The notes under the pieces: generated by a model
The model's input: the letters and a program-made list of their open reading frames with translations, nothing else
Databases searched by the model: none
Told to the model about the DNA's origin: nothing
Shown: in pieces, positions 1 to 64,000 of the stretch
Layout of the letters: each line of letters opens with the position of its first letter
Numbering within the stretch: the stretch's first letter is position 1
Program-made: the position numbers and the translations under genes
Source: the human T2T-CHM13v2.0 reference genome, Homo sapiens
DNA length: 64,000 bases
Direction: 5' to 3' (one strand)
Assembly (NCBI RefSeq): GCF_009914755.1
Contig: NC_060943.1

Positions 1-635
1 AGACACCCACCACCACGCCCGGCTAATTTTTGTTTTTTTAGTAGAGACGGGGTTTTGCCATGTTTCCCGGGCTGGTCTCCAACTCCTGACCTCAAGTGAT
101 CCGCCCACCTCGGCCTCCCAAAGGGCTAGGATTACAGAAGTAAGCCAGTGCACCTGGCCAGCACAATCGTTCTTGCTCCCTAGATGTGAACTGCTGTTTT
201 CACCAGCAGGAGCTAAGGGGCAGGCTGTCTCAGATTAGATGCTTTTTAGAGCACTCTGTAGTTCCTTAAATGGAGCTGCAAATCCACAGGTTGCTGCTCA
301 ATGTCTGACTAGCTTCTACTTTATTTCTGACTTTATTTCTCATCTGTCTCCACCACACCCCTCCCTTCCACATACCCTGCATTCCAGCAAAACTGACCAA
401 TGCATCACATGCCAGACACACCCTGTGATGTCTACCCCAGGACCCTTGCACAGGCTTCTGCCTCAAGAGAGCTCATGATCCAGTGGACAGGCGTGGGCAT
501 TGGAATCTCACAAGCCCAGATCACCTCCCAGTTTCACCTCTTCAATGCTATTGACCTTTGGGGACTGACAAAACCTCTCTGAACTTCAGTTTGCCCAGAT
601 ATAGCATGGACTGAAAAAATGTGTACCTTCTAGGT

Positions 636-1445
<810 letters not shown>

Positions 1446-1538
1446 CTGAATGAGGATTAAAGCTAATGGGACATTTAGCCAGGTGCAGTGGCTCACGCCT
1501 GTAATCCCAGCACTTGGGAGGCCGAGGTGAGCAGATCA

Positions 1539-1832
<294 letters not shown>

Positions 1833-2817
1833 TCACGAGGTTAGGAGTTCAAGACCCGTCTGGCCAAGATGGTGAAACCCCATCTGTACTAAAAATACAA
1901 AAATTAGCCGGACATGGTGGCAGGTGCCTGTAATCCCAGCTACCCAGGAGGCTCAGGCAGAGAATTACTTGAACCCAGTAGGTGGAGGTTGCAGTGAGCC
2001 GAGATTGTGCCACTGCACTCCAGCTTTGGCGACAAAGTGAGACTCTGTCTCAAAAAAAAATATATATATATATTTATATATATATATACACACACACATA
2101 TATACTTACAATACATAATAATATTAATAACATGATATAAATATTAACAACTTAGTATAATGATAGTAAGGATTTACCATGTCAGGCATCTTTCCAAAAA
2201 CTCTTAATATATTAAATCATAGAATTCTCACAACAACTTTTTTTTTTTCAAACGGGGTCTCACTCTGTCACCCAGGCTGGAGTACAGTGGTGCGATCTTG
2301 GTTCACTGCAACCACTAACTCCTGAGTTCAAGCGATTCTCCTACCTCAGCCCCCTGAGTAGCTGGGACTACAGGAGTGCACTACCATGCCCAGCTAGTTT
2401 TTGTGTTTTAAGTAGAGACAGGGTTTCACCATGTTGGCCAGGCTGGTCTCAAACTCCTGATCTCAAGTGATCTGCCCGCCTCGACCTCCCAACGTGCTGA
2501 GATTACAGGCACCTGGCACCGTGCCCAGCTCGTTTTTGCATTTTTAGTAGCGATGGGGTTTCACCATATTGGCCAGGCTGGTCTCGAACTCCTGACCTCA
2601 AGTGATCTACCTGCCTTGGCCTCCCAAAGTGCTGGGATTACAGGCATTATCTACTGCACCAGGCCCTCACAACAACATTTTGATAGTACTATTATTAAGC
2701 TCATTTCACAGATGAGGAACCTGAGAGAGGTAAGGAGAAGTACAATAATCTGCCTAAGGTCGTCGTGGAGCTAGTAATTGGCTAAGCAGCTCCTGGAAGT
2801 CTCGCTAGAGAGTGTCA

Positions 2818-4041
<1,224 letters not shown>

Positions 4042-4331
4042 GTCCCCTCCCTCTTCCTTCTTTCTCCTCCTCACTTCCTTTGTCTCTCTCCCCTTTCTCC
4101 TCACTCTTCCCTCATCTGATTCTCTCTCCATCTGTCTCCTTTTTTGTTGTTGTGGTGGTGGTTGTTGAGTTGGAGTCTCACTCTGTTGCCCAGTCTGGAG
4201 GCTAATGGCATGACCTTGGCTCACTGCAACGGCTGCCTCCCGAGTTCAAGCAATTCTTCTGCCTCAGCTTCTCAAGTAGCTGCGATTATAGGCACGCACC
4301 TGGATAATTTTTGTTTTGTTCTTTTTTTTGA

Positions 4332-4635
<304 letters not shown>

Positions 4636-5601
4636 TACAAACTCCCTCTATTTACTCTCAAGCTTCTCTGTTTCCACCTCCACTAACCCTGGAACCCTGA
4701 GGCGCCCCAGGCCTGCAGTGTATAAATGCCTTCCTGGCAGGCCTTGCTGAGACTTGAGCTCAGCAGTCCTCACCCTCCTTAATCCTAACCAAACAGGATC
4801 TGTCACTAGGCTCAGCGTGCAGAGGACGCCTCGGGTCCTTTTCCTCCTGCGAAACCACAGAGGCAGCCCTAAGGGCCAAAAAATAAAACAGTGTGGAGGG
4901 CTGGGGGATGAGGGTGGGAGCATGCCTGGCAGGGAACGTTTCTTTTTTTTTCCTCCTTCAAAAATTGGAGGGGAGGCCTGGCGCGGTGGCTCACGCCTGT
5001 AATCCCAGCACTTTGGGAGGCCGAGGCGGGCGGATCATCTGAAGTCAGGAGTTGGAGATCAACCAGACCAATATGGTGAAACCCCATCTATACTAAAAAT
5101 ACAAAAATTAGCCAGGTGTGGTGGTGGGAGGCTGTAGTCCGAGCTACTCAGGAGGCTGAAACAGAAGAATTGCTTGAACCCGAGAGTTAGGTGGCAGTGA
5201 GCCGAGATCGTGCCATTGCCCTCCAGCCTGGGTGACAGAGTGAGTCTCAAACAAACAAACAAGCAAAAAAAAAAAAAAAACAAGGAAGGGGATCAAAACT
5301 GTCAGTTGGGACAAATACAGGCTTTACTATGGTAATTCTCTGGCTTTGAGCCAAGGACTGCACCCTCCCCAGGGGGCAGCGCTGAGAGCTGAGTCACCCA
5401 GGATGGTTTAAAATTAAACTCAATTTTCAACATTGTAACTCCTCACAGACAAACACAACTGTGTTTACTAATAGCATTTCTCGGTTTTATCTGACTTTTG
5501 AGTTCTGAAGTCGGGAGATGTGGAGGCTGGAAGTATAAACTGAGACGAAGTGGGCAGAACAGCTCCCTCCCGGCTTCCCCATCCCCAGCCAGCCTCTCTG
5601 A

Positions 5602-5811
<210 letters not shown>

Positions 5812-6063
5812 TAAAGTAGCGATGGCGTTTCACCATGATGGCCAGGCTGGTCTCGAACTACTGACCTCAGGTGGTCCGCCCACCTCGGTCTCCCAAAATG
5901 CTGGGATTACAGGCATGAGCTCCTGCACCTGGCCCAGCCTCTCTGGTTTTGATCTAAGTCATGCCCAAAGCTTGGAAGCGGCTTTACACTACCTTTCTTT
6001 GCTCAAAAATTTGCCATCCATCTATCTGTCTGTCCATGCAATAAATATCTAGTGATCTAATAG

Positions 6064-6396
<333 letters not shown>

Positions 6397-7273
6397 TGAT
6401 TACAGGTGTGAGCCATCGCGCCCGGCCCTATTATTACTATTACTACTATAACAATAAAAACAGCAATTTATTTATTTATTTATTGCAAGACAGAGTCTTA
6501 CACTGTTGCCCAGGCTGGAGTGCAGTGGCAGATCACGGCTCACTGCAGCCGCAACCTCCCAGCCTGAAGCTATCTTTCTGCCTCAGCCTCCTGAGTAGCT
6601 GAGACCACAGGTGTGTGCCACTATGCCTAGCTAGTTCTTTAATTTTTGTAGAGATGGGGTCTAGCTATGTTGCCAGGGCTAGTTTTGATTTTTTTTTTCT
6701 TGTAGAGGTAGGGTCTTGCTGCATTGCCCAGGCTGGCCTCGAGCTCCTGGGCTCAAGCGATTCTCTCGCCTCAGGCTCTCAAAGTGCTGGGACTTTGGCT
6801 GGGATTACAGGCGTGCACCATCATGCCTGGCTAATTTTTGTATTTTTTGATAGAGACATGATTTCACTGTGTTTTCCCGGCTGGTCTCGAACTCCTGGCC
6901 TCAAGTGATCCTCCTGCCTCGGCTTCCCAAAGTGGTGGGATTACAGGCATGAGCCACTATGCCCAGCTCCATCTCTCTCTTCTATCTGCTGCTACTTCTA
7001 GAATACGTAGTGGGCGCAGAATAGGGACTATTTAAGTGTTTGCTGGCCAGACATGGTATCCCATGCCTGTAATCCCAGTACTTTGGGAGACACATAGCCC
7101 CTATTCTGTACCCACTACGTATTCTAGGAGTTGTTTATTTAGTCCTTCTAGAAACATTTCAAACCTGATGTGGTGGCTCACGCCTGTAACCCCAACACTT
7201 TGAGAGGCTGAGGCAGGAGAATCGCTTGAACCCAAGAGTTTGAGGCCAGGCTGAGCAATGTAGCAAGACCCTA

Positions 7274-7519
<246 letters not shown>

Positions 7520-7974
7520 TTATAGAGGAGGATACAGAGGTTCAGAGAGGCCCCCAAGTCGTATGGCTGAGCTGGGATTTGAACCCACAATGATGGGTGC
7601 TCTTCACCACCTTGCAGCTTGCCACTCTCATGAAAAACATACAGTCTGGTGCGGCACACATGATAACTACACAAACAAGGTAATTCAGATATTTAAATGC
7701 TCTAAAGATTCTACATCAGGTTATTTCCAGTATTATTTTCCTGGTCATCCCTGGAAGGATGAGAAGGAACCAACCTTCAGAAGAGCTGCAGAGAGAACAC
7801 CCAGACAGAGTAAAAAGCAAGTGCAAAGGCCCTGTGGTCCAAACCACTTAAAAAGATTTGGAAGCAGCAGAGGTCAGAGTAGCAGGAAGGAAGAGACAAG
7901 AGGCAACAGAGCAGGATATGATGATTTCAGGCCACAGGGGGAGTTTGGGTTTCGTTGTTTCTTTTTTGAGATAG

Positions 7975-8763
<789 letters not shown>

Positions 8764-9427
8764 TAGGCTGGTTTGGGTTTTATCCCCAGTAGGACAGGAT
8801 TCTAGGAGCACAGCAGGGATGGGGTGGCCATTTTACAAGCACTCCAGGGGTGGGGTTGGTAAAAGCGTCACGTCCCAGCTGTCCTCCCTCTAGGATGTTT
8901 ATCACCCCTGTCCTGCAAGATCTAATTCTATGATGTCTTTGCTGCCCCTGAATGACAACAACAAGGCAGATTACCCCAACTCTTTCCCCTCTGCTGTATA
9001 TTTAAGCACCTCCCCTTTGACTTTATATCCTGGACTAGTCTGTGTAAAGACAAAGAAAAACGAGAAACAAGATGCTTAATTCTTCCTGTATTCTGGTTTC
9101 GGGGAAGGGTCAAAATATAACTTCAGTGGATGCCTTGCTCCAAATTGCAAAACTCCCTCCTGTCATGATGAAAGATGTGTTTTTCCCCTGGATAAAGCCA
9201 ATTAGCTCACACCGTCGTCACAATGACTAGGTGGCTCCAGGATGAACTATGCGTTTGATAAACGGTGCTGTCAAGTTCTGTTACTGGAGAACTAATGATT
9301 ATTTATCATGAGGCATGAAGGTGACAGGTTTATCTGCTTGGCTATAGAAAAAGGGTGAGATGTAGGCTGGACACGATGGCTCATGTCTGTAATCCCAGCA
9401 CTTTGGGAGGCCGAGGTGGGCAGATCA

Positions 9428-9742
<315 letters not shown>

Positions 9743-10213
9743 TCACTTGAGGCTAGGAGTCTGAGACCAGCCATGGTAAGACCCCATTTCTACTAAAAAT
9801 ACAAAAATGAGGGCTGGGCATGGTGGCTCAAATGCCTGTAATCCCAGCATATTGGAAGGCCAAGGTGGGTGGATCGCTTGAGTTCAGGAGTTTGAGATCA
9901 GCCTGGCCAACATGGCAAAACCCCGTCTCTACTAAAAATAAAAAAATTAGCCAGACATGGTGGCGGGCGCCTGTAATCCCAAAAAAAATTAGCCAGACAT
10001 GGTGGCGGGCGCCTGTAATCCCAGCTACTCCGGAGGCTGAGGTGGAAGGATCATTTGAACCGGGGAGGGGAAGGTTGCAGTGAGCCAAGTTCACACCACT
10101 ACAATCCAGCCTGGGCGACAAAGCGAGACTCCGTCTCAAAAACAAAACAAGGCCGGGTGCAGTGGCGCATGCCTGTAATCCCAGCACTTTGGGAGGCTGA
10201 GATGGGTGGATCA

Positions 10214-10447
<234 letters not shown>

Positions 10448-11551
10448 TTAGCTGGGTATGGTGTCTCTTGCCTGTAATCCTAGCTACTCAAGAGGCTGAG
10501 GCAGGAGAATCGCTTGAGCCCAGGAGGCGGACCTTACAGTGAGCTGAGATCACTGAACTGCACTCCAGTTTGGGCGACAGAGCGAGACTCTGTCTCAAAA
10601 AAATAAATAAATAAAATAAATGAAAAAGGGCAAGATTTCTTTCTGCCTTTGCAATGTCCTAGGCCTTATCTACGACGTGCACCACACTCTGGATGAATGC
10701 TTATTCAGTGATAACATTAAGGGGTATTTTTTTCCTTTCCCTTCTACTTTTGTGGAGAGGTTTCCTGAGTTGAGAGAAGATTCTTGCATTTAGTTGTATT
10801 TCCACAACATCAGCACGTCCTACATTTTTTAAATCTGCCCAGCCAGCCTGAATTTCAGGAAGCCAGAGAGGCCCTAGTTGGTTGCTCTTATTTATTTACT
10901 TAGAGACACAGTCTCACTCTGTTGCCCCAAGCTGGAGTGCAGTGATGGAAATCTCCGCTCACTCCAACCTCTGCCTCGTGGATTCAAGTGATTCTCGTGC
11001 TTCAGCCTCCCGAGGAGCTCGGATTACAGGCACTGACCACCACACCCAGCTAATTTTTTTGTATTTTTAGTAGAGATAGGGTTTCGCCATGTTGGCCAGG
11101 CTGGTCTCGAACTCCCAACCTGAGTTGATCTGCCCGCCTCGGCCTCCCAAAGCGCTGGGATTACAGGTGTGAGCCACGGCGCCTGGCCTGTTGCTATAAT
11201 TTTAGAGAAACACAGTGGGCTCTATCATTAGTCCTGGGTTCAAATCCTGTGTGGTCCTGGATAGGCCACTCAAATTCTGCTTGTTTCCTCTCTAGTAAAT
11301 TAGGGTTACGTCTGACAGCATCTATTTTGGAGAGTCATTGCTAGGACTAATGGTGACAAAGAACTTAATACAGATCCTAGCCCAGATCAAACAATTTTAG
11401 TTAATAGTAATAACCACCTTGCTTTTAGGATAGCTGAGACTCACTGGGCCAGCACCATGCCAAGCTCCTATCTTAGTAACAATGAAATGAGGCCTACCTT
11501 TACAATAAAAGCTAACATATCCTGTTGGCCATGTGGCAGGCACTGGGCTAA

Positions 11552-11773
<222 letters not shown>

Positions 11774-12189
11774 TAGTCTTGAACTCTTGAGCTAAAGTGA
11801 TCCGCCTGCCTTGGCCTCCCAAAGTGTGGAATTACAGGCGTGAGTCACCGTGCCTGGCTGTCTGCCTTTACTTTCTTTCTGTCCTTTTTTTTTTTTTTTT
11901 TTTTTTTTTGCTTTGAGACAGAGTCTCAATCTGTTGTCCAAGCTGGAGTGCAGCCGAACAATCATACCTCACTGTAGCCTCAACCTCCTGGACCCAAATG
12001 ATCCTCCGACCTCAGCCTCCTGAGTAGCTGGGACTACAGGCACGTAACATCATGCCTGGCTAATTTTTATTTTATTTTTAGTAGAGAAGGTTTTGCTGTA
12101 TTGCCCAGGCTGTTCTCAAACTACTGAGCTCAAGTGATCCTCCCATCTTGGCCTCCCAAAATGTTGGGACTGCAGGCCTGGCTAATTAA

Positions 12190-12720
<531 letters not shown>

Positions 12721-13419
12721 TAACTATCGTCACCCTGCTATACAATAGATGTCTTGAATTTTTTCCTCCCATCTAACTGTAATTATGTATCTTTTTACCA
12801 CCTCTCCTCATCCATCTTCCTCAACACCCTTCCCAGCCTCTGGTAACCACCATGGTAACCTGCAGACACCTTCATCTCCAACTTCCGGCCTGCAGAACGG
12901 AGAGATGATACATTTCTGTTGTTGAGGCCTCCAGTCTATGGTACTTGGTTATATCAGCCTCAGAAAACTAATGCAACCTCCAAATCCCTCATCGCTCCCT
13001 CTGAGTGTCTTGTCTACTTTTTCTCCAGTGTCCTGTAAGTCCTCAAAGCCTGCAGGGGCACATAGCAGGGGCTCAATGTACAAATGCCCATTCACTGACT
13101 ACATGATCCTCCCAGGAGAGGTAGGAGAAACATGAGCCAGTTAAAGAAGAGAGACTGGGGTCGGGTGCGATGGCTCATGCCTGTAATCCCAGCACTTTGG
13201 GAAGATGAAGCAGGAGGATTGCTTGAGTCCAGGAGTTCAGGACCAGCTTGGGCAACATAGGGAGACCCTTTTTCTCTACTTTTATTTATTTTTATTTTTT
13301 ATTTTTTTGGAGACGAAGTCTTGCTCCTGTCCCCCAGGCTGGGGTGCGATGGCATGATCTCGGCTCAATGCAACCTCCGCCTCCTGGGTTCAAGCGATTC
13401 TCTTGCCTCTGCTTCCTGA

Positions 13420-13665
<246 letters not shown>

Positions 13666-13681
13666 TGAGGTGGGCAGATCA

Positions 13682-13987
<306 letters not shown>

Positions 13988-14048
13988 TCACCTGAGATCA
14001 GGAGTTTGAAACCAGCCTGACCAACATAGTGAAAACCCATCTCTACTA

Positions 14049-14390
<342 letters not shown>

Positions 14391-14908
14391 TCAGCCAATA
14401 TCTCTAAGCTCCCCGTGGGATTGTGAATCCTACATGTCCCCCACCCCAGGCTTGCATGAAAAATAAGGTTTCTCTTGGGTGCCACACAGAGAGGATCCCT
14501 TCTGTGTCCCTCAAGCCATCTGTGACCGTCCCACTTCATAAAAGCAAAGGTCACTTGCTCATTGAAACTTCCTCTGTGCCAGGCAAGAGCTGCATCGCCC
14601 CAACAGGCCCCTCAAGCAAGATGCTATTATCATTATCATGATGCCCTTTTTGCAGATGGGGAAAAGTGAGGCTCAGAAAGACCAAGTCCGCAGGCCCCAT
14701 CTCTACTGAAAATACAAAAACATTAGCGCCCGTAATCCCAGCTACTCCGGAGGCTGAGGCAGGAGAATTGCTGAGATCGCGCCATTGCACTCCAGCCTGG
14801 GCGACAAGACCAAAACTCTGTCTCAAAAAAAAAAAGAAAAAGAAAGTAAAGGGGGAGAAGGAAAGGAAGAGGGTGGTTGGGAACACAGAAGAGGTGACAA
14901 TTGGGTAG

Positions 14909-15019
<111 letters not shown>

Positions 15020-15338
15020 TAGACCAACCTGGCCAACACAGGGAGACCTCGTCTCTGCAAAATATTTAAAAACAATTAGCTGAGCTAGGTGGCACACATC
15101 TGTGGTCCCAGCTACTTGGGAGGCTGAATTGGGAGAAGCACTTGAGTTTGGAGGTCTAGGCTGCTGTGAGCCGTGATCATGCCACCATACTCCAGCCTGG
15201 GCAACAGAGCAAGATCCTGTCAAAAAAAGGAAGGAAGGAGTGGGGTTGACATGCAAGGCCATTTGAGGATGGGCTGGGACATTGTGGACTCATTTCCCTC
15301 CTCCCCAGAGGACCAGAAGGAGCAAGAGATCCCCTTAC

Positions 15339-15420
15339 CTGTGGGCAGCAGGTATCTCAGCATTAGTAACACCAGGGCCCACCGCCGGCCTCCAGGGGCA
15401 CCCTGCCACAGGCCAGCCAT
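15339..15420 (-). CDS. Candidate first coding exon encoding a signal-peptide-like leader MAGLWQGAPGGRRWALVLLMLRYLLPT (phase-1 end); probable distal exon of the neighbouring minus-strand gene MUC16
   Basis: ATG at 15420 with G at +4 and an in-frame TGA immediately upstream. Basic n-region then hydrophobic core. 82 nt ending in CAG|GTAAGG (GT at 15338-15337). Lies in non-repetitive sequence. The link to MUC16 is inferred from locus context. Confidence 0.6.
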
Positions 15421-15555
15421 TCACGGCTTCAGGAAGACTTGGGGGCTGCTCTTTGCCCTCGTTCCAGCCCCCCAGCCAAGCCCAGAGACATGTCCAGCAG
15501 CTCCAGGCGGCCAGGTGCCTAAGATCTGGCGGGTATCAAATGTGCCCAGTCAGCC

Positions 15556-15621
15556 TAATCCCTGCGAGGCTGGGCGGGGCTGGGAAGGATCCCCTCGCCT
15601 ATTCCCAGGCCCTGATTGGCT
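15556..15621 (-). promoter_or_regulatory. Candidate TATA-less proximal promoter (NF-Y CCAAT box + Sp1 GC box)
   Basis: AGCCAATCAG on the minus strand (ATTGG at 15615-15619), TGGGCGGGGC at 15571-15580 and TAATCC at 15556-15561, about 135-200 bp upstream of the ATG at 15420. Confidence 0.55.
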
Positions 15622-16660
15622 CCCTGGGCCCTTGGTTCTGCCTGTCTGGGCTCCCAGGAAGACAGGGCTCCATGGGCATTGAGGGGAGCGGGAGTTTCAG
15701 CTGCCAGGCTCAGCTGCGGGTGTCAGGAAAAGTCTCCCTAGAATGTTCCCCAGACCCAGAGCTGCACTGCGACTTTCATGGGCCACAATCACTTTTGCAA
15801 TTTACCCATTACTTTTTTTTTTTTTTTTTGAAAGGAAGTCCTATTGTGTTGCCCAGGCTGGAATGCAGTGGTGCCATCTTGTCTCACAGCAAACTCCGCC
15901 TCCCGGTTCAAGCGATTCTTGTACCTCAGCCTCCCGAGTAGCTAGGACTACAGGCACACACCACCATGCCCAGCTAATTTTTGTATTTTTTAGTAGAGAC
16001 AGGGTTTCACCATGTTGGTCAGGCTGGTCTCCAACTCCCTATCTCAAGTGATCCGCCAGCCTTGGCCTCACAAAGTGCTGAGATTACAGGCGTGAGCCAC
16101 AGCGCCCAGCCTATACTTACATTCCTCCCTCCCCAGCTTTATTGAAGGATGATTGGCAAATAAAACATTAAATGTCTTATAATTTGTAATAATTTTTGAG
16201 CAAAGAGGCTCCCATTTTCACTTTGCACTGGACCCTGCAAATCACGCCTCTGGTCCTGCTGCAAGCGGTAGTCTCTGCTATTCCACAGCAGCCTCATGTT
16301 CTCTCTCTGTGACGCTCTGAATTGTATCCCCCTCAAATTCACAAGTTGAAGCCTTTACTTCCGATGTGACTGCATTCAGCAACAGTTTTCAGGCTGGGCG
16401 CAGTGGCTCATGCCTGTAATCCCAGCACTTTGGGAGGCCGAGGAGGGTGGATCACCTGAGGTCGGGAGTTCGAGACCAACCTGACCAACATGGAGAAACC
16501 CCATCTCTACTAAAAATACAAAAATCAGCTGGGTGTGGTGGTGGGCACCTGTAATCCCAGCTACTCAGGAGGATTCAAGCGATTCTTCTGCCTCAGCCTC
16601 CCAAGTAGCTGGGATTACAGGTGCACGCCACTACACCTGGGTAATTTTTTTTTTTTTTAG

Positions 16661-16762
<102 letters not shown>

Positions 16763-16856
16763 TGAGTAGCTGGGACTGCAGGCAGTGCCACCATTTTTGT
16801 AATTTTAGTAGATTTTTGTACTTTTAATAGAGACAGGGTTTCACCATGTTAGCTAG

Positions 16857-17105
<249 letters not shown>

Positions 17106-17712
17106 TAATTTTTGTATTTTTAGTAGAGACAGGGTTTCACCATGTTGCCCAGTCTGGTCTCGAACTCCTGAGCTCAAGCAATCCTCCCGACTCTACTTCC
17201 CAATGTGCTGGGATTATAGGCATGAGCCACTGCACTTGGTCATCTAAGTCTTATTGCTTATCTCCAGCACCTATCAACTTAGAATATGCTTGCTAAATGA
17301 ATAAATATGTGAATTAAAGAATAAGTGGGCTGGGCATGGTGGCTCACACTTGTAATCCCAGCACTTTGGGAGGCTGGGTCAGGTGGATCATGAGGTCAGG
17401 AGTTCAAGACCAGCCTGACCAACATGGTGAAACCCTGTCTGTACTAAAAATACAAAAAATTAGCTGGGCGTGGTAGTGGGCACCTGTAATCCCAGCTACT
17501 TGGGAGGCTGTGGCAGAGAATTGCCTGCATCAGGGAGGCGGAGGTTGCAGTGAGCCGAGATCGTGCCACTGCATTCCAGCCTGGGAGACAGAGTGAGTCC
17601 GTCTCAAAAAAAAAAAAAAAATGAAAATAGAGTTGGCTTTGAGTGGAGAGAAATCAAGGAGGACCACCCAGAGGAGGTATTCAAAACCTTCCAGTTAAAA
17701 TTTGCCCACCAG

Positions 17713-19326
<1,614 letters not shown>

Positions 19327-19756
19327 TAGAGACTGGGTCTGGATATGTTGCCCAGGGTTTTTGTTTTTTTTTATGTGGGGGTGGGTGGGTGGGGGGTGAG
19401 GACCGAGCCTTGCTCTGACACCCAGGTTTGAGTATAGTGGTGTGATCTTGGCTCACTGCAACCTCCGCCTCCCGGGTTCAAGTAATTTTCATGCCTAGCC
19501 TCCCAAGTAGCTGGGACTACAGGTGCTCGCCACCACACCTGGCTAATTTTTTTTTTTGTATTTCTAATAGAGACAAGGTTTCACCATGTTGGCCAGGCTG
19601 GTCTCAAACTCCTGAGTTCAGGTGATCTGCCTGCCTTAGCCTCCCAGAGTATTGGGATTACAGGTGTGAGTTCGGCTCCAGGCTGGATCTTGAATTCCTG
19701 GGCTCAAGCCATCCTTCTGCCTCAGCCTCCCAGAATGCTGGGATTACAAAGCTTGA

Positions 19757-20011
<255 letters not shown>

Positions 20012-20587
20012 TGAACTCCTGACCTCGTGGTCTGCCCACCTTGGCCTCTCAAAGTGCTGGGATTACAGATGTGAGGCACTGCTCCTGGCCAGGTTCCTCT
20101 TTTCAAAGGCAGCTCCCGGGGGCACGGCTGACTTGTGTCTGGTAACTTTTTTTTTTTTTTAAGGAAAACCATCTAGTTTTTTGGGAAAACCAGACTCAGA
20201 GCTCAGAGGATCTGAGCAGAGATTTAGGCTCCTGGGTCCTCCAGCTCCTTGAACCCACGGGGAATCCAGCAGCGGTTGCTCCCTTCCCCCCTAAGGAATG
20301 CAGGAACCCTGCCCAGAAGTGGCATTAGTAACTGAGCTCTCCCTTTGTCCCTAAGCTGCCATTCCATTGTCTTCCCCCAGTGATCACGGAAAAGGTCCTG
20401 GAGGGTGGAGGAGAGGTGCTCAGAATGGAGGAGGAGGAGGGGTGCTGGGACTGCTCAGCTCCTGCTGAAGTAAACACCTGCTCTGTGTTCCATAAGCTGG
20501 GACCCCAGGGTCAGGCCAAAGGGAAATGGATACCCCGGGTTTGGGTGGTCGCCACAAATTCTAATGCATGTACTACCTACATCATAG

Positions 20588-21275
<688 letters not shown>

Positions 21276-21284
21276 TAAAATGCT

Positions 21285-21630
21285 TCTAACCTTTAAGCTG
21301 TCCTTGTTCATTCCTGGGCTTAGGCCAAACTAACTTTGGGAAGGAATTCAGCTGATGGTTTGACTCTGAAACAAAACTGATAACAGCCCTTTCCCTAAAA
21401 GACCCACTTCTTGCCTGGGAACCAGTCTGCCTTTGCAGGACTAACAAATTAGCTACAAGATTAGAAATTACAGTTTAGGAGTCATGCAGCCTCTGGGTCC
21501 AAGAGTCTGAACGTCCCCAAATTGCTCCCAGAGGTAGCATCACTATTGTAAAACCTAAAATCAGTGCTTGAGATAGTTTGCAGACCCTGCACTCGATGGA
21601 TCAGCTGACACCACCCAGACCATCAGACCA
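21285..21630 (+). mobile_element. LTR8-family ERV1 LTR fragment
   Basis: CTTTGCAGGACTAACAAATTAGCTACAAGATTAGAAATTACAGTTTAGG and GATCAGCTGACACCACCCAGAC motifs. Truncated by Alu sequence on both sides. Confidence 0.75.
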
Positions 21631-22042
21631 GACCAGTCAAGATCGCACCATTGCACTCCAGCCTGGGCAACAAGAGTGAAACCCCATCTCAGAAAAAAAA
21701 AAAAAAAAAAAAAAGAAGGAAAAGAAAGAAACTCTACACTTCCTGTCCTTATTCCTGGGAATTTATTTAACAATTTAATTTCTCACCATACCCGAGGGAA
21801 GGCACAGCCTATTGCAAAGTCATTTTGCACGAAAGCAAACTGGGGCTCAGAGAACCAGGCCTCCAGTCAGTGCTGGTGTCATGGACAACCAGGCTGAGGG
21901 CCCATGGCAGAACCTGTTTTATGACATGGCTGCTCTCCCTGAAGCCAGTGAGGCACAAAGCCTAGGGGAGTGGACAAGGGACAGGAAGGTGTGGGTTTCC
22001 ATCCTGCTGTGTGACCTTGGGGAAGTCACCTAACCTCTCTGA

Positions 22043-22297
<255 letters not shown>

Positions 22298-22408
22298 TGA
22301 TTTGCCCACCTCAGCTTCCCAAAGTGCTGGGATTACAGGCATGAGCCACCGTGCCCAGCCTTCTTGTTTTTAGTTTTTTTTTTTTTAATGAAAAAAAAAG
22401 TATTATTA

Positions 22409-22844
<436 letters not shown>

Positions 22845-23072
22845 TCATGGCATTTAGTTTATGGGGGATTTTTTTGTTTTAATTTATCTTTTTTCTTTTT
22901 TTCCAGCAAATGCTTAACATCCAAAGTTTATGGTTATATGTTTGAGATGGGATCTCATTCTGTCGCCCAGGCTGGGGTGCAGTGGCTCACTGCAGCCTCT
23001 ACCTCCTGGGTTCAAGCCATCCTCCCACCTCAGCCTCCCAAGTAGCTGGGACTATATAGGTATGTGCCATCA

Positions 23073-23425
<353 letters not shown>

Positions 23426-24163
23426 TCACTATATATGTTCCCCAGGATGAACTTGAAGTCCTGGGCTCAAGTGATCCTCCCATCTCAGCCTCCCAAAGTG
23501 CTGGGATTACAGGTGTGAGCCACCGCGCCCGACCCATAGATGCTTGTTAAGGGAAAATCCCAGCACTTTAGGAGGCCAAGGAGGGTGGATCACCTGAAGT
23601 CAGGAGTTCGAGACCAGCCTGGCCAATATGGTGAAACCCCATCTCTACAAAAAATACAAAAATTAGCTGGGCTTTTTGGCTGGTGCTTGCAATCCTTGAG
23701 AGGCTGAGGCAGGAGAATCACTTGCCTGTAGTCTTAGCTACTTGGGAGGCTGAGGTGGGAGGATTTGCTTGAACCCAGGAGTTCAAGGCTGCAGTCAGCT
23801 ATGATAGCGCCACTGTACTTCAACCTGGGCAACAGAGGGAGACCTGGTCCCTTAAAAAAAAAAAGACATTTCTCAAGAGGGCCTTCTACCTTCCTTCCTT
23901 CCCTTTGAAAAACCTAGGAGGGAGTTACAGATGTTATTGTTCACCAGCTGTATCCTAAGGAATTCAGGTTCGTCCTAAAGGAAAATGCCTTTTCCCCTTT
24001 CCTCACCTCGTTTTAGATACTCTCTGGAGGATTTTCCTCAGATTCTCGCTGAAACCTGACTCTCTCCTGGTAATGCAAATATTCCTGGGCTCTCTATGGG
24101 AAAGCTGCGGCCCTGTGCCTGACCCCAGGGCACTGGGAGAGAAAGTCTTTCCGGGCCGCAAGG

Positions 24164-25372
<1,209 letters not shown>

Positions 25373-26477
25373 AAGGCATTCAGAGAGAAAGTCTGTCCAT
25401 GTGAACATTGTCTCCTAAGCTTGCCGGGTGCTCCAATCACGGCCATGGGCAGGACGTGTGACAGCTGGTCTCCCCCTCCAAGACTCCCAGACTAGCAGGC
25501 AAATCTAACATTCCAGAAACCCTTAAATAGTTCATGAATGACACCTGAAATCTGCATTCTGCTGGGGGAGGCAGGGACGTGTCTTGGCCGTGGCTGGGAA
25601 GCAAGATTTTTAAAGCTCAGGCCTGAGCTGGAAGAAAAGACTGGAGGAAGAGGGGAGGGGATGGGCAGGATTCCAACTCTCCTGGGGGAGTTCCAGGCTG
25701 GGGCAACACCGGTTTTACTTTCTGAAGCGGAGGGAGGTCTCTGTCCATCTCCTGCTGACACCCACCCCACCTGGGCCTGGCTGCTACCCGAGGGTAATTA
25801 TCTGCACCCAGCCATGCACCGCACCGCCGTTCCCACTGCCCATGACTCACTCGGCCCCCCTTGCGTTCTTTGTTCTTCGCCTCCTTCCCCCACCTCCCTG
25901 CAGGCTTCACACTTTGCAGGCCTAGGTCTTAGTCATCTCTGGGAACGGCTCCAATTTTCTTACAATGATAAGTAAATGGATCATTCTTTAGCTCGGCTAG
26001 AATGTCCCCATCTTTATTCTCAGAGCAATTCCTTGCACATAGCCGCATGCCCTCATCATAGGGATTTTGCCCTGGCTGCCACCTTGCCCTCCTTCTGGTT
26101 CCCTGTTTCATTTTCGAAGGTCTTTCTTCTTTGAGACAAGGTCTCACTCTGCCCCTAGGTGAAGGGCAGTGATGCGATCATAGTTTACTGTAGCCTCCAA
26201 CTCCTGGGCCCAATCGATCCTCCAACCTTGGCCTCCTGAGTAGCTGGGACTGTAGGCACCCGGCTAATTTTTAAAAATTATTTTCAGAGACAGGGTCTTG
26301 GCCGGGTGCGGTGGCTCATGCCTGTAATCTCTGTACTTTAGGAGGCCGAGGTGGGTGGATCACCTGAGGTCCGGAGTTCCAGACCAGCCTGGCCAAAATG
26401 GTGAAACCCCGTCTATATTAAAAATACAAAAAAATTAGCCAGGCGTAGTGGTGCACGCTTGTAGTCTCAGCTACTCA

Positions 26478-26582
<105 letters not shown>

Positions 26583-26782
26583 TCAAAAACAAAACAAACA
26601 AACAAACAAAAAAACTCAAAAGAGACAGGTTCTTGCTGTGTTGCCCAGGCTGGTCTCGAACTCCTGACCTCAAGTGATCCTACTGCATTGGCCTCCCAAA
26701 ATGCTGAGATGACAGTCGTGAGCCACCACACCTGGCCTCGTTTTGAAGGTCTTGAATCAAATAATTACCTTTTCCTTGAGGT

Positions 26783-26956
26783 ATCTGGAATATATAGATA
26801 ACATAACCGGTTAGGTCAGGGGTCGATCTTTAACCAGGCCCAGGGTGCGGTGCCGGGCTGTCTGCCTATGGATTTGATTTCTGCCATTTAGTTTTTACTT
26901 CTTCTTTCTTTGGAGGCAGAAATTGGGCATAATATGAGGGGTGGTGTCCTCCCTTA
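26783..26956 (-). mobile_element. LTR2 (HERV-E) 5' fragment
   Basis: Minus strand TAAGGGAGGACACCACCCCTCATATTATGCCCAATTTCTGCCTCCAAAGAAAGAAGAAGTAAAAACTAAA matches the recalled LTR2 start. Confidence 0.7.
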
Positions 26957-27207
26957 CTATGATTGTGCCCCTGCACTCCAGCCTGGTCAACACAGCAAGA
27001 CCCTGTCTCAAAAAGAAAAGGGATCTAACATCTTTTTAAATTTACTTATTTATTCTACCTGTAGACTCTTAACACTAGAATGTCAGGGATTTTTGCATGT
27101 TGGTTCATTCACTGATCCGTTGTATTCTCAGACCTGGGGCTTGTCAAGCATGCAGGCACTGAATGAACATCTGTTAAGGAAATGCCGAGTGAGCCAAGCA
27201 TGGAATT

Positions 27208-27927
27208 TGTAAGGCTCTTGTGTCGTTTCGAACCCCGAGAGCAAGCCAACAAACAACATGAGCTGGTGTGGAGCAACACGCTGTTTTAATGTGCACCTGG
27301 GTGCAGACGGCTGAGGCCTAAAATGGCGTCAGCCCCAAGTGAGGACGGGGCAGGGGTTTTATAGTCTCCCGTAAACAGCAAGTGTCCCAGTCTGACGTAA
27401 CTGCTACATGGTACCCGGATGGCCCGTCTCTTGATCTTCAGGGGCATGTGTCTTCCGGCCAGGGTAGATGTCTTCCAGCCAGGGTACGTGTCTTCCGGCC
27501 AGGGCAGGTGTCTTCCGGCCAAGGTAGCTGTCTTCCGGCCAGGGTAGATGTCTTCCGGCCAGGGTAGATGTCTTCCGGCCAGGGTAGGTGTCTTCCGGCC
27601 AGGGTAGATGTCTTCCGGCCAGGGTAGATGTCTTCCGGCCAGGGTACGTGTCTTCCGGCCAGGGTAGATGTCTTCCTGCCAGGGTAGGTGTCTTCCGGCC
27701 AGGGTAGATGTCTTCCGGCCAGGGTAGATGTCTTCCGGCCAGGGTACGTGTCTTCTGGCCAGGGTACATGTCTTCCGGCCATCTCTCTTCCTGCTTCTGC
27801 TATCTTGCTGGCGCATGCTGCTGGGGCAAGTAGCCTTGCACCTTGGGACTGGGCCTGAGAAGGGAGGAGTTATTCATCCCCCCAAGTTTATCCTCCCAAG
27901 TTTTCAGGCCTCGGGGAGAATCTTTCA
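27208..27927 (-). mobile_element. LTR3 (HERV-K HML-6) solo LTR with an expanded internal repeat
   Basis: TG/CA termini, 5-bp TSD GAATT (27203-27207 and 27928-27932), and the motif GGATGAATAACTCCTCCCTTCTCAGGCCCAGTCCCAAGG. Confidence 0.8.
27441..27780. repeat. 20-bp minisatellite, 17 copies of AGGGTAGATGTCTTCCGGCC
   Basis: Counted directly. Variants are mostly confined to the TAGA/TACG/TAGG positions. Confidence 0.97.
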
Positions 27928-28048
27928 GAATTATTCTGTCAATATTGTTTCTTCCCCCTTACCCTGGCTCTCTTCTCCCAATCCTGCCCTGGTCCCCACT
28001 CTGCAGATGAGTAGACACTGTGTCCCACCTTGTCCTGTGGGTGCCTGA

Positions 28049-29098
<1,050 letters not shown>

Positions 29099-29145
29099 GT
29101 ATCTCTCTGTCTCTCTTTCCCTCCCTCTCTCTTTTTCTTGCATAA

Positions 29146-29634
<489 letters not shown>

Positions 29635-30122
29635 TGAACTGCCCGCCTCGGCCTCCCAAAGTGCTGGGATTACAGGTTTGAGCCACCACGCCTGGACTAA
29701 TTTTTGTATTTTTAGTAGAGACGGGGTTTCGTCATGTTGGCCAGGCTGGTCTTGAACGCCTGACTTCAGGTGATCCACCTGCCTCAGACTCCCAAAGTGC
29801 TGGGATTACAGGCGTGAACCACCAGGTCCGGTCTTCTCTCTCTCTTTTTCTTGCATAACTTCAGTATCTCTCTGTGGACAACAGAAACCAGATGGCCCCA
29901 GTCCTGGGTTAGGTGGGAAGATATTCACCGAGCCCAGGGGCTGGGGTGGGAAATTTGGAAAACGTAAGGCCACTTTCAACCCTTTCCCAGTGTGCCTTAA
30001 CTTGGGAAGCCCCTGGGCTATAGGCTTCTGGCTCCCCAGTGGCAAAAGGCACTGAGGTCAGGTGGGGAAAGGGACCAGGATTAAGCAAAATGTCTGTGCT
30101 AGGCGGGAGATGCTGTCTGTGA

Positions 30123-30454
<332 letters not shown>

Positions 30455-31246
30455 TAATCTGCCCGCCTCGGCCTCCCAAAGTGCTGGGATTACAGATGTG
30501 AGCCACCACACCCGGCCTTAAGTTTATTATTATTATTATTATTTTAGACAGCATCTTGCTCTGTCACCCAGGCTGGAGTACAGTGGTGCAATTATGGCTC
30601 ATTGTAGCCTGGACCTCCCGGCCTCTGCTGATCCTCTTTCCTCAGCCTCCCAGGTAGTTGAGACTACAGGTGTGCACCACCAGGCCTGGCTACTTTTTTT
30701 TTCTTTTTTGGTAGAGATGGGATCTCACTATGTTGCCCAGGCTGGTCTTAACCTCCTGGGCTCAAGCAATCTACCCACCTCTGCTGGGCATGGTGGCTCA
30801 TGCCTGTAGAGCCAGCACTTTAGGAAACCTTTATTTCTTAACACAGAGCAAGTTGGAGATGTTTTTGTTTGGCTGACAGAATCTTAAGAGATTTATTGGT
30901 GCCTGAGGCATTTCTCATTTCACAGGGGAGGGAGGGGTCTAAATAAATGCTTCAGCTCAAGCTGGATACAGAGGGAGGGATTTTCCCAAATTTCTAGCAG
31001 CCCCCAGGTTGTAATAACTTCCCAAGTCTCTGGCAATTCCAGCCTTCTGTCAATTAGCACTGTAATCACCTGCGTGCCTATGGCAAGAGAGTTTAGGGAA
31101 CTTGCAAGAAGAGAGAGCTGTAGTTTCGCTTTCCCATGGTTTCTGGTTACTCCAAAAAGGCCCTGACCAGAATCATGGACTCTCCATGGCAAACTCTCAT
31201 CTTATTTTATATTTATTTGTTTATTTATTTATTTTTTTATTTTTGA

Positions 31247-31405
<159 letters not shown>

Positions 31406-31467
31406 TAGTAGAGACGGGGTTTCCCCATGTTGGTCATGGCTGGTCTCGAACTCCCAACCTCAGGTGA

Positions 31468-31719
<252 letters not shown>

Positions 31720-32039
31720 TAGTAGAGACGAGGTTTCACCATCTTGGCCAGGCTGCTCTTGAACTCCTGACCTCGTGATCCAGCCGCCTCAGCCTCCCAA
31801 AGTGCTGGGATTACAGGCATGAGCCATTGCGCCCAGGCTTACTTTATTTTTTTAGTTTAATTTTTTTTTTTTGAGACAAGGGTCTTGCTATGTTGCCCAG
31901 GCTGGAGCACAGTGTTTATTCACAAGCACAATCATTGCACACTACAGCCTTGAACTTGGTCTCAAGCAATCCTCCCAACTTCCAATTATCTTAAATTCTG
32001 TTTTTGTCTTTGTTTTTGAAATGGAGTCTCTCTCTGTAG

Positions 32040-32481
<442 letters not shown>

Positions 32482-32850
32482 TAGTAGAGATGCGGTTTTA
32501 CCATGTTGGCCAGTCTGGTCTCTAACTCCCGATCTCAAATGATCCACCTGCCTTGGCCTCCCAAAGTTCTGGGATTGCAGGCATGAGCCACCATCCCCGG
32601 TCAAATTCTGTGTTTCATTCACCAGAATAGTCACCAGAAAGCAGATTTTCTTCGTCTTTCCAACCTGTGTACTTACTTATAGAAATCTACAGCAGGGCCA
32701 CATCTGGAGGTCTGTTTGTTCACCTGAGAAATTAAAATTTAATTCTCTTGGAAGAAAAGTAACACAAATAAATCAGAGGTTTGATTATTCAAAGCCATTC
32801 TGCTTAATATCATGTCAGCTTGAGGCCGGGCACTGTGGCTCATGGCTGCT

Positions 32851-33298
32851 TTTGCTTTTGCTTTGTTGGTGTGTTTTGTCCAATTCTTTGTTTGGGAATC
32901 CAAGAACCTGAACACCTTCTACCAGTAACACCATGACAGTTTACAGATGCCATGGCGACATCAGGAAGTTACCCCAGATGCTCTAAAAAGGTGAGGCATG
33001 AATAATCCTCCCCTTGTTTAGCATATCATCAAGAAATAACCATGAAAATGGGCAACCAGCAGCCCTCGGGGCTTCTCTGTCTATGGAGTAGTCATTCTTT
33101 TATTCCTTTGCTTTCCTAAAAACTTGTTTTCACTTTGTGGACTTGCCTGAGATCCAAGAGCCCTCTCTTGGGATTTGGATTGGACCCCTTTCCTGTAACA
33201 CCTTGGGGTCAGGAAAGGCTTTCTCTCCCAGTGCCTTGGGGTCAGGCACAGGGCCACAGCTTCCCCATAGAGAGCCCAGGAATGTTTGCATTATCAGG
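32851..33298 (-). repeat. Inverted local duplicate of 24066-~24515 (unique flank + MER41 end + nested LTR end)
   Basis: Colinear reverse-complement similarity, including the non-repeat flank (GGGCTCTCTATGGG...CCCTGTGCCTGACCCC) and the nested LTR/LTR junction. Confidence 0.92.
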
Positions 33299-33580
33299 GA
33301 TAAGAGATGGCCTTGCTTCCGGTTTGAAGGCTCACCAGCATCTTGGGGATGGTGTTGGTGGCCAGACAGAAATCAATCAGGGACAGGTTGGCCAGGAAGA
33401 AGTACATGGGGGTGTGGAAGTGGGAGTCTATGCTGATGGCCAGGATGATGAGCAGGTTCCCCAGGACTGTACCAGGTACATGCAGAGGAACAGAGAAAAG
33501 AGAAGTGTTTCCTGCTCCGGCTTTTCTGACAGTCCCAGGAGGATGAATTGAGATGCACTGGTTTGGTTTCCTGGTTCCAT
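33295..33580 (-). pseudogene. OR1M4P: Truncated OR1M1-derived pseudogene (first ~95 codons, 1-bp frameshift)
   Basis: Reverse complement of 43408-43694 (ATG at 33580, [36 protein letters not shown]...[14 protein letters not shown]...[17 protein letters not shown]). It is 286 vs 287 nt because of a 1-nt deletion near 33471. The symbol is from recall. Confidence 0.85.
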
Positions 33581-34119
33581 GGGTGTGATTCCTCTGGAAG
33601 TATGGAAAGGGGAGGTTATAGGAATGCCAGGGAGATGGTTTTGGAAGGTTAGATGAACTCTAACCTTTAATTTTAACCTTTAACTTTAGAGACCCTGTCT
33701 CTAAAATATAAATATTATATATGCTATAATATATATATTATTTTTCAGAGACAAGATCTTGCTCTGTCACCCAGGATGGAGTGCAGTGGTGCAATCATAG
33801 CTCATTGCAACCTTGAACTCCTGGACTCAAGCCATCCTCCTGCCACAGCCTCTCTAGTAGCAGGGTCTACAGTCACACATCACCATGCCTGGCCTATTTA
33901 TCTTCTTTTTTGGGGGGTGGAGAGAGGGTTTTGCTATCTTGTCCAGGCTGGCCTTGAACTCCTGGGCTCAAGCGATCCTCCCATCTAGGACTTCCGAAGC
34001 TCTGCGATTGCAGGTGTGAGCCACCACACTTGGCCTGACAACAGCTTATATATAGGTTGCACCTTGAACCATGGATGAAATGTTTACAGCAACTCATCTT
34101 CTTCTTTTTTTATTAATTA

Positions 34120-34410
<291 letters not shown>

Positions 34411-34748
34411 TCAAAAAAATAAAAAAGTAATATAACCATTAATATTGATGCTACTGTCAACTGTTGACTCTCCAAACAAACCCAGCAAGTGCTTGTAAGC
34501 CAAAAATAACCACCCCCATCCATCTGAAGGGACCCCTCCTCTTGGCCAAAGGCATTCTAAAGTTAACCTGAAAAACTGCTTCAGGACTGTGTGTGGTGGC
34601 TCATGCCTGTAAACCCAGCACTATGGTAGATGGGCGAATCACTAGAGGCCAGGAGTTCAAGACCAGACTCTCCAACATAGTGAAATCCTGTCTCTACTAA
34701 AAATACAAAAACATTAGCTGCGCGTGGTGGCATACACAGGTAATCCTA

Positions 34749-34877
<129 letters not shown>

Positions 34878-35728
34878 TTAAAAGAAGTAATTTATAGAGA
34901 AGAATATAATAGAGGTCAGAAACTCAGATCTACGTAAATAAAGGAAAAGCATTAAAGAAGTAATAGGTAAAAGAGAAACAAGAGCTTTTGGCTGGGTGTG
35001 GTGGCTGACACCTGTAATTCCAGCACTTCAGAATTTTTATCATGAAAGGTTTTTATTTCATGAGTGTTTATTGAGTGAGCACATTACCCCATAATCTGGG
35101 CATGGCCTCATAAAACCAAATTTCTAAAAATTTAGGAGGCTGAGGCAGAAGAATCCCTTGGGGCCAAGAGTTTGAGACCAGCCTAGGAAACATAGCAAGA
35201 CCCCATCTCTATAAAACATTAAAAATTTTTTAAAAATTAGCCAGGATTGATGGCACACACCTGTAGTCCCAGTTACTCAGGAGGCTGAAGAGGGAGGATT
35301 ACGTAAGCCCAGGAATTGGAGGCTGCAGTGGGTTATGACCAGACCACTGCACTCTACCCTGGGTGACAGAATGACACCCTGTTCAAAAATAAGAAAGGAA
35401 AACAGAAAAACCTATAGATTAAAAGGACTTAAAACAGTAATCAACCAACTGCAATCTATGGACATTATATGAATTCTGATGTAAAAAACTAAAAATATAT
35501 GAGGCAATTTGGGTAATTTGAATAATAATTGGGTATTTGAAAATGTTATATAATTATTATTAATATTTTGAATCAAAATAATTGCTAGGCGCAGTGGCTC
35601 ACATCGGTAATCCCAGCACTTTGGGAGGCTGAGGTGGGTGGATCACTTGAGGTCACGAGTCCAAGACTAGCCTGGCCAACATGGTGAAATCCTGTCTCTA
35701 CTAAAAATACAACTTGGGAGCCTCCCTA

Positions 35729-35836
<108 letters not shown>

Positions 35837-36515
35837 TCAAAATAATAATAATAATAATGGTATTGTGGTTATGCTTTCAAAAAGAGCTTTTTGTTTTTTG
35901 AAGACATACCAAAATCATTATACATATGGAATTTGCTCTGAAATTATCTCTGGGAAGAGAGAGGTCAAAGTAGGTAGGACACAGATTCAACAGAGGCTTG
36001 ACTTGGTAGGTGTGGAAGCTGAGTGATTGGGCACACAGGATTTCATTATATGAAGCTGAGGCATACCAAAAAAAAATGCCAGTTTTGTTGATCAAAAATG
36101 GTAGAATATTGACAATTGCATATGGCTCAACCTAGTATTTTGCTCTTTACATAGCTAAAGGCTTTGAAAAACTGAGCCTTCATGTATCCATCAGTTTCAT
36201 GAGTGTTTACTGAGTAGACACAACCCAATAATCTGGGCATGACCTTATAAAACCAAATTCCTGAAAATTCCCAGTAATGCCACCATGGTCCCAATACTCA
36301 GTGAGAATCTGGCTGCAGACTTAGTCAGCCAACCACTCTCTCCATGTACATCCATTAGGGTAGGCTCTAGTTTCTCCTTTTGCAGAACTGAATGAAAGCC
36401 ATGATCCCTTTATAGAGAGTTGTTCTGTTGAGGTTGAGTGATGAAAGCAGGCAGCCCTGGGTCTTGGTGACAGATCACTGGGTGGACGTGGGAAAATGTT
36501 TGGAGTGTTTCTTAG

Positions 36516-36758
<243 letters not shown>

Positions 36759-37465
36759 TGATCCACCCGCCTCAGCCTCCCAAAGTGCTGGGATTACAGG
36801 CGTGAGCCATCACACCCGGCCATTTCTTAATTCTTTAAGTGATGAGGAACATTGGCTTCCAATAAGAATGGAACCTTCTGATATAAGAAGCCCTGGGCAT
36901 TGGAAAGACTGAGTTTAGAAGACAGGGAGAGTTTGTTCCTGGAAGAGAGGGTGCAGAGAAAGTTAGGAATCATGCAACTTACCCCTAAGTTGCCTCATGA
37001 AGACATAAAATGCTTCTTACTGCCACATCCCAGCCCCCATAGGAAACAGAACTATTCAGGGACTAGAGATGAAATTGGACAATTTGTGTAACAAGGAGCT
37101 TGGGGAATTGACTTCTTATTGGCCCAGAAATTGTAAATATTCCCTCGGTTCCTACAACTTATCCCCCACCCTAGCTTTTCTTCTTTGGACCAGGAGGACA
37201 ACTTCCCAGTATTTCTATGTAGCATCTGCTGGCCCAAACATCTAACTTCATCATCTAGTACCTGCTGGGAGGACACTGAGCCAGTTTAACTCATGCCTGG
37301 GTGATGGTGTCAAGAAGAGGAAAGATAGCCCAGTGAGTGAGCTGAGAGAGAGAGAGAGAGACTGAACGAATGTTGGTAAAATTAATGAAGCCAAGCTCAA
37401 TGATCTCAGATACACTGGAAGATTCTTTTTTATTATTTATTGATTTACTGATTTATTTATTTTAG

Positions 37466-37980
<515 letters not shown>

Positions 37981-38062
37981 TAGCTCAGCCTGGTTTAGTT
38001 GTGATGCTACCAGTCCTTTACCTAAAAACCATGATTATTTGTAGCACTGTTTTTCTTCGTAA

Positions 38063-38426
<364 letters not shown>

Positions 38427-38738
38427 TAGGCAGAAGTTTGTGTTATTCCCCATGCTGGGTCTTGGAAGCCCTTGGAGATTCCCAAGTATTCCAGGCTGAG
38501 AGATCTTAGACACAGAGTGCAGAGGTCCAGATAGGATAGGACTGGTGCTTCCTTAGAGAGAGGCTCATCAAGAAGCTTAAGGGATGAATCTTCGGGTTCC
38601 TGATACTTAAATTTTTCCCAAGAGCTGTAGAAGAATGAGGAGTGACAGAGTAATTCAGTGAAAGCTTAGGTGTCAGGGCAGGAGGATGTCTGAGATCAGT
38701 TCCTTGATTCCATTAGTAATTTAATCACAGAGCATTCA

Positions 38739-39083
<345 letters not shown>

Positions 39084-39084
39084 T

Positions 39085-39989
<905 letters not shown>

Positions 39990-41112
39990 TAATCCAAGCT
40001 CCTCATAATCTGATAAATGCTGCCTGGAGTTCATCTCCCTCACTAAACTGTGAATTCATGAATCCATGCGTGCTTCATGAATTACAGAGATTAAGAGTAC
40101 ATGCTCTAGATTTAGAATGCTTGGGCTAATCCAGCCACCTGCTCTCAGTTAAACCCCATTTGATTGTATTAATCTTCTGTGCTTCCATTTCTTCCTGCAT
40201 GAAATAGCACTAACATTATTCTGTTGTCGTGAGTAGCAAATTAGCAGAGACCTTCGATCAGTGCCTGGCAATACAGGATAACCATCACTGATTCATGCGT
40301 ATATGGAACAATTATGTTTATGTCTTCTGTATCCCAGACAAGATGCTGGTCACAAAAATGAACAAAGACAAACAATTCCTGATTTCAAATGTCTTGAGGA
40401 CAGGGTCTGTGTATTTTCATATATTTGTCCCCACAACTCAGGCCAGATCCTGTCACTATATATTGCAATTACCAATAATTTTTTACAAAATGAATGAACG
40501 AATGCGTGAGTGAATAAAAGTGACATCTGCAAGGTGTTCATTAGAAATCACAAAAATAAAAAATAAAAATATAAAAGTAACATGATCAGAACTGTAATGC
40601 AGGAAGATTAATTTAGTGACTTCAGGATTGTTTCTTTTTTTTGAGATGGAGTTTCGCTCTTGCTGCCCAGGCAGGAGTGCAGTGGCGCAATCGGGGCTCA
40701 CTGCAACCTCTGCCTCAGCCTCCTGAGTAGCTGGGATTACAGGCATGCGCCACCATGCCCGGCTAATTTTGTATTTTTAGTAGAGACGGGTTTTCTCCAT
40801 GTTGGTCAGGCTAGACTTGAACTCCCGACCTCAGGTGATCCGCCTGCCTCGGCCTCCCAAAGTGCTAGGATGACAGGCATGAGCCACCGCGCCCGGCCGA
40901 CTTCAGGATTGTTTCAAAGGAAGATAATTGGATGCATGAGGCTAGCTTAAGATTAGTGAACTTGGCAACTCAGAAGTAATAAGAGCCTTTCATTTAGGGT
41001 GTCTGGAAAGAGGAGATGACTGGAAATGACTATAAAAATAAAAAGTTCAGGACGGGCGCGGTGGCTCATGCCTGTAATCCCAGCACTTTGAGAGGCCAAG
41101 GCGGGCAGATCA

Positions 41113-41441
<329 letters not shown>

Positions 41442-41488
41442 TCAGGCGTTCGAGACCAGCCTGGCCAACAAGGTTAAACCCCATTTCT

Positions 41489-41965
<477 letters not shown>

Positions 41966-42628
41966 TCATGGACATAGTGGCTCCGGGAGAAAATAGACTT
42001 TATTTTTTTATATGTTGAGTTTGCCATGTCAGGAAGAAAGAAAAGAGGGAAAGAATGCTTTGTATAACCCTATTATTATTGTTGTTGTTATTGAGATGTA
42101 GTCTTGCTCTGTCACCAGGCTGGAGTACCGTGGTGTGATCTTGGCTCACTGCAACCTCTGCTCCAAGGGTCAAGCAATCTTCCCACCTCAGCCTCCCGAG
42201 TACTTGGAACTATAGGTGTCCACCATCATGCCTGGCTTTTTTTTTTTTTTTTTTTTTTTTTTTTGGTAGAGAAGGGGTTTTGCCATGTTGCTCAGGCTGC
42301 TCTTGAACACCTGCATTCAAGCTCTCTGCCCACCTCGGCCTCCCAAAGTGCTGTGATTACAGATGGGACCCATCGTGCCTGGCCCTAACATTTTTTAATT
42401 AATCAAAAAAGAAGAAGAGTTGCTATAAATACTTCATCCATGGTTTAAAGTGCAACCTATATATAAGCTGTTGTCAGGCCAAGTGCGGTAGCTCACACCT
42501 GCAATTGTAGCACTTTGGAAGGCCTAGATGGGAGGATCACTCGAGCTCAGGAATTCAAGACCAGCCTGGACAACATAGCAAGATCCTGTCTCCACCACAC
42601 ACAAAAAAAGATAAATAAGCCAGGCTTA

Positions 42629-42766
<138 letters not shown>

Positions 42767-43184
42767 CTAAAAAATAATATCTTTAGCCTGGCGTGGTGGC
42801 TCACGCCTGTAATCCCAGCACTTTGGGAGGCCGAGGTGGGCGGATCACGAGGTCAGGAGTTCGAGACCAGCCTGGCCAATATGGTGAAACCCCATTTCTA
42901 CTAAAAGTACAAAAAATTAGCCGGACGTGGTGGTGGGCACCTGTAGTCCCAGCTACTCATGAGGCTGAGGCAGGAGAATCACTTGAACCCAGGAGGCAGA
43001 GGTTGCAGTGAGCAGAGATTGCACGACTGTACTCCAACCTGGGTGACAAAGCAAGACTCTGTCTCAAAAATATATATATATGTATATATACATAATATGT
43101 AATAATATATATAATATTTCTATTTTAGAGACAGGGTCTCTAAAGTTACAACACCGTACATGTGTGGAATATATTTACATATAT

Positions 43185-43216
<32 letters not shown>

Positions 43217-43235
43217 CACACACACATATATATTC

Positions 43236-43285
<50 letters not shown>

Positions 43286-43289
43286 CACA
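43185..43289. repeat. Compound (CT)n(AT)n(AC)n microsatellite
   Basis: Seen directly, about 110-210 bp upstream of the OR1M1 acceptor. Confidence 0.9.
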
Positions 43290-43335
43290 TCTGGTCTCAT
43301 AATTAGCCCAAATGAGAACTGGGATGTGATCGCAT

Positions 43336-43394
43336 CTAACTTTCCAAAACCATCTCCCTGTCATTCCTATAACCTCCCCTTTCCATACTTCCAG
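43336..43394 (+). promoter_or_regulatory. Splice acceptor of the OR1M1 coding exon
   Basis: CTAAC branch-like motif, pyrimidine tract, and TTCCAG|AGGAATCACACCCATG, 13 nt before the ATG. This is typical of OR genes with non-coding upstream exons. Confidence 0.7.
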
Positions 43395-43407
43395 AGGAAT
43401 CACACCC

Positions 43408-44349
43408 ATGGAACCAAGAAACCAAACCAGTGCATCTCAATTCATCCTCCTGGGACTCTCAGAAAAGCCAGAGCAGGAGACGCTTCTCTTTTCCCTGTTC
43501 TTCTGCATGTACCTGGTCATGGTCGTGGGGAACCTGCTCATCATCCTGGCCATCAGCATAGACTCCCACCTCCACACCCCCATGTACTTCTTCCTGGCCA
43601 ACCTGTCCCTGGTTGATTTCTGTCTGGCCACCAACACCATCCCTAAGATGCTGGTGAGCCTTCAAACCGGGAGCAAGGCCATCTCTTATCCCTGCTGCCT
43701 GATCCAGATGTACTTCTTCCATTTCTTTGGCATCGTGGACAGCGTCATAATCGCCATGATGGCTTATGACCGGTTCGTGGCCATCTGCCACCCGTTGCAC
43801 TACGCCAAGATCATGAGCCTACGCCTCTGTCGCCTGCTGGTCGGCGCCCTCTGGGCGTTTTCCTGCTTCATCTCACTCACTCACATCCTCCTGATGGCCC
43901 GTCTCGTTTTCTGCGGCAGCCATGAGGTGCCTCACTACTTCTGCGACCTCACTCCCATCCTCCGACTTTCGTGCACGGACACCTCTGTGAATAGGATCTT
44001 CATCCTCATTGTGGCAGGGATGGTGATAGCCACGCCCTTTGTCTGCATCCTGGCCTCCTATGCTCGCATCCTTGTGGCCATCATGAAGGTCCCCTCTGCA
44101 GGCGGCAGGAAGAAAGCCTTCTCCACCTGCAGCTCCCACCTGTCTGTGGTTGCTCTCTTCTATGGGACCACCATTGGCGTCTATCTGTGTCCCTCCTCGG
44201 TCCTCACCACTGTGAAGGAGAAAGCTTCTGCGGTGATGTACACAGCAGTCACCCCCATGCTGAATCCCTTCATCTACAGCTTGAGGAACAGAGACCTGAA
44301 AGGGGCTCTCAGGAAGCTGGTCAACAGAAAGATCACCTCATCTTCCTGA
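43408..44349 (+). CDS. OR1M1: Olfactory receptor 1M1 (class II OR GPCR, 313 aa)
   Basis: Intact intronless ORF with N-glycosylation site NQT and motifs [45 protein letters not shown] and [12 protein letters not shown]. Confidence 0.96.
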   Translation: MEPRNQTSASQFILLGLSEKPEQETLLFSLFFCMYLVMVVGNLLIILAISIDSHLHTPMYFFLANLSLVDFCLATNTIPKMLVSLQTGSKAISYPCCLIQMYFFHFFGIVDSVIIAMMAYDRFVAICHPLHYAKIMSLRLCRLLVGALWAFSCFISLTHILLMARLVFCGSHEVPHYFCDLTPILRLSCTDTSVNRIFILIVAGMVIATPFVCILASYARILVAIMKVPSAGGRKKAFSTCSSHLSVVALFYGTTIGVYLCPSSVLTTVKEKASAVMYTAVTPMLNPFIYSLRNRDLKGALRKLVNRKITSSS

Positions 44350-45499
44350 CCACCAGGACTCAGGAACTTCTGGGGGGTAGAATATATACATCTGGGAGTC
44401 TTGGGCTAACATCTGGAATTGCATGAGTTGAAGAGTAGGCACTTTGAATTTTATTATTATTATTATTATTTAGAGATGGGGTCTCACTATGTTGCCCGTG
44501 CTGGAGTGCAGTGGCGTGATCATAGATCACTGCAGCTTCAAACTTCTCTCTCTGTGTGCATTGTTTTACTAGAGACAGGGTCTCACTAATTTGGCCAGGC
44601 TGGTCTGGAACTCCTGGGCTCAAGCAGTACTTCCCCCTCAGCCTCCTAACATCCTAGGATTACAGGTGTGAGCTACCACGCCGAGCCTCACTTTGAATTT
44701 TTTGTTTGTTTTTGTTTTTTGAGACAGAGTCTCGTTCTGTTGCCCAGGCTGGAGTGCAGTGGCATGATCACGGCTCATTGCAGCCTTGACCTCCCTGGCT
44801 GAAGCAATCCTCCCACCTCAGCCTTCCGAGTAGCTAGGACCATAGGCACATACCACCATGCTCAGCTAATTTTTGTATCTTTTGTACAGACAGGGTTTTG
44901 CCATACTACCCAGCCGCAGAAGTTTCACGGGAAGTCTCAGGATGGTCTGGTAACTGTTTTTCTTTTTGTTTTCTTTTTTGTTTTTGAGACAGAGTCTCAT
45001 TCTGTCACCCAGGCTGGAGTGCAATGGCATGATCTCTGCTCACTGCAACCTCCGCCTCTGGGTTCAAGTGATCCTCCTGCCTCACCCTCCAGACTAGCTG
45101 GAACTACAGGCACCCATCACCATACCCGGCTAATTTTTGTATTTTTGGTGGAGACAGGGTTTTACCATGTGGGCCAGGCTGTTCTCGACCTCCTGACCTC
45201 AAATGATCCACCCACCTTGGCCTCCCAAAGTGCTGGGATTACAGGCGTGAGCCACCAAGCCTGGCTGGAAAGGCCATTTGAGGACACAGCGAAAGGGGGT
45301 CTATCTGCCACGGAAGAAAGACTTCACCAAAAACCAATCCCAACGGCACGTCGATCTTGGGCTTCTGACCCTCAGAACCATGAGACAATCCACTTCACTT
45401 ATTTAGCCACGCAGTCTGCGGTGTTTTGTTATAACCAGCCCTGGCCGAATAACACAGTGACTGTGAGGGGAGGAGTCTTAGGAAGATGTCAACACGTGA

Positions 45500-45745
<246 letters not shown>

Positions 45746-45887
45746 TAGAGATGGGGTCTCACTATGTTGTCCAGGCTGCTCTCAAACTCCTGAGCTCAAG
45801 CCATCCTCCCATCTCAGCCTCTCAAAATGCTGGGATTACAGGTGTGAGCCACCACACCTGGCCAAAATTTTTTTTTTTTTTTTTTGA

Positions 45888-46247
<360 letters not shown>

Positions 46248-46362
46248 TAATCCCAGCACTTTGGGAGGCCAAGGCAGGCAGATCACCTGAGGTCAGGAGT
46301 TCAAGACCAGCCTGGCCAACATGGCAAAACCCCATCTCTACTAAAAATATAAAAATTAGTCA

Positions 46363-46479
<117 letters not shown>

Positions 46480-46552
46480 TCAGCCTAAGGGATGGAGCGA
46501 GACTGTCTCAAAATAAATAAATAAATAAATAAATAAGTTGAAGTGTCTCAAG

Positions 46553-47262
<710 letters not shown>

Positions 47263-47308
47263 AGAAGTCTTCCTAAATACGTAAATAAATATGATAATGC
47301 TAACTTAA

Positions 47309-47621
<313 letters not shown>

Positions 47622-48167
47622 TAGGGGAGCAAATAGAGCTTGGAACAGTGAAATAAAGTGTCAACAATTATACGGTTATTTACAAAGCACAGGTGGGATT
47701 CAAAGCCAGTTGGTCTGATTCCAAATTCTCACCCTTAACCATGATGATCTTCTCTTGTATTTGAAGACCTTAATCAGGTTTTCCGGATCATTCATTATGA
47801 ATTTCTCTTTTGTATATTTCACAGCTTAAAGTCCGAAGTAGCTGGCATGTTAGTGGAATGATGACACTCTAGAAATGGGTTTCTGAGAGGTGAGATCCAC
47901 AGGGAGAAAAGGCCGGTGCAGTGGCTCATGCCTGTAATCCTGGCACTTTGGAAGCTGAGGCGAGTGGACTGCACGAGCTCAGGAGTTTGAGACTACCCTG
48001 TGCAACATAGTGAAACCCCCTCTCTACAAAAAATACAAAAATTAGCCAGATGTGGTGGTGTGAACCTGTAGTCTCAGCTACTCCAGAGGCTGAGGTGAGA
48101 GGATGCGTCACCTGAGCCTGGGGTGGTTGAGGCTGCAGTGAGCCATGATCACACCACTGCACTCTAG

Positions 48168-48713
<546 letters not shown>

Positions 48714-49165
48714 TAAGGATGTGTGTATTTTTAAAAATTTTACATTCCTGCATAAGAATATGTGGTATTACTTTCTCTTGCATTCAAATTGTCTCTTTCA
48801 TTCTGAGAATGCCACCAGATGATGAAAAGCATGACAACTTTTTTTTTTTTAGATGGAGTCTTGCTGTGTTGCCCAGGCTGGAGTGCAGTGGTATGATCTT
48901 AGCTCATTGCAAACCTCCGTCTCCCGGGTTCAAACGATTCTTCTGCCTCAGCCTCCCAGCCTGGGTGAGAGTAAGACCCTTCTCAAAAAAAAATAAAAAA
49001 GGAAACAACAATCAGGGCACAAAATTCGTTCATGAAGTTTCAACTTTTACAATGTCAAAAAGAATAAAATTTGATTAATAAATTGTCTAGGGCTATAAAC
49101 AACATGCATATTAAAAGGACAGATTTGTAGGGCAAAAATGTACAAGACTGTCAATCAAATACTAA

Positions 49166-49468
<303 letters not shown>

Positions 49469-49999
49469 TGATTTTGTTGCCCAGCTGGGTTCAAACTCCT
49501 GGCCTCAAGCAATTCTCTTGCCTCAGCCTCCCAACGTGTTGGAATTACAAGGATGAACCACTGCGCCTGGCCTCCACCTCTGCCTATCTTATAAGAAAAC
49601 ATGTGGTTACATTTAGAGCCTGCCCAGGTAATCCAGGGTAAGCTGCTTCTCTGCAAAGACCCTTTTCCCAAATAAGTCACATTCACCCTTTTGTCATATG
49701 ATTTAAGGCCAGGTGTGGTGGCTCACGTCTGTAATCCCAGCATTTTGGGAGGCTGAGGCAATTGTATCACTTGAGTCCAGAAGTTCAAGACCAGCCTGGC
49801 CAACATGGCAAAAACCCATCTCTACTAAAAATACAAAAATTAGCAGGCTGTGGTGGCAGGCACCTGTAATCCCAGCTACTCAGGAGGCAGAGGAAGGAGG
49901 ATCTCTTGAACCCGGGAAGCGGAGGTTGCAGTGAGCCGAGATCACGCCACTGCACTCCAGCCTGGGCGACAGGGCAAGACTCCAGCTCAGATAGATAGA

Positions 50000-50042
<43 letters not shown>

Positions 50043-50141
50043 AAGCTCAGATTCACAAGCGAGAGGATTAAAATGTGGATATAGTCTTCTGAGGGCCATG
50101 AGCCAACTCATGACAGAAATGTCTTCTGGTTGACTCCATGA

Positions 50142-50715
<574 letters not shown>

Positions 50716-51095
50716 TAAACTGGAACCTAAGGTATCCTCACTTATGAAGTTCAAATATCTCACAATAATCTCAAATCACTAAGATAATCTAATCATGCTA
50801 ATTTTTTGATGATAAAACTGAGTATAATAGATGCTAATGTTGTCTAGGGAGAATATAGTTTACCAGTGACTGGTCCCAGTAGTTACTAAATTGGGTATGA
50901 AAACTTAGCTCCCTTGACCCACTGTAGGTCTACACTGGGGTGCAATTGACAAGACCCTAAATACGCAATAAGGTGGAAGCTTGTCTCCAGATATAACAAC
51001 AACCTCGCTTAAATCCTTTTCCTGGCAGCGCACAGTGACTTCACCACTAATCTCAGATCTTTGGGAGGCCATGGCAGGAGGATCACTTGAACCTA

Positions 51096-51536
<441 letters not shown>

Positions 51537-51774
51537 CTACCTTCCACAACTTTTCTTCTTCTGAGACTAATCCATTAAAAAAAAATCACTTAGCCAGGAG
51601 CGGTGGCTCACGCCTCTAATCCCAGTAATCCCAGAACTTTGGGAGGCCGAGGCGAATGGATCACAAGGTCAGGAGATCGAGACCACCCTGGCCAGCATGA
51701 TGAAACCTCACCTCTACTAAAAGTACAAAAATTAGCCGGGTGTGGTGTCGTGCACCTGTAGTCCCAGCTACTCA

Positions 51775-51879
<105 letters not shown>

Positions 51880-52434
51880 CTAAATAAATAAATAAATAAC
51901 TTGGGCTCAGCCTCTGAGTCTATGGCCTGAGCAAAGAAATTGAGTCTAGAGAATTAAAATCACATGTCCATCATCACAGATCCAGACATAAAAAGCAAAG
52001 TCAGATTTCAAGCCGGAGTGGAAATGTAGTTGGCTTTTATGTCATCTAGACATTTTAGAAGAACTTGGTGATGAAAGAGTCAGGCAGGCTGGGCGCATTG
52101 TCTCACGCCTGTAATCCCAGCACTTTGGGAGGCCGAGGCGGGTGGATCACCTGACGTCAGGAGTTTGAGACCAGCCTGGCCAACATGGTGAAACTCTATC
52201 TCTACTAAAAATACAAAAATTAGCCAGGCATGGTGGCAGGCGCCTGTAATCCCCACTACTCAGGAGGCTGAGGCAGGAGGATGGCTTGAACCCGGAGGCG
52301 GAAGTTGCAGTGAGCCGAGGTCGTGCCATTGCACTCCAGCCTGGGAGACAGAGAAAGACTCCATCTCAGAGAAAAAAACAAAACAAAACAAAGAGTCAGG
52401 CATTCTAGCTCACCAGGAATCCTGTCACTTTGAC

Positions 52435-53409
52435 TTACTCTAGAAACCTGAATCCAAAGCAAATGGCACACCACAGAAGAGAAGGTATCCTCCCTATGAA
52501 CTTCCTCAAGGTTCCTTTCATGTCCTTATTCCTCAGACTATAGATAAAGGGGTTCACCATTTGAGGGAACACAGAATACATCACTGAAGCCACTGCAGTC
52601 TTCCTAGGTGAGTCAGTAACCACAGAACTAATGTACACCCCCAAACCTGCCCCATAGAACAAGAGAACAATGGAGAGGTGAGACCCACAGGTGGAAACTG
52701 CTTTGTGCTTTCCACTTGCTGATGGCATTCTCAAAACACAGGAGGTGATCTGAGTGTAAGACAAAATGATTCCAGACAGAGGAACACCACCAAATATGCA
52801 AGCTGCAAAATATATCAGGATGTTATTGATGAGGGTGTCTGAACAGGTGAGTTGGATGACCTGAGCCAGTTCACAGAAGAAGAGCGGGATTTCCAGGTCT
52901 GTGCAGAAGGACAGCCTCAACACCATCAGGCTGAGAAGAAGGGCATTCACAACACTAGTCAACAGAGAGAGAAGAATCAGCAGGCCACAGAGGCGGGGGT
53001 TCATGATGACTGTGTATCTAAGGGGGTGACAAATGGCCACATAGCGGTCATAGGCCATTGCTGCAAGGAGACAATTTTCCAAGCCAGCAAAAAACAAGAC
53101 AAAGCAGATCTGGGTGAGGCAGCCTGAGTACGTGATGCTCCGATTCTGAGCTTGGATGTTCACCAGCATCTTTGGGATCGTGGTTGTGCTTAAACAAATG
53201 TCCAAAAAGGAGAGATTGGAGAGGAAGAAGTACATGGGGGTGTGGAGGTGAGAGTCAGAGATGACAGCCAAGAGGATGAGCAGGTTCCCCAGGATGGTGA
53301 CCAAGTACATGGACAGGAACAGGCTGAAAAGGACGGGCTGCAGTTCCGGATCCTCTATCAGTCCCAGGAGAAGGAATTTTGAAATAGCTGTTTGGTTTCT
53401 CGCTTCCAT
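52435..53409 (-). CDS. OR7G2: Olfactory receptor 7G2 (324 aa from MEARNQT)
   Basis: Intact ORF with [39 protein letters not shown] (OR7-type), STCGSHL and [11 protein letters not shown]. An upstream in-frame ATG at 53472 is judged intronic. Confidence 0.93.
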
Positions 53410-53869
53410 GCTGTTGATGATGAATCTGATGGAAAAGATAATAAAATCTGTAAGCAGCAGCTGCATCGGCATCACTCGAGAACATGACAGAAACGCAAAA
53501 TCTTGCTCCCCTCCCCAGACTTCTTGCTGATAAACTCTGGGGATGAGAACCGACAGTTTATTCTTTCACAAGCCTTGTAGATGTTTTTGATAGATGCTGA
53601 ATTTTGAGAAACAGTTCAAAACATTTACTTAGGAATGGAGTTTTCTTAATCAAAAAATGTGGAAATCTTTTTTTTTTTTTTTTTTTTTTTGAGACAGGGT
53701 CTCACTCTGTCCACCAGGCTGGAATGCAGTGGTGTAATCTTAGCTTATTGCAAGCTCCACCTCCATGTTCAAGTGATTCTCTGGCCTCAGCCTCCCAAGT
53801 AGCTGTGGTTACAGGTGCACACCACCATTCCTGGCTAATTTTGTGTGTGTGTGTGTGTGTTTTTAGTAG

Positions 53870-54416
<547 letters not shown>

Positions 54417-54805
54417 TAGTCTAGTCTAGTGCTCTTTCCTGCTAAGACCACATGTACCTTTGGGATTCTTATCAGCATAGAGCTCCAAACAGCGCTAGAG
54501 ATAGACAGAAAGTCAGAGTTAGCATGCTAAATATTACCTATTTGTCATCTTTCACATGTGATTTTCTAAGACAATCATCCAATTTTCAATGTTACCCAAA
54601 ACAAATGAATATAGAAACATACTGCAACATTGCTAACATTTTGTCAGTTTGTGTCATTCTTAAACTTTTAAAAATGATAAAACTTGACATTTAAAAAATT
54701 TTAAAATTCTTGGTGGGGCGTGGTGGCTCATGCTTGTAATCCCAGCACTTTGGGAGGCCGAGGCGGGCAGATCACGGGGTCAGGCAATCGAGACCATCCT
54801 GGCTA

Positions 54806-55370
<565 letters not shown>

Positions 55371-55524
55371 TGATCCACCTGCCTCGGCCTCCCAAAGTGC
55401 TGGGATTACAGGTGTGAGCCACTGCGCCTGGCCTCTCCATTTTCTTTATTGAAACAAATTATTATAAGACACTAACTCAATTTCATTTCTTCTTCTACGT
55501 GCTGAGAATAAAACAAGGTATAAA

Positions 55525-55731
55525 ACATGATTATCCACATCAAAAAACTTATCCACCACTATCAAATAGACTTTAATCCCTCTGATGCAAGATTGGTTCA
55601 ACATACAGAAATCAATAAATGTGATTCATCACATAAAAAGAACTAAACCCAAAAACCACATTATTATCTCAATAGATGCAAAAAAGGCTTTTAATAAAAT
55701 TCAACATTGCTTTATGTTAAAAACCCTCAAC
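55525..55731 (+). mobile_element. L1 ORF2 reverse-transcriptase fragment
   Basis: Translates [41 protein letters not shown], matching L1 ORF2 [20 protein letters not shown]...IISIDAEKAFDKIQ. Confidence 0.93.
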
Positions 55732-55781
55732 AGGCTGTGCGTGGTGGTTCACGCCTGTAATCCCAGCACTTTGGGAGGCTA

Positions 55782-56221
<440 letters not shown>

Positions 56222-56270
56222 TCATGTGTGAATTATTCAGAAAGTACGGAGAATAATGAAGGGCTGGCTA

Positions 56271-56750
<480 letters not shown>

Positions 56751-56763
56751 TCATCTGAGGTCA

Positions 56764-57003
<240 letters not shown>

Positions 57004-57474
57004 TTATTCTTCTATACCTTTCATTATATTTGATATTATTCTTCCAAATAATAACAATGGCATTGTGTTGCATTTTAAAAGCTTTATATAGCCAGGCACT
57101 GTGGCTCACATCTATAATCCGGGTCCTTTGGGAGGCTGAGGCGGGAGTACAAGAGGCCAGGAGTGTAAGACCAGCCTGGGCAACGTAGTGAGAACCTGTG
57201 TCTACAAAAAAAATTTAAAAATTTGCAAAGTGTAATGGCATGCACCTGTAGTCCCAGTTACTCAGTAGGCTGAGGCTGAAGGATTGGTTGATCCAGGAAT
57301 TCAAGACTGCAGTGAGCTATGATCGAGTCACCACACTCCTTCCAGGCAACAGAGTGAGACCTTGTCTCTAAAAAAACCCCAAAAAACAAAACCACCTGCC
57401 CTCATTTCCAAAGCATTAATTAACTAAAGGACTTTGGGTTAACTGATTGGCTTCAACAAAAATGATGCTCAACA

Positions 57475-57776
57475 ACTCACATGGATATTGCAGAGGATGA
57501 TCTATCCTCAGGAAGTGCAGACAGACTCGAGTCCTGGTCAAAAATATCATGTCTGGAAGGAGGTTCTGATGCAGCTTCCGAGCTGGGTAAGAGATGTTCA
57601 GTGAGGTGCTTACAGCCTGACTTGTTGCACTGTCTATATCCCTGGGACCTCAATATCCAACGCTCCTCATTACACTGGCTATTTTACCATCGTTCTGATC
57701 CCAGGAGTGCACATCCTTAAAGACCAAGACTAGAGGAGTGAGGAATTCGGGATGGCTGAGTCCCTGTCCCCTGAGG
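57475..57776 (-). promoter_or_regulatory. Candidate OR7G2 promoter and non-coding exon 1
   Basis: O/E-like sites TCCCTGGGA (57639-57647), ATCCCAGGAG (57698-57707) and TCCCCTGAGG (57767-57776); homeodomain TAATGA (57667-57672, minus); minus-strand donor CAT|GTGAGT at 57480. Confidence 0.6.
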
Positions 57777-58039
57777 CCACGTGTACACCATCCATATCTC
57801 TCCATTGTTTCTGCTCACCTCCACTTCACGAATCTTGCTCCCAGAACACATACCATTCGTCTAGTAAAAAAAAGGATTTTGATCTGAAGAATGTGAGTTC
57901 TCTTCATTGTCAGACCCGGAAAGACATTAAAATGAGACAGAAACCACACCCCTCCTCCCCTCCTTTGAACTATGCATTCATCTCATAAAACTGCTTGCTG
58001 TTGCCACAAGTAGCTATAAATTAACCTAATAATAGCATA

Positions 58040-58245
58040 TGAATTAAAAAGAAATTATTTAGGCAGTTAGTGAGGGTACAGAAGTCCTGGGTAAGGTTTT
58101 TCTTTTTAATAAAAAGCAGCCCCCAAATCATTTCTTTTCAGGCAAAAAGTAGCCTGAAAAATCAAGCTGCAAGCATAGGTAAGCAAGCTGAAAGCCTGCG
58201 TAGGTGAATGCCAGCAGCTGTGCCAGAAGACAGGTATAACCAACA
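58040..58245 (+). mobile_element. MER50/LTR9-like ERV1 LTR 5' fragment
   Basis: AAAGAAATTATTTAGGCAGTTAGTGAGGGTA...AAAAGCAGCCCCCAAATCATTTC...AAATCAAGCTGCAAGCATAG motifs. Confidence 0.6.
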
Positions 58246-58431
58246 TGAAGGTTTTCTTTTTTCTTCTTTCTTTCTTTCTTATTCTTTTTTTTTTTTTTTT
58301 TTTTTTTTTTTTGAGACAGTCTCACTCTATCACCCAGGCCGGAATGCAGTGGCGCCATCTCAGCTCACTGCAACCTCTGCCTCTGGGTTCAAGTGATTCT
58401 TGTGCCTCAGCCTCCAGAGTAGCTGGGATTA

Positions 58432-58908
<477 letters not shown>

Positions 58909-59340
58909 TCACGAGGTCAAGAGTTCAAGACCACAATGACCAACATGGTGAAACTCCGTCTCTACTAAAAATACAAAAATTAGCCAGCCGAGGTGGCGCA
59001 CACCTGTAATCCCAGCTATTCAGGAGGCTGAGACAGGAGAATCGCTTGAACCCAGAAGGCAGAGGTTGCAGTGAGCTCAGATTGTGCCACTACACTCCAG
59101 CCTGGGCGACAGAGCAAGACTCCATCTTAAAAAAAAAAAATGTGTAAGCTGCCCCAATTTTCCTTGCTTCGTTACCTGTCTTTTAAGGTTCTTCAATCTC
59201 TGACCACACAGGTAGTATCTGGCAAGCAACAGTATTCAACCTGAGATTTCAAGATGTTATGTCCATTATGCCAGTAATAATAATCTGTGTTCCCCCAGTT
59301 GATCTGTCAATCTAAAATAATCAAAAGGGTCAGAATCTAG

Positions 59341-59652
<312 letters not shown>

Positions 59653-59825
59653 TAAAGACAGTTTATTCAAGCACGATGTCTGAGACAAGTCACCAGGGAA
59701 GCACAGCTTCCAAAGAAGGGAAGTGAGTGTTTCAAGGTGCAAAAGTTTGAGATTGTTTATGTAGGCAAAATTCAGGGAAGTTTAACAGAATTTCTTTTTT
59801 CTATTTTTTTTTTTTTTTTTTTTGA

Positions 59826-59930
<105 letters not shown>

Positions 59931-60743
59931 TGAGTAGCTGGGATTACAGGCACCTGCCACCACGTCCGGCTAATTTTTGTATTTTTAGTAGAGATGGGGT
60001 TTTGCCATGTTGGTCAGGCTGGTCTCAAACTCCTGACCTCAAGTGATCCACCTGCCTCTGCCTCCTAAAGCCCTGGGATTACAGGTGTGAACTACTGCAT
60101 GAAGCCCAGTTTAACAGAATTTCAACATCTTTAAGGCTTAATGCATAGTTACAATATTTGGTATTATTCTTCTAAACAGTAACAATTGCATTGTGTTGCA
60201 TTTTAATGCAACTGATTAGTCTGGGTGGTTTTTTCTTTTAGGGAAGGTGTATTTAACATTTTACAATGATGACATAACAGTCGTGGGGTCCTGTGTACCA
60301 TCTGGTCTGAGTTAGGTACAGGACAGTAAAGGAGGCAGTTAATCTATAACAAAGGTCAGTGACTGGAAGCAGGGAGATCTGGTCTCTGGTCTCTCCCAGT
60401 GCTTTATAGAACAAGAACCACAAAGAAGAGCCATTATGGAAAACAGTATAGAGGTTCCTCAGAAAACTAAAAATGGAATTACGATGTGATCCACTAATCC
60501 CACCATGGAGAATGTCTCCAAATGACTGAAACTAGGATTCACGACAGAAAAATCAACTGGACACAGAACAAGGCAGTAATCGAGGAAACAGAAAACTGAA
60601 ACGTATAAAACACATAGAACACAGCAATGGCAGAATTAAGTCTCTCCTAATCAGCAATCATGTTAAAAAATAAAAGGATTGGCCGGGTGCGGTTGCTCAC
60701 ACCTGCAATCCCAGCACTTTGGGAGATTGAAGTGGGTGAATCA

Positions 60744-61037
<294 letters not shown>

Positions 61038-61451
61038 CTATATTTAGAAGAGACTTGTTTTAGACTCGAGACAAAACAGGGTAACAGTAAGAGTATGGAT
61101 AGACAGATGTATTTCATGCAAATAGTATGCAGATGACAGCTGCGGAGGCTGCACTAATATCAGAAGACAGAATAAAGTCAAAACCATTAAATCAGTCAAA
61201 GGAGGACATATATATACATATACTCTTCCTGCTTTTTTGTGGTTATGAAATAAGCGATGTCACTACCTTGCTAACTTTTCTTTTCTCCTGTCTTATTTCA
61301 CACTCAATATCTTCTTCTCTAACTAAAGTACTTCTCCATGGTAGAACTGTCCTTGTAAAGAAACATTCGAAAGGTTTTCATGACAGCCCCAAGGCAGCAG
61401 TGAGTCCTCTAACACGGCAATGATAGAATTACTTTTATTCAATGATGATTC

Positions 61452-61455
61452 TTTT

Positions 61456-61517
<62 letters not shown>

Positions 61518-61602
61518 TTTCTTTCTTTCCTTCTTTCTTTCCTTCTTTCTTTCTTCCTTTCTTTCTTTCCTTTTCTTTCTTTCTCTCTCTCTTTCTTTCT
61601 TT
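61452..61602. repeat. (TTTC)n / pyrimidine microsatellite at an Alu tail
   Basis: Seen directly. Confidence 0.95.
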
Positions 61603-62955
61603 CTTGTCTTTTTTTTTTTTTAATTTATTTTTTGAGACGGAGTCTCGCTCTGTTGCCAGGTTGGAGTGCAGTGGCACTATCTTGGCTCACCACAACCTCA
61701 GCTTCCCGAGCAGCTGGGACCACAAGGTGCCCGCTACCATGCCCAGCTAATTTTTAAATTTTTAGTAGAGATGGGGTTTCACCATGTTGGCCAGGCTGAT
61801 CTCGATCTCCTGACCTCAGGTGATCCCCCTGCCTTGGCCTCTCAAAGTGCTGGGATTACAGGCGTGAGTCACCGTGCCCAGCCAAGTAAGATTTTTCTTT
61901 TGGTCTCCAAAGGAGATGGGTTAGAATCATAGCAAGGGAAGATGACTGAGGGGGAAAGCGAGAACTTAGATAACATTCTTACAAATAAATCAATGGGACT
62001 GTTCTAAACCAAGTAAGATGTCAAAAAAAGATGATCAACCTTTGTCCTTCCTACCTAATAATTATTTATTTTATTCTACAATTCAGGTTTAATAAGTGGA
62101 TGATAAATGCAACAAGGGGAACAATTCTAATTTCTAAAACAAGAGGGAAAAATATGTGAGAACAATAGCATTATAGGATTTATGATTATAGACTGGTTAT
62201 GGAACACAATGATTCCACATTATTATACTGAATACTTAGGAGGTGCTGGGCATTGAATTAAGTGTTTGTAGTGCTTATCAGAGTGGAGTTCCCAGCCGGG
62301 TGTGGTGGCTCACGCCTGTAATCCCAGCACTTTGGGAAGCAGAGGTGGGCAGATCACCTGTGGCCAGGAGTTCGAGACCAGCTTGGCCAACTTGGGGAAA
62401 CCCCATCTCTACTAAAAAAAAAAAAAAGAACAAAAATTAGCTGGGCATGGTGGCGCATGCCTGTAATCCCAGCTACTCAGGAGGCTGAAGCAGGAGAATC
62501 TCTTGAACCAGGGAGGCGGAAGTTGCAGTGAGCCTAGATTGCACCTTTGCACTCCTGCCCAGGTGACAGGCTCCATCTCAAAAACAAACAAAAAAACAAA
62601 CAACCAAAAAAACCACCAAAAAACACCAGAGTGGACTTCCCAATAGGAATTATACTTTATATGGTCAGTCTAAGGCTCTCATACTAATCATTTCCCCCTC
62701 ACCAGGAATTAGATTAAGAAAAAATATATGATCTATCTCTCTGTGGTGAGATTAAAGGTGATATCTTTTGGATTACTCTATGCAATCCCATTTATCAATA
62801 GATCTGGGAAGAAGAGTCAGATTTCTGTCTCTGGGCATCATGTCTGGGTATTACGTCTGTATTTGCTACAGCCATCTGGGTCCATGAGGGGAACCAGCCC
62901 TAAAAGAAAGCCACAGCCGGGCACGGTGGCTCACGCCTGTAATCCCAGCACTTTA

Positions 62956-63285
<330 letters not shown>

Positions 63286-63387
63286 TTATTATTTGAGTAT
63301 ATTATAATCAACATTTCTTTCACTAAAGCCGACTTCTTCACTGATCAAGATAGAATATCTCACCACTAGGCCGGGCACAGTGGCTCA

Positions 63388-63801
<414 letters not shown>

Positions 63802-64000
63802 CTAAAATTACAGAATTCTGGTATCAACAATCAGCTCCCATTTTGCACAATAGGTTTCACTCTGGCATGCATTTCATATGGCCCTAAATATTCAATCAGG
63901 CAGTATCAATTCTGTGTTGCGAACACAGCCTTCTTTGGATTCTTGCCCTGACCTGTGAGACGCCTCCTGCTTTTCTTCCTCTGAGAATATTTACCAACCA

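What the first reader, a model, noticed from the sequence alone, without database searches (positions are those of the whole stretch)
15339..15621. Orphan signal-peptide exon with its own promoter, pointing away from the OR cluster: candidate true first exon of MUC16
Seen: an Alu-free island contains, on the minus strand and in order, an NF-Y box (AGCCAATCAG), a perfect GC box, TGA-ATGG, 27 codons MAGLWQGAPGGRRWALVLLMLRYLLPT (RR then a hydrophobic core), and a strong donor CAG|GTAAGG in phase 1. Known: signal-peptide exons typically end in phase-1 introns. MUC16 (CA125) is the minus-strand neighbour of OR1M1 on this side, and its classical protein model lacks an obvious N-terminal signal peptide. 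Inference: this is a distant exon 1 supplying the secretory leader and promoter, so bases 1-15338 would be intron 1. Newer annotations may already include it; I cannot check.
Basis: partly seen in the sequence, partly recalled or inferred. Interest (0 to 1): 0.85.

Follow-up and report, generated by a model that had tools for sequence, protein, structure and literature searches.

The report
Known alternative first exon of MUC16
This is a real signal-peptide-like first exon of the mucin gene MUC16 that is conserved across placental mammals, but public annotation already lists it as the start of a minor transcript, and the reference transcript starts at a second conserved leader exon 55 kb further in.

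Summary
The combination is unique in the window: one signal-peptide-like ATG-ORF at 5 consensus donors, and one CCAAT-plus-GC-box pair.

It is not an orphan. RefSeq lists 15339-15530 (coding 15339-15420) as exon 1 of MUC16 transcript NM_001414686.1. It splices to a 432-nt exon 2 outside the window and then to the shared MUC16 exons.

It is not "the" first exon either. The Select transcript NM_001401501.2 starts 55 kb downstream at another phase-1 leader exon, which also looks like a signal peptide.

Both leaders are conserved. In 113 MUC16-like proteins, 20 carry the Select-type leader and 7 carry the distal exon 1 and/or exon 2, in reindeer, sheep, two whales, chinchilla, ground squirrel and dugong. 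The ATG and the exon 1/2 junction are kept. Exons 1 and 2 are 60-81% identical to human, against 24-50% for the mucin domain.

The distal ATG has a weak context and follows a 20-codon uORF.

Verdict: a known, conserved alternative distal promoter and leader exon. Expression could not be tested.

The parts
15612..15621 (-). CCAAT (NF-Y-type) box AGCCAATCAG; CCAAT lies 85-89 nt upstream of the RefSeq transcript start
   Evidence: Sequence. The stricter pattern RRCCAATSR occurs 7 times in the 64 kb on both strands, and this is the only one followed by a GC-box core within 80 nt. Binding was not tested.
15571..15580 (-). GC box (Sp1-type), 41-50 nt upstream of the RefSeq transcript start
   Evidence: Sequence. 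The core GGGCGG occurs 19 times in the window on both strands. Binding was not tested.
15523..15529 (-). Initiator-like CCAGATC, 1-7 nt inside the annotated transcript start (15530)
   Evidence: Sequence. The YYANWYY consensus is recalled, and a match is expected by chance about once per 128 positions, so this is weak.
15421..15530 (-). 5' UTR of NM_001414686.1 exon 1 (110 nt)
   Evidence: RefSeq rows given with the finding; exon length 192 with the main ATG at offset 110.
15429..15491 (-). Upstream ORF: 20 codons plus stop, frame +1 relative to the main ORF, G at -3
15339..15420 (-). Coding part of the distal exon 1: 27 codons plus 1 base (phase 1), a signal-peptide-like leader
15333..15341 (-). 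Splice donor CAG|GTAAGG
   Evidence: It is one of 5 MAG|GTRAG sites in the window.
1..15338 (-). Part of intron 1 of NM_001414686.1; the intron runs on to exon 2 at chr19:9161367-9161798, 14.2 kb beyond the window's low end
15136..15803 (.). Island without masked repeats that holds the promoter and exon; GC 0.59, CpG observed/expected 0.22, so not a CpG island

Best explanation
Window 15339-15530 (minus strand) is the distal alternative first exon of MUC16, driven by its own non-CpG-island promoter with a CCAAT box and a GC box. Transcripts that start here splice from the phase-1 donor at 15339 across about 29.5 kb to a 432-nt exon 2 (chr19:9161367-9161798). They then skip the proximal leader exon and join the shared exon at chr19:9119727-9119840.

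The protein (RefSeq isoform of 15,491 aa) begins with a cleavable-type signal peptide of about 27-31 residues. This is followed by a conserved, non-mucin, Pfam-less segment of about 140 residues ahead of the Ser/Thr-rich mucin domain.

The reference (Select) isoform uses a second promoter 55 kb downstream. Its first exon supplies an unrelated signal peptide in the same phase. So MUC16 has two interchangeable leader exons, both inherited from early placental mammals.

Shown: the sequence anatomy, the annotation, reading-frame continuity, uniqueness in the genome, and conservation in ortholog models. Inferred: signal-peptide function, promoter activity, and lower translational efficiency of the distal start because of its weak ATG context and the uORF.
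For: - Four MUC16 transcripts are listed with three different starts, and all 5' exons are in phase 1.
- **Frame and splice sites.** Exons 1-4 of the distal form translate to 242 aa with no stop. Exon 2 has a strong pyrimidine-tract acceptor and a GTAAGT donor.
- **Conservation.** Local blastp against all 113 MUC16-like proteins gathered gave 6 of 113 with the exon-1 peptide. Four start with it at their Met (reindeer 81%, chinchilla 73%, dugong 67%, ground squirrel 62%), the fin whale partial model starts inside it, and in sheep it is internal. Five of 113 carry exon 2 at 60-63% identity over 86-144 aa in four of them, with a 25-aa piece at 76% in fin whale. The exon 1/2 junction is at the same place in human, reindeer, chinchilla and dugong.
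- **Stronger than the mucin domain.** Identity to human is 67-81% for exon 1 and 60-63% for exon 2, against 24-50% for the first 1000 aa of the mucin exon.
- **Neutral control.** A neutral simulation of exon 2 kept the frame open in only 85-493 of 5000 runs. It reached 60% aa identity in 0 of 5000 runs at 0.4 substitutions per site or more.
- **Signal-peptide features.** The N-region has charge +2. The hydrophobic run is 8 residues, with a best 8-residue Kyte-Doolittle mean of 2.77 (3.0-3.7 in orthologs). Small residues at -3/-1 allow cleavage after residue 27, 29 or 31. The classical start scores 0.80.
- **No duplicate.** Promoter and exon are single-copy, exon 2 has no paralogue in the genome, and the two leader exons share no real DNA similarity.
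Against: - No expression evidence of any kind was available: no reads, CAGE or chromatin data. RefSeq lists no functional element on the promoter.
- The main ATG has T at -3 and follows a 20-codon uORF with G at -3. The Select start has A at -3, G at +4 and no uATG.
- Only 7 of 113 ortholog models show the distal exons, against 20 with the Select-type leader. The other 86 show neither, and many start inside Ser/Thr-rich sequence, so they say nothing either way.
- Several supporting models are weak. The sheep model is an ab initio chimera with olfactory-receptor fragments. The dugong model is flagged low quality and the fin whale model is partial.
- NCBI models may have been guided by the human protein, so they show that the sequence and frame are conserved, not that it is transcribed.
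- A direct search with the sheep exon region found only two sheep proteins. That search also missed relatives I already held, so its blank means little.
- No primate model with an intact N-terminus was within the length range the tool can reach.
- SignalP was not available. An Arg sits right after the 8-residue core.
- The neutral divergences used to read one search are recalled, not measured, and the simulation ignores indels and shared ancestry.
Confidence: 0.8

Rival explanations
1. One reading: this is the principal, 'true' first exon of MUC16, and the proximal (Select) exon is secondary or mis-chosen.
For: The distal leader is at least as well conserved as the proximal one in the one close comparison available. 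Human against reindeer gives 81% over 27 aa, while human against ruminants for the proximal leader gives 60-73% over 30 aa. It is the only one of the two found in an afrotherian model, the dugong. Exon 2 is the best conserved part of the whole N-terminal region.
Against: RefSeq marks the proximal-start transcript as Select. The proximal ATG has the strong context and no uATG, while the distal one has a weak context and a uORF. Nineteen of 113 models start with the proximal-type leader, against 4 with the distal one. No expression data were available to overturn the curators' choice.
Confidence: 0.1
2. Exons 1 and 2 are really a small, separate, conserved upstream gene for a secreted protein of about 175 aa, and the link to MUC16 is read-through or a chimeric model.
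For: Exon 2 is non-mucin, matches no Pfam family and is better conserved than the mucin domain. Reading through the exon 2 donor meets a stop after 6 codons, which would close a short ORF.
Against: No poly(A) signal lies in the 167 intron bases I held downstream of exon 2, or in 1.4 kb downstream of exon 1. Exon 2 ends in phase 1 at a consensus donor, matching the phase of every downstream MUC16 exon. Models in reindeer, chinchilla and dugong all continue from exon 2 into MUC16. RefSeq curates it as MUC16.
Confidence: 0.05
3. The transcript is rare noise that was captured in annotation, and the leader-like ORF has no function.
For: The ATG context is weak and there is a uORF. The region is not a CpG island and carries no annotated regulatory element. 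I found no paper that studies it.
Against: The ATG, frame and junction of exon 1 are conserved, and the 144-codon exon 2 is conserved, across three mammalian orders (Artiodactyla including whales, Rodentia, Sirenia) at a level the neutral simulation did not reach. The combination of motifs is unique in 64 kb.
Confidence: 0.05

Closest known systems
Proximal (RefSeq Select, NM_001401501.2) first exon of MUC16, chr19:9135997-9136137
   Same: It is a first exon of the same gene on the same strand. It holds 29 codons plus 1 base in phase 1, with basic residues followed by a hydrophobic core. Its promoter region is also not a CpG island (observed/expected 0.25). It is conserved in other mammals and feeds the same downstream exon.
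   Different: There is no detectable DNA similarity between the two. The proximal exon joins the shared exon directly, whereas the distal one first adds a 144-codon exon 2. The proximal ATG has a strong context and no uATG, and it heads 19 of the 113 ortholog models against 4.
Classical MUC16/CA125 model (NM_024690.2 and NM_001414687.1), which starts inside the 9.3-kb mucin exon
   Same: Same gene and the same downstream protein.
   Different: Its first 50 residues have no hydrophobic core: the best 8-residue hydropathy mean is 0.80, against 2.77 for either leader. So it lacks the signal peptide that both upstream first exons provide.
Secretory-protein genes whose signal peptide sits on a short first exon ending in a phase-1 intron, and genes with alternative promoters that supply different leader exons (general classes, recalled rather than tested here)
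   Same: A short first exon carries the leader, the boundary is phase 1, and downstream exons are 1-1 symmetric. Two promoters supply two leaders.
   Different: The distal form adds a conserved non-mucin segment whose function is unknown, and the two promoters lie 55 kb apart.

Membership tests
Annotated exon 1 of MUC16 transcript NM_001414686.1 | Coordinates and coding part coincide with the RefSeq exon | tested here: met
RefSeq exon is 15339-15530 with coding part 15339-15420 (rows given with the finding).
Annotated exon 1 of MUC16 transcript NM_001414686.1 | Open frame continues through the annotated downstream exons in matching phase | tested here: met
   Exons 1-4 give 242 aa with 0 stops. 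All boundaries are phase 1.
Annotated exon 1 of MUC16 transcript NM_001414686.1 | Transcript evidence: capped 5' ends and junction reads | not testable with these tools
The evidence behind the RefSeq record was not visible.
Principal (Select) first exon of MUC16 | Is the first exon of the transcript marked Select | tested here: not met
   The Select transcript NM_001401501.2 begins at chr19:9136137, outside the window.
Cleavable N-terminal (Sec-type) signal peptide | Positively charged N-region | tested here: met
   Net charge is +2 before the core, and +1 to +2 in four orthologs.
Cleavable N-terminal (Sec-type) signal peptide | Hydrophobic core of about 7-15 residues | tested here: met
   The core is an 8-residue run, WALVLLML, with an 8-residue hydropathy mean of 2.77. 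Orthologs have 7-9 residues and means of 3.0-3.7. The length range is recalled.
Cleavable N-terminal (Sec-type) signal peptide | C-region with small residues at -3 and -1 | tested here: inconclusive
   My own simple rule allows cleavage after residue 27, 29 or 31. No trained predictor such as SignalP was available.
Cleavable N-terminal (Sec-type) signal peptide | Directs translocation and is cleaved | not testable with these tools
   Needs an experiment.
CCAAT/GC-box promoter without a TATA box | CCAAT box 60-100 nt and GC box about 40-50 nt upstream of the transcript start | tested here: met
   Positions are -89/-85 and -50/-41 relative to the RefSeq start at 15530. The pair is unique in the window. 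The typical distances are recalled.
CCAAT/GC-box promoter without a TATA box | CpG island | tested here: not met
   CpG observed/expected is 0.22-0.29.
CCAAT/GC-box promoter without a TATA box | Factor binding, open chromatin, promoter activity | not testable with these tools
No RefSeq functional element overlaps it.

The most novel reading that the evidence does not exclude
The distal leader plus exon 2 is an ancestral N-terminus of MUC16 in placental mammals. It gives the mature protein a conserved, non-mucin segment of about 140 residues that is better conserved than the mucin domain and has no known family. This segment may have a function of its own, for example as a pro-segment, a binding module or a tissue-specific tip of the molecule. 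It would have been overlooked because MUC16/CA125 work has used the leaderless classical model. I found no paper in the library that discusses any MUC16 leader or distal promoter.
Probability: 0.35. Interest if true: 0.5.

Novelty: already known. Interest (0 to 1): 0.3.

Why it matters
MUC16 carries the CA125 epitope, and for two decades its working protein model started inside the mucin domain with no signal peptide. Current annotation repairs that with two upstream leader exons, and this finding is the distal one.

So the distal start is unlikely to be noise.

If its use is tissue- or tumour-specific, it would mark a separately regulated MUC16 promoter 84 kb upstream of the classical start, next to an olfactory receptor cluster. 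It would also give a distinct N-terminal segment that antibodies or mass spectrometry could detect.

As a discovery from raw sequence it was a good call, but the database already holds it.

Tried and rejected
**Duplicated leader exons.** Rejected. A forced alignment gave 144 invariant columns of 348 with no blocks, and the own-genome DNA search found no second copy of exon or promoter.

**Exon 2 as a known domain or a member of a human family.** Rejected. It matches no Pfam family at E up to 1. The only other genomic match had E 0.85.

**Direct search for the distal exon in other species.** I used the sheep protein region 205-330. It returned only 2 sheep proteins among 187 candidates. It also missed proteins I already held that share that region, so I treat the blank as uninformative. 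I used a broad C-terminal search plus local BLAST instead.

**Reaching primate or full-length human proteins.** Not possible. Loci are cut at 10,000 bases (one search returned 10,000 of the 20,000 asked for). The longest usable query was 5,226 aa, so candidates stopped at about 9,145 aa. The primate models within that range start inside the mucin domain.

**Papers.**
- Searches were search listings only, with nothing relevant.
- led to PMC10829539, of which I read passages. Its long-read work amplified only the tandem-repeat and C-terminal part, and the terms 'signal peptide', 'exon 1', 'first exon' and 'start codon' occur 0 times in it.
- led to PMC11481993, of which I read passages. It names NM_001414686.1 only as an expression construct, and it places its 'MUC16 promoter' at the classical start.
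- led to PMC1552070, of which I read passages. It says nothing on a MUC16 signal sequence.
- Searches were listings only, with nothing relevant.
- searched six exact phrases about a MUC16 signal peptide, start site, N-terminus and isoform 2, and found 0 papers.
Those of PMC10829539 hold the sequence alignments but concern the repeat region.

**Other limits.** The Atlas search on exon 2 was not available.

Full report
**1. What is in the sequence**

Read on the minus strand, the region holds these elements in order:
- a CCAAT box in the context AGCCAATCAG (15621-15612);
- a GC box GCCCCGCCCA (15580-15571);
- the RefSeq transcript start at 15530, with an initiator-like CCAGATC just inside it;
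- a 110-nt 5' UTR;
- an in-frame TGA abutting the ATG at 15420;
- 27 codons reading MAGLWQGAPGGRRWALVLLMLRYLLPT;
- one further base, which makes the boundary phase 1;
- the donor CAG|GTAAGG.

No masked repeat lies in 15136-15803. A search of the whole genome with that island found only its own place for the promoter and exon. The low-coordinate edge (about 15139-15239) matches dispersed copies on many chromosomes.

The region is GC-rich (0.59-0.64) but CpG-poor (observed/expected 0.22-0.29), so it is not a CpG island.

**2. Is it more than chance?**

Yes. The window has 5 MAG|GTRAG donor sites on both strands. Only one ATG-ORF of 15-45 codons with a positive N-region and a hydrophobic core ends at one of them, and that is this exon. 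A strict CCAAT context followed within 80 nt by a GC-box core also occurs once in the window, here.

**3. What annotation says**

RefSeq lists four MUC16 transcripts with three kinds of start.

| Transcript | Start | Protein |
|---|---|---|
| NM_024690.2, NM_001414687.1 | inside the 9.3-kb mucin exon (classical model) | 14,507 and 15,309 aa |
| NM_001401501.2 (Select) | chr19:9135997-9136137, outside the window | 15,349 aa |

- The first 50 residues of the classical model have no hydrophobic core.
- All these exon boundaries are in phase 1.
- The distal exons 1-4 translate to 242 residues without a stop, and all splice sites are canonical.
- Window 1-15338 lies within intron 1 of this transcript.

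It is not an orphan, and it is not the first exon of the reference transcript.

**4. The second leader**

The Select first exon encodes MGREGPAHPGHRRRPLLALAVSLLLTCWP plus one base. It has the same design: basic residues, then a hydrophobic core, then phase 1.
- The two exons show no real DNA similarity, so they are not recent copies of each other.
- The Select ATG has A at -3 and G at +4, with no upstream ATG.
- The distal ATG has T at -3 and G at +4. It is preceded by a 20-codon out-of-frame uORF whose ATG has G at -3.
- By the usual scanning rules, which I recall rather than tested, the distal mRNA should be translated less efficiently.

**5. Conservation**

No mammalian genomes were at hand, so I used orthologous protein models.

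How the panel was built:
- A search with the first 1000 residues of the large human mucin exon gave 10 proteins.
- A search with the C-terminal 1227 residues of a sheep protein gave 108 proteins.
- Together, this made a panel of 113 proteins.

Local blastp against the panel (E below 0.05) gave these results:
- **Distal exon 1 peptide: 6 of 113.**
  - Four models begin with it at their Met: reindeer P0055 (MAGRWQGTPGGRLWLLVLLALRYLLPT, 81%), chinchilla P0029 (73%), dugong P0058 (67%) and golden-mantled ground squirrel P0017 (62% over 21 residues).
  - One partial fin whale model (P0105) starts inside it.
  - One sheep model (P0005) carries it internally, after olfactory-receptor fragments.
- **Distal exon 2 peptide: 5 of 113.** Identity is 62.5% over 144 residues in dugong, 62% over 142 in chinchilla and 63% over 140 in reindeer. 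It is 60% over 86 in sperm whale, where the model starts inside exon 2. A 25-residue piece matches in fin whale.
- **Select-type leader: 20 of 113, with 19 at residue 1.** These cover cattle and relatives, sheep, deer, oryx, two rhinoceroses, a fruit bat, a stoat and a bank vole, plus one internal match in badger.
- **The other 86 proteins show neither leader.** Many start inside Ser/Thr-rich sequence, so they look like truncated models and say nothing either way.

Further points:
- The alignment of N-termini puts the exon 1/2 junction at the same residue in human, reindeer, chinchilla and dugong.
- Identity to human is 67-81% for exon 1 and 60-63% for exon 2, against 24-50% for the first 1000 residues of the mucin exon in the same or related species.
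- Both leader types occur within the same groups. Sheep has both, and each occurs in deer and in rodents. So the two-promoter arrangement predates the split of these orders.

A crude neutral simulation of exon 2 (Jukes-Cantor, no indels) gave these results:
- The frame stayed open in 85 to 493 of 5000 runs, depending on divergence.
- At 0.4 or more substitutions per site, 60% amino-acid identity was reached in 0 of 5000 runs.
- At 0.3 substitutions per site, it was reached in 391 of 5000 runs.
- The neutral divergence between human and these species is recalled as at least about 0.3-0.5. It was not measured here.

**6. Limits of that evidence**

- Gene models are predictions, and NCBI's may lean on the human protein. 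They show that the ATG, frame, junction and sequence are kept in those genomes, not that the exon is expressed there.
- The sheep model is a chimera: its N-terminus matches the olfactory receptor family 7tm_4.
- The dugong model is flagged low quality.
- No primate model with an intact N-terminus could be reached, because the search only sees proteins up to 1.75 times the query length.

**7. Signal peptide**

No trained predictor was available. My own simple measures gave the following.

| Start | N-region charge | Hydrophobic core | Best 8-residue hydropathy mean |
|---|---|---|---|
| Distal leader | +2 | 8-residue strictly hydrophobic run | 2.77 (3.0-3.7 in orthologs) |
| Select leader | +3 | 13-residue uncharged run | 2.77 |
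| Classical start | 0 | none | 0.80 |

The distal leader also has small residues at -3/-1 that would allow cleavage after residue 27, 29 or 31, which is at or just past the exon junction. Both leaders therefore look like cleavable signal peptides. This is an inference.

**8. Exon 2**

- Its 143 full codons are not Ser/Thr-rich.
- They match no Pfam family and have no paralogue in the human genome.
- The reading frame closes 6 codons past the donor.
- No poly(A) signal was seen in the 167 intron bases held. A separate small gene is therefore possible but unsupported.

**9. Literature**

Eight searches and passages of three papers turned up no discussion of a MUC16 signal peptide, a leader exon or a distal promoter.
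- The long-read revision of the CA125 model (PMC10829539) amplified only the repeat and C-terminal part.
- PMC11481993 cites NM_001414686.1 only as a construct, and it takes the classical start as the promoter.
- The library lacks most subscription journals, and supplements were closed.

**10. Verdict**

This is a true, conserved MUC16 first exon that supplies a secretory leader and has its own promoter-like motifs.
- It is already annotated.
- It is the distal of two conserved alternative leader exons, not the reference one.
- Novelty is 'already known', and interest is modest.
- The open point worth following is what the distal isoform's conserved segment of about 140 residues does, and where that promoter is used.

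Noticed in passing
window 15429-15491 (-): A 20-codon uORF (MSLGLAGGLERGQRAAPKSS) lies in the 5' UTR of the distal exon 1. It is out of frame with the main ORF, has G at -3, and ends 8 nt before the main ATG, which itself has T at -3. It may damp translation of this isoform.
   Followed up: partly
L002:168-597 (-), i.e. chr19:9161367-9161798, outside the window: Exon 2 of the distal isoform encodes 143 full codons that are not mucin-like. They match no Pfam family and have no human paralogue. They are 60-63% identical in reindeer, chinchilla, dugong and sperm whale, which is more than the mucin domain. Function is unknown.
   Followed up: partly
exon 2 alignment: Reindeer, chinchilla and dugong share an N-x-S sequon (RN[TM]SDSS) where human reads NMNDAS, which has no sequon. 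Without primate sequences I cannot say when it was lost.
   Followed up: no
proteins P0005 (sheep) and P0025 (lesser hedgehog tenrec): Two MUC16 gene models begin with olfactory-receptor sequence. P0005 matches 7tm_4 at residues 69-109. P0025 has precomputed PF00001/PF13853 domains and an OR-like N-terminus. They are probably chimeric predictions caused by the OR cluster lying just upstream of MUC16, as in this window.
   Followed up: partly
window about 15139-15239: The low-coordinate edge of the 'repeat-free' island matches dispersed copies on many chromosomes at 77-90% identity. It looks like the unmasked end of a neighbouring interspersed repeat. I did not classify it.
   Followed up: no
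tool behaviour: The word-based protein search with P0005 residues 205-330 returned only 2 proteins. It missed P0001, P0055 and the cattle proteins, which share long identical or near-identical stretches with that region. Blanks from that tool should not be read as absence.
   Followed up: yes
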